Of a DNA stretch of 64,000 bases, positions 1-64,000 are shown piece by piece. This stretch comes from Fistulifera solaris. Lineage: Eukaryota. The DNA lies in the NCBI GenBank assembly GCA_030295235.1, contig AP026135.1, positions 992,001 to 1,056,000 on the forward strand. Reading direction: 5' to 3'. The position numbers were made by a program, and so were the translations under genes. The notes beneath the pieces were generated by a model, which did not search any database, was not told the origin of the DNA, and saw only the letters and a program-made list of their open reading frames with translations. Every line of letters begins with the position of its first letter. Positions within the stretch are counted from its first letter, which is position 1.

Positions 1-726
1 TGTGATTTTGTGGCCGTCTTGGTAGCAAGGGAGAGTAAAGTGTGTCCGTCTTTTGTTGTCGCGTTCAGAGCGGCTGGATTCGCAGCCAAAAGCATCCCAA
101 GTTTCTCTGGGGAACAGTGTCGGCTGCAAGCAACATGAGCCGGAAGATAACCTTTTCTGTCTTTCATAAAGCATGCTCTGCTACCATGCTCTATCATGTA
201 TTGCGTGAGCTCGGGGGACACATAGTCTAGAATGGAAAGTTAGAAAAAACGAACGGTTGGGAGCGAACTCTCCACGAAGAGCCAACTCACCAGTGAAGAT
301 AATGTGGAGTGGCGTTCGCTTTCCTGGGCCACCCTCTTTTGTCAGGGCCTCTTCGTAGGCAGCGATAAGTTGATAGATGATACGTTCCTTTATTTGCGCA
401 CGGATTTTCGTATTGCGTTGTGCGATCACGTGCAAAGGGAGGGAACCGTACCCATTCGTGAGACGAGCCGCTTCCGGCGTACTGGCCAAAATGTTATCCA
501 TAACGAGGGCACGGTGGTGGATGTTGCCTCGACTGGTAATTGCTTGATGCAAAACAGTGGTAGTGATGTTATTGTCCATGGTCATTGGGTACAGAGCGAT
601 CCATGGCTTTTTGATGAGAAGAACATGGACCTTTTTCCATTGATCCGAGCGACAAAGCTGAAAGACGTTAGTCATTTCCTTCAGACTCACAAGGGGATGG
701 GGAACAGCGCTTTCTAAGGGACTCAT
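1..726 (-). CDS. Ankyrin-repeat-like protein, 3' end runs off the window
   Basis: ORF 726..291 has TVLHQAI, SLPLHVIA and RTPLHII motifs. A GTGAGT..CTAG intron at 290..227 joins in frame to DYVSPELTQYM...GYLPAHVAC...GHTLLSLA, which continues to the window edge. Confidence 0.75.
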
Positions 727-1541
727 GGCGGAAACAAGAATTTTGCGAGGAGGTGCGATTATGAAAAGAAAAAATACGGTGGTAAGTCGTTGCGTGGAAG
801 ATATCCACGCTAGGGGTGGGCGTGGGTACTTCGGTGCTAACGGAAAAGTCCCTTCCGTGATCGGTTTTCTAATTCAAAAATGTTTTATCTGTAAAGTAGG
901 CTCATCGAAACGACTCCCGAGTGCAGAGTAACGTAACACATACAATGATCGATTCGTATCGATCATTCATAGGTAAGGTCAGCACCTCGGTCGGGGATAA
1001 AACACTCGTCCTCGTAAATCAAGCATTGCTTGGTGGCGTCCCTGCGATACGAGAATCCTGCGGTTAACAGCACAGGCCACCTGCATCAATTATCGCGTAA
1101 AGCCATGTTTGAATTACTTGGCGTGTAATGATGTAGTAAATACTCCGTTTTAAAGGTGTCTGAACCAAGTTTATTACTCCGTATTGTGTTTTCGCCTTTC
1201 GCATTGTATCGCATTGCAAATTGCAACAAAATTTTTCGCCGGCTGATCCCCTCTATTCAAAACGCTCTGTGACATCACAACCTCTTTGATCGTGTACCGC
1301 ATAGACCCTCTCTACTTTAAAGTGTCGTTTGCGTTGGAGTGAATTTTCATGGTTGAAACTACTTTTTCACGGACTGTTGTAACGGCCCAGGAGCAGGACG
1401 ATGCGTTGACATCGACGTTTTGAAACTTCCTCCCGAAATTAATCGCGCAGCAATCAATCTTGCTTGGATGATAAAGAAAATACTCATTCTGCTTGCCTTA
1501 GACTGTTTTGTTATTCTTTCTTGTCTGCAAAATACCGCACC

Positions 1542-4500
1542 ATGAACTCAACACGCAATTGTTTAGGTGAAACCGTTTTCATTCGCGATGAATTGTACGC
1601 ATGGCTTCCTGCCGTCATTATCGAGCTCGACCTCGAGAATGATCGGGCCTTGGTCGACACTAAGTTGCCAGATACCTGGAGGAAGGACACTGTTTTGGTC
1701 AGCGAGGATTCAGAAGACGCTCTCAATCAACAAAAATGGGTGACACTGAGCGACTATCCTCGTCACAAGTTGCCCCGTCGCAGTGATATCCTTGTAAGGG
1801 ATATGGCGGATATTCCCCACTTGCATGAAGCAGCCATGCTTTATCAAATCAAGGAACGACATGCTCAACAAAAACCGTATACTCGTGTCGGGGAGATTGT
1901 AGTTGCAGTAAATCCGTGTCAATGGATCCCCGACCTTTACTCGGAAGAAACGCAAAAGGCATACGCTTGCAATCTCGTTTGGAATTGTAAGTAAAATCAC
2001 GCATCTGTATTGTTTTACACATAAGATGATTTCTCAAATTGTAACTGTCTTTCATTAGACCCAACAAAGGAAGTCGGGGTCTCGTCAAGTGAGGAAAAGA
2101 AAGATGACGACGCGAGCACAAGAGCGAGCCCTACTAGCCTTGGTGGTGTCTATGATCGCTTGGGGTACGAGCCCCACGTTTACGAGGTTTCAGCACTTGC
2201 CTATCGTGGAATCGTCATGGATAGAAAAGATCAAGCTATTTTCGTTTCTGGTGAATCAGGCGCCGGAAAGACGGAGACAGTCAAAATCGTTCTGAAACAT
2301 TTAGCGAGACTGCCGGAGTGGGGCTCGAACTACAGCGGATCCGATCATTCGTCGCATGCTATGGTGGATAATATCTTGGAAAGTATTCCTCTTTTGAAGC
2401 CTTCGGCAATGCCAAAACGAGACGAAATCACAACAGTTCAAGATTTGCAAAAGTCACCAACCTACATTTTTCTGAAGACGAAAACAAACAAATTCGCTTT
2501 CTGACGGGGATTTACACAGAGGCTCACCTTTTGGAGAAGAGCCGAGTGGTCTCACAGTTCTCGGATGAAAGAAACTTTCACATTTTCTATCAGCTTTTAA
2601 GCGCATCTGCCGAGGAAAAGGAAGAGCTGCTTGGTGAAGACTGGCGAAGTTCATCACCATGTGATTTCCGCTACCTTTCGACGAACTCGGACGAAGCATT
2701 GCATCAAAGTGATTGTAAAGATTGGGAACATACACTTCATGCATTGCAATTCTTTGGCTGGAATAATGAACAACTGAAGTCCCTCATTCAAGTGCTTGGG
2801 GTACTTCTCCGATTAGGAAATATCTCCTTCGCAGAGACCACCGACGGTGAAGCGGTAATTGATAATCGACATGAATTACAGATGCTTTCTAAGAGCCTAG
2901 GGGTCTCGGCTGAAGCTCTTGAAAAAGCGATGACTTTGAAGCGTATTAAAGTTGTCGATGATGAGGTTGATGTCCCTTTACCTTCTTCGCAAGCCAAAGA
3001 ATGCTGTGATGGATTGGCTAAAATAATCTATTCACGACTGTTCAGAGTCTTAGCAGATCGGATCAATCAAAAAACCTATGTTAATGACCGTTACGGATCT
3101 CGGGTGATTTCCTTGCTTGATATGTTTGGTTTTGAGAGTTTTGACACGAACGGGTTTGATCAGCTATGCGTTAACTATTCAAACGAAAAGCTGCAACAAA
3201 AGTACGTCCACGATAATATTCTTCGACTCACAAAAGAGTACCGAGATGAGGGCATTACGCTCTTCGATATTGATTTTGTAGATAACGTGTGCACTGTTGC
3301 CCTGTTCGAGAACACAACAGGTATTATCACGGTACTCGACGATGAGTGCCTTCGTCCAAATGGAACCGATGAAGTAAGTTTCAAAGTCTTTCATGATCAA
3401 TAGAAACACTGGGCTGACTCTGTTGTTCGTCACGAAGACATTTGTTTACAAATTAAAGGGCACGAGTACTGCATTGATTGAAAATAATCTTCATACCAAG
3501 ACAGAGTTCTCGATTCAGCACTATGCTGGCCCCGTCGCTTATGAGGCCAAGGGATTTATTGAGCGAAACAGTGACAAGTTGCCCCGAGATGTTATCCTTG
3601 TTGCGTCGAAATCTTGTAATGAAATCATCCGATCAGAGCTGATGCAATTAATCAGAGAAGAAGAACTGAGTTTGAGAACAATAAAGAGGAAAACTTCGAT
3701 CATGCGAAAGTTTCAAGTCCAACTGCGTTCTCTTTTGGACACCATGAGCGATATGCAAGTGCGTTATATACGATGTGTCAAGCCAAATGAAAATCTTGAA
3801 GCAACACGCACAGATCATTTGAAAACACTGCAACAGATAAAATGTGCTGGGTTGGTCACGGCAATAGAAATGGGCCGAAAAACCTTTCCTGATAAGCTTT
3901 CATTTTCGCTTATCGAACAACGATTTTCGTGTTTAGTTTCTTCTGAGTACCAAAGCATGCTACAGGATATTCCGCTTCACGATAGGGCATGCTTGATGAT
4001 GACTTACATTTTCGCAAATTTTGTTGGAACCTTTGACGACGATGAACTCGGGCTACCTTATGCTTGTGGCAAAACAAATATCTACTTTCGAGCTGGGGCT
4101 GTTGAGCATCTTGAATCGCTTAGACGAAGTATGTTTTCGAATAAGTCAACCGTTTTGCAAGCTTGGTATCGAGCTAAAAACCAGCTGAAAAAGTACTCCT
4201 TGCTGCGTCGTTCAGTCATTTCTATTCAGGCTTGCTACAAGAGTCGAAAGGTTCGATTACAGTTCTTAATTTTGAAGAGTGGCATCCTGCGTTTACAAGC
4301 AGCGTTCTTCAGCTATCAGTTGCGGGTATTACACGAAAAGAAACGAGGCGCAGCAGTAGCAGTTCAGAGGTGGTGCCGCTTGCTATTCGCGCGACGAAAT
4401 GCTACCCTCCGAATTCAAAGTTGGTTCAGACAAAGAAGGGCTGAGCGTCTTTTTAAACAAAAATGTCATACCGCCTTAATGGTGCAGAGTCAATTCAGGG

Positions 4501-5657
4501 CTCGTTTCTCACAAAGAAAGACCAATCGTCACCAATGCGCAGCATTGACGTTAACGTCTTTTGTCCGCATGGCGCTTGTAAGACGTCGTTACGCAGGGGC
4601 TCGTCAAGCTTCAAGGACAAAGCCTTGTACTACTCAAGAATTTGGTCATGACAAAGCCATCATGTCGATAACAGAAGACACTCAAGGTCACTTCAATTCT
4701 CATTGTGGATTCGGTTCTGAAGCAGAGATGGAGGTTACGCATTCTGATAATAAAAGAAAGACTGTAAGTGACGAAATGAGCACCATTGATCTAACAGACA
4801 ATGTGAAGAATATTTGTCGATACTGCAATCAACTACGCCACGATGATTCGTCAGTCAATAGACAGCGCATTCGTGACTTGAGACAAGAAATTGTCCATGT
4901 AACTGAAGAGGCTGAGTTACACAACCGACTAGTGGAAGCAGAGTTCGAGGAACGCATTGCTGATTACGAGTCTGAAGTACTTCAACTACAGAAAAATGTT
5001 GCTCATCTTGAGGCCGAAAAGGATGCTTTGCTAGCTCAAATAGACTCCGTGCAGCTTAATTACACGAAAACAATAAAGCTTCTCCAGCGAGGAATACGCG
5101 ATACTGTAAATTCACACAAAGAGTATTTGGCCAAAATTATGTCCCAGCTTGAGAAATCCAACGAACAAAGAAAGGCAGAAACTGCACGCTTCTCGGAAGA
5201 GCTTCAAAGCATGAAGATATCCAGTGATGCGAAGATCCAAACCCTGAAAACAGAAAACAATTTGTTGCGCAATGCACTTGACGAACACGAAAGGCTTCGG
5301 CAGTTTGTCTCAGATAAAGCAGACATCATGCGAGAAGTCCAACGGTTCTCAGGAAAACTGGAAAAGCTTTTCTCTCCGCAGCAAATCCTATTGGCTATTG
5401 ACTATTCGAGCAATGATGCCGGTCAAAGACATGCTGTCATCGAAAAACACATTTCAGCGAAATGCAGAAAGAATCTATATCACCTCGAAAATCTCATCAT
5501 GCACACATTAAATACAAGTACATCAAAAGGTATAGAGGAGGAGATTATTGGTCTCCAAAATCAACTAGTTCGGGCGTATGAGGATAAAGAACAACTTCAA
5601 GACGAAATTGCACTTCTCAGGTCTACCCAAGTCCATGACAGGCCAACTAACATGTAA
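1542..5657 (+). CDS. Myosin heavy chain (motor domain, several IQ motifs, coiled-coil tail)
   Basis: LHEAAMLY, PYTRVGEIVVAVNP, P-loop GESGAGKT, FEAFGNAKTRRNHNSSRF, LEKSRVV, ERNFHIFYQL, LDMFGFE, NEKLQQ, YIRCVKPN and IQ-like repeats. Introns at 1987..2058 and 3374..3437. One missing T in the T-run near 2392. Confidence 0.95.
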
Positions 5658-5802
5658 TGGAATTAACTGGACCCAGTGCAGTAACATGTTAGCTCAACGT
5701 CTGAAAAACCTTTTTTAGGCAGAATATTCATCATCTTTAACTTTTTCTAATACCCGGAGTAATTCAATATTAAATTCAAAAGAGGTGCGTAGCTACAAAT
5801 GA

Positions 5803-8800
5803 TTATTGATCGTCTCCACCCACCAGAGTAGATCGCTGTGCTCCAGGGGGCATGCACGATCGGGCCACACTTTCGAAGACCTTTTCGATTTCGGTTGCAC
5901 AGCGAGTGAAGGGATGGCTCCAAAAGCTGTACCTCTGGTTTTTTATTAGCTCGATAAAGGTGACCAAGAGTCCCCATGGATGGGGTCGGTTTACGATAAG
6001 CCTCTCCAGCAAAACCCTAGTAACCTGCTCCTTCACAGCGACATTCTTCGACTCACTGAAGAGGTAGAGCATCACGCAAGAAAAATAATGCGTGTGGCTG
6101 GAAGGGTAGCGAAGTTGATTTGCTATTGCGTTAAGACACACATAGCGACCATGGTCGTCAAAGTCCATAAGCTTCTGAATCAATTCGATCTCAGGAGTCC
6201 GAGATAAAGATATCTGCGAGCTCTGCATACGTGCGAGAGCGTGAGCTCCGACGTAAATGATCACAGAATTTGCTTTCGCGGCATCAACCTTTCCGGTACC
6301 AGGTTGTAGAAGAAGCTGGGGAAGGGCTGACAGAAGATTTCGGCGCTGTCCTTCTTTCAAGTAGGCATCTAGATGGCTTTTGAAATTTTCAATCGGACCA
6401 AAGATACTTGAGAGCACAACAGGGCTTCTCGTGATGTCGCGCAGCAAATCGATCTTGAGATTAGGTGTGAAAGGGTCCGGAGGAGACATTCCTTTCGGGG
6501 TGGCAGAGAGAACAATGTTTCGAAGTTGTACGCATGTGTCCGGTATAACATTGCAAAGAGAGACATGGTAGCCAGCCAAAAGGACGGAAAGTCGTGCAGC
6601 AGAACCAAAAGAACACGAAGAGACCCTTCATAAAGCTTCTTTATACAATCCGGAAGTTCGATAGACTTGAGATATGGCTCGAGGAAGAGGAACTCATCGA
6701 TAAGTAGCTGGTGCATGATATGCCATGCTTTCTGACCCGGAAACAACATCAAATTAGGTAAAAAATGACGGTGCGATATCAGTTCTAGCCAACTGAATGC
6801 AAAACCTGCATTCAAAACTCAAGATTAATAAAGTTCGATAAGCGAAACAAAGCCGAGAAAAAGCCGAGAGAAACTTACCAGGCACTACAAGGGGTTGACA
6901 AGCATGAAGCGCAATACCAAAAATACTCATGACACCAAGGCGAATACTATGCAGTTCCGGACTCGGTTTGTTCAAATCAACCATCAAATTCATGAAAAGC
7001 CGATACCATGGGCGTTGGTCCCATGGTCCAAAGTTGCCGTCGATCTTCCACTTTTCTGAATGCCATACCATGGTGCGCACAAGCACTCCCAGTATTTTAT
7101 TGAGCATTCCAAGCCGTTGGGCATCAAGCTGATCTTGAGAGCCACTAGCATTCACGCGATGGAAAAGCAAACAAAGGAGTCGGCAATATATGTCGGCAAA
7201 CGAAAAATTCAAGGAAGCCCTTGACTTATCACCATCTGGACCAGCTGATTTAAGAACGGCCTCGACAATTATCGTAATCGAGAGCCTCAAAAACGCTCAG
7301 TCTGTTCCTCGTTCTTGCCGAATCCGTACTGCTCGAGCACCTGGAGAAACTGGGAAATTGTATTTTCACTTCTGATCCCATCCGCCTGGATCCGCATCCA
7401 ACCGTCAAGGAGGACTGTAACTTGTTGTTTCGCGTTGCTGGGGTCTCTGCTTATAAAACCAGTGGTTGCATCGGCGATGATCTTCGGGGCCATACTTAAT
7501 TTCTCCAAAGAATCCTTGGATAGACTGGAAGTTTCGGTAAGTGAAACTCGATTTCCGGAACTTGTATAAGGTTGACTCTGAAGTCTAGATATGAGATCCC
7601 TGTCATCCGGGAGAGTTCGAGTTTCTTCCAACATTCGAAGAATCTGTTTCCTATATGCTTGCACGACTTGCTGATTTGCCTGACTCCGGTTGTCAACCAT
7701 TCTCGTCATCAGATCAATAAGTTTCGGAAAGTCCGATGGATTAGAAATGGATTCAACAAAAGCCGTGCGTATCAAGTATAACGAAAACTCAACCCAAACA
7801 TGGTTTCTTCCGTTATCCGCCCTAGCTGCAAGGAAACTATCGAGCTCTTGAACCGCAAGTAATCGGCTTCGCAGCAACAGTAGCAAAACTGTTTTGTGTA
7901 TACGCCGCTGCACGTCGCTGTTCGTAGGTGCGTATGTGACCCACGTCCCCAAGTCCTTTCCCAGCTTCGGGCAAAAAATATTGACGTTTTCCAGAAGAGC
8001 AACAAGAACCTCCAATCGCAATGGTTCCTTTAGGCTAAGGTCGTACAGACGCTTAAATATTCCTTGAGAAAAAGCTAAAATCATCTCTTGTTCAGAAGCT
8101 GAAAGTGGGCGCGAAATGTTTTCTGAAGTCGAATTAGGCATGACCTGTTTTATCGCAGCAATAAGCTGTTTGACCTGGTGATCGGGTGGGAGCATAGCCA
8201 ACTTAATTTCTCCGCTCCTAGCCCCAGCAGAAGAGAGTAAGGCGTTCACAACAGAATCCAGCTTTGTACTGATAGAAGCAAGAACTTCAGCGCTAAACTG
8301 CTGACCCATCGCTTTCTGTGGAGTCTGAGGATCCTTTGTGATTACTTGATTTTCGACCCTCGGAGGAAGAGTGGAGCCGCCGGCCACAAGGGCACCCGAT
8401 CGGGGCAATCTTTGAAAGCTCTCGTACAGCTGATAATGCTCTTCCTTCAACCCACCTGGCTTCGGACGAAGAGCTTCGGGCAGTGCAGAAGGATACCGCT
8501 GAGTTCCACCAGCAAAAATGGAGCTATCAAAGTAAGGCTGCCCCGTCTGTTCTCTATGAGTTCGTCTTGCAGTAATGGCAGGAGCAAGCGCTTCATCAAC
8601 GTCACGAACCGCCTTTTCAGTGGCTGCCTTCTCAATGAGGCGGCAGCCTAATTCAAGGTTGTCAGTCGAACAAATTTGAACACACTGCTCCATGGCATTC
8701 TGTTCTTGCTCTCCAAGTTTGCTAGGACTTCCGACAGCAGCTGTAAGTAGCTGGCGAAGGTGGGACGAGATACTTGACCGAAGTGGTTCACGACAGGTGA

Positions 8801-11800
8801 CCAGGGCAAGGCTACCCGCTAAATTTGCAACCATCAGTTGACCTGCTTTCCTCAGTTTCGCTTCGTCACTTTCCATAGCGAAGTCTTTGGTCACAATTTC
8901 TTTAGTGGTGATACAAGCAATCGTCACGCTTCGCTCCACAACAGGCTGAATTATTTCTCGGATGGCACGATCAACAGCTATGGGGACCCAACGTTTGAAT
9001 GACGTTGGAGTTACCAAGCTCGACAGTGTCGCTCCACCTTGTGTCTGTATTAGCTGTATCAGACTCGGATTGACTGTGACATAAGAAGCAAGATTTGGAA
9101 TGACGGTTTCAAGCTGCTCTTGGCCAGGTCCACTTAAATTATTAGCTCCATCAGTTAAAGGCGACGCAAGGCCCGCCCCTGGACCAGGACTTCCTTTCGC
9201 TGTATTCCCCGAAATCTTTGGTGCAGTAATAGTCGTTTTGATGTTGAAGTCGGGATTATCGTTTTTCGCTGGAGCTACACGAAGGGCTAGTACTTCGTTC
9301 CGTAAAGGAATGTCTTCCAATCTGATCCCTAGATTCTTGCAAAGGACTTCCACCTCAAACTTGATATTCATTTTTAAGCCTTGTACATTGTAGACAGATC
9401 TAAAGACCCCGAGAATACCCATCAACCAGGGGTTCGGTGGACGAAAAACTTTAGAGTTCTTAGCCCCTTCGAGCGTCTTAGCAAGAAACGGGGCGACCGC
9501 AATCAGCTTGCCGGTCTCGTAACCTTGGAGAAGCAGCTCCTTGCAGTCAAGCGTTACTTGAAGAATTGGCCGATTTCGAGCCAGCGTGATTTGCCCCAAC
9601 CAAATACCAAGATTCTTGAGGTAACTACGCTCAGACGACGATGTTGTGATTTTCGATGAGCGAAGTAGTTTCCCAATGTTGTGGTACACACTCCTCAAAA
9701 TTGCTTCGACCAATCCCTTCCCATAGTCACCAAGACTATCAAGAAACGCTAGGTAAAGCGAGTGAAAGTTCGCCTGCGTGCTAATACGCTTCACCACAAG
9801 ATAATGACCAAGCCAATCGAAATACTGAGGATCAAGCATCTCCTTCAATTCCTGAGCCTTCTTTTCGACATTTGCGGGAGCTAGATTGTTTACTAGGAAC
9901 TGGACTTTATCCAAGATTGTATCGGTTGGCGCTTCAAGAACTCGCTCCTCATCATCATCGTCAGTCACCGCTCGCCCTAACTTTTCGCCAAATACTGCAA
10001 CACGTGGTGTTTCATTTGTCGGTATCGTCAGCTGTTGGGCCGCCGAGGTAGCAGACGCGAATGAAGCATCACTAGAAACTGAGGGTAGATCTTTACCAAT
10101 CTGCCCCCCACCACTGGATGGTGAATCAACTGAGTTACCAGAGCCCCGATTTTGACTCTTATTCATCTCGGACTCTATCTCGGCCACAAGTTCAGCGTAT
10201 TTCTCTTTTAAATGAGGAATTTGCACGATGTGAGAACAGTACTGCGGCCATTCATGAAGGCGGCCTTTGAATTGCTCCAGGGCAAACATGCCAAATTTGA
10301 ACATTTTTCCAGTACTTGTGGTCTCGGGCGGTTTTCGAAGTGCTTCAAGAACATATCGAAGAGCTATACCCAGTGTAATACTGCTGACAAGCTGTTCTTG
10401 TATTAATGCTCCGAAAAGAATCCCGGTTATACGTAATTCCTTTTCCGGGTACTTGTTGAAGAACCGATATTCGTTGAACAAATTGTGTACCATGCAAGCG
10501 AATATTTCGTTTTCTTTGCTGTTGCCAGATGTTTTAAACCGCTTGAGCATCTCAACCACATCTCCAATACTCTGTTCGGATGTGTAAATTTTCTGGAAGT
10601 AAGCAGTGGCCATATCTTCGACATCGTCTGATGAAGTGAGAGGCGCTAAAGGTGCTGGGGGATTCTGGCCGGAAAAGGCAACTCGCAACGACGGATGGGC
10701 CGTCAAACAGGCGTCCATTAGCGACTTGACATTCTCTCCTAAAGTCCCGGCAACAAGAACTCGATCAACGCTTCCTACCACTGATTGAGCTAACACACTT
10801 GTTTCCAGCGACTCCAGCAGTTGTAAGCTTATTGCAATATTTTCAAGGCTGACAAGCGGACCATCGGCACCCCCAACTCGGGGCTTCGCTGCCGCATACG
10901 TCTTCCGAAGATACGAGACAAGGGAAACAGCGAACGGAGCAACGGAGCCCTTCGATGTTAGCTTTTCTCCAAGCCAAGGCTTCAGTTGAAGAAAGTCGTT
11001 GTCCGACATGACGAAGGCAATAGAAATACTGTATTCAGCATCCTTGTTCCCACTGAGAAGGGAAGCTACAGCGTCCGCGGGAGAAGGAAGGAGACGAGCA
11101 ATATTGATGATGTGGAAAATCCCGGCTAGGCGGATTTGTGGACTGTCTTGAGCTACGCTCCTCCAGGCTTCGAAACAAGCAGCCATAACAGTCGTCGGCG
11201 ATATGGCATACAGACGTCGTAATGCAGGCGGACCATTCTGGACACGGTGGTGGGGATTTGGGCGAAAAAATAAGGGAATTAGCTCGCGCATCAATTCTGT
11301 CTTCAGTTGGCGACCGGCGCTTGCAGCTGCTTCTCCTCCAGGCTGCGAAGATGCCGTGTTTGCAACATGAAGTTGTAAGCGCACCAATGAACAAAACAGG
11401 ACCTCGGGACAGCTCAATAGACACCGAACAAATAGATCTCTCACTGGCCGGTAGAGGGCAGGTACATCAGAAAGATGAAGAAGACGCTGCAGTATTTCCA
11501 TTGATGCCCAGCAGTCGGGATTGGGAGCCGATATCGGGCCCCCAGTCGGTGCTACGGCAGCATCCGCCATCTCTTCTTCGTTCAACGAGACCATATAAAC
11601 ACTAGGCGGGCATGCCACCATGGCTTCCAGCAACGAGAACTGAGCCGATGGATTCCGCCAGTGACGTGTCAACGCACCTAGAGGAGGAATTGATTTCGCA
11701 CCGGCTCTATACAATTCAACAAGCGTTCGAAATTGGTTGGTATCCACCATTCGGAACTCGGGAAAATCCCAGTTTTGGGCGACAACGTCCCAGTTAAAGG

Positions 11801-12812
11801 AGCTGTAGTCTTCGCTAATGACTTGTGCAACTGTTTCCAGGTTCCACCCGAAGGAAGAATTGTCCATGTTTCGACCTGCAACGATTCCTCCTATCAGTGA
11901 TGCTGACAAACCACTGGTTCCCGAGTCAATGACATTCCGTTTGTCGGAGAAGAAAAAGATGATACTGGCAAGAGAAGATTCCGTTATTGCTCCATGAGTC
12001 CTCGATACATCCGCCAGGACATCCCGTAATGCAGCTGGCGAGCGTGTGCATGATGGACCGAGTTCCGCTAAAATATTGGGGATAATACTTGACCCGGAGA
12101 GGGAAATGCGGTCCGCAAAACCGGAAAGAAGTGACGCCATGGCTTCGTCTGATAGTTTCGAATCCATCGGGGAAATTCTTTCTGTAGCAATTTGTTGTCG
12201 TAATGAAGTAAGTATTTTGTTAACCCGAATAGGACTGTCGGTTAGTGTCTGTAGAACCAAGTTAGTTGAGATTGTTATTGACAAAGTTCGTTTTTTCGCG
12301 GACAGTTCAACGCAAAGAGCATCAACATACCGGATTATCCTCAAGAACTTGAATTATCCTTTTATAAAATCGTGATCCCAAGCTTGTGTTGATAGTTCCT
12401 TGTGAGCAATCTCAACAGATTCAACTAGAGCTCTGGCGTCTCGTACACGCGAAGGTGCGGCGGAGTTTGACAGAGAAGTAACCTAACGATAATCGCAATG
12501 AAGTGAGTTGATTACCTTCAAACGAAAATCAATATTTACTAACAAAATTTATGCAGAACTTACGAGAGACTTGGAATACTCGAAAAGGACAGTGTTCGGT
12601 GAGAGAGAGTTGACTCTCTGCTGTACTGTCCGTCCGTAGCTTTCTACGAGGAGAGCCCCCGCACGGGGCGTGGTTTCAAACAAAGATCTCTCTAAGGCAA
12701 GGTCTCTTTGTGTTGATGTCTCTTCTTTCTTTTCAGAAGAAGCTTCAGTAATTTGATGAACTTGTTTTCGATTGTGGTTTCCTTGAATCTCTTCGCTCAT
12801 GGGCCATGGCAA
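5803..12812 (-). CDS. NOT1: CCR4-NOT transcription complex subunit 1
   Basis: CMVHNLFNEYRFFNKYPEKEL, LKNLGIWLGQITLARNRPI, FRPPNPWLM, PVVERSVTIACITT and C-terminal LLERLIVNRPHPWGLLVTFIELIKN. In-frame introns at 12563..12483, 12330..12249 and 6878..6806. Two homopolymer frameshifts near 7290 and 6579. Start codon uncertain (12812 or 12800). Confidence 0.93.
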
Positions 12813-13199
12813 CTTGCAATAGTTGCCTTTTCACGCACTTGTTTTTGTAATGCATCGGACGAAGACGAAAGGCTTTTGCTGCTGCTGTGGCGCCGAAGCA
12901 GCAAATTGTCTGGCTTTACAGGAGTCCCGGTTCTGTCCATCGTTTTGTTCTTCATTCCCTAGCATGACGAAGTTTTTGTGACGTAAAGGTGTACACTTGA
13001 AAAGATAGTAAATTGTCAAGTCAACGATCCGCAAGGTTTAACTATCCTAAATTCCTTGATTTCCTAAAGTCAGAATTCAATTTTGACATTCGGAGTGATT
13101 TTTTCGTTGTCCATTTTCATTTTCTCAAAAATAGTTCAATCTGGCCCCGTGCTGAGTAAGCTCTAGCTAGTGCTAGTAGAGGGCGAGTCCTGAACCCGT

Positions 13200-13345
13200 T
13201 TCCCAATGAGGGGGGAATCTCCGTGGTCCGTGGTGCTCTTTCTCTTGGACTCCGAACAAACATACTAACTGACCGGACAAGAGAAAGGCCCATGCGAGCC
13301 CTAGTGAACCCACTAATCTCTGAGTAAGGTTTGTTCCATTTCACC
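13200..13345 (-). mobile_element. Relic 3' ORF fragment of a CRE-like (restriction-like endonuclease) non-LTR retrotransposon
   Basis: Peptide KWNKPYSEISGFTRARMGLSLVRSVSMFVRSPR resembles the C-terminal KW..PYS...(W/Y/F)VRAR(M/L)S..(I/L)VRA....RG.R helix of CRE-clade elements. No RT domain or poly(A) tail is visible. Confidence 0.55.
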
Positions 13346-13575
13346 TTGTATTGATCAATGCGCGTTGCCTGTGCTTTGTCACGTGGGAAACGTCGGTCCC
13401 ATATTTCTGGGTCACGGGTTTGACGCAAAATACGAAACTAACTCGCCTTTCATCTAGCAAAGTAGATGTACCAGTACCAGGTACTGCAAAAGATCATCAA
13501 GTTCGGCTCATCCATTTGAAACTTGTCCTTTAGAGTATTACTTTATCCATGGTTGACCGCTTTCAAGTTGACGCG

Positions 13576-14095
13576 ATGCTTGCCTACGTCTTTGACGACT
13601 TTTCTCAAGCTGACAAGTTCGCCACTTCGATAGAAACACATAGTGGTTTGGTTCCCACTTTTGTATCAAATGGCATTGTGCAATTGTTGAGAACGTTGGC
13701 GGCTTTGGCTTTCTCTGGTGCGCCAGAATACAAATCGGCGCAAAACTGTTCGTATTGCAAGACGAGTTCATTTTTCTACAGTCTTTTCTCTCCGATGTCC
13801 CGAGAATTGTCGCGACAAACAGCATCTACTTGAGGCAATGCTGGCTTCTGTGAGTGGACAGAATGGTTTGGCCTATGCCCATTATACAAGCTCCATCGCA
13901 CGAGCAGAGAAATCCGACTTTTGTTTCAACAGGAGCTTTCTCATGAACGTCTTGGGTTTCATCTCCATGGTGCTGGGGATGCTGAGAAGGCGCGGCTCCA
14001 CTTGAATACAGCGGTCAACATATATAGTCATTGGGGCGCAAACGGAACAGCGAAGTAGCTCCAGGACGTTATATCAGACACTCTATCTCAATGCT
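13576..14095 (+). pseudogene. Degenerate duplicate of the C-terminal part of the STAND/AAA ATPase gene at 17074-20153
   Basis: MLAYVFDDFSQA, ARQNTNRRK, CPENCRDKQHLLEA, LAYAHYT and HWGA match 19632-20150. It carries several frameshifts and an in-frame TAG near 14056 where the intact copy has TAC. Confidence 0.85.
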
Positions 14096-14324
14096 TCTTT
14101 AAGTAGAGCGCTAGCTGGTAGCAGCCTATACTTTATCTCTGTCGGCGGCTACGTTCGTTTGCTGTAGATACTTTGAGTCATCACGGAACAAACCACCGGC
14201 AATGCTAAGACAATATTTAAATACGTCTTTTTGCTTACATCGACCGCAAGAAGAGAACCAACGAATGAACTCGAGCAGCCAACTTCGCCAGTTAGGCTAG
14301 ACTGGAGAAACTCTAGTATACTTT

Positions 14325-15276
14325 TCACGAAACAGCCAGTTCACTCATCCGTTCGATTTCGCTTTTATCATCAGCGGCCCGCTTTCGTCCGACCAATCGC
14401 GACCATCTACCGCAATCGAACCCGTAAGAAGCCAAGCTGCCTTCTGTTTCTTCCGCTGAAAGCTCAGCGTAGTGATCATCGATCCATTCGATGCTCTCTC
14501 CGTACGCTGCTTTCAGCGAAGCAACCTCATGCGGTCGAATTCCTGACAAGCACAAAATACCATTATTTCTTATATTTGAAACCAGAGCAGCGACCATAGA
14601 AGGCCGAACTAACTGGCCAATGAGAATATTGGCGATACAAACGTCCACGCCTCTCCCCGGAACAATTTCATAGGGAAGAATCTCTCGCGTGTGCAAGCCT
14701 TCGAACCTTGACGAGTCGTACTCGTTCAAAGCAACATTCCTCTCGGCCGTTATGAGAGCCTCTGCTTCAATGTCCACCCCTACGCATCGAGCAGCGCCCA
14801 TGTGTAGTGCGGCGATTGACAAAATTCCCGAACCGCACCCGTAATCGAGCACTATTTCCCCTCCTTGTATCTGTTCACACAACCATTCGAGACACAAGCG
14901 TGTTGTTGGGTGAACTCCCGTGCCCCATCCATTTCGTCCCATTAAGAGATAAATGCTTCGAATCAATCCATTTTCTTGTTGTTGTGGAGGTTCTGCCTCC
15001 GCCGCGAGCACCTCGAACGGTACCAATAACTAATCCTTCTCGCGGTAAAGTGTCGCCCTCTCCGGCTTGCGTAGCAGATGATGAAGTAATCATCTGTTCA
15101 GTTTCCAGATTTTCGATCACCCATTGAGTTAGCCCCGAAGACGTTGTGTCCTCGTTGGCATGAAGCAAGGACGAGTCCGCGCACTCTTTTGTCTTCCATT
15201 GAATAACGAAGCCGGAAGCTCGTCTTATACAACTTGATGATGCCAGACACAGCAGAAATACATGTGTTGACTTCAT
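14325..15276 (-). CDS. prmA: Ribosomal protein L11 methyltransferase (PrmA-like), probably plastid-targeted
   Basis: GWGTGVHPTTRLCLEWL, VLDYGCGSGILSIAA, GVDIE, ANIL and LCLSGI motifs. The N-terminal signal peptide MKSTHVFLLCLASSSC..ASGF is in ORF 14875..15276. One frameshift near 15015. Confidence 0.85.
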
Positions 15277-15416
15277 TGTTATGCTTTGAAAATAAGTCGA
15301 TTACAATATTTGCTGGAGCAGCAGCATTCAAATAATAATGCGAAATTTGGGATGTTGGTGAAGGGAATAAGTGCCGGTTCGACAAGTCTCGCGAATTCGT
15401 ACTACTCCGTAACTTA

Positions 15417-16552
15417 GGCCATGCCCATTCATCGACCGGAAGGGAAAAAAAAGGAAAAAAAACGGACTTTGAGTGCCACATCCACTTTCCCGGTACTCAA
15501 AGTCCATTTTTTCGGCTCGGCAAACTCGGAGTTTGCCAAGAAAAAAAATGGAGTTGCAAACTCGGAAAAAATCGAGTTGAAAAAACAGAGTTCGTCCGTA
15601 GCACCGTTTTCCGCCTTTCTCCCCAAATTATTGAACGTCGGCATATCAAAATCTGCCATTTCTATAATTACTTTCTCTTTATTCCACTGTCTTTCCTATC
15701 AGAAAATCTCATGAGTAACTATAATACCCCCTTGTTGCAACGTGTTGCTGAAGGGAACCTGCCTGTTGATCCGGCTAGCACGAGAGCCGATGATTCCGGC
15801 TCAGTTGGTGACGAAGCATCACAAGAATGAGAGCCGAGAGCTCTGATATGGACGAGGCAGTCGCTCGTTTGGCAGACCATGGGAGTATTGATTCCGACGA
15901 TTCTTCTGATGAAGGCGTACTCACTCCAGCTGTCCGTTCAAGAGTACGACCAGGAAATCAATTTTCCCATTTGGAGGCAGCGGTACGAATGTACTTGTGA
16001 TACTGGACCCAACCTTTCCCCTCTTCCCGGTTGATAGAAAATTCAATGTGAGGCTTCAATTGATTGTAAAGCTTAACAAATGACACAAATGTCATTCTAT
16101 AAGCGCCGGCAAAAATAGTAATCACCGAGCTGATGATAAACATCCTCAACTGAGCGTCGAAGTCCTGCTTATGGTTTGTTTCCCAAACCGACTTCCTCTC
16201 CTTTGCTTCTGTAATGTCGCCACATGCATCAAAAGTAGCATGCCTACACAGGCATAATGATTTGTTGGTGACGATACCATCCTTTCTGATATTGATACCT
16301 GGTAAACTGAAATGTCGGCTTCACAAGTTGTTGGCAAATTGTGAAGCTCTATTGTGTTTCCGCACGACTCTGCTAAAATGAATCACTAATCAATTTTTTT
16401 TACCTCATTTTTTTTTCTATTTTGGAAATGATGAATGGACATGGGTGGGGACTCCGGTGGTTGAGGACCTCTACCGGTAGTCACAACGGCACCCAAAGTC
16501 CATTTTTTTTTTTCCTTTTTTTTTCCTTTCGGATCGATGAATGGCCAAGGCC
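15417..16552. mobile_element. Non-autonomous PIF/Harbinger-type DNA transposon (internal deletion derivative, 1136 bp)
   Basis: Imperfect ~60-bp terminal inverted repeats: the left end reads GGCCATGCCCATTCATCGACCGGAAGGGAAAA..GGACTTTGAGTGCC and the reverse complement of the right end reads GGCCTTGGCCATTCATCGATCCGAAAGGAAAA..GGACTTTGGGTGCC. TTA flanks both ends (15414-15416 and 16553-16555). The internal minus-strand remnant FAGAYRMTFVSFVKLYNQLKPHIE resembles a Harbinger transposase N-terminus. Confidence 0.85.
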
Positions 16553-17073
16553 TTACCAGGTACCACTACAAATCCGTACAAAAATGTACGAATCATCATT
16601 TTGATTTAAATTTCCTAGTCCTGGATATGGTTGACGGATGTACCAAAGGTGTTCGAGTAGTTACATCGTCTGTAACATGCAATCAAGATTCTTTTGGTGT
16701 ATGTTGACATTTGATTCCAGCAGCATTTGGTATGGGAATGTTTGTTTTGGTCCTGTTCAACTGATGATGTTCTTGTCGAACGTTTGTGGCGTACCCTAAC
16801 CTTAAGAGCACAAAATTCAAGTCGTGGATCGTGTGGTTTCGAATCAATGAAGCTGCTCTCGTCTCGCTCATCCTTCTCCGCTCTGCGACAGCTGATGTTT
16901 CTTTTGAGGTTCTCTCGTCGTCGCTAAGGTTCATTGAAGCAACTTGCACCTCAGGGTTTTCTCGATCAAGCCATCAATATGGTGGAAACGAATGCCGATG
17001 CTCCGGTCTTTTTGCAGCGGACGCGGTCGGGTACTTTTGCAACGCAGGCCCAAGCGATGTGCCTCAACCACAA

Positions 17074-20000
17074 ATGAAGGGGAATACACGGCCCTACGTG
17101 GATGATACGAATGTTGCGAACGAATTCAAAGATCACGACGAAAACTATGCTCCAACCACCTGGAAGGCTATCTTACGCGAAAAGGGTCATCTTTCTTTTC
17201 AACGGGAAGAAACTCAACTTCTTGATTTCTACGATGAAAGAATCTCGAACAAATCGGAGAAATCGAAACTCATAATTATTCGAGGACCTGTCGGATGCGG
17301 AAAGAGTCAACTTGCTGAAACGTTGAGGAAAAAGGTAGACCATCACTCTGGCTATTTTTTTGGTCGGGCATTTTGACCCTCTCCAATTCGACCCGCCAAA
17401 GCCTTATGCTGCTTTTGTCATGGCGGTTGAAGCGTTCACAACTGCTGTTATTAATCGCGGTGAGGAGGATGCTATACTAGGTGATTGTGCAAGGCTGTCT
17501 GCCGAAGACACTGGAATTTTGATCGGAATGGTTCCCTCGCTTGAAAATATTTTCGGTCGCCGAAAAATACACGAAACAAAGGGGAGTTCTAAACCCAGAG
17601 GACCTGATGGGCTTGGGCGCTTCGTTCGAGTCTTCCATTCTTTTCTTCGGTGTATCAGCTCAGAGACCAGACCCATAGTATTACTTTTTAAGGGTATGCA
17701 ATTTGCAGATCCGTGCTCTTGTGATCTTCTCGGTAGTATTATCCGTGAAAGTGGCATCGTCGGCCTTCTCTGCATAGGAACACTTGATAGTAATGTGAGA
17801 CTCGACGATCGCATAAGCGCTGCTTCGACGGATTTTCTAAAACACGATAACGTCGCTACTATTGAGCTACATAATCTTGATGAGAATCAAGTAAGCCTCT
17901 TTCTTACGAAAATGTTCGACGTCTCGACAAAGGGGACCTTGTGGAGCGAATTCGCCAACATGTTGTATGAACAGACTCAAGGGAATTTCTTGTATATAGC
18001 TATCTTCCTTGAGATGCTCTTAGCGTCAAAAATGGTTACAAATCGAGGGGGGAACGTGGTCATTCAGTATGGAGGAGGTTCAAAAACAGATACGGGATGC
18101 GACACTTTCTTCCTTCTTCTGCACAACGATTTCGCTCGAATCTCAGCAATCACTTGAATTACTCAAAGTTTGCGCTTGCTTAGGCTCAGAGTTCGATCTA
18201 AAAGTCATAGAAAATATCTTCGGGTATCGACCAGAAATGTACCTTGAGGAGCTGTCGTCAAAGGGCTATATAAAACCAGCCGTGAATGGGTATACTTTTG
18301 CGCACAATTGCTTTCAAGAGGCCGCCTATGGTCTCATTCCACTAGAGGAACGGAGTCTTTTCCATGTTGAAATTGGCAGGAGGCTCTGGAGAAGCATGGA
18401 TTCGGACGACGATCTCGATGCAAATCTCTATACCATTATTTCTCAGTTCAGCAAGGGAAAGCATTTACTTAAGAGGGACAAAGAATGTTTTCGTCTTGCA
18501 AGTCTGTGCTTGCAAGCTGGACAAAAGGCTGCAAAAGCATCAGCTTTTCGTGCTGCTGTTAGCTACCTAGAGCTGGGCATTTATGTCTTGATGGAGAAGG
18601 CGGATGACAAATTGGGGTGGAAGCAGGCCTACCACCTTACTTTGTCGCTTTATAACGCCGCCGCGGAAATGAATCTCGTTACGTCCCAGTACGAACGGTC
18701 GGAGCAACTTGTGAAGGAAATCTTGTTGCATGCTAAATCCCCGCTTGACAGAGTACAAGCAAATGGAACGCTGATTAGTATCCTTGGAACAATATCGAAA
18801 CAACAAGAAGCTATTGACGTCGGGCTGAAAGGTCTCGAAGAACTCGGAGAGGGTTTGCCGAAGAGACGGCTAAAGATGCACATCTTGATTGAACTGTCAG
18901 CTGTCAAGCGGATGCTCCGAGGTAAAAGCGACGAACAACTTATGCGGCTCGAGCCACTCACTGATACCACCCAACTTTCGTGTTTACAAATCATGTACCT
19001 GATCTATCTACATTGCATACTCGTTCGACCAGAACTAGGGGCACTTGTGGGGCTACGATCACTGAAAATAACCCTGCAATACGGATTGAGTCCTTTTTCG
19101 ATTTCCACGTTTGCAATCTATGGGATGGTTTGCCTGGAAATGAAAGACGTGGACGCGGCACATAGATTTGGTCAACTATCCCTGAAGGTGCTTGATAAGT
19201 ACGGTTTGGTGGAGTATCTACCGAGGTTGTATGCAGCACACTACGGTGTTATCGATTCATGGAAGCGCCCTATTAAAGATTCGCTTCAACCTTTGTTGCA
19301 CGCACATCAAATCGGTCTTCACACCGGTGACCGTGAGTTCTCTTTCCTGTGCTTGAACTGCTACTTTTTTCATGCGTTTCATAGCGGAATCCTTCTCGAT
19401 GATTTGATGAGTAAATGGAGAAGCGTTGAAGGTGAAATGACTTCAAGCCGCCAAGAGTCTCTTTTGAAAATGGCCCTTCCTTTCGTGCAGAAACTTCTCC
19501 ATCTAATGAATTCATCAAGAGAAGAGGCTCTGACTTTTAAAGGAGAGATTATGGACATGCTTCTCGAGCACGAGCTTGCCTTCAAAGCAAACCTTTCCTC
19601 AGTTGCTACTGACATCATTATTTGCTGTATGATGCTTGCTTACGTCTTCGATGATTTCACACAAGCTGGGACGTTCGCCATTTGGACTGAGAAACATGGA
19701 GCTATAGTTCCTACGTTCCAAGAGATTATCCGGCAATTTTTCCAAGGGCTAGTCGCCTTCGCTCTGGCACGACAGAATACGAATCGACGCAAGAATATTC
19801 GCATCGGCAGTCGTATCTTGTACCGGTTTTCGACATTCTACTCTTTGAAGTGTCCTGAAAATTGTTGTGATAAGCAGCATCTACTGGAGGCGGAGTTAGC
19901 ATCCGTTAAGGGACAAAGGGATCTGGCCTACGCCCACTACACACAAGCCATAGCCATGGCTGAGAAATCTGGCTTTTTGTTTGAACAGGCACTTATTCAC

Positions 20001-20153
20001 GAACGTTTTGGCTTCCACCTCCATGGCGTCGGTGACTCTGACAAGTCGCGGAGTCACTTAGGTCAATCAGTCGATATTTACAATCATTGGGGAGCGAAGG
20101 GAAAAGCGAGGTACCTCCAAAGCGTTATTTCATGTATTTTTTCACAAACTTAG
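17074..20153 (+). CDS. STAND-type / AAA_16 P-loop ATPase with helical (TPR-like) C-terminal region, COG3899-like
   Basis: Walker A GPVGCGKS, GHFD..PYAAF, QTQGNFLY, LKVCACLG, YTFAHNCFQEAAY, AGQKAAKASAFRAAVSYL and HWGAKGK are typical of this family. Frameshifts near 17360 (T-run) and 18055. Start codon uncertain. Confidence 0.85.
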
Positions 20154-20551
20154 ATGCGGAACATCTGTTCGTTTTATTAAAATATTTTTTGTTGTTTGTT
20201 GTTCCGAAAGACCTAGATTTTAATAACTCACTGAGTATCCGTGTGTGCCTGAAAATGAAGAACCAGATTTTCTTGTAACTCAAAGACACACGTAACGCAA
20301 TGGTAACCCTAAGGCTTTCGTCGTCGAGGGTCGGGGGGTGAAAAAGCGAGATGATGCGAGGTGAGTCAGTCACGAAATGCATCGCAACAGCACACCACTG
20401 ATTCACCGCCATCATCCATCAAAGACAGCCACCATATCCCCATTATTATTTGATCATCGCTCGACCTATACCTAGTAGTTAGTTGGGACGAGTCAACCAC
20501 TCACAGCGTGTTAGTGTCTCTTCTCGGTCGCATCCGTCAACATTACGACAC

Positions 20552-21855
20552 ATGTCACCTTTTTCGCAACTTAACCGAAACTGGAAAACCTTCATGATGT
20601 ATGTTGTGTTGACCGTGTACAGACCACAGCTTTTCCAAGCACGAGCTGCATTCAGTCATAAACATGTAGCTCCATTTCGCAGTCGAAGTGCTCGCGCCAT
20701 GGGGACCAGTGCCGAGACCACAGATCCGTTGGAAGTATATCGCAACAAAAACAACAATCGCGACCAAATTTTCTCGGCAATTTCCGGTGACGGAGGCATT
20801 AAAGTTACCGTTGCAACCATTCGCAACGTCATTAACGATGCCTCTATGCAGCACACAATGACGTTTGTTCCGACGGATGCTCTTGGACGAGCCATGACTT
20901 GCGGTTTGCTTATGGCGAACGGAATGCAAGAAGAACAGACCGTACAAATCACTATGAAAGGTAAGATAATCAATCTCAATACGATAGCTCGTTTTCGGTA
21001 ATGTCTAGTAACTCATCGAAATTTCTATTTTCAGGGGACGGTCCTTTGCGCGGCGTTGTTGCGATTGCGACAGGATCGGGAACCGTTCGAGGCTATGTTG
21101 GCAGTCCCATGTTGGGGGAAATGTCGCTCCCCGAAGCGGTCGGAAAGGGATCGGTGCAGGTAGTGAAAAATCATCCCGACTGGCCGAGGCCTTATAACGG
21201 CATTACTGCCATTCGTCATGGTGACATTGATCGTGATGTAGGTGAGTAGGTTTAGTCACATGTTCGGCGTGTTGTCACTTAATGTTGCTGATTCTGCTTG
21301 GCAGGTATCTATTTGGCAGAAAGTGAGCAGCGGTCATGTGCTCTTGCTGCGGCAGTATCAGTCAAGGGTATTTTGTGTACATCGGCTGGCGGCTACTTGA
21401 TCGAACAATTACCAGGTGTCGAACCGGACGTAGTAAAGCAAGTCGAGAAAAATTTAGCACAACTAGTCGAAATGGACGGAACAGGCAATCTACCAACTGG
21501 TTTATTACTTCAGGTGAGTTGCAGTGAGTTGCATTCGTAATGCTTGGCTGCAGTCAGCTGACTTGATTGTGTCAAACCGTAGGGGCAAACACCAGTAGAT
21601 ATTGCCGCGACGATTCTTGACGGTTTAGATATGAAACCGTTACAGCAAATGGAGCCTGTACTTGTTTGCCAATGCACGGAAGATCGACTGATGAGGTCTT
21701 TGCGGCTGCTTCCAAGAGAAGAAGTCGAAGATATTTTGGCCAAGGAACAACAAATTGAAGCCCGCTGCCAATTCTGCGGGAAAGTTTACCGGTTAGGAAA
21801 AGAAGAAATCGAAGAGCGTCTTCAAAACGCGACAGGAGAGCCGTCGAAAAGCTAA
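20552..21855 (+). CDS. hslO: Hsp33 redox-regulated chaperone, likely organelle-targeted
   Basis: ALGRAMTCGLL, GDGPLRGVVA, VRGYV, YLAESEQ, AGGYLIEQLPG and the zinc motif CQC...CQFC. Introns near 20961-21033, 21242-21304 and 21514-21582. Confidence 0.9.
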
Positions 21856-22338
21856 AAAATAAATATATCTTTGCGCAGTTAAGCGACTAGATTGATATTA
21901 TCATGATACTGGTTCGCTCGATAAGACAAGGTTTTCCTGGTTTCGTTGAACCTTTTTTATACGCTTTAGTGAAGTAAGGTACGAGACAGCGAGGCAAAAC
22001 CTGACAGTATTCATTGCAGCAACATAGTGGCATCAGAATCGACGATAAACAGAGATTGATTTCCCAACATGTATTCCTTTGAAACAATGGTTAAAATAAT
22101 TTCAATAAGTCACGAGACTTTTCCTCTTTTCTCCTGGAAATTGCTATAGAATGAAGGGTAGTATAATCGCGACTTGCCCCGACTCAACGAATACTTTAGT
22201 CCCGGGACTTGTTGACGGCGCACCCGTTTTCGCGTCTACTTTCGACACGAGAAAACGCATTAGCCCTTAATTGAATCCAATTTACTTTTTATCTCCTTTC
22301 TCCATCATCTTTTTCATTCAATATTCAATTCAGTCCTC

Positions 22339-23161
22339 ATGCCTGCTTCCGCCGGGCGCGTGCGCATGCCGCACAACAATCGTGTATCGGTCAGTGCCTC
22401 CCTCAAGTCCTCTAATATCTGGCAGAAAACCATTGGACACGATCCGTATGCATCACAAGCCGATGATGGCCAAGAAGAAAAAGGCCCCCGATCACGAAAA
22501 AAGCCAAGCAAGTGCTCGCGGTAGCTCGACAACAAAATTTGACGGATGGAGCGAATCGTGATGATTTTGCGAAGAAATTATATTTGGGATTGAAAGGCGG
22601 CAAGAAACGTCGCGCCGATGAAATAGCTGGCGGTCCACCGCAACAATATGACCCGAATTTGCACGAAGAAGCCGTTAGTTCGAGTGAAGATGAGTTTGTG
22701 GAAGTCAAAGATAAAGCGAGTCGCAAAAGCCGGAAGAAAAGCAAGAAGAGCAAAAAGTATCGCCGACGACGAGACGATGATTCTAGTTCATCCGACTCGG
22801 AAAGCGTGTCGACCGATAAAGAGCGTCATCGGCAGCGAAAAAGAAAAGAAAGAAGGAGAAAACGAAGAAAAAGAGCTATTCACGTCGCCATTCACGTCGC
22901 CATTCGTCTGGCTCATCCTCTGACGATGATTCTAATAGTAGCGACAAAAGCAGTCACAGCCGAAGACGACATTCTAAAAAGAAGCACTTCGAGCGACAGG
23001 AATCGACAAAGAAAGATACAACGGATAACGACAGCAAGGAAACTGTCTTCTATCCAGCAGAGCAGTTCAGCGGTTCGAAAAAAGGTTATGTTTTTCAACA
23101 GGGAGAACAAGGACGAGGCTATTACGTGGACAAACGACCCAAGGTAGATAGTAGGTATTGA
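22339..23161 (+). CDS. CXIP4-like Arg/Ser/Lys-rich nuclear protein
   Basis: N-terminus MPASAGRVRMPHNNRV..SLKSSNIWQKTIGHDPYA resembles plant CAX-interacting protein 4. It has an RS/K-rich low-complexity body and a C-terminal FSGSKKGYVFQQGEQGRGYYVD. Two homopolymer frameshifts near 22500 and 22870. Confidence 0.7.
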
Positions 23162-23588
23162 GAGGAAATGTTGAAGTGGGCCGATTGATGTGGCTGTCTT
23201 AGTTTCACAATAAATGAATCAGAAAACAATTCCTGGAGGAAATCAATATTGACTATGCCGTCATGCAGCTTTCAGTTAGGGTTACGGGATATCATTCAAA
23301 AATTACATAATACGGAGTACTCCGTAGTAGATAGTAAAATTGCAACCAGTCAGACATGAAAACGTGTTTTTCATAAATTGTGAGAGCTTCACTACGGACC
23401 GTCCAACAACTCCTCACCGTAGCGAACGACAAACACAAAAAATACCATCGGCGAGCCCTCTTTATTACTAGCCTCTTACATCACTTTAGTGGTTGCATCT
23501 GTGCGTTGTCGACTCAAGCTAGTCGTGTGGAGTGAGGGAGAACAGGAGACCGAAAGCGTTTATAGTTTTTCACAAGAGCCCGCTCAAC

Positions 23589-24371
23589 ATGAATTCTGTC
23601 ACCACACGTACACTACCGTTGACTCGATCTCTGACGCGATGGCTGCGTCCCACTGCCTTGCGTCCCTTCTCACGCAGGTTTTCCGCCGCTCCGTTACCCA
23701 GCTACGCCGCTGTCGATCATGCGGAAGCGTACGAACGAGCCATGCAGGGTGGCCACGGGCAGCAACTAGCGTTGGCGGCGCTGGAAGGATATGGTAAAGA
23801 CGAACCCGATTTTGATCCCTTCATTGAAGAAGAAATGGCCGAAGACGGTCAAGAGAATGAAGAAGATGACGATTCGGGCTACTATGACGATAACGAAGGT
23901 TCGGGTGTGTTCAATAGCGACGGATCGTTACGACGTGCTCCTTCCGAATTAGCAACGCTGCGGGCGGGGGCACCTGCCGGAGGAATGGTGGCAGTCATTG
24001 AGTTGGCTGGAACACAATATAAAGTCACGACAGATGATTTACTGATAGTAAACAAGCTGAAACCCGTGGAAAAATTCCAACTCGGATCAGTGCATTCGTT
24101 GGATTCTGTCTTACTTTTGAGCACTTCTCATTATACGTTGGTGGGCTTACCTAAAGTGGAAGGTGCAGTTGTTGATGTCATGGTGGAAGAAATCACGAAG
24201 GATGCCAAGGTGATTATCTTCAAAAAGAGGCGGAGAAAGCATTCGCAGCGCAAAAATGGTTTCCGCCGAGAGGTTACCATGCTGCGTGTCTTGGATATTC
24301 GACCTCCGGAACTCCATCAGAAGCAACTTTATCAAGCGAGACCACCACCCACCTTGCCTTCGGATGATTAA
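23589..24371 (+). CDS. rplU: Ribosomal protein bL21, probably mitochondrial
   Basis: AVIELAGTQYKVTTDD and KVIIFKKRRRKHSQRKNGFRREVTMLRV motifs. Arg/Ser/Thr/Leu-rich amphipathic presequence. Confidence 0.9.
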   Translation: MNSVTTRTLPLTRSLTRWLRPTALRPFSRRFSAAPLPSYAAVDHAEAYERAMQGGHGQQLALAALEGYGKDEPDFDPFIEEEMAEDGQENEEDDDSGYYDDNEGSGVFNSDGSLRRAPSELATLRAGAPAGGMVAVIELAGTQYKVTTDDLLIVNKLKPVEKFQLGSVHSLDSVLLLSTSHYTLVGLPKVEGAVVDVMVEEITKDAKVIIFKKRRRKHSQRKNGFRREVTMLRVLDIRPPELHQKQLYQARPPPTLPSDD

Positions 24372-24671
24372 GCCCTCGAAGGACTAATTGTGGTGTTGAT
24401 GCTACAATAAGAATACGTAGAACGGAGCCGAACACTTTCTTTACCCATGCATCTCGAGAGCCTTTCTAGTTTGACTACTTTGTACTCGCAAAGATAGCAA
24501 AATGGGAAGCTTAAGTAGTAGTAGTATTATAGCAACAAAAGAATCATAGCATAGCGAGTGAAGTGTATAGGTGGCCCTCGAGTGGTATGTGAAATGAGGT
24601 ACGGCGCCAAAGGTGTGTGTCAACGAAACAATAGAGTGTTTCGTAATAATTTGTACATGTTGCTTTGTCAC

Positions 24672-25159
24672 TTACTTATCGTTGAAGCGAATGCGCTTCG
24701 CCAAGTTGACCGCGAGGCGAACGGGGTTTCGGTTGGGAGACGGGGATATGGAGGGGATGCTGGTGGTTTGCGTAGTTAAAGACGGTGGAATCGTCTCACT
24801 AGTCAGGTATTTGGTGCTCATCCAATCGTCGTGTAATGGAACATAGCTGTATTCAAATGGAGGGCTATCGAAGCGAGATTTAAGCACGCCCATTAGAGAG
24901 CTCGGCAATGAAAAACATGACACAAATCAGCATTGTCTCCAAGAACTTACTCTTCATAGGTGGTTTCGCGAAAGGTTGGGTGTAATTCGGTGTACCAGGT
25001 ACCAAACGCTGCCTTCGTATCGATTGGCAACGTCCAGGCGTAGAGTTTACTCACAGTCTTGCTGGACGCGACATTAGCACTCGGAAGCGCACCCGGTTGA
25101 AAGGCCATCAACGAAGTGAGACAGCAGATCAAAAACACGACGCTTGTTCTTGCTATCAT
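24672..25159 (-). CDS. Small unknown protein with bipartite plastid presequence (paralog A)
   Basis: Signal peptide ending LMA-FQP. GTAAGT..ATAG intron at 24950..24865. Shares motifs with the paralog at 26104-26556. Confidence 0.7.
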
Positions 25160-26103
25160 GATGGACAGTTGACACGACGAACCCGACTTAAAGCTTCTGT
25201 AGTCGTAAATTATGGTCTTTGATGTGAGAAAGAGCCTCCGAATATCATGCAAGAATTATCGGAGGGAATAAATTATTTGATGGAGGCGCAAACGTCCGAG
25301 CTCCTTCAAAATTTCTCGCCAAAGTCCACTTGGTTGATGGATCTGACTTGCCTTTCGAAAGTACAAACAGTCTTGCAGTGTGCGATGACAGAATTCAATG
25401 CTGGAAAACAACAAACTCAATTCGTACACTTCTTAACGGACGTACTTGACACAAAGGTGTCAAATAATGAGGCTACGTAAGACAAGAAGCTTGTCGAAAG
25501 TCAGAAAGGCGAATGACACATTTGGTGATGGCCACCGATGTCATGCACGTGATGTCACGGTGATATTTCATCGGTTGACCGATGGACGAAACACGAAACA
25601 GCCAGCGCCGCAGACGTGGATTGGATACAAAGTATTGAAGTCACAATGACCCCTTCTCAAGCGATCAGCCAATTAGATCGCTTACTTTACTTCTTTGGAC
25701 ATTCCTAAACTTAAAGTCCATTCCGCCAATCATCGTTGGACTTGTTTTTCTGTGTTTCGCGGGTTCTTCGACGAAGAAAAGGAAAGAACTTTCTTTTCTC
25801 GCTTCTCGTCCGTTTCGAAACGGCGCACTCGCATTATCGAGGAAATGTTGACACTCGACGTTTCGAAAATTCGTTGATCGCTCGTGGCTCTTCTTGACAC
25901 CATGCAGCAAGTCATAAGCTATTGCCCATAACTCGTGCAAATTCAATTTGCCATCAAGACTTCAACGGAAGCATGTTTAGTCCCCCCACTTCACGACCAT
26001 CGTCAACCTGAGAAAAGTCTCACAATTCCTGATTTTGGCAAAGAAAGACTCTTGCAAACACAGCATCCATTTGAACTTCGAAGGAACAAAACCATAACGC
26101 ATA

Positions 26104-26556
26104 ATGAACCACAAACTGATCAAGGCATCTTTCCTTCTTACTACTCTATTGTCTCTTTCGGTGGCGTTTCAATTGGACCCCGTGCGATTGCCTCGTTTCA
26201 AAACTCAACTGAAAGCTTGGTCGCTACCCGTCCCTGAAAGCCCGACGCCTTTTGGTAAATGGTATCAAGAATGTGATGCGATTGGTCGCAACCGAAAATA
26301 TGAAGAGTAAGTTTGACTCTGTGTTCGCTCATTGCGGTAAGAGAAAACCACTAACATAATTCGGAATTCTTAACTAATCAGCACGCCCTTCGAATACAAT
26401 TACGTCCCCATTTTCGATGATTCAGCTGCTACTAAAGACGATGCTCTGGCGCAGACCAAGACGCTGGCTCGACATCATCAAAGTAGAGTCCCTGTCGCTA
26501 CGTCGATTCGTAAAGCAGCTCTATTCGTTCGACGTGCATGGGTTCCTAAGAAATGA
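26104..26556 (+). CDS. Small unknown protein with bipartite plastid presequence (paralog B)
   Basis: Signal peptide ending SVA-FQL. GTAAGT..CAG intron at 26307..26381, in the same position and phase as in paralog A. Exon 2 reads TPFEYNYVPIFDD...RAWVPKK*. Confidence 0.7.
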
Positions 26557-27253
26557 GAAGCCATCCAGAGTTTTCCTTTTTCACTTACCTTTATATTGCT
26601 ATGCTATGTCCAAAATATACCGCTACTGAACAAACCGGCTCATTAAGAAGAATAGAAATAGAAGAAAGAATGTCAATAACCCCCCTTTCACCAACAAATT
26701 GTCGAACTATGACTCTGTAGATCGCCGGCATCCAGACGTTTCTGATGATTTCATGAGTGTTTAGGATATAGAAAGCTAGACTATCGTTGTTTTTAGGTTT
26801 TTGTTGGCTATTTTAAGAGCTGAGGTTGCTAGACATTTTGACCCCAATGATGACTATAGGAAAAAGTGTAAGCAACCGTTTGTCATGACTGGATTTCAGT
26901 CATGAATTAAGATTTTAACCTGGAGTCTTGTTCATCACCTCTGTCAGAAAACTTTGTTGTTGCTATGAGACGCTAGTCTCATTCTTAAAATGCACCAAGC
27001 AATTCTTGACGCAGGTCCTCCTCGCGCTGGTACGTTGCAAAGTTGCGTCACGAGGATGAGGAGAGGTCGTCATTATTTAATCAGCGGTATAGCTTTAACC
27101 TTAACGTTGCAAGGACCATTTGCACGGTGCTTATAATTTTGCGAGCCGATGTGGTGCATGTGGCAACAAGATGAATTACAAATACCAGGTACAAGGTATT
27201 GTATCGCAGAGACCGTCGATCATAAATCAAACTTCTATCAAAATTATTTCTAT

Positions 27254-28585
27254 ATGCGTCTTTTGATAACGACGTTTCTTCTATCCGCTGCGGTGGTATC
27301 GTCCGCAAAGACAAAGCGCGAGAGTAGTTCAACGTCGCCGATCGATAAGCTCGAAGATGCTCTTCAATCCGGCAAAACGTCTTTGTTACTGCACAATGAT
27401 AAAACCTCTCATTTAAAATCTGTCCTTCAAAGCAGCTTAAAGCTTGCAGATGGCAGCACTTCCTTGTCAACGACGATCGGTAAACGCGATGAACTTATCA
27501 ACAAAGTTGAAAATATAGTACGGCAATTGAACATGCGACAACTCCTCAACTTGAGTAAAAACTTGACAGAACTGTTGAATGCAGAAACAACTCGGCGGCG
27601 CATCGACAATGCTGTTGCTGGAATGGTGGATTCGATCTCCATGGATTATCTGGATGAAGTTTTTGACGCAGAGACGGTTCTAGCGGCAAGTGAGTCGCAG
27701 CTCGATGAATGGGTGGACAAGCTCATGAGTGATGAAATGGCAAACCTTTCCAAGTTGGAAGTGGCGGTCGTTAGTGGCAGTTCCTGTGTTTCCGTGGAAC
27801 AAGGTGCGCGAGAAGTCCAGCAAGCAATCTTGGATTTTATGCATGATAAGATTGGATTAAAAGACCACGCACAAGGCAGTACCATTGTCTACGAGATGAC
27901 GACCAGTTCCTACGAGCCACCAGCTACCGAAAACGAGCTTCTGGGATCGTGGAAGTGGAGACGATTTATCCCTGAAGATTGGGAACCACTGCTACCTCGA
28001 GGATGGCAAAGTTGGAGGGTTAGAATCCCGTCCTCTTTTCTAAATTTGTTGGGACAAAGTGCTGCCTCGTCCGTGGCATCGCCGCAAACCATTTTTCACC
28101 CCGATACGCGACCAGGCTCCTGCTGGCCTCTCTCTGGCGGACAAGGTTTCGTAACCTTTAGGCTTCCGTATCCCGTACGTGTGTCCGCTGTGAGTATTGA
28201 TCACGTGTCAAGTTTATTGCTTTCAGCAGAACACCACATGAACACTGCCCCGAAAGATGTATCGGTGTATGGATTCCCGGATTGCGATGAAAGCAAGTGC
28301 GAGGGCCTTGGTTTCGACAGCCAAAATCCACTTCTAATCAAACGGCTTTCGTTCGACAGAGAAGGGCCTAGTACGCAAACATTTACTATTGCCGACTCTT
28401 TCGGAAATCAAAATGATGCTTCCGATGAGACGGAGAGCTTGGAAACAGGCTCTTGTTCAATAACAAGTTCGACATGTAGTCCAACTGAAGCAGTCAGTGC
28501 TATTCAGGTGCGGGTCGAAAGCAATTGGGGAAACCCTGCATATACATGCATCTACCGATTTCGTATTCACGGTGAAGCTGCATAA
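27254..28585 (+). CDS. SUN (Sad1/UNC-84) domain protein
   Basis: C-terminal PGSCWP, VSAVSIDHVS, TAPKDVSVYG, QTF and VESNWGNPAYTCIYRFRIHG. Hydrophobic N-terminal leader and a coiled-coil middle region. Confidence 0.9.
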   Translation: MRLLITTFLLSAAVVSSAKTKRESSSTSPIDKLEDALQSGKTSLLLHNDKTSHLKSVLQSSLKLADGSTSLSTTIGKRDELINKVENIVRQLNMRQLLNLSKNLTELLNAETTRRRIDNAVAGMVDSISMDYLDEVFDAETVLAASESQLDEWVDKLMSDEMANLSKLEVAVVSGSSCVSVEQGAREVQQAILDFMHDKIGLKDHAQGSTIVYEMTTSSYEPPATENELLGSWKWRRFIPEDWEPLLPRGWQSWRVRIPSSFLNLLGQSAASSVASPQTIFHPDTRPGSCWPLSGGQGFVTFRLPYPVRVSAVSIDHVSSLLLSAEHHMNTAPKDVSVYGFPDCDESKCEGLGFDSQNPLLIKRLSFDREGPSTQTFTIADSFGNQNDASDETESLETGSCSITSSTCSPTEAVSAIQVRVESNWGNPAYTCIYRFRIHGEAA

Positions 28586-28635
28586 AAGAACTATTTTTAT
28601 GATCTAAAAAAGGTTTTTTAATCGTTTAAATGTGA

Positions 28636-31271
28636 CTAAGAATGCGTTTTGCGTAAAGTTCTAGCGCTGCGAATAGACTTCAAAGCAAGGCGTGTTCGTT
28701 CTTCATGTTGTGCTAACTCAATGTAATGGCGATCTAGCAATCGACCTTGAACTTCGTCGCTAATCTGTTGGCGCGTTTCATCCGCTTTCTTCTGCTGCCA
28801 TTGAGAATGAAGCCGTCGTTCTTTGGCGCGAAAAGCGAGAGACAGGCGTCTACGCCGTTTGCAGTCCTTCAAGTACTCCTCTACGTCACGGTGAGCATCG
28901 CACTCCAACAGAAAGTTCTTGGAATCGATAGCCTGCTGCTCTATTAAATGAATTTGTTCGGTAATTTTTTGCGCGCGAGCTTCTTTGCGTCGGAATTCTA
29001 GTGAAGCACGGTCTCTGGCAGCACAATCATTCCGATACTGCTGGACTTCACGTTGATCTGCAGCGCGCAGTTCTTCGTCTTCGCGATTTTGCTTGAGCTC
29101 TTTATCATGGAGGAGATTCTGTATTTCTCGCTCGTGCATTTTCTGTTTACCTCGAAGTTGAAGTGATTGTCGCCGTTGTTGCTCCAAGTCAGTAAGGTAA
29201 TCCTTCGCGTCACGCTCTCCAGCCCATTTCAAAGCATAGCTTTCGTGTTCCTTTTCTAAAGCAATACTTCGAAGCTCGGCCATGACGTTAGCATGACGTT
29301 CACGCTCTCTGTTACGGAAGGCTAGACTTTCTCGTCGCTCTTGCTGCATACGCTTCGTATAGTTTTCTGCATCCTTTTCCGCAGCCCATTTCAATTCATA
29401 GCTTGCATGTGCTGTTTTCGCTTCCAGACTAGACATTTCAGCTGCAAGTACTCGCTGCTTTCGACTGTGACTATTTCGATTTTGAAGACTTTCACGACGT
29501 TCGCTTGCCAGTCGTAGTTCATACGCTTTCGCATCGCGTTCCCCATCCCACTTTAATGAATAAGATTGATGCTCTGATGCCAACATATCGGCGTAAAGCT
29601 TCTCGTCAAACTCGCGGATGCGTCTACCTTCATTGTTCCGAAATACCAAGCTGTCGCGACGTTTCTTTTTCTCGTTTTCTAGATATAACTCAGCATCTTT
29701 CTCCCCGGACCACTTAAGCACATAGGACTCATGCTCATGGTGTAACGCTTCTGTTGCGACAGCCGCAATCTGTTCACGCTGCTTTTTGGCAAAAGCATTT
29801 CTCTTTTCCAAACTTTGTCGGCGTTCCTCTTGCTGCTTTCGCTGATATGCTTCCGCGTCTCTTTCCCCACTCCATTTGAGCTCATAACTCTCATGCTCAA
29901 TCCTAGCCTGGTTTTCAGCACTCTCAGACATAATCTGTCGTTGCTTTCGATTCTCATCGCCCCGAAAAGCCAAACTTTTTCGTCGTTCCTCTTCTAACTT
30001 GGTTTGATAGGCTTCTGCGTCCTTCTCCCCGCCCATTTCAATTCGTAACTCTTATGCTCCTTCATCATGTTCTCCGACTCCATATCTTTCAAAATCTCAC
30101 GCTGTTTTCGAGCCTCTGCGTTTCGACTAGCTAGGCTCTCTCTGCGAAGTTCTTCAATTTTGCGCTTATAAGCTTCTGCGTCTTTATCGCCCGCTCGTTT
30201 TAATTCAAAGCTTTGGTGCTCGTCGTGAAGCCGCTGTGCCTCGAGTTGAGCGTGTAGTTCTCGGATTCGTCGCGCATCTCCATTACGGAAGGCAAAGCTC
30301 TTACGTCGCTTCTCGTTATTATCTTGGGTAAACTGACGGAGTGCAGCGCTTGCTTCATGGCGCTCTTCAAAGATAGCCTTCTCTTCTTCAATTCGTTGCA
30401 ACTGCAGTTTTCGTTTTCCTTGCCTATAGTTTGCTCGAAGTAATGCACGCGCGGCCATAGACTTACGATGGCGATGCTCTTTGTCCTCCTTCAACCGTTG
30501 TTGCTGATCTCGAAAGCTTTGAGACTTAAACTCAGTCTCTTTTTCTATTTGATGAAGCTTTTTACTGCGTTCGTTCTGTCTACGCTTAGCTCGATCCCGA
30601 CTAAGATGCGATGACAACTCCTTTTCCAACGATATCGCTTGTAAACGAGCCTTGTGTGCAAGTTGGGAGACTTTCTTTGCATCAGCTTTGTTCGCTTTCC
30701 ATCCTTGACGCTCCTGAGCGATCGAAGAAGTCACTTGAACGTGGTTAGCAACCTTTGAAACGTGGGCTGCGCGAAGAGACTGGTTGACACTGATGGCCGC
30801 CTGATTAATCGCATCTTGCGTAGCTTTCACGAGATTACGACGCACAGGAGATTTGATGTTTTGGATGCGCATGACTCGAAGCCTTTCCTGAATACGAGAA
30901 TCGCCTCGATCAATCTTTGTCGGAGTCGCGCTCTTAACTTTTCCCTGATCGGACTCAATGATCTTCCCAAACGGACCATGCACTGAAATCTTACTCGAGT
31001 TGAATGACGTTTTTTTGCTGATCTCGCAAAATGATGAATTGGATGAAGTACTGTCGTTGACTCTGTTCTCACTGTCCGTACTTTGATCAACGTGTAGGAA
31101 CGACTTGCTTACGTTTTCAGATTTGTTGGTTGCGAGGGATGTAGCGCGTGATTCATCTTCCGAATACGAATAGCATAAGCTTCCATCCAGACCATCAATT
31201 AGCGATGTCCCAAAGACGCGACGAGCGCGGGCTTTTTTCTTTCCAGTCGAAGGCGGTATGAGTAATGACAT
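28636..31271 (-). CDS. Long helical protein with exact 54-aa tandem repeats
   Basis: Two ORFs joined by a single G-run frameshift near 30028. The repeat consensus is RRxSLxxRN...EHxSYxLKWxGExDAxxY. Confidence 0.85.
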
Positions 31272-31771
31272 CGTATGATTCGATCACCTCTCGTAACAAC
31301 CAATTATTCCCTCAGTCGTGTAAAAAGGTTTTGATTTGTTCAACAGATAGCTTGTGAAGATATTTTCACTTCAATCTCGATTACCTTTGATGCATTTAGG
31401 TGGTGACGACTAAAAGGATGATGTTGGTGTGTTGCATGCTTTGGTTTCGGTTCATTCGTTTTGGTGAGGCCTAGAGCCATCTGCCTGCGCTATTCATACA
31501 TACAATAATGAATGTAGTATGGATGGATTTTGATTGAGTGTTTCTCTATTACACTTATTCTTTTTAGAGAAACTCTCTGGTGTATAGCTTCTATAGTAAT
31601 ATCATGTCAGAAAAGAAGGATTATATTTAGATATCGTCAAAGCCGTACAAATGCAACATGCAACAGTGAAGGTCGCGCATCGCGCGCGCGATGGATGGAC
31701 TGTCTACGTCACAAAAAGCGCTAATAAGATTTCGAAAACTCCAACGTGCCAACGTGTCACGTCAACGGTCA

Positions 31772-31847
31772 GGGAACGGCGTTAAAATTCTGCCTCGTCG
31801 TGGATGCTACGTAGAATCTTGTACTAGAGGCAGAATTTTAACGTCCT
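31772..31847. repeat. ~76-bp hairpin / micro-MITE-like dispersed repeat, copy 1
   Basis: Perfect 17-bp inverted arms at 31780-31796 (CGTTAAAATTCTGCCTC) and 31827-31843. Its reverse complement matches 57942-58017. Confidence 0.8.
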
Positions 31848-32271
31848 CTACAGAAGGACAGTACACAGTGCGTGATTGAGCTTTCGTCATCGAAAGGGTC
31901 ATTCACGAGTAAATAAGGCAAGAAGCAAGAAGAGAAAGGAGTACTTTATTGTCGACACAGAGTGAGAGCCACTCTGTCCCGCCACCTTATTTGTACCAAT
32001 TCCTGCCTGTACACCGCACCCACAAGTCTCCGTTTCTCCTTCCACAAACGCCGACAACACGCATTCGACGACTCCTCGTGGTGAAACGAGCGCAGTAGAG
32101 AAGCTCTGGGATAACCACACATCATCGAAAAGAACGAAGGTTGCACACCTTCTTGTTTGTTATTTTTTATAAAGAAGAGCCTCAGGGCGTCCGTTATGTT
32201 CATAGGACTTTGGTGCTGTTTGTATCAATAGAAGCTGTTGGAGAAAAGAGGCATCCGAGTTGCTCGACTGC

Positions 32272-34983
32272 ATGTCCAATATGATTCCTCCTAATGTGTC
32301 GATAGATAATCCTCAAACGCTGTCTTCCTCCACCAGTGACAGCCCAGGAAAATCTTCTCCTGTAGCTGGATTGATGGATCCGGAAAAACAGGACAGCGTT
32401 GTTGATACTTTAGGGGAAGCTTTAGCGGGTGTGAGTCTCCTTTCCCAAAGTGGTTCCACTATGGGTTCCGCTGCCTTTGCAGGATCTTCGCTGGCAGCAA
32501 CCTCAAAACCTTCTACGCAAGATAACGATGGTTGGGGTAACTTTACGGATCATTCGAACGCCAATTCTTCTGGAGTGTTTCCTCCGTCTGTAGGAATCTC
32601 TACATCAACATCTAACGTAGAGAATGAGCAAGATAGTATCCGCCGATTTCTTTCGCAGGACCCCTCTCAGAGTCTTGGTGACGATGTTTTTCGCTTGAGC
32701 CACACCAATCTCCCGTCTTTGAACTATGATCCGTCGGGTAATGATGCGGCCAATGTGTTCCGTTATCCAGGGCAAGGAACGGCTCTCGGCTCGGCTAGCA
32801 AGAACACTTACGGTAACATCCACGCTACACAAGAACCTAGAGACTCTCCAATCGGTACAGGAACCACGGCATCGAGTCGTTCGGCGTCTCCTTATACAAA
32901 CAACCATGACATTGGAGGCGGAGCTCACAGTATCCCGGCGTACCAACAGTACACAAGTGACAGTAGTAACTTTAGCCGAAACCACACGTTTGTTGACGAT
33001 GAGCACTCTACTGCTGCCTTCCACTCTCTTTCAACGCGTGGGTCGTCGACGAACCTTTCTGGATTAGAAAGATCTACCTACAGTAAACCGGGGAACTATG
33101 GAGGATCTTTACCTTATGATCAAGCATTGGATCCATCGTACTCGCCGCAAGTTCCTGATAGCACGCCACAGCAACAACCACAAGTGCTCTACATGGCAGT
33201 ACCTGCACCTGATGGCAGAGGACAAGTCTTGCAACCCGTGCAGATGCTTCAAGTACCAGGAAAGCCATACAGTTATGTGGTTCCTAATGCTCCGAGCAAC
33301 CCCTCTGGTGGACCCTTTTTCCAGCAGGAACTACCGCATCAGAAGCCTATGGTTGTTTTGCCTCTAAACACAGGCGACTACACAGACCCTTCCATCGATT
33401 CACAACTCGGTTTTGGCACCGAAACGGTACCCATGCGTCCTTTGAACGCATCCGGCGGCGACGACTACGCAGCTGCCAGCGCCCTTGGCCTTAGTCAGTT
33501 CCAGACCACCGATCCCATCTTAGGCGGCCAATTCACGGGCACGTCGCAGCGTCCTCCTTTGGAAGCGTTACTGGGGCAAGTTCGTCGACTTTCTCGTGAC
33601 CAAGTCGGTTGCAGGCTCGTGCAGCAAGCTTTGGACGAGGAAGGCCCAACTGCTGCGACTTTGATCTTGAACGAAGGACTTCCCTTCTGGGGTGAAGCGA
33701 TGGTAGACCCCTTTGGAAACTACCTATTCCAGAAGATCTTAGAGAAGGTCACACCCGAAGAACGTATCATGCTAATCAAGAGCGTCAGTTCTCGTCTTGT
33801 CAACGCAAGCTTGAATCTTCATGGCACTCGTAGCGTCCAGAAAGTCGTTGAGCTATGTGCCATCGACGATCAACTAAGCCCGGCTGATAAGGGCATCGAG
33901 ACAGAGTCCGCCGCACAAGTTCTAACCAACGCGCTTGCACCAGCTGCTGCGCGGTTGTGCATTGATAGCCACGGCAATCATGTCATTCAACGAATTTTGC
34001 TGAAACTCGATCCACGTCATTCCAAATTTGTCTTTGACGCAGTTGCAGCTAGCGTTGGCGATGTGGCACGTCATCGCCACGGATGTTGCGTCATTCAGCG
34101 TTGCCTCGACTCCCCGCAGAATGAATCGCGTGCAAATCTTGTTCTGCGTATCGTAGACAAGTCTCTGGAGTTGATGCAGGACGCGTACGGAAATTACGTT
34201 GTCCAATACGTTTTGGACGTATGCTCGGATGAAGACGTCCAAGCAGTTTGTGAGAGCGTTGCCGGAAAAGTTAATTTGCTTGCTATCCAAAAGTTCAGTT
34301 CTAATGTAATGGAGAAATGTCTCGAACGTTGCTCGGATAGAGTGAAAGCAATGTATCTTGCCGAAATGAGCGACCCGGAAAGAATCCGCGAGTTGATGAT
34401 GGACCCCTTTGGCAACTATGTGGTACAGCGCGCGTTGTCAGTCGCAACGCACGAACAAGCTATTCGGTTGGTAGAGGCTATGCGCCCCCACTTGATAGCG
34501 ACACAAACCGGTAACGGGCAACGCAACGGAGGTGTTCGAAACACAGCCGGAGGTCGTCGCATCGTTGCCAAAATCTGTCGTCGCTTTCCTAATTTTACTC
34601 TTAATCCAGTTGGATCGATCGATGAGCTGTACAGTCAAAACAGGAGCAGTCGCCATGCTGTGCAACACTCTCATGGTCATGCTGTACAGCATTCTCACGG
34701 TCATCCTGTTCAACATGCGCACGGCCACCCTATCCAGCACCACCACGGTCATAATGGTCAACACAGTCGCGGTCACCAGGTAGCTCACCATCAACAGCAA
34801 CAGCCGGCTCTGCTTCAATCGTACACTGCTGTCGGAGGACCTGTGGCCCCTAATCACCATTTCAACGATCCGCGCATGACATCAGGGCATTTGCAACCCG
34901 CTCAGTCGCAGCAACCGTTCTACGGTTTCGGCGGGACAGATAATTATTACGACCCGTTCAACAGCGGCCATGGAGGGTATTAG
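32272..34983 (+). CDS. Pumilio/PUF RNA-binding protein
   Basis: PUF repeats LSRDQVGCRLVQQAL, DPFGNYLFQKIL, HGTRSVQKVV, DSHGNHVIQRIL, HGCCVIQRCL, DAYGNYVVQYVL, QKFSSNVMEKCL and DPFGNYVVQRAL, after a long disordered N-terminus. Confidence 0.95.
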   Translation: MSNMIPPNVSIDNPQTLSSSTSDSPGKSSPVAGLMDPEKQDSVVDTLGEALAGVSLLSQSGSTMGSAAFAGSSLAATSKPSTQDNDGWGNFTDHSNANSSGVFPPSVGISTSTSNVENEQDSIRRFLSQDPSQSLGDDVFRLSHTNLPSLNYDPSGNDAANVFRYPGQGTALGSASKNTYGNIHATQEPRDSPIGTGTTASSRSASPYTNNHDIGGGAHSIPAYQQYTSDSSNFSRNHTFVDDEHSTAAFHSLSTRGSSTNLSGLERSTYSKPGNYGGSLPYDQALDPSYSPQVPDSTPQQQPQVLYMAVPAPDGRGQVLQPVQMLQVPGKPYSYVVPNAPSNPSGGPFFQQELPHQKPMVVLPLNTGDYTDPSIDSQLGFGTETVPMRPLNASGGDDYAAASALGLSQFQTTDPILGGQFTGTSQRPPLEALLGQVRRLSRDQVGCRLVQQALDEEGPTAATLILNEGLPFWGEAMVDPFGNYLFQKILEKVTPEERIMLIKSVSSRLVNASLNLHGTRSVQKVVELCAIDDQLSPADKGIETESAAQVLTNALAPAAARLCIDSHGNHVIQRILLKLDPRHSKFVFDAVAASVGDVARHRHGCCVIQRCLDSPQNESRANLVLRIVDKSLELMQDAYGNYVVQYVLDVCSDEDVQAVCESVAGKVNLLAIQKFSSNVMEKCLERCSDRVKAMYLAEMSDPERIRELMMDPFGNYVVQRALSVATHEQAIRLVEAMRPHLIATQTGNGQRNGGVRNTAGGRRIVAKICRRFPNFTLNPVGSIDELYSQNRSSRHAVQHSHGHAVQHSHGHPVQHAHGHPIQHHHGHNGQHSRGHQVAHHQQQQPALLQSYTAVGGPVAPNHHFNDPRMTSGHLQPAQSQQPFYGFGGTDNYYDPFNSGHGGY

Positions 34984-35298
34984 ACCGAAATGTCCATAAT
35001 TGCAGGCAGGGAATGCACACATTGCATGCTCCCTTTGTCTACTTTGAACACCTATCAACGTTCACCTGTCAGATATTAGAAGTGCGACATCCTCACATTG
35101 TGAGTGATGAAGCAATTGTATTCTGTTGAGCTATTATTCACAAAAACATAAATGAAAGAGTAACACTATGAAAAAATATATAGAATGTTCAAAATCTAAA
35201 AAAAATATTTTGTTGACATAATAATATGATTCGTTAACAGCATTGTTTCGTCTAATTCGTATTGAGCCGTCGGTTATAGCTGCCGCTCATTCCTCAGC

Positions 35299-37085
35299 TC
35301 AAAGTGGGCCAACGACAAACTTCTCCTCTCCCCACAGCTGCTCGTCTGTATCTAACCAATCATCCATTCGAACCAGGACTTGGTCAGCGTCGGCTTCTTC
35401 CGTGGGGGTTGATTCAACAAAAGGTCTTCTTCGCGCAGCGCTGCCATTGTCAAACCTTCAATATGACGTTTCACCTGCAATGAATCAATAGGACGTGGCA
35501 AAAGATCCAATAAATGTTTGGGTGCCGAAGATGAATTTGTTCTGGGAAGAGGTAAACCCGCCCTTACAACGGTCAAAGATGGAACACCAGCCGGAGATGG
35601 CGCTAGGGGGACACGATCAATACAAATTCGACCACCGCGTCCAACACGCGGACGTCGTCGAAATTGAGAGACGGGCACTACTTGGGCATTCTCATAAGCT
35701 GTTACGTAGGGAACAGCATTCTGCCAAGAAGAGACATAGGTCTCCCGCGTTTCCAAAGGTTGCAAAAGTTCGGTGCCGGCTCTCCATGATTACGTCCAGC
35801 TATATTGGTACGATCAGAACACGCTAGTTGGGCCACCGAATTGAATACAATCCTATTGCCCATAGAGCTTGCAGTTGAGGGGGAGCGATTGAGCGTAGGA
35901 CGAAGCACCGTCTGTAACCTGGTCGCGGCCCCGTTTCGCTTTACGCCCGCCAAACTGGGAATCAAAATGTTCGGGAACATCCAGTAGCCGTTTAATTTCA
36001 GTTCGATCTGGCAGAGAAGCTTCGCGAGGGGATGTCGACGTATCACACACATCATGCATTCGCTGTTGGAAGCGTTCCATTTGCAACTGTAAATGCAAGC
36101 GATTTAATTCCTCTCTCCTTTGAACCAATTCTAATGTAGCGCGCAAATTGTCGAAATCACGACGAAGCCAGCTCATTTTTGAAACGCTTCCATATCATTT
36201 TGACGCTTCTTTCGCAACTTATACTTTTCCTTCTCGCGCGGGCGAAACACCAAATGAGGATTCGTATCGTCCGTACTCGTTACCGGCCAGTAGCGTCGCA
36301 ACAAAGGCCGCTTCAATTTGGATCGTTTCGACACCCAGTAGTTGTACACTTCTTGCACCATGTGTTTGAATTTGATGCCACCTTGTCCCCGTTGTGTCGT
36401 TGCGGGGAAAATGTCTGCCAGCTCCGGAAGTTTTTCCAAGATTAAAGTCTCGGCTTGTTGGATTGTGACGATCGAGTCAAATGCCGTGGCCTTTTCTAAC
36501 ACATCAATGATAGCTTCTAGCCGCTCCAAGGAAAGTAGAGCCGGACGAGCGCCGGTTTCTATTCCATTGACACGCGCGGCTTCCCCCAATTTGCTGTTTT
36601 CATTAAGCCACTGTTCATCTTCCGCATCGGCTATATAATCAATACGATTCTTCCATTCTTTTTCGGTCGCATGGTGGTAGCGAATATACGAATTTTTGAT
36701 ATCATACGTCGCGGGTATGTCTTTTGTGTACGTTTCAACTTCATTGATTTCCGGTACAGGAATGTCACTTTTAGCTTGTTTCGCTTCGATGGGAGCTTCC
36801 TGTTGACACGATGAAGCAGTGAGTGCACAAGACAAAGAAAAAAAACCCTTCATAAAACAGCGAACTTACCACCGCCGATAGTACGTGTTGAAAGTCCTTG
36901 ACAGAAAGCGATTTGGTGGTCCCTGAAGAATCCTCAAACGTTACTTTGTCGTCTTCATCTCGAATAATTGTTACTCGTTTGTATACATTTAAGCTATTCG
37001 GGGCCACTGGATTCGACATTATCGGTACAAGTATAAATCTTTTTCTAAACGTAACTGGTATTGCTGTTACAACGCGCGTCGCCAT
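35299..37085 (-). CDS. EPL1: Enhancer of polycomb-like protein (NuA4 subunit)
   Basis: IPVPEI, DYIADAEDEQWL, VYNYWVSKR and DTNPHLVFRPREKE motifs. Intron near 36870..36802. About four homopolymer frameshifts (near 36176, 35883, 35765 and 35406). The repaired C-terminus ends ..LWGEEKFVVGPL*. Confidence 0.85.
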
Positions 37086-37643
37086 GGTCGTTTCGTCCTT
37101 CGTCCTCTGCTACCGCGAACGACACTTATAAGGCCAGTAGGGGTAGGGGTGACGGTTCCCGACTCAAATTACTTGCAGTCCCAGAAAATGTCGAGAAAGC
37201 TATCACATTGAACTACTACGCCATAGGCGTTGCGATTCTATGATCACATGAAACATGCTTGACGACATTGTTGTTAGTTCTATGAATGATGATGTTGTCG
37301 GAATGAACTGCGTTGATTGCGTCTTCATGAATCATTTCGACATTTACGATTCATGACTCAATCCGAACGCAGTCCCGAGAGTTATCGATGGATCTATTGC
37401 ATTGAATTAGTACCTAATCGGCAATGGTTTCGACACATCAACATCAAAAGTATATCTTTTATGATGGTGGTGTAGTGTAAATGCAGCTAGCCATCAACAT
37501 AAGATTGACAACGGCGACAATATTACATACATGAAAGTTCCGGAACTGCAATTAGATAGACTAGCAGCTTCCGCGTGCAGTTAAACCAATATACTATGAA
37601 TTAAGCCATAACGCAAACACGAGCTTTCCTCAATAGTCGATCT

Positions 37644-39790
37644 CTAGAGCACGAGCATGTCGTGGGGCTGCGACGTACCAAGGGAACGAGTGGAGAGCTC
37701 TTCACCGCCACCGCCAACTTGCTCCGTCACGTCATTGATGAGCTTCGTATCCAACTGGAGTGTGCCGTTATGAGGATCATGAAAAATTTGATTGACAAAC
37801 CGATATCCGACGCATAAATCACTAAAATCATAGGCATGTTGAGCAGAAACGGTACTGACGTCGGCGTTTGACGTGCCAACCATATTGACCAATATCTGGT
37901 CGAAATGTATAGCGTCACGAACTTGTTGATGCGAATTCAACTGCTTTGGCCAATATCCTTGATTCAGTCGCATTAACTGACGAGCGTGAGCTTTGAGCAA
38001 AGGCGAACTTACGTTCAATTCATGTCGGAGAATCCAAGTACGTTTGAAGAACGGGTGATCCGGTGCCTCCACTTCTAATTTTGCGAAAATTCGCCGAGGG
38101 ACCAAATGTCCTGTAGGATCTTCATCAATGGCGTGATTACTGGTCTTGCTCAGTGACACAGACCTCATGAACCCACCTAAAGAAAGGGGCTCGACGCGAG
38201 GTGAGGACGGGCCAAGATCAGTCTCGAGAGTCGAGCTTTTCTTCCCTGCATGATTCATGCGCCGAATTTTCTTCTTCTTCCCGCCTCCTTTCCTTCTCAT
38301 ATTCTTACTACTTGCAAGTGTGGGACACGCTTGACTAGCATCGATACTGGCTATAATATTGACAGTGGCGTCAATGATTTCACCGCCCGCAATCGTGTGT
38401 AGGCGATTGTTGATTCGAAACTCCATGATAGGAGGAGGAATACGCTCCACATGTTCGTCAAGCTCCAAAGTATTGTCTTCCATTTCCGGGTCATCCTTCT
38501 CACGTTCCTCCTTATCGATGCTGACTCCACTGCCGTAGCGAATCACAATCGGGTCACTGAAATTAACTTGCGCAAATGACTGAATGCGGGCCACCTTGGC
38601 CACCAGAATCGCTCCACACATACTGGCAAACAATATTCCGGTAAAAGCCTCCATGGTAATAAAGATCGTCATGCCCACACACTTCCACCGATCAGGTTCG
38701 GTTGCTGACACTGCCGGATGCACTACACCATAACCAACGGAACAAAAGGTCGTCCAACTCAGCGAGTAAGAGTCCATGAAGGTCCCTCCTTCGGGCCCTC
38801 CGAAGTCCGTCCCCACGCCGCCGATACAAGTGGGTTGTTGTTGCGCAATAATATAAATGATAAGCGCAAAGAATAAGGTCAAACTGAAGAAAATGAGAGA
38901 GATTGAGAGCAGCACATGCATGAATCGACTCCGAAAGGTCCAATGCAGATATCTGACTACTTGTTCGTTGGGTTGTATGCCAAAACACGAACAAGAGCCA
39001 TGCTGCTCCCCGGTCGATTCGTAGACGGCTAGATGCTGATCCGGAATTCCGAGCTTTTTTAAAAGCTTCCAGTCATTTTTTCGAGTCGGCTGAGTGTTTT
39101 AATCACAAAAGTTAGAGAAATGTTGGTCTTTGCAACAGTGTTGTTCGTTCAGAACGGGAAAGACCTACCCGTATTGTCGCTAATGTATATTGACGGGGCC
39201 CAATGGACGATGATTCGGTGATATCGGGTCGAGAAGGAGCATTCCGCAACTGCCGTGTCGAAACAAAGAATCGACCGTGCGATGATATTTGATTGAATAC
39301 TGCGCTCCGTTCACTGTTGTTTTCGTCTGGGAAGGAGTGCGTCTCGGTGGCTGTTTTGTCGCGAGTGAAAAAATGAAGAAAATGCCGTTTGATTCTTGCA
39401 GCATGGCTTTGCGGAAAAGCTTCTTGGTTCGAGCGGATCTTCGAGAGAAGCATCAATAACAATTACAACCATTGAATGGGAATGGATGAGTGTCGAAGCT
39501 GAATGGATGAATAAAACTTCAGCAAATACATCTCTCACTCTTACCAATGCCGAATGAATTCGAGTTTTTCTTCTATTTCGTGTATCCAAATCAGCACTAC
39601 CGTTGTTGTTTTTATGAAGCTTATGTTTGTTGGAGTTGGTGTCTTCATTGACGAGAGATGAAAAGCGTTTTCGGGGCGCATCCTCTTCAACAGTCTCTGT
39701 GTTAAGTCCAGATTCAACATCATGATGAGAATCGTTCTCTTTGCCGTTCTCTTGATCGACCCGCTCAACGAATGAGCCTTGTCTCCGCAT
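37644..39790 (-). CDS. Inward-rectifier (Kir/IRK family) potassium channel, paralog 1
   Basis: TM1, pore SWTTFCSVGYG, TM2 ITMEAFTGILFASMCGAIL, then the cytoplasmic domain FSDPIVI, IMEFRINNR, WILRHELNVSSPL and YRFVN. Two 5' introns (donors near 39544 and 39168). Confidence 0.85.
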
Positions 39791-40006
39791 TACTGTAACC
39801 TTTTGTCAAACCAATGAAATGTTTCTAATTTAGCTGAAAACAAGGTGCAACAGCGATTATGTACAAGGTATTGTGTTGTCGATCGTTTTGTGAAGGGCGA
39901 ACCGATAAAATAATAATAATAATTCTTCAAGCTTCGAGCCTTTTGTCGAAGTGCGCGCGCACATCACCTGTCGATTTGTCTCTAAAAAATAATGATGAAG
40001 GCGAGT

Positions 40007-40078
40007 GTACCAGGTACAAGTACAAGCATCGGTAACGGTACTTGTACGGTACCAGGTACGGTACCTGGTACAAGTACC
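40007..40078. repeat. GTAC-based nested inverted repeat in the divergent Kir spacer
   Basis: GTACCAGGTAC (40049-59) pairs with GTACCTGGTAC (40061-71). GGTACTTGTAC (40037-47) pairs with GTACAAGTACC (40068-78). Confidence 0.75.
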
Positions 40079-40408
40079 AACGTCGGTGTTTCTAAAACAT
40101 GACGTCATTCACTCGGAAGCAGCTACGTAGTGTGATAGTCTACCACGTGGCATATGTATTTGTCTAACTGTTCCAGCTACAATCCACAAACCGTTTTACC
40201 GACCTGAATGACGGATCGACACTCAAGCGAACTGCACTGCAAATGCTTACTGACTTTTTCTCCTAGTTGCCTTTATTGTCCTGTTTGTTTTCCTCATTAT
40301 ACCACCTAGAGCAACAGACTATGCAACTACTCCGTAACGAATTGTTTCGCATTGATTGAATATTGCCAAAGAGTCCTCCCGATTTCGAAGAAGAATCATC
40401 ATCCGTCG

Positions 40409-42051
40409 ATGTCAGACAAGCAACGATCATCGTCGAGTCTCTCGATACACGTGAGTCCTTTTCGGCTGCTCCTTTTCCTCTGTGCTTACAACGTACAATT
40501 TTTACATTCAAAATTACTTTACTTCTTGCAATTTTTAGGTCCGATCACAACACACTGCTTCAAACCTGAAAGATCGTCTGAAACTAAGACTACGGAATTT
40601 ATTTTTTACAAAACAAACGGACGCCAAAAATGTCGATCTTGAAGTCGGAAGCCATCGAAGTATTCAATATCGCCTGGATCGAGAAAAACCGCCGGTAGGA
40701 ATCATGAAAAGGATACTTACATGCGGACTCGTGGGGAAAGTTCGATCGAGTGTTTCAACGCATGGAATGAACCCCAATCAAACGTTGGCAATCTACTTGC
40801 ATTGGATGTTTCGGTACGATGTCTATATTTCGTGCGTGTGTGTCTATCTGAAAAGTTTCTAACAGCTTATTGAACTCTTGTTGTTTCTTTTACAAAAGGG
40901 TAAACTTCCTGTTTCTCTTTGGACTGATGTGGTTGGCTTTTGTCGGCCTCACTATTGTTTTCGCTGGCTTTATTGCCATTGCGGGGAGGATGGATTCCAG
41001 TTGTGTTCAAGTATCGAGGAATGATTTTGGAGCAGCGGGGACTCCTTTTTCGGATGCGTTTGCTTTAAGTTGGACTACCTTTACGACTGTTGGATACGGA
41101 ACCACAAATACGGCGTTGAGTCATAATCACTCCAATATGTTCAAATGCTTTTGGGTGGACTTTGTTTGTTCCGTCGAGGCTCTTCTCGGTATCATTTATT
41201 CCGGCTTTTGTGGAGCGATTTTGTTTGGAAAAATCCTTCGCGTACAGAGTTCTGCTCAAGTGATTTTCAGCGACCCGCTTCTCATCCGATACGGCGCGGG
41301 TCTTACAACCGAATTCGAAGCCATGGCAGGGGAAAGCACAGATAACGATAAAAGTCCGTGTCCGATGTTGGAATTCCGCATTGTCAACAAACTGTACGGA
41401 GATATCGGAGGAGAAATTATGGATGCCACTTTGAATGTTGTTGCAAGCGTAGGCAAAGATCACCTCAATCCTATGTCACAACGTTTCAGTCGCAAAAACT
41501 TGACATCCAACAATGGACACTATGATTCTAATCACAGCTACAATTCGTCGGACATGGATGTAGATCCTCCGATACAGCAGGCGGATTCAGCTGAAATTGG
41601 GGATACGTTTTCGAATATTGACGCAGAAACGAACATCACAGACAAGCATATCTTTTCGAAAATGCACGTTGAACCAAGCGATCATCCTTTCTTCAAACGT
41701 GTGTGGCTGGTGAAACATGTGCTAAATCAAGATTCACCCATTCTAAAGCCCCGAATCCGGCGCATGATTCGTCGGAATGGTGGGCATTGGCCCCAGAAGC
41801 TCAATAGCTACGCTTCCATTCGGGACAGTCTTCAGTTCAACCAAATCTTGGTCAGCTTTAACGGAGTTTCCAATGCCAGCTCCATCGATGTTTACGCCCA
41901 ACGCATTTACGACTTTTACGATTTGAACATTGGATACCAATTTGTGAATATTCTTTATAGAAGTGAAAACGGTGCTGTGGGGGTTGATATTGATCTAATC
42001 AATGACGTTCGGGAGCAAAATGGCGGTGGTGGTGAGCCTCTATTAGAGTAA
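40409..42051 (+). CDS. Inward-rectifier (Kir/IRK family) potassium channel, paralog 2
   Basis: Pore SWTTFTTVGYG, TM2 SVEALLGII, FSDPLLI, MLEFRIVNK and WLVKHVLNQDSPI. Introns at 40451..40538 and about 40814..40899 give MSDKQR..|VRSQH..PNQTLAIYLHWMFR|VNFLFL. Confidence 0.88.
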
Positions 42052-42452
42052 GGTTTGGTTCTATTGCTATGAATGGACGGCTTCAACGTCAGAAAATGCA
42101 TAACGGAGAACGAAAGACGAATTGAAAAGATCTCGAAACTCAGAATCATCCTTTCAATCATGGCGGATCGACTCCGACTGAGCGAAGCAGTAATGCTACT
42201 CGTGTAGGCCAATAATCTCTTTGAGAACGTGGCACATTGATTGCTTTTCGCAAAGGCTATCAGCTTGTTGACGATCTACTTATCCCTAATTTTGGCTGAT
42301 GTGCTAGTGCTAACATTAGCTTGAAAGAGTTTGCATAGTCTGCACGAACGTTCCGCTGGAATAAGCGATTGTTTACTTGCTCATAAAACGTAGCTAGAAC
42401 AAAAGTATTGACCTAGCAAAATGATCATTGTAGTCGTAATTAGATGTGACGA

Positions 42453-43626
42453 TCACTCAGAAACGAGTCGCACAGTAGACGCCCCGCCGTGTTGAAACGG
42501 CCTAGGATGAGCCTCAAAGTTGGGGGCATCTGGGAAATAAATATGCCGCAATTGAAGTAAGTCTGGAACAAGGTCGCGGATAAGCAGTTGCTCTAGATAA
42601 ATCCCATCCAGAACGCTCCCCGGTACAAAAGGATCTTCTAGTTGGTAGATAGCTTCGAACAGGCTCGTCAACGCCAATGATGTGATGACAGCAAAGGCTA
42701 TCCCTGTGCCCAACGAATTCAACTCATGGGCCACCTGAGCATAAAAGGGTGCATAGAAAGGTGGCAAAAGATGGAGAATAAACGAGAAAAACTCCGCAAT
42801 GCCTGCGGTGTTCGGTAATTTTGATCATGCGCAGTCTTTCAAAGTACTGCAGGGAATCTCTTTCCCATTGACGAATACGCGACGATTCATTCCCCGGCAT
42901 GCCTTCTCGTTTAAGAACTTCACAACACTGCGAAAGCTTGGCATATCGTGCATTCATCGATCGAAAGCTGTTTGTTGCTTTGGATAGAATCAACTTGGCT
43001 TCATTCTGATACCGGGGAAAGATCTTGTGCCGGGCACGCGAACACGTCGGCAACGTCAAATAGTGTGTCGCATCCGAAGCAATACCAAAGAGTTGTTGCA
43101 GAACCGCATCACTATGTTTCCTCCAATCGACATCTGACTGAGCTCGACCCGAAGGTTTCGGTTTGGGATCCCAATCCCAATTGGCATGCGCGATGTACAG
43201 TTGCAACAAAGTGGCGCGAAAATTCCCCAAATCACGCAAAGCATTCTCTCGTCGTGTGAAAGCCATGCTGATGACTGCTGTAATGGGAGTCACAACCGCG
43301 AAGGAAAGAAGGACCCAATTCATAATATTGCCGTCGAATTCGTCCTTCTCTTCTGTTTCCCGAACGACATAAAGGGTCAATCCAACACTCAGGGCAATGC
43401 TAATAAGGGATTCAATGGAAATGAGATAGAGACCAAAAATAGTAATCGACGCGACAGTATTCACAACGACCAAGTAAGCTGCTCTGGCGAGAGAAAATGC
43501 TGATTCTCCCCTTCGGCTTTCCGTCGCCGCGTCTTCGTCAATCCCAGCATGATAGGATTGCGCAACATGTTCGACAGTTTCGTACGGCTTGGAGCTGCGA
43601 TCTATTTCTTTCGGTAATGATGTCAT
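42453..43626 (-). CDS. Bestrophin-like (YneE/UPF0187-type) membrane channel
   Basis: N-terminal TM pair, AFTRRENAL, helical cytosolic region, (K)NYRTP, two more TMs and LEDPF. Two homopolymer frameshifts near 42820 and 42768. Confidence 0.65.
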
Positions 43627-44231
43627 GATAATGAAGAGATTAATACATTATTGCGAAAACAGGAGAACTGTTGACATGTCATAATACAATAAATACCGCC
43701 AAACGGCGCAGAAAAAAGTACGAGGGTACTTGTACTCCGTAAAAAATAATGGCCTCTTTATTGCGGGAAAACTATGAGGCTATGACTCCTCCTCGTGACT
43801 GCAGTTCACTCATTCATCTGGACCGTCCCCATAATTGCAAACACCAAGGTTGTCACCAAAAATAATAATGAGCAAAATTGTGCACGAGATTATAGCTTCA
43901 TGTCAATGAAACCGCCTAAAGTCAGCAATAGGGACGAATATTTCTTTTACGTAATCACATAATTTGAGTTTTTAGTAACAAGGCGCGTTTTCGTGTGTGA
44001 TCATCTGTCACGAGGCGAGCTGATATAATCAACAATTAGTCTATAATCTAGAGAAATTGAACAATGAGCGACTAAGTGGGAAAAACAATTCCGTTTTCGG
44101 CCTAAATTAGCAACGAGAGCAGTTCCGATCGTCCTCTATTTCGCCCCCTTACTCATCGCTCATCCAAGAAACAATTAGCATCTCGTAGGCATGCATCCAT
44201 GAAAATTCACGGATAATTTCGCTCAACACAT

Positions 44232-44913
44232 TTAGCTGCTACCATTATTTCGTTGCAAATGTTTCTTGTGCATGGTAATTTGCAGTCGTTTGGCCTCGTC
44301 GGGACGTATCTTGGCACCATTGTATCGACTGCGAGCTCCGGATGATTTGCGGTGATAAAATTCCATCGCGTCAGTTTCTCCTATTATATCATCATCATCA
44401 TCATCATCGTCTTCTTCTATCTTTTCAGTGACAATAAATCGCCGGTACTTTTCGCGCACCGATGAATGGGTTTTACAACGAATTTCGGTTTTAAGCGGAA
44501 AGGCCGCAACGTCGGCTGTAATTGTTCCTGTTCGATCGTCGGATGACTCCTCTTGGTATCGCTGGAGGCTGCTTTCTGCAAAATGACATCGCGAAACGAA
44601 AGCCTCGAAGCGACTGACCAGACCGAACGCGGCCCCGCAACCACATCATAACTCGAGTCGTCGTCATGACATTTGCTACAAGAATGATTATCTTCCTCGG
44701 GCACGGACTCCAAAATATCGTAGCGACTTAAATCCGGTGTCGAAAAGAGGAACTCAGAGATCGCGGTCGTCTCGGCATTTCGACCATCACAGGTTGTTGC
44801 GATGATGATGATTCGGGCTCGTCGGAAGCAATCAGTTCCCAATCATCTGTTTCCGTGGATACGTTGGTGTTCAATGTAGGCCATTCGTCTTCTGTAGTGT
44901 CCATTTCTCCCAT
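44232..44913 (-). CDS. Hypothetical acidic/disordered protein with basic C-terminal motif
   Basis: Three overlapping ORFs join across two frameshifts into MGEMDTTEDEWPTL..STPDL..SFRDVIL..CAKSTGDL..DAMEFYHRKSSGARSRYNGAKIRPDEAKR. Confidence 0.6.
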
Positions 44914-45387
44914 CTTTTATCGGTACGCGATCATGGACTTGTTGCAGTAAGTAAGTAAATTTACACTAGAATGATGAGGTGACTCGGGGTACAGCGCTTT
45001 TGAACGCGATTGGTAGTAGTAGTAAAATCAATATCGCGAACCGCGAACCTGCTCTCTGGTTTTCGATAGCGTCGAACGTCGAGCGTCGAACGTCGAACAA
45101 CGACCAACGACCAACGACATGTTCTTTCTTACTTTGTATTAAGGAGTGAGTACGAAGGACGCGGGCGGCGTGACGCGACTGAAATTAATTACAACCGCGA
45201 ATAACGCAGCGACACGGACTACACTTTGATACGTGAAACAACTGTCACGTTTTCGCTTTTCGTCGCTCGTCGCTGTTTCTTCATTCGGTGATGATACCAG
45301 TAATGGTAATATCTCTCACCGCATAGCCGTCTTCCTTTTGATACGTTATAAAGTGCCCTCGTCTTTTGCAAAGCAACTGTATTGAAG

Positions 45388-46733
45388 ATGCAAGAGCCAT
45401 CGTCAACATACGAAGCAACACAAGCACGACAACGAACACTGGCGCAACCCGACAAGGTGCACTGGGACGGAGAAGTATCGTTTCGAGATCATCCGTATCG
45501 ACAATTGCATCATCAAAGAGGGATTATTGGAGCATTTCGTGTTCGATTATTAGAAGCATCGAATCTCAAACGATCGTACTGGTCTCCTTTGGCCATTGGC
45601 CCAGTGAAACTGTTGGGCTTGAGCAAGGCACACGGAAACGTGTCCTCCTTTTGTTCCTTTTCATTGGATACAGCCTCCGCGTACGACGACAATGATAGTC
45701 TTGCACCGTCCACCTCGCATCGCAAACCGGCACCGACGTCGAAACCCCCACCGAAACGCCCCACTGTGGTATCACCCGTCATTCCGGAAAACAACAACCC
45801 GGTTTGGGACAATTTTCAATTTGATTTTCCGTTGCGGAAAGGATTCATGGCACAAGATGGGATGCGTTTGTTACTGACCGTTCGTGTCAACGAAGATTCG
45901 ACTCCGGTTGAAACCCTCATGCCCGGAGGATTGTCAGATGGTGATGCGCGATTGTTGGGAATGGGCAGTCTCGACATTACCGACCTTTGTTTGGGGTGCA
46001 CCAGTGAAGGCGATCCGGTACCGGGAGTGATCGATGCGTGGATTCCCATCTCTTTGCCCAACAAGGATCGTTTGCTGGTTTCAAATGAAAAGAACGAGGA
46101 CTCCAATATCATAGCATCCTCGGAACAATCGACGGGGATGGTTCGCGTTCTAGTATCCTACGGACCATCCGGATTGGAACCACACGAAAAAGACATTGTA
46201 GCCCTGGAAGCCTTCGCGCGTCGCAATCCATCCACTTCGTCCTGTCGACCACTTCTTCCGCCTCTCCGGCCACTGACGGTGGTCGAACGGCGAGGCGCTT
46301 TCTTGCTTTGTGAATACAGTCTCTCCGATCAAGGACGGAAAAAGGCGTTTGTGCGATTGCATCGAAACTCGGTCTTTGTCATTGAACGACAAAATCTGGC
46401 GGATGCCGCACACAATCTAGCACTCCTCCCATTTGATGTCATGATGTCGACACCCATGGGACGAGCGAGTGCGCAAGCGTTAGTCCCGTGAGTGCCGCCG
46501 GAAAAGAACTTTTGATGCCGGCACTGCTTTCTTTGAAATTACTGTGGGTTGCGGCACGTACGACGACTTTGGCGGGTCTCTCCGGAGCGCAAGCGTTAGG
46601 CTCGACTTTGTGGCAAGAGGGTTCGACTAGTTTGACGGCGAGTCACCATAGCGATAGTAATTTGTCCCTGAGAGGTCATGATCATTACCGAAACCATCGC
46701 GATGGTGCTCTTTCGCAATTCGCTCAACTTTAA
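45388..46733 (+). CDS. C2-domain-containing protein
   Basis: RVRLLEASNLK, SPVIPENNNPVW, LLGMGSLDITDL, DAWIPI and GMVRVLVSY give a C2-like strand pattern. A frameshift near 46488 joins the C-terminal ORF. Confidence 0.7.
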
Positions 46734-47190
46734 TAGATGCGGAGAGTTTTTGTTAAGACCACTACATATTTTATTAGGGATTACTTTGTGGAATATGCAG
46801 CCATACTCAAATGCTTCCAATCGGGTTTTGCTAGTCAATATAACACATTGAGTTTGCTAAATGGTCTTTATCTGATTCACTAGCCAAGATTGTTAAACGT
46901 TAATATCTCGTATCGCCCTCTATCAGTGATGCAAGCAAGATCCTAAAACTATCATGTGCCTTTGATCGTGTTCTCGTCATCGCCAGCACAGAATGCTTGT
47001 GTTGAAAAATGGAGTCGATGAGACGATTTGTGTAGACGAAAGCGTCTGCAAAAATTCTTTGTCAAATTTCAAGTTCGCCTACACAACCTACACTAAGAAA
47101 GATTGCAAAAGACGTATTTAATCAGTTCCACTAGACATCTCTATTAACGTGACCAAGCTATTCGTTATCATTCGCGTCTGACATCTCTCT

Positions 47191-48195
47191 TTAGAGCTGA
47201 CCACAGTTATCAATGACGACCTTGGCCTTGGTGGTACCACTGCTGGATCCAACACCTTCGATAGTACGGACGACATCCATGCCTTCGACGACGGAGCCAA
47301 AGACGACGTGCTTACCGTCCAACCACTGGGTCTGGGCCGTGCAGATGAACTGAAAACAAAGAAATAAAACAAGAAATTACAAATGCATGAGTCTTCTATT
47401 TTCCACAGCCAATTATCATGACAGCGAATCCCCACGTTTAACTGTTACTTACGAACTGCGATCCGTTGGTACCGGGACCGGCGTTGGCCATGCTGAGAAT
47501 ACCAGGACCAGTATGCGTCAATTTGAAGTTCTCATCGGGGAATTTTCTATACGATTCGAATGAAAAAAGAGAAAATTGTAAGAAAAAAACAAGCCATCTA
47601 AGGTAATAGCGACAAAGCTCGTGAACAGTTCGTCCCAACACTTACCCTCCGTAGATCGACTTTCCGCCAGTACCATTGTGGTTGGTGAAGTCTCCTCCCT
47701 AGGAAAGATTTAGAAAAGAAAAGAAATGAGAACTCTGAGCAAGTCGCAGTTTTATTTAGTCATCGATTACTTGACAATGAGCTTACCTGGCACATGAATC
47801 CGGGGATCACTGCGTTGATTATTGCCGAAACATTAGATAACGATGAGAAAGAGTAGTAGTGAAAGGGAGGATGTAAAGGAGCGCATTGACAACGTACCGC
47901 GGTGAAAGCTGGACCCCTTGTATCCAAATCCTGGTTCTCCGGTGCAAAGCTGACGAAAGTTCTCCGCCGTCTTGGGAACAATATCCGCGCGAAGTTCCAT
48001 AACAATGCGACCGACGGGCTTGCCGCCTACCGACATATCGAAGAAGACCTTAGGGTTGGACCTAAGGAGAGAGACATTAGGCGCGACGTGAGTCGACGAT
48101 ACGCAAGTGTATGCGAAACAACGAAGGGGGGAGAAAGCAAAGTGCTGTGCCGCATATCGCAGTGCAACCATAATCCGCCTTGTCGCAACTTACAT
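47191..48195 (-). CDS. Cyclophilin (peptidyl-prolyl cis-trans isomerase), six exons
   Basis: The spliced product reads [72 protein letters not shown]. Introns at 48193..48062, 47897..47810, 47786..47699, 47645..47547 and 47452..47350. Confidence 0.95.
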
Positions 48196-48727
48196 GATGC
48201 TTGAAAAGCGAGCAAATATAACAACAGGATATTGTGTAACGAGAAAAGATCCGATGCAATGAATCGACCAGCTGTTTTTTTTTGCGCTTGCCCGGGGCTT
48301 TGGTTGTGTCGCTCGGAATGACCGTTGGTAAACGGTAGACTCCGCCGAAATCTTCGGTGACCTGACAGACGGTACAAGTCGGCTTATAGTCAATGGCTTG
48401 TGGTACATTTTTCATGACAGTCATCGAATCGTACGTATCAGAGCCAACAAGATCTTTCGATTTCCACGAAGATCCGGGGAAAGGTGTGAAGGACAGAAAA
48501 GAGACTTTACAAAACGACCATAAGTTTTGTCCTTATAGTATTATTCCTAATTTCCTAATGATTTTCGTAGGGTGGAAAGTATGCGGTTTTCACATTTATG
48601 ATGTATTGTATCTTGATGCGACGTTCATTGCGCTCGTCGCTCGCCGCATCATATCCTCAAGAAAACAAGAAGAAATAAAATCATTCTGGTTGCGATTATT
48701 ACCTTTCACAGCCACAAGTTCTTAAGA

Positions 48728-49562
48728 ATGTCCACAACGACAGAACCAGAAAGCAAAAAGTTGAAAATGGACGAGTATCCCATGTCCCCCGATGCGGAAT
48801 GGCCCGATGCGTGGCTCATGCCCGATCAAGTCGAAGATCAGTGTGCACCCAATCAACTAGAACCCAATGTACCAGTTTCCGCCGAACAAATGCGTGATTT
48901 GGGTATCTGTTACTGGAAAATGGACGATGTAGACAAGTACGATTATCCCATAAAGGCGATTCCGTGGGATCCGAAGGACGCCAAAGATCCGAAACTGCAA
49001 GCATTGCGTGATGCTCGAGGGTACTCGTATGCCGATATTATTACCGTTCACCCGGATCATCTTCCCGAATTTGACCAGAAAATTAAGGCTTTCTTTGAAG
49101 AGCACATTCATGATGCGGTACGTTGTTAGTGGGGGAAGTAGTGGGAATAAATATTCTTGTTTTCTAACGCTCACATTATTATGAATAAAGGAAGAAATTC
49201 GTTACATTGTCGGCGGGTCCGGATACTTTGATGTTCGCAACAAGGAGGACAAGTGGGTGCGCGTACATGTCAAGAAGGGTGATCTTATGACGCTTCCTGA
49301 GGGAATTTACCATCGTAGGTTTGCTGTGATGTGCTATTTGCTATTGTAGAAATCCGTCAATCTCATCCTTCTCTCCCTTAACTCACACTTGACAGGATTT
49401 ACATGCGACGAAGATCACATGATCCACGCCATGCGATTATTCATCGGGCAGCCTGTTTGGACGCCTTTCAATCGTCCACAAGAAGATCACCCTTCGCGCA
49501 AAAAATACGCCGAATTGTTTTTGGCGACTGAAGAAAAAAAGGAAGACGCCGACACTCATTAG
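48728..49562 (+). CDS. ADI1: Acireductone dioxygenase (methionine salvage)
   Basis: [41 protein letters not shown] and [17 protein letters not shown] motifs. Two introns near 49118-49190 and 49315-49395. Confidence 0.93.
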
Positions 49563-49826
49563 ACTGACTTGTGAACAATTCTTTTCATTTAGGCACAAAA
49601 AAGACAATGTTCAGGCGTCCATACACACGTGTCAAGACGTAAAAATAACCAATAAGCACCGATAGGTTTACCGAGCTACACTTTATTTTTTAAATCGTAT
49701 TCTTACGAACCTGGTACTCTATCGGTGAATCATGAGACTTTCTCTAAAGTGACATGAAATAAAAAAACAAAACAATGCCGGGTTGCGTTGCAGCATTGAA
49801 TTCCAAAGAAATCGATTGTGGTCAAC

Positions 49827-50468
49827 CTATTCTATTTCCAGCATCGCATCCAAGCATGTCACCCCTCCTCCAAGGGTGACAACCTCCACTTCATGGGTGT
49901 CAAAGTGCATCAGAAAAGCTGCCGGTGCATCATAACCTTCTTCTGTGTGGGATCCGGGTGTAAATTTGACTTGAATGGGAAAGTTGGCACTCACTTCATC
50001 GACACTGTATAGTTTATTGACGACGCCCCGCAGTCCGACGGGCAATAACAAGCACCGACGTCCGACGGGGAGACTCTCACTCGTATCGGGTACAAACTCT
50101 TTTGTTCATTGAAGGATCCCTTGGCTTTGGGGGGAAATCTGGTAGGCTTTCAATCCCTCAACTGCGATCCGCACTACCGCACCAAGGGTGATGACTTGTC
50201 CTTTCGCGTCTAAAACGGGTGCTATTTCGTTCGTCTTTTCTTGTTTTTGAGTTCCATCGACGAAAAACGAACCTGCCACGGCAGTGGATCGTTGTACGTA
50301 AATCGAATTGCTGTTTGCCGTGTATTTGGCGCCACGAAATGTTACCGGCGAGAAAGCAGTCACTGCATTCGAAAAGGAGTCAAACGCCCAGAGTAGTAAA
50401 GTCAATTGAGAAAAGAAGTATATCCATCTTCTTGTGTGATGATATTTTGTTGTTGTAATAAAGGACAT
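49827..50468 (-). CDS. Ferredoxin-thioredoxin reductase variable chain-like, plastid-targeted
   Basis: Signal peptide plus VTA-FSP, then G..VRI, GLRGVV, SANFPIQVKF and FLMHFDTHEVEVV matching the FTR-V pattern. One frameshift near 50116. Confidence 0.7.
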
Positions 50469-51064
50469 TTCGTCACAAAAAGAAGATTGATTTTCTATTC
50501 GTCAATTTGATACTATCAAACTGCACGATGTCTTACTCCGAACGGTGATGGTCAAGTGATCTTATCCTCGCTACAATTGTAATTTGTAAGTTACAAGGCA
50601 ATGCAATCATGCAAGTCTAAGAGAGAGAGAGATGTAAATGGCAAACGTTTTTCTTATTTCTCGGACCGATTCATCTGTATTGCAACAGTCATGTTTACGA
50701 AATGTTGTGACATGGCACTATCGACACGCAACACGCATCCATCAACCTGACGAGACCGCGGCGGAGGGCGGAGCTTCGGTTTTGGATCTCTGTGTAACTG
50801 GTTTTTGTACCATGGTACTATCACACAGGTTCCGGAACCGGTACCAGCAAGTCGACGGTGCAACGTCATTCTCTACATGGTAAGCCGAGTCTTGTTTCAC
50901 TTTCATTCCCGAAAACGACTCGGCGCTCGGCGCTTTTTCCACCTTCAACATCAACTTGACCGTCGAATTGGTTGTTGGTGACGATGATGAATTCATTTTC
51001 ATTGGCAAATCAAGGTCGCGGAAGATAGATAGTGTAATAGCAGCTAACAAGCACACTGCAAATC

Positions 51065-51848
51065 ATGAAGTTCTTGACTGCTGTTCTTGGAATGGGAGCT
51101 CTGAGCTCTACTTTTGCTTTCTCAACCAATTTGAAATCACCACACGCAAAGCCATTGACGTGTTTACACGCACAAAATCACCCAACAACCGCTCTTGTAG
51201 CAGCGGTATCTTTTTGTCTCATAAGTCCCTTTTACGCGTTTGCAGATGAATACGGAAGAGAGGTTGAAGCACCGACTTTCTCGACGGGCGAAACGGTCGA
51301 AGTAAGTACATTCCTTTACTTGTGGTACTCCGTTGGTGAATGATGCAAGAACTCACTACATCCATTATCTGACACAACTGTAACGACAGATTTGTATCAA
51401 ACGTGGTCCTCTTGGAGCTTGCACTCAAACAGAACGTCGGACCGTAGAAAACGACAACGACAAGGCACAAAAATATTTCAAGGGTGGCAAAACACAACAA
51501 AGTCAATTACTGGCCAATCAACGACAAGAAGAAAGTGCCAATGAGCTCATTGAGAAGCTAAGACAGCAGTCGATTGATAATAAGGAAAAGAATGAGATGA
51601 TCGTTGCGCAAAAAACATTTGAAAATGATCAGTCCGCCACGTTTGGTCCGTTTGACAAGCAAGTTCTTATTATGAATATGGATGGTCAAACATTTACGTT
51701 ACTGAACAATCCTCAGGCGATGCGACTAAAAGATGCAGGCTTTATTCAGGGGCGAAAGTTTGTGAAACAGCCGACTGCTGACGAGATTGAAGCAGCCGCC
51801 AAAGCAGAAGTTCCGGCTTTTCTCAGAGCTATTTTAGGTGATAATTAA
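51065..51848 (+). CDS. Unknown plastid protein, probably thylakoid-lumen targeted
   Basis: Signal peptide TFA-FS, transit peptide, and a second hydrophobic segment ending AFA-D. The intron at 51302..51389 keeps the frame (ETVE|ICIKRGPLGAC) through to the stop at 51848. Confidence 0.75.
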
Positions 51849-52686
51849 ATTGGCTGTTTGACTATTACGCATTAGTTTTGGAAGTTATTGAAGAAGGAGC
51901 GGCTAAATTGACACTAAAGAAAACACTACATTGTTTTAAACGTTCCAACTAGAAGTAGTACCAGAGTCAATGAGGAGTTTGACCTCTTTTGTAGCTACGG
52001 AGTACTACGCAAGAATACCCTTTAGCACTTTAGCAAGAGTAATCACCCCACCCTGTTACATTACAACTACAACCCTAGCTCTGCTTTGCTCATCTTAAAC
52101 ACAATAAGTTCCTGGTTCCCCTTCGTCAAGGAAGTTCATACGGAGCTCCCGTAGACATTTTAAGCGCTAAACTCTTTTTCATGTTTTGAGCTCCAACCGA
52201 TGTCGATTATTTTTCAATGGTACGAGACAAAGATGTTGCTTTGTGCTCATTAGGCTCGATCATTGACTAGGCTACACAATATCCGGATCTCTCGGCGGGG
52301 GGCCATGCTGATAGCATGGTTCGTGGTTCGTTGTACTCTGCAAAGTTGTGTACCTGCCGTTGCATCTGAACCTGCGTTTCGACAACGTTGACTATCGACA
52401 CTCTTCTTAACTGTAGTCTTGGATGTGACAATCGTTCCGTTGGGAAAGATGCAAGCATGCCGACCCCTCCTGTTTCGACACTTTATAGAAATTTGAAAAC
52501 AGTTTGTATCCTCACAAACGAAGAATGAACGCCCAGGAAAATAATCGTTCGCAAGCAACATAATCAAACAACCCGAGAGACTGGTGCTAAGGTAGAATGC
52601 CAAGAATATACAGGACAGGTCGATTGCTTGTTGATCGGCGATCTCGACAGCACGGACTTGACAGGCAACCATTCACAGACACCCTA

Positions 52687-53919
52687 ATGTGGACAACCAG
52701 AACGTTTCTGATTTTTATTTTCATTGTGCTGGCGTTCGCTTCCCTTCGCATGCAGCTTGAGTATGGGTCTCGTAATACTGCTGTTAAAGATGTGGTTGAT
52801 CAGTACACCTACGTGCCAACGGATGCCGCAGCACTGAAACTTCGAGGAACAATCAGTCATGACGAGTTCTTTCATACAAGTACTTCAACTTTTGGTTCAT
52901 CCGAACGACTGAGATTTCATCCGCCAGACTGGGAGATAGAAAAGAGTCACTTGAAGATTTATCCGATGTGGAGTTGTGATGATGACCCCAGCACACGGCG
53001 GAACAAAGTATTCTATCTTCACATGTCGCGATCTGCTGGGTCGACATTGCGTCCCTTATTTCGTGCATACAGCAAAGTTTGTCAACGGAGCATAGCATCC
53101 GTAAACATTTGCGTAGATTTGGGGATCGAGAGTACTTCTGGGAATGATCAATGGCAAAATGGGGAGCTAAGTCCGTACGCGGCAAGGGAATGTTTGCTCA
53201 GTGGTCCAACATCAAGAGAAGGCGATGCGATCGAGTCTCAATTGAATGGCCGCGTGAGTTCACAGTTCCTTGTAGAAAACGATTTTGATATCGTAACAGG
53301 AAATATTCCACTTGGGGCGCACATGTGGACAGAACAGGCAGTATTGTACGTGGCAATGATCCGACAGCCACTTGCCCGGTTTGTAAGTGAAATGATATTT
53401 CGATACGGATCGGAACGCATGAGCATTCCAGAGCTGGTGGCTCTCGTTCAGAGAACAACAACAACTAGGCTACAAACAAAAAACTATCGTGACTCATACT
53501 CAAGTTACTTCATTACACCAGAACAAAAGAAATGGGCTGATGTCGAAAACATTGAACTGACGACGGAAACGAGGACGAGTTTGGCTCTCAACAATCTTGT
53601 TAGCAACAAAGTCCTCATTTGCTTGGTGGAAAAATTTCCAGAAAGCTTACAGATGATTCAGTATGCCATTGATTCGAACCATGATGTGGACAACCTATTT
53701 ACCTTTTTTACCTCCCCTACAGAAACGGCAAGTATAATGCATGGCAACAATCGAACCAAGGATGTTATCAGGGCGATTGAAGAGGACGAGACCCTTCACG
53801 CCAATGTCCAAGAACTTTTAAAGTACGAATTAAGATTTTACGAATATGCGCACCAGCTTCATGAACATCAATACAAATGGATGCTCGAAGACTCAGGCAA
53901 TAATACACATTACGAATAA
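52687..53919 (+). CDS. Golgi-type (type II membrane) sulfotransferase family protein
   Basis: N-terminal TM anchor, 5'-PSB-like YLHMSRSAGSTLR and 3'-PB-like MIRQPLARFVS. Confidence 0.7.
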   Translation: MWTTRTFLIFIFIVLAFASLRMQLEYGSRNTAVKDVVDQYTYVPTDAAALKLRGTISHDEFFHTSTSTFGSSERLRFHPPDWEIEKSHLKIYPMWSCDDDPSTRRNKVFYLHMSRSAGSTLRPLFRAYSKVCQRSIASVNICVDLGIESTSGNDQWQNGELSPYAARECLLSGPTSREGDAIESQLNGRVSSQFLVENDFDIVTGNIPLGAHMWTEQAVLYVAMIRQPLARFVSEMIFRYGSERMSIPELVALVQRTTTTRLQTKNYRDSYSSYFITPEQKKWADVENIELTTETRTSLALNNLVSNKVLICLVEKFPESLQMIQYAIDSNHDVDNLFTFFTSPTETASIMHGNNRTKDVIRAIEEDETLHANVQELLKYELRFYEYAHQLHEHQYKWMLEDSGNNTHYE

Positions 53920-53968
53920 AAAATCGGAATAATTGAATAAACGTTACTACATCACTTCTCTCTTAGCA

Positions 53969-55977
53969 TTATTGTTTAGCAGTAGCGGTTTGGTGAGTGA
54001 AACGCCTTTTCATATCAAGGCGCAAGACGCGGTCATTTTCGGCTCGAAGAGATTTGTACAACGCTTCCGCCCTATTGAGGTTGGCATCGCCATCGTAAAA
54101 GGCTGATCGCAGTTGTAGCTTGGACATGCGCATAGCTGAGCGACCATCCATATTGGCGGGGATAACGCCACGAAACAGACGCTTTCGTGCCATCCACTCC
54201 ATGAGCTCTGTACGATTCCATTGCTTTGGTCCTTTGGCGACAACTTCGTCGTCATCAGAGACATTCACCGGGCTTTTCACCACCTTCTTATCTTCGACTG
54301 ATTTCCTGGGCTCCCCTTCTATGATGTTGCCGGCGATCAGCGTCGAAACTGTTTTCAACGTTTCCAAGGTATGTTCGGTGTCAGTGGCATTCGGTGCAAC
54401 TGTGGCAATGATGGCCAAAGCATTCGAATCACTGACCAAACTCTCTCGTAACACTCGAGTCAGCAGATTGGAGCGAAAAGGTATATGGACATTGTTTTTC
54501 TGAGAAGCCCGAATACATTCCTTGAGAGCATAAATGCTGGCGTTGATCTCCGCACTTTCGGCTTGGCGGTGTTTATCGTGGTAGATACTGTCATTTTTCC
54601 GCTCAGTCCCCGCGCAATCCACTAGTGTCAGCAGTCCTCCGTTGGCCAGACGGATCTGGTAGATCGCATGCGACCGACTCGAGACATCGTTTTGTAACGT
54701 CGACTGCGTTGCCCGCCGAGATATGGCAGTCTCGAGAACGAACGCCAAATCTTCGGCACAGCCAACATCTACAGCAAGAGCATTGACGTAGTGCACGGAT
54801 CCGTCGAGCTGCTCCTGAATCTGAACAGAGACTTTCTCTTCATCGGTTAAAAGATCACGACATGTTTTCCCAGCAAGTTCAAGCGACTGAACGAGAGCTG
54901 TATTGACATGTGAAAACAATTGCTCCCCTAAAAGGCGTTGACAGGCCGACATGGTGTAGGTCTTTCCACTGCCGGTTTGTCCAAACATCAGCAACGTCGC
55001 TGAGCGAGATTGTTGAGACAATACGCGTTCGACCAGCGGAAAGAAGACTTGCTGGTACACCTGCTCGGAAGAAACGTCCGAGTCAAACACTTTCGTCCAA
55101 TTATTGAATACCACCGGCTGAACAATTTTCGTATTCATATCGGCAGCCATTTGCGTACGATAAACAATCACATCGGAGTTGTCGCCCATCGATACCACGT
55201 TGAAGTCACCGCGCTGTTCCTCGTGTGAAAACATTGGCCTTTTACGTACGAAAGCATGAATAGATTTGCAAGATGGCGAGCTTACTTTGGGCGTGCTGGG
55301 TACGTTGCAGTCGACAATCAAGGAAGTGAATTCGCGTGAGTATCGCAAGCGTGCCGAGCGTTTATCCAAATTGCGGCGGGTAGCGATACCATCACTTTCA
55401 GAAGCCGAGTCTAAGACACAATTCAGAGGAGTGCGACCATGTGCGGAATTGATGGGTGAAATCTTTGACACTCTCCGGGTCGTATTCATCGTCGGGGTAA
55501 TACTCAAGCGCTTGTCGCTCTTCTTGTTTGTTGAAGCGGAGTATTCTGACATTGTAGCGATATTTCGGTTCGACTTTTTCACTGGATCTATTGTATCTTG
55601 CGTGACTGTCAGCGGTGTAAGCTTGCTTGTGGTCGTGCTAGAATTGGTGGGCGAAGGAGTTAACGCAGTACCTTCCGTTTGATTGATTACGGAGGGAGTG
55701 AGGATACTAAGCTTGAGAGGAGAACGCGGAGACTTCGATCCGAGACGATGAATATTACGTTCCATTCGTTGCCTGCTGCTCAAGTGTGAAGCGTCCATCA
55801 TTTTTGGAGACACAGTTTTGGCATTCTTTGGCAAATTGTCGGTGTTCAGAATTTGCTGACGGATTTGCAAAGCCACTGGCGACGGAGTCGCTTTCACCTT
55901 TCGAGCGGTTGCCTTCTTTTGACCGCCTCCGATCCTAGGAAATCGAGATCTTCAAACGAAGTGACAATTTTCGGCAT
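53969..55977 (-). CDS. Kinesin, kinesin-13-like central motor
   Basis: FVRKRPM, GQTGSGKTYTM, NDVSSRSHAI, LVDCAGTER, AEINASIYALKECIRA, HIPFRSNLLTRVLRES and EHTLETL. One A-run frameshift near 55918. Confidence 0.9.
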
Positions 55978-56492
55978 GATCGACTGATGGCAATCCCTCG
56001 ACCCTTGACACACTGATTCCTCGTGGAGAGATCACTAGCGCAAGCGGTAAATAAGGAGCAGATCTTACAGGAGGAGAACGATTATCTCACTTCCTTTAGA
56101 TGATAGTCTTTTTTTAATTCGACGCAACAATACCCGGTAAATAATGAGTGTTGGTGCTTGTTACGGTTTTGTTTGTTGACTCTTTTGCGGCTCGCAAGCA
56201 GGCCCGCTTGCGTTCATCCCTATTATGAACGAAACAACCTATTGGATTTACTTAGCCAAAAATGGTTTTCGTGTTCTTATAGTTTCTCGAATTCGAAAGC
56301 ACAGGATGACTCAGTGTGATCCAGTTTCGCGCTGCGATAATTACAGTGTCTCACTGATTCTCACGACCTCGCGCGATATCGCACGCTGCTTACAAAAAAT
56401 ACGTAGTAATGATCTCTGCGACACGCAGAGAGAGCGAGCGAGAGAGAGAGAGAGGAACAAAAAAACAGTGATGACTTGAAAACATTGAAAGC

Positions 56493-57491
56493 ATGGATAG
56501 CAGGCAAATACAGCAATTTGAGCCCGAGACCCTTAAAGCCAAGGATTTCACTGTCACTTACACTGCAAAAGATGTGATCTTGTTCGCTTTAGCGGTTGGC
56601 TTTGGTGCCGACGAAGAATGTTATGAGCGAGACCTTCGATATTTGCACGAACAACATGAAGAGTTCGAAGCGGTGCCTCTTTGGGGTCTCGCTTTACCCT
56701 TCTGGGCTCATCGGAACGGAGCACGACTGCTGCTTCCTCCATTTCCTCCTCCCTTGATGTCTCAAATGGGGCTGATTCCTCAATCGCATCTGCGCGAACA
56801 AGACATCAATTTACAAGATTATCCCGTCCTTCATATGTTTCAGTCTATTGAATGGCATTCTTCATTTCCGCCTGTTTCCAGAGATTTGTCTACTACATTA
56901 AACCTGCATCCTTCATTCCAGTCGATTCAACCAAAATCGATCGGTACCTTCGTCACCACGGAGAACATCATCGTTCATGAAACGACTCTGATTTGCTCGA
57001 TCCATTCAACGGCTCTGATTCTGGGACTACCGCCCCACTACGTCATCCCACATTCAGTATCAAAAAGGTTATCGAACAGTCGGAAATCGATGACTCGTAG
57101 CTCAGAGAGGGGCGTTGTATGGATGGAAAAGATGCAGAAAATCGATTCCAACGTTGCACTTCTTTATCGAATCGCCAGTGGCGATACGAACCTTATCCAT
57201 GTGCTACCCATTGTCTCCGAAAAGCCCCTGTTGCACGGATTGTGTACGCTGGCGATCGCCGCTACCTTCATTTTGCAACACATACCGGATGGCACTCCGA
57301 CAATGCTGCAAGGCCAGTTTACCAAACCAGTCTTGGTCAATGATACCATTCATATCAAAGTATGGAAACGACTAGAAAGTTTGGAGTTTGATTTTGTTGT
57401 TTGCAATCAAACAAAGGGAGAAGTTTGCCTCGATCACGGCTACTTTGCTTTGAAGAAAAGAGAAGTGTGCGGGAACCTATCTCGCTTATGA
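56493..57491 (+). CDS. Peroxisomal enoyl-CoA hydratase 2 / MaoC-like double hot-dog protein
   Basis: YTAKDVILFALAVG, hydratase-2 motif YRIASGDTNLIH..PLLHGLCT, FTKPV, and a C-terminal PTS1 SRL. Confidence 0.88.
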   Translation: MDSRQIQQFEPETLKAKDFTVTYTAKDVILFALAVGFGADEECYERDLRYLHEQHEEFEAVPLWGLALPFWAHRNGARLLLPPFPPPLMSQMGLIPQSHLREQDINLQDYPVLHMFQSIEWHSSFPPVSRDLSTTLNLHPSFQSIQPKSIGTFVTTENIIVHETTLICSIHSTALILGLPPHYVIPHSVSKRLSNSRKSMTRSSERGVVWMEKMQKIDSNVALLYRIASGDTNLIHVLPIVSEKPLLHGLCTLAIAATFILQHIPDGTPTMLQGQFTKPVLVNDTIHIKVWKRLESLEFDFVVCNQTKGEVCLDHGYFALKKREVCGNLSRL

Positions 57492-57937
57492 GGATGAAAA
57501 GAGTTTAATTGGAATAAGGGTGTTCAATATTCAATAGGGACTAGTTCGTTATGGGACAATCTAGCTGTTCGTCGCGAGTCATTCATGACGCGACGTTCAA
57601 AGCGAAAAGACTATGAATTGACCGAAAAGATATCTATCAAACATATCCGGTGCCATATTAAACGATACACCGCAATCGATCCGGACTTGACAATATCCAC
57701 GTGAATCTTTTGATAGCGGTCAACTTGCAGAAGCAACCCACTACATTTAAATATAAATGAGACATCGATTCTAAAACATGACGTCGCTAACTAGTATCGA
57801 GATTATTCCTATGCCCGATTCATTGTGAATTATATTTCTTGTAAGAGTAAAAGCCACATTTCATGTAGTGAATTTATTGATACGTTTGAAATAAATGCTC
57901 GGCCTCGCTCTCCTATAACTAGGCCGTGTTCGTATTA

Positions 57938-58017
57938 GGAAAGGACGTTAAAATTCTGCCTCCAGTACAAGATTCTACGTAGCGTCTACGAAGAGACAAA
58001 ATTTTAACGCCATTTCC
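57938..58017. repeat. ~80-bp hairpin / micro-MITE-like dispersed repeat, copy 2 (inverted relative to copy 1)
   Basis: AGGACGTTAAAATTCTGCCTCCAGTACAAGATTCTACGTAGCG..AATTTTAACGCCATTTCC aligns without gaps to the reverse complement of 31772-31847. Confidence 0.8.
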
Positions 58018-58508
58018 AAGCTCACAGTACGACATCGAAAATGCACCTGGTATTTACGAATTGAATTTTGATGATCCAACGTCGCCACATTTTTTTGCAA
58101 GAGTGAACCGTTGGAGGCTCACATTTTCGGAAACCAAGGAAAACAGCACAACACACTTCCTCTTCGCTCGTCATGTGCATCGGCACTTTGAGAGAGGATT
58201 GAAAATGAATGGATAGTTAAGAAGTATAGACTAAGATATCGCTTTGCTGAAACTTTTTATATGGCATCATGGACCTATTTTCCGACAAGGGCACACTGGA
58301 ACATAATTTTGCACAGAAGCCTTGGCCGCACTCGATGCCGTCACGTTCTAACAAGTCATTCGTCCATAACCTATCGTGTCCAAAGCAGGAGAACCGAGAC
58401 GAGGAAGATCCATCGATAGAGGGTAAACATGAAAGACATTGCGAATTTTTCTCCTTTTATGCGACGCTCGGGTGTTGCGCGTTGGGGTCCACACAAGAAA
58501 CTATTACT

Positions 58509-59444
58509 ATGACGGAAAAACCGAAGTGCCCCTGCTGCCAGCAATCCTTTGACAATACACTTTCAACACTGAGTGAGCCACTTTTACCACTTCATCAGAC
58601 ACCGTCGCTTTTTTCGTCGTCGGATGAGGATAACTCGGATGTCGAGAATGTGGATGGAGATTTGCTTCCTGGAACATTGACTGCTGGCATCAAGTATTAC
58701 CCAACAAGTGTGGTTGTTCAAGGCTGGCTACATAAGAAAGGTACGGGCAACGACTGGCTAGGTAACACCTCCTGGAAAGCTCGATGGGCTCGCATGATCA
58801 TGGCCAAAGTAGACGGTTACAATTGTGAGGTTCCACTGTTACAACTATATTGGCATTCATCTGCGCCTATGCCCTCCACTGTGATATTACTGGAATCTAC
58901 TGTAGTGCTAGCCATGGATCTCTCTGATAAAGATCAATGGGACAGTTCTCAGTTTGAGATCCGTCATGCTGCAACCAAAGAAAATCCCACGATTTCAGCC
59001 ACTCGCATATTTGCCGCACCGAAACATTCGCGCGATGTATGGGTATACATGATTAGTGAAGCTTTGTTTTCTTTTGAAAAGAATATGGCTGCTCACAAGA
59101 GAAGCGTGATGTCAACGACAAGGGGATTCTTCAGATCAGCTCCGCTGCAAACGGATGACAACATCTTAACCAACAATGTTCCTAGGAAAGAAAGTCCAGT
59201 TGATCGTGCCATTTCTGCCGTAGTGGGGCTTTCAAGTCGTCCGAGTCATCTTCCTCGACCGCAACGGACGAATCGTCGAAGTAGCAAGCATACTAACACT
59301 TCTCGAGGCCTCGGATTCCCTAGACAAGTAAAAGAGGACGATGAAGCCCTTCCAAATACCGATCCGAGCACGGTTACTATTGAGTGGTATGTTTATCCCT
59401 CTGCGCTTGCTCCGTCGAGGTCTGACAATCAAGCTCAGCCATGA
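58509..59444 (+). CDS. PH-domain protein
   Basis: VQGWLHKKG...SWKARW...LQLYW...FEI...IFAA...RDVWVYMISEAL. Confidence 0.8.
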   Translation: MTEKPKCPCCQQSFDNTLSTLSEPLLPLHQTPSLFSSSDEDNSDVENVDGDLLPGTLTAGIKYYPTSVVVQGWLHKKGTGNDWLGNTSWKARWARMIMAKVDGYNCEVPLLQLYWHSSAPMPSTVILLESTVVLAMDLSDKDQWDSSQFEIRHAATKENPTISATRIFAAPKHSRDVWVYMISEALFSFEKNMAAHKRSVMSTTRGFFRSAPLQTDDNILTNNVPRKESPVDRAISAVVGLSSRPSHLPRPQRTNRRSSKHTNTSRGLGFPRQVKEDDEALPNTDPSTVTIEWYVYPSALAPSRSDNQAQP

Positions 59445-59492
59445 AATACATTAAAACTCATCCATTTCTGTTTTGAATGAAATGCTCTGAAC

Positions 59493-60171
59493 CTATCTTT
59501 CGTCTTTGATCATTAATGGGCAGTCTACTTCTCCCAACCAATATTTGTGCCTAGGTTTACGTCTCCGTAAAACTTTGCCAAACAAACGTCCGTACAGCAC
59601 TTTATTTTCAACCGGTCTGAGTATCTTGGCAGTCCAATTATCCCGGGCATTATCGCTTCCTTTGCAAAGGGGAAGCGTGTGCACAGTCAACATACCGTGA
59701 ATGTTACCAAACACAATATCGGTAAGCAACCGATCCCCTACCATGCAGAGTTTAGCCGGATCTGTCACCGCAAAATGTTGTAAAACCTCTTCCAATCCGC
59801 CTGGCTTTTTTTTCTTTGTGTCGTATTACAGAAATTCCTAATGCCTCTTCTATTTGAAGCGCGTCACGAAAATCGGGGTCATCTTGCACAGTGCCCGCTG
59901 AGTTGCTCAAAATAGCAACACGCTCCTTCCCAAAGACATCCAAAACACGTTGCAGTCCGTCTGATGCGTCAGAATGTACACACGAGCCGTAGGGGGCCGT
60001 CAGCGTGTTGTCCTTGTCGAAAATTACTGCCTCAATTCCGGCGCATCTTTTTAAAGCATCGTAATTTATCTGGGAAACGGTCGGCACGGTAAGATGAGGG
60101 ACCAGTAGAGTTGGACGGCGAGCCACGGACGCTAATGTCAGAATGGCTTTGGAATTTACCGACTGCACCAT
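59493..60171 (-). CDS. GEP4: Phosphatidylglycerophosphatase (GEP4/YqeG HAD family)
   Basis: HAD motifs VIFDKDNTLTAP, ILSNSAG, IRHKEKKP and MVGDRLLTDIVFGN. One A-run frameshift near 59806. Confidence 0.88.
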
Positions 60172-60464
60172 GATTGGCAACCGACGGTGTAGCGAAACAA
60201 TTCCTTTCAACTGCTCGCCAAAGACGATCGTCGAAATACCTGGTACCAGGTAATGCAAAGATGAGCTAGCTTTTAGCCAATAAGCTACTGGAATCGATTG
60301 TCGACTCCCGCAATACCAGGTTGGGTTCCTATGGCCTTTTCTCGGCAACCACGCCAATGGACCTTTTGGGATTTTTATTGATCGCGAGCAAGGCGAGCGA
60401 TGGGCAGACGCCGAAAGGCGTCTTTCTCAATAAGTTTTCGCGTTTCGTCGTTCGCACAAACATC

Positions 60465-60773
60465 ACACCCCCATTTTTTCTGGGTACGTGAAAACACCAC
60501 TCCCCCATATTTTCTGGGTATGTGAAAACAACTACACACACTCCCACATTTTCTGGGTACGTGAAAACACCACACCCCCATATTTTCTGGGTACGTGAAA
60601 ACACCATGCGAAAGGCGAACGAGAATACGAAACACGAAATACGAAACTTCTGGTTAGAAATGGCCCTGAGCGACGTAAAAGTCTCACAGCGATGGACAGA
60701 TTTTTTTGTGAACGTGAACGTGACGACGTCACGTGTCCACCACACCCCAGATTTTCTGAGGACGTGAAAACAG
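60465..60773. repeat. Minisatellite, ~36-40-bp unit
   Basis: Four tandem copies of CCCCA(T)ATTTTCTGGGTACGTGAAAACAC (60465-60606) plus one diverged copy at about 60740-60773. Confidence 0.85.
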
Positions 60774-61146
60774 GATTAATGTGTCTGAAAAATGCTGCGC
60801 AGATTTTCTGTTACTGTAAAAACACTCTAAAGTATTGACACGTTTAAATCAAAGGAGTGTGCACTGGGAGACATGACGACATGACACGGGAACGCACTAC
60901 TACTTTGTAAATACGTAGTAATGTGGCATTTTATGTCGTGACTAAACGAATCGTGACTTGTGACACGAAATTTTTGTTCGACGTGCAGACGTTTTTTTTT
61001 TTGATGTTGAACAAGTTTTGAAGAATACTTTGTACTGTGGCTCGGAAAAGGCATCATTTGCATCGACGGACTTTCAAAGTAACACTTCTTCCATCGTTTA
61101 TTCTTTTCAGAGTGTAATCAACACTGCGTGTACTGTTATACTTATC

Positions 61147-63420
61147 ATGAAGTCTTATTATCTCTACGACGCGAGTCAGCTTTTGCAGCAAAGTCTCAAC
61201 GAACTGCAAGAAATTATCGAGGCGAGTGAAACCAGTCGTCGCTCTCATCATACATTATATGATTTGCGGGAAGCACTCTTGGTCACGGAACGCCAGCTTC
61301 ATCAACACGTTCATTCGATGCTCGACAGTGATTCGAGAGTCTTTCGAAATGTTGCGGAACAGTCTCTCTTGTCGTTAGTGGAGTCACTCCGTTTACAAGA
61401 AGAAAAAAGGAAACGAAACAACCAGAGCAACGACACACATCAAGCCACAGATGTTCCTATTGTATACTATCCGACCAGAAATGCTACTGATTCCTTAATG
61501 TTTCGATTGATTGTTATTTTGCAGCTCTGTGTCGTGCGAATCGGTGATGCTAGAATTACATTAACGAATATTCGAAAGAAAGATGATTCTGCTTTTCTGC
61601 AAGGAGACTCATTCGTTTTGGCGCCCTTGGCTCTTGGGACCAGTTGGATATTATCAAAGGTACCAGCGCGCAAGCTGATCGCATATTCGAACAACAGGCT
61701 CCATCTTAGTCGACCACGAGTATTCGATGAGGGAGCCTGGACGGCAATCGCTTCGACACTAGCACAGGCAGGATTTGCCGTGGCAAGTGCCTTTGGCTCA
61801 AACGAAAATGGGGTATGCTTTGGCTAACTACCAAAATCGCCAAGACAACGGATGATTTTGAATCATGGAACCGTCAATGGTTTATGGTACAAAAAACTCC
61901 TGGAGTGATTCGGACGAATAGTAATGACGAGGAAGAAGCAATTGCACAAGATTCGACGAAGTCAAAGCGCTTGATTGAATACGCCTTGAAAGCTACGCCA
62001 AAGGTATGCATCGCCGATTCAATTTTTGCTGGTAGTCGTCTCTTACATTGACGACGTTTCGTTATAACAGGTTTCGTTGTGGCATTCGCAAGGAGAGCTA
62101 CGTTTCTTGATGCTAAAGCGAGCCATGGATGTTTTCTATGCTTCGGTTGATACAGCCATGCAAGTGACCAAGGAAACTGCCGAGGCTGACACTGCCAGTT
62201 GGCGAATTACCTTGACAACAGCTGCGGTGGCTTCTTTTTATAACCTTATTGGGGCAAGAAGAAGAGCTGAAGAGGCTACGTCTTCGTCGGAAAGAGCCCG
62301 ATATTTGATCCAGCATGCTTGGGGAATGGTTTCGTTACCAGCTTTGAAAACTATATCACTTCAAGCATCCAAGTTCTTAAAAGGGGCTTCTGTTGCTGAC
62401 CGGATTGAAGTCGCCGGTGTACCTTGTTTTGTGTTGTCTCGGGATCCAGCACCTGAACTGGCGGCTGCCATACGACGCTATCACTGCAAATCCGGCCAGA
62501 AAGGCACGATGAACAAACTTTCCACAATTGACGAACAGGAAGAAACAACACCAGCACCCTATACGGCCAACAAGAAACCCTTTGCACGATCAAATACTCG
62601 GTATAGACAGCGTGACATTATTATACATTTGACGGGCGGCGGCTTTTTCGCACATATTATAGCGTCCGATCTACCGTTTCTTCTCGATTGGAGTGCTTCT
62701 ACTGGAGCGTGTGTTATTTGTCCAGAATACTCCTTATTGCCGGAACACACATTCCCTGACGCGTTGCTCGAAATCGAGGCTGTCTATCAGGCACTCCAGT
62801 CCCATGAAGGTGTGCACGCGTTGGGATTTGAACCAAATAAAATCATTTTGACGGGTGAGTCGACAGGAGGTAACTTGGCAGCCGCACTCTGTGTAAAGGT
62901 ATGTATGGATGCCACGGGCATTCCAACTTGTCTATCTACTCCCACATCAGGAGCAGGATCCGCGAGTCACGATCTCAATGCCAAGTCCCATCTGCCCTGT
63001 GCCTTAGTGCTGTCTTGTCCAGTGTTAAACTTGACCATGGAAACAAGCTATTCGCGCGTTGTAGGAAGCAACGATCCAGTCCTTCCGCATGGATTGATCT
63101 CCGCCATTTCCAACGCGTACGGCGCGGGTATGAACAAGACGGACCCACTGGTGTCACCCTATTTTGCGGCCGATTCCGTTCTAGAACATTTCCCACCAAC
63201 TTTGTTCTTTGCTAGCTCGAACGATCCTCTATTGGATGATGCCGTGGCTCTGAATCAGCGTCTGCGCAGTTTGGGTGTCGAATCGTATCTCCGCGCCGCC
63301 CAGAATCTCCCGCATGCCTATTTAGGATTGGGTACCGCAGGATTCCCCGAAGCACAAGAAGTACAACGACAATTGATTGATTGGTTGAACTTTCAATTGC
63401 ACCGAGACGATGCGGAGTAA
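61147..63420 (+). CDS. Hormone-sensitive-lipase-like alpha/beta hydrolase with long N-terminal extension
   Basis: HLTGGGF oxyanion loop, PEYSLLPEHTFP, GESTGGNL nucleophile, SPYFA, DPLLDD and LPHAY. Intron at 62004..62070 and a T-run frameshift near 61793. Confidence 0.88.
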
Positions 63421-63495
63421 CAAGTCGCCGGCCGGGTGTGTACTTTCTTTCCTATTTTGTCTGGTGGATATAGAAGTTGCAATTTGCCGTTTGTT

Positions 63496-64000
63496 TCATC
63501 GAGTCCTCGCTTGTACTTGCCGACGAGGCATATATTCCAATTTGGGCTGTAATTGTCGATACAACGGATCCCACGGAGCTGGTTGTTCCCATTTTCCCGT
63601 TTGCGGATTTTTCCACGCTTGAACACGCGTATCGTTCCTCGTCAATGTCTTCGTATTCTGGTTCGTCCCCAGTACATACTGAATCGCTGCTACTGTTCCA
63701 AAGAATGCCAATGGACCCAAAATATAGTTGATCGGACGATGAACGCGATAAAACCAATTTTGCGATGAGGCGGCATAGGATGAATGTTGATGTGCTTTGG
63801 GTCGATGCGGATACGGTCGATGAAATCCTTCGTAAGATTGTTGCAGTTTCGTACTAGTACGATTATCATACTGCTGTCTCGTTTTGGGATTCAACAAAAC
63901 ACTCGCCGCATTCGCAATTTCTTTGAAGCGTGCCCCATTGTCGTTGATCTTGGCGACATCCGGATGACATTCCAGTGAGAGTTTGCGAAAAGCGGCTTTG
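63496..64000 (-). CDS. DnaJ (J-domain) protein with C-terminal TM segment, 5' end outside the window
   Basis: The frame upstream of the listed ORF reads KAAFRKLSLECHPDVAK..ARFKEIANAASVLLNPKTRQQYD (HPD motif). Hydrophobic segment ILGPLAFFGTVAAIQYVL. Confidence 0.85.
   Translation of the reverse strand, partial: KAAFRKLSLECHPDVAKINDNGARFKEIANAASVLLNPKTRQQYDNRTSTKLQQSYEGFHRPYPHRPKAHQHSSYAASSQNWFYRVHRPINYILGPLAFFGTVAAIQYVLGTNQNTKTLTRNDTRVQAWKNPQTGKWEQPAPWDPLYRQLQPKLEYMPRRQVQARTR

Follow-up and report, generated by a model that had tools for sequence, protein, structure and literature searches.

What kind of protein keeps an internal period of exactly 54 residues, and to what might such a period be matched? 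The question is raised by a minus-strand locus in a 64,000-nucleotide stretch of Fistulifera solaris DNA (the window), which a first-pass annotation had read as encoding a proline-free helical protein and candidate ruler for the microtubule lattice. The gene itself is real and intact. A single-exon coding sequence (31271..28639, minus strand), with its stop codon at 28636-28638 in the window ORFs, encodes a protein of 878 residues, and its sole defect in the window is a run of C at 30027-30030 (G on the coding strand) that is one base short, which produces an apparent frameshift. A 318-nt contig from the public run X1 carries an extra C behind 30026 (depth 17.2/17.2) and has 0 other differences from the window, the close relatives P0251 and P0121 read uninterrupted across the site (KWAGEKDAEAY and KWAGEKDTEAY), and the read-through matches 878 of 878 residues of P0283, 'hypothetical protein FisN_25Lh103 [Fistulifera solaris]'. 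The one G-run frameshift that the annotation had repaired was therefore rightly repaired, and its remark that the 3′ end converges on a SUN-domain gene is also accurate, with 50 bases separating the end of the coding sequence from the stop of the convergent Sad1/UNC (SUN) ORF.

The layout of the protein is given in Table 1. In the full-length AF2 model most of residues 1-122 have a pLDDT below 50 and no secondary structure; the N-terminus (residues 1-140) nevertheless carries two motifs conserved in the family consensus, KARRVFG and SLxYSPSP. At the other end, the tail in this lineage is without the family ending AIRHAxCSF..NPF when compared with the family consensus and with the Triparma and P0224 tails.

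Table 1. Features of the 878-residue protein and their positions in the window.
Feature	Position	Strand	Remarks
Ser/Thr-rich N-terminus, residues 1-140	30852..31271	-	predicted disordered; Ser+Thr 25%
Basic non-repeat helical segment, residues 141-267	30471..30851	-	AF2 helix from 145; K+R 28 vs D+E 14 in 127 residues
Eleven 54-residue units, residues 268-861	28690..30470	-	without proline; every residue helical in one or both AF2 models
Unit borders	30470, 30308, 30146, 29985, 29823, 29661, 29499, 29337, 29175, 29013, 28851	-	
Unit 1 (HRKSM)	30309..30470	-	degenerate, position-specific across species; 17% identity to reference unit
Units 2-8, RRxS[LF]AFRN..R..EHxSYELKWxGE+DAExY	29176..30308	-	canonical; five units 41-48% identical to unit 8
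Unit 3	29986-30146	-	contains the missing-base site
Units 9-11 (RRQSL, DRASL, RRLSL)	28690..29175	-	degenerate, position-specific; 19-24% identity to reference unit
Basic C-terminal tail, 17 residues	28639..28689	-	K+R 5, D+E 0

The periodicity is as strict as had been claimed. All eleven RRxS-type anchors lie on the minus strand, HRKSM, RRKSF and RRESL at residues 272, 326 and 380 of ORF 29997..31283(-) and RRKSL, RRQSL, RRDSL, RRESL, RRESL, RRQSL, DRASL and RRLSL at residues 23, 77, ... 401 of ORF 28639..30051(-), and the spacing is 54 at every step with no indels, including the step read across the frameshift. Compared with itself at a lag of 54, the repeat region has an identity of 0.365 (z = 21); the value elsewhere is 0.082 ± 0.013, and the immediately neighbouring lags 53 and 55 stand at 0.085 and 0.080. 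The R-R-x-S-hydrophobic motif occurs in 11 copies, against a mean of 0.23 and a maximum of 3 in 2000 shuffles. From the units we recovered the consensus RRxSLAFRN...EHxSYELKWxGERDAExY, which contains the core pattern proposed earlier (RRxSLxxRN...EHxSYxLKWxGExDAxxY). Prolines are found in the 878-residue protein at residues 6, 7, 100, 117 and 142 only, so that the repeats are indeed free of them. Tandem Repeats Finder returned 0 rows for the window; the repeat copies have diverged at the DNA level. The likeness between RRxSLAFRN and EHxSYELKW (S-hydrophobic-x-hydrophobic-basic) suggested a half-unit sub-repeat of 25/29 residues matching tubulin monomers. This was set aside, with self-identities at lags 25, 27 and 29 (0.079, 0.060 and 0.087) close to the background of 0.082.

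Variable repeat length among homologues had been named as an outcome that would count against the proposal, and it did not occur. Across 238 homologues from diatoms and Triparma, 1466 of the 1485 anchor intervals are multiples of 54 (1343 are exactly 54), Triparma laevis P0149 retains the 54-residue register, and proline accounts for 24 of the 88,668 residues in units family-wide. We conclude from these alignments that the exact 54-residue period is conserved across diatoms and Triparma. The units are not interchangeable, however. Within the close relative P0251, units 2-8 share 22-29 of 54 residues pairwise, whereas unit 1 and the first unit of P0001 are one-to-one counterparts (28 of 54 residues identical) and each of units 9-11 matches only the equivalent unit among the last three in the five diatom homologues compared. 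Unit number also varies, from 6 to 11 in full-length homologues by anchor span (the anchor count undercounts degenerate end units), which argues against a ruler of fixed length; this one word of the first-pass annotation was too strong.

No characterised family accounts for the protein. With Pfam-A, both window ORFs gave 0 families at E ≤ 1, and eight homologues at E ≤ 0.1 gave scattered sub-threshold fragments only (VbhA, PH_FT_C, Mto2_bdg, SDE2 and others), no stretch of which passed; we take these fragments as composition noise. The UniRef name of P0019, Trichohyalin-plectin-homology (TPH), was likewise set aside, as 0 Pfam families were found in P0019 and the window ORFs. A profile of the unit searched against PDB sequences had one match (E = 1.8), a full-length relative matched only a ribosomal protein (best E = 0.027) and yibL in the PDB at E ≤ 1, Foldseek with the first AF2 model found 0 PDB matches at E ≤ 10, and the best ESM Atlas match (0.76) fell under any useful level. 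The literature searched contained no paper on a diatom 54-residue or 54 amino acid repeat, and searches on diatom spindle or MAP localisation returned non-diatom work only. All named members come from diatoms or the sister-group genus Triparma (Parmales), family members are present in MMETSP transcriptome assemblies, and the matches listed include no named Phaeodactylum or Thalassiosira pseudonana orthologue. As far as the Pfam, PDB (sequence and fold) and literature searches reach, this is a real and previously undescribed family, as the annotator's failure to recognise it had suggested, and the distribution of its members indicates that the 878-residue protein is lineage-specific to diatoms and Parmales.

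The period had been read as that of one long helix. AF2 model 1 (ORF 28639..30051(-)) has helices at 8-242 and 279-465 with a mean pLDDT of 76.6, and the full-length model is helical over 145-872, with breaks at 249-251, 406-460, 580-593 and 707-709. The break in model 1 corresponds to full-length residues 650-685 and coincides with no break in the full-length model. Coevolution analysis by mean-field DCA (1464 double units, Meff 1076) points the same way: of the top 60 couplings, 48 are at separation 3 or 4, including 9-12, 37-41, 38-41, 40-43/44 and 53-57, such helical-type couplings run through Gly/Asn positions and unit borders, and the only long-range pairs are three at separation 54. Residues of like charge stand at i+3 and i+4 less often than expected (z = -3.8 and -3.2). 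We conclude that the repeat region is predicted to be an essentially continuous alpha-helix; at 0.15 nm per residue, the 594-residue array would extend about 89 nm, and the single helix of ~80 nm proposed earlier thus holds as a prediction from two AF2 models and DCA.

These data bear directly on the alternative that each 54-residue unit is a small folded domain, a helical hairpin or a beta-alpha element broken at N9/G12 and G40. Such an array would account for the Asn/Gly conserved in columns 9 and 12, for the Gly conserved in column 40 and for the alternating S-L-A-F-R and S-Y-E-L-K-W segments, in which a hydrophobic period near 2 is the top harmonic. However, helices pass through N9/G12 and G40 in both AF2 models, the couplings at 9-12, 37-41, 38-41 and 40-43/44 are of helical type with no hairpin-type long-range pairs, Gly alternates with Ala at columns 12 (39/32%) and 40 (57/30%), and proline is virtually absent. 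A predicted hairpin or solenoid, the fold that would have told against an extended helix, is unlikely because of the two very-long-helix models and the i+3/i+4 couplings across Gly/Asn and unit borders, and we consider the array of folded domains highly improbable.

A second alternative accepts the helix and dispenses with a periodic partner, making the protein a free single alpha-helix (SAH-type) spacer or tether in which repeats set length and stiffness only. SAH domains have a very high E/K/R content and are enriched in opposite-charge i,i+4 pairs. The long predicted helix, its 44% charged residues and the avoidance of like charges at i+3/i+4 would suit such a spacer, but the charged fraction is well under that of classic E/K/R SAH domains, and opposite-charge pairs are not enriched at i+4 (z = 0.79; 1.96 at i+3). 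A spacer also has no need for an exact 54-residue phase, invariant Arg, Ser, Tyr and Trp, or position-specific end units, and this explanation is in our judgement very unlikely.

Each unit carries a net charge of +4.3 in columns 1-16 and -3.7 in columns 17-54, leaving the repeat region nearly neutral (134 K+R vs 119 D+E). Conserved columns are spread around the helix rather than confined to one face: mean information content by helix sector is 2.14, 1.91, 1.73 and 1.52 bits, and 7.1% of column shuffles reach the 3.6-residue conservation harmonic. The hydrophobic positions point to opposite sides (L5 at 140, F7 at 340, Y34 at 160, L36 at 0 and W38 at 200 degrees), and a surface stripe of small and aromatic residues comprises S4, R8, E11, S33, L36, G40, A44 and Y47. 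The spread of conservation and the near-neutral charge weaken the simple picture in which one face is presented to the lattice.

One explanation for this distribution is that the partner is the protein itself. Parallel rods lying side by side with a stagger of about half a unit would pair basic with acidic blocks, giving a filament or paracrystal whose axial repeat is 8 nm, and phosphorylation of the basic blocks would disassemble it, as phosphorylation does for myosin rods and lamins. The alternation of charge blocks with the 54-residue period, the conserved residues on all sides of the helix and the strict absence of indels, expected of a rod with a register to keep, fit such self-assembly. 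It is harder to reconcile with the lack of a canonical coiled-coil seam (37% of column shuffles reach the 3.6-residue harmonic of hydrophobicity, and 21% of unit residues are hydrophobic) and with the top 60 DCA pairs, which include no coupling near separation 27 and no antiparallel pattern, an in-register parallel pair being invisible to DCA. We regard a self-assembling fibrous protein as a serious but rather unlikely candidate.

Alternatively, the helix could be a scaffold wrapped by a small partner such as an EF-hand light chain or centrin-like protein, one or two per unit, as on Sfi1 or the myosin lever arm, with the Ser site controlling occupancy. A continuous predicted helix is typical of these scaffolds, and conservation all round, including the aromatic anchors F7, Y34, W38 and Y47, would be expected of one. 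The Sfi1 consensus is [FL]xxW[KR] at ~33-residue spacing and the IQ consensus is IQxxxRGxxxR; the unit consensus fits neither, since Glu stands three residues before W38 and Ala directly after it, and the step from L5 to R8 is 3 residues where the IQ motif needs 5. A wrapped scaffold therefore seems quite unlikely.

Independently of the partner, the anchor has the features of a kinase site. In 1250 register-defined units, R2 is present in 99%, S4 in 97% and a hydrophobic residue at column 5 in 96%, and Thr at column 4 in 0.1%. Columns 1-4 (-3 Arg to Ser) form the strongest DCA pair, scoring 6.2 and 5.9 where the runner-up scores 3.3. The acceptor is replaced by Asp in several lineages, and a basic-Arg pair at columns 1-2 accompanies Ser at column 4 in 1111 of 1217 units but Asp in only 3 of 27. 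The consensus of basophilic (PKA/AGC/CaMK/Aurora-type) kinases, which is Arg at -3 and/or -2, an acceptor Ser and a hydrophobic +1, fits every one of the eleven units in the window protein; in two of them position -3 is H or D. The earlier reading of R-R-x-S as a kinase phospho-consensus gains support, because -3 Arg and Ser are the strongest coevolving pair and the change from Ser to Asp goes with loss of Arg, and R-R-x-S is a putative basophilic kinase site. It lies at the centre of the basic patch, the remainder of the unit surface being acidic. In one supplement of a Phaeodactylum phosphoproteome, five unit peptides had 0 matches, although tryptic R-R-x-S peptides of ~6 residues are easily missed, and both matches to 'SFAFR' belong to an unrelated CDK7-like protein. 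The main text of the diatom phosphoproteome paper has 0 mentions of motif, RxxS, RRxS, basophilic or PKA (PMC7408324).

The microtubule interpretation brings the period, the helix and the site together. Because 54 residues make 15 turns of an ideal alpha-helix, each unit would present an identical, in-phase surface at intervals of 8.1 nm; real alpha-helices have ~3.6-3.63 residues per turn, and 'exactly in phase' is an idealisation. A rod of this kind could lie along a straight partner with an 8-nm repeat, and we know of none other than the microtubule protofilament. One unit would then dock per tubulin dimer, much as if MAP7- or stathmin-type helices were joined in tandem, and a basophilic kinase phosphorylating the Ser in each basic patch would weaken docking unit by unit. 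That the rod docks lengthwise on a protofilament and is released by Ser phosphorylation is a tentative reading, in which partner, phosphorylation and effect are all inferred, and we hold it to be possible though not probable. Known microtubule-binding helices are markedly basic, so the near-neutral repeat region counts against microtubule binding. Pennate diatoms are not known to have flagella, and a role as an axonemal inner protein is unlikely because the family is present in them. In diatoms and in Triparma alike, the interpolar microtubules form a bundled central spindle that arises extranuclearly (PMC12351369), which is compatible with the microtubule reading and no evidence for it. Taken as a whole, we consider microtubule association somewhat doubtful. 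The same degree of doubt attaches to its most specific form, a lineage-specific 'strap' with a kinase release switch in each module, which might hold about eleven consecutive dimers of one protofilament in the interpolar bundles of the extranuclear central spindle. If true, this would make the strap the first case in which MAP7- or stathmin-type helices are strung together in tandem, and its multiple sites would act as a graded phospho-rheostat on lattice binding.

Microtubule arrays of unusual order underlie mitosis and wall morphogenesis in diatoms; to our knowledge, very few lineage-specific components of these arrays have been identified. With a unit length apparently invariant across the divergence of diatoms and Parmales, this protein is a candidate cytoskeletal component matched to a lattice, and one that can be tested. 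Whatever its partner, it would provide a natural example of a phase-locked unit of 15 turns and 54 residues, of a putative phospho-acceptor that coevolves with the kinase-recognition Arg, and of an acceptor position at which several lineages carry Asp instead.

Tandem helical modules sized to the subunit repeat or axial stagger of a polymer are familiar from nebulin and from charge-periodic rods such as myosin. Nebulin is matched to actin by modules of ~35 residues that differ in length, whereas the unit here keeps to 54, and 8.1 nm differs from the actin repeat. The microtubule reading does have precedents. One is MAP7 (ensconsin), whose microtubule-binding domain is a single 53-residue alpha-helix parallel to the microtubule axis and spanning about one tubulin dimer (PMC8985661). 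The diatom unit is 54 residues of predicted helix, but eleven such helices stand in phase and in tandem where MAP7 has one, their binding is only proposed, and the Pfam searches described above found no MAP7-domain homology. Stathmin/Op18 offers the logic proposed for the diatom rod, a long helix with a Ser-phosphorylation switch: the stathmin-like domain runs along two tubulin dimers arranged head to tail, and phosphorylation of conserved Ser turns it off (PMC11238091). Stathmin, however, extends over two dimers and sequesters tubulin that is curved and in solution, whereas the diatom rod is about five times longer with one site per unit, and Pfam and PDB chains (E ≤ 1) gave no homology to the stathmin-like domain. 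MAP9 forms a continuous helix of ~300 Angstrom with five PhiXXWXXXK pseudo-repeats whose spacing matches a lattice distance (PMC12667982). The diatom unit similarly places Y34-x3-W38-x3-[RK]42 on one helical face, but its consensus is Y-E-L-K-W-x-G-E-[RK] with the aromatic at W-4 rather than W-3, the spacing is 54 rather than the 35-36 residues that follow the lateral protofilament spacing in MAP9, and the two proteins share no homology. If its partner is the microtubule, the diatom protein would represent a new architecture among the few MAPs that bind as lattice-matched helices.

The repeat protein lies on the minus strand in two overlapping stop-to-stop ORFs that meet at a short C-run (a G-run on the coding strand), and the eleven anchors (the R-R-x-S-hydrophobic motif opening each unit) listed in the first-pass annotation were all located in these ORFs at a constant step. 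The sequence reads ...YELKWAG before the break and EKDAEAY... after it with the 54-residue step retained, and every interval is thus 54 residues, as that annotation stated. To check the C-run, contigs from four public runs were aligned to 28600-31300. A 318-nt contig from one public sequencing run, X1, carried one additional C behind 30026 (depth 17.2 of 17.2) and otherwise no mismatch; the homopolymer in the window is short by one base relative to it. Because of this extra C, and because the read-through reproduces the public 'hypothetical protein FisN_25Lh103 [Fistulifera solaris]' residue for residue (878 of 878), the frame break, which the first reading had repaired as a G-run frameshift, is not biological, and the coding sequence is therefore a single exon. 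Further homopolymer frameshifts in the window may be assembly artefacts rather than pseudogenes. The second F. solaris copy, FisN_25Hh103, matches without gaps at 797 of 878 residues (public 'L' and 'H' copies, 91% identical). X1 also holds two versions of 28600-31300, one equal to the window and the other with 13-23 differences per 218-264 aligned bases, which fits two diverged gene copies within one organism.

Features of the repeat gene and its neighbours in window coordinates (anchor positions are ORF residues)
Feature	Position	Strand	Remarks
Upstream stop-to-stop ORF	29994..31283	-	overlaps downstream ORF near 30000-30050
Downstream stop-to-stop ORF	28636..30051	-	overlaps upstream ORF near 30000-30050
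Anchors HRKSM, RRKSF, RRESL	residues 272, 326, 380 of upstream ORF	-	step 54
Anchors RRKSL, RRQSL, RRDSL, RRESL, RRESL, RRQSL, DRASL, RRLSL	residues 23, 77, ... 401 of downstream ORF	-	step 54
C-run (G-run on coding strand)	30027-30030	.	meeting point of both frames
Repeat-protein coding sequence, single exon	31271..28639	-	read-through of both ORFs
Convergent ORF, Sad1/UNC (SUN) C-terminal domain	27137-28585	+	E = 4.2e-23
925-aa ORF, six Pumilio-family RNA-binding repeats	32206-34983	+	PF00806, E = 4.5e-56
ORF, bacterial-type ribosomal protein L21 domain after 150-residue extension	23523-24371	+	E = 1.4e-25
ORF, weak ion-transport-domain match	37644-39098	-	E = 2.2e-4, below Pfam cut-off

The convergence on a SUN-domain gene proposed earlier was borne out: the two stops are 50 bases apart, and no functional link between the genes was seen. 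The Pumilio-repeat ORF is transcribed divergently to the repeat gene, and the L21-domain product is probably organelle-targeted.

Within residues 268-861, self-identity is 0.365 at lag 54, 0.346 at 108 and 0.324 at 162, against a background of 0.082 ± 0.013 at other lags (0.085 at lag 53, 0.080 at lag 55; z = 21 for lag 54), and the 11 anchors compare with a mean of 0.23 and a maximum of 3 in 2000 shuffles. The only prolines are those at residues 6, 7, 100, 117 and 142, leaving the repeats proline-free as claimed. Tandem Repeats Finder returned 0 rows on the array DNA, the copies having diverged past detection; the array is therefore old and maintained at the protein level.

The period is equally constant among homologues, where variable repeat length had been named as evidence against a ruler. 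In the first 120, 771 of 778 anchor-to-anchor intervals were multiples of 54 (705 exactly 54); across 238 with at least three anchors, 1466 of 1485 were multiples of 54, 1343 were exactly 54 and 19 were other. A single anchor register modulo 54 holds in 167 of 178 proteins with at least four anchors, and the Triparma protein and the divergent homologue P0224 stay in register even where EAAD[YF] or ERADY replaces RRxS[LF]. The 1642 register-defined units comprise 88,668 residues, 24 of them proline; some of these prolines belong to a Pro-rich stretch inserted in P0224 and P0254, which resembles an error in the gene model. Unit number varies: in proteins longer than 700 residues the first-to-last anchor span is 6-11 units, mostly 8-10 with one outlier at 3, a figure that is sensitive to the anchor regex and comes out too low where end units are degenerate. 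Fistulifera units 1, 2 and 8-11 each pair with one equivalent unit in other diatoms and units 3-7 are mutually interchangeable; the array therefore combines fixed ends with a variable count of canonical middle units.

In a word-seeded search with the downstream ORF, 8000 candidates were scored and 243 proteins reached E ≤ 0.001; the best 120 of these, with a top identity of 52%, were all 'hypothetical', and those that carried a name were from diatoms (Cyclotella, Epithemia, Amphora, Attheya and Thalassiosira-type transcriptomes). When ten window units were combined into a profile and searched against 1.84 billion representative proteins, only 193 reached E ≤ 0.001, of which 132 were at ≤ 1e-10 and 77 at ≤ 1e-30. 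Further named members come from Fistulifera solaris, Triparma laevis f. inornata, T. laevis f. longispina, Triparma strigata, Conticribra weissflogii, Thalassiosira punctigera, Amphora coffeiformis, Thalassionema nitzschioides, Cyclotella cryptica and Cyclostephanos tholiformis; most matches are metagenome proteins, so that the lineage range (diatoms and Triparma, with others possible) rests on the named members, all annotated hypothetical. Neither curated families nor solved structures yielded a relative: neither window ORF matched a Pfam family at E ≤ 1 and eight homologues gave fragment noise alone, PDB sequences matched neither the unit profile nor a full-length relative, Foldseek against the PDB gave 0 matches, the ESM Atlas gave no useful match, and no paper on such a 54-residue repeat was found. 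In P0299 (Thalassiosira exigua, 1138 aa), AAA/MCM-type Pfam domains are joined to the repeat region, probably an artefact of merged gene models rather than a true fusion. Most members, among them P0149 from Triparma laevis and P0224, share a conserved C-terminal tail, ...A(I/L)RHA(G/N)C(S/T)F..NPF..., an ending that the Fistulifera proteins, the window's included, do not have. NPF is an EH-domain-binding motif.

AlphaFold2 modelled the downstream ORF (alignment of 86 rows) as helices 8-242 and 279-465 (mean pLDDT 76.6, pTM 0.26) and the full-length protein (101 rows) as disorder to about residue 125 followed by a helix over 145-872 (mean pLDDT 64.2) with low-confidence breaks at 249-251, 406-460, 580-593 and 707-709. 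The break in the downstream-ORF model (residues 650-685) is helical in the full-length model and the converse is also true; since the breaks differ, we attribute them to AlphaFold2 folding up a helix of excessive length, not to the protein itself. Mean-field direct-coupling analysis of 1464 distinct double units (108 columns, effective number 1076) placed 48 of the 60 top couplings at separation 3 or 4, compared with 3.6% of all column pairs. These span Asn9/Gly12 (9-12), Gly40 (37-41, 38-41, 40-43, 40-44) and the unit border (53-57), and the only three long-range pairs are all at separation 54. Like charges are depleted at i+3 (z = -3.8) and i+4 (z = -3.2), and Gly and Ala alternate at columns 12 and 40. 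Together, models, couplings and residue patterns argue for the continuous helix first suggested and disfavour a hairpin, solenoid or antiparallel bundle; an array of folded domains, the last of the rival explanations in our order, is unlikely. A classical coiled coil is unsupported, as the 3.6-residue harmonic of hydrophobicity was equalled by 37% of column shuffles and the hydrophobic residues (21%) lie on opposite faces.

The proposed PKA/Aurora-type consensus is upheld in 1250 register-defined units, with Arg at 84%, 99% and 97% of columns 1, 2 and 8, Ser at 97% (Thr 0.1%) of column 4 and a hydrophobic residue at 96% of column 5, percentages slightly inflated because each protein's first and last unit were picked by motif. 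Columns 1 and 4 form the strongest coevolving pair by far (6.2 and 5.9 in the two copies, next 3.3). With Ser at column 4, [RKH]-R occupies columns 1-2 in 1111 of 1217 distinct units; with Asp, the runner-up (25 of the 1250), it does so in only 3 of 27, the usual form being E-R-x-D, although units of one protein and of close relatives are non-independent and the Asp units make about nine sequence groups by eye, three of which retain RR. A kinase-recognition residue would be expected to be lost where a fixed negative charge takes the place of the acceptor, as the -3 Arg is here, and exchange between Asp/Glu and phospho-Ser was reportedly described as an evolutionary pattern by Pearlman et al. 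in 2011. Alternatively, Ser and Asp could serve at column 4 as helix-capping or packing residues. The unit's charge is also divided, with a basic block at columns 1-16 (net +4.3) centred on the Ser and a remainder of net -3.7; a self-assembling charge-staggered fibre stands first among the rival explanations.

In an ideal α-helix each turn takes 3.6 residues and each residue adds 0.15 nm of length; a 54-residue unit would therefore complete 15 turns over 8.1 nm, and the whole array of 594 residues would measure ∼89 nm. Our best reading is a weakened form of the one in the first-pass annotation: such a rod would dock lengthwise on a straight lattice with an 8-nm repeat, for which a protofilament is the most plausible candidate, each unit offering one kinase-operated release site. 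What that annotation observed is confirmed throughout; of its interpretation, the helix, period and site consensus stand, and the docking itself is a tentative proposal that is rather more doubtful than probable. Against it, conservation peaks in the 0-80 degree sector (S4, R8, E11, S33, L36, G40, A44, Y47) but is spread around the whole helix (sector means 2.14, 1.91, 1.73 and 1.52 bits; harmonic reached by 7.1% of shuffles), and a helix wrapped by small partners comes second among the rivals. Net charge is near neutral (134 K+R versus 119 D+E) and unit count is variable, which also weigh against docking; a free spacer helix is third in order. In both diatoms and Triparma, the lineages in which the family was found, the bundled interpolar spindle is described as forming outside the nucleus (PMC12351369), which is compatible with lattice docking and is not counted as support.

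The case for docking comes from published lattice-matched helices and from a triad in the unit. Such helices are in use among microtubule-binding proteins, with three published cases, MAP7 (PMC8985661), stathmin (PMC11238091) and MAP9 (PMC12667982). The stathmin-like domain is described as a long helix beside two head-to-tail dimers with Ser phosphorylation as an off switch (PMC11238091), and MAP9 as a helix of roughly 300 Angstrom that bears five PhiXXWXXXK pseudo-repeats at a spacing of 35-36 residues (PMC12667982). The repeat protein appears, from sequence comparison, to fall outside any known family and may be a new form among lattice-matched helical repeat proteins; its unit, too, bears an aromatic-Trp-basic triad, Y34, W38 and R/K42, on one face.
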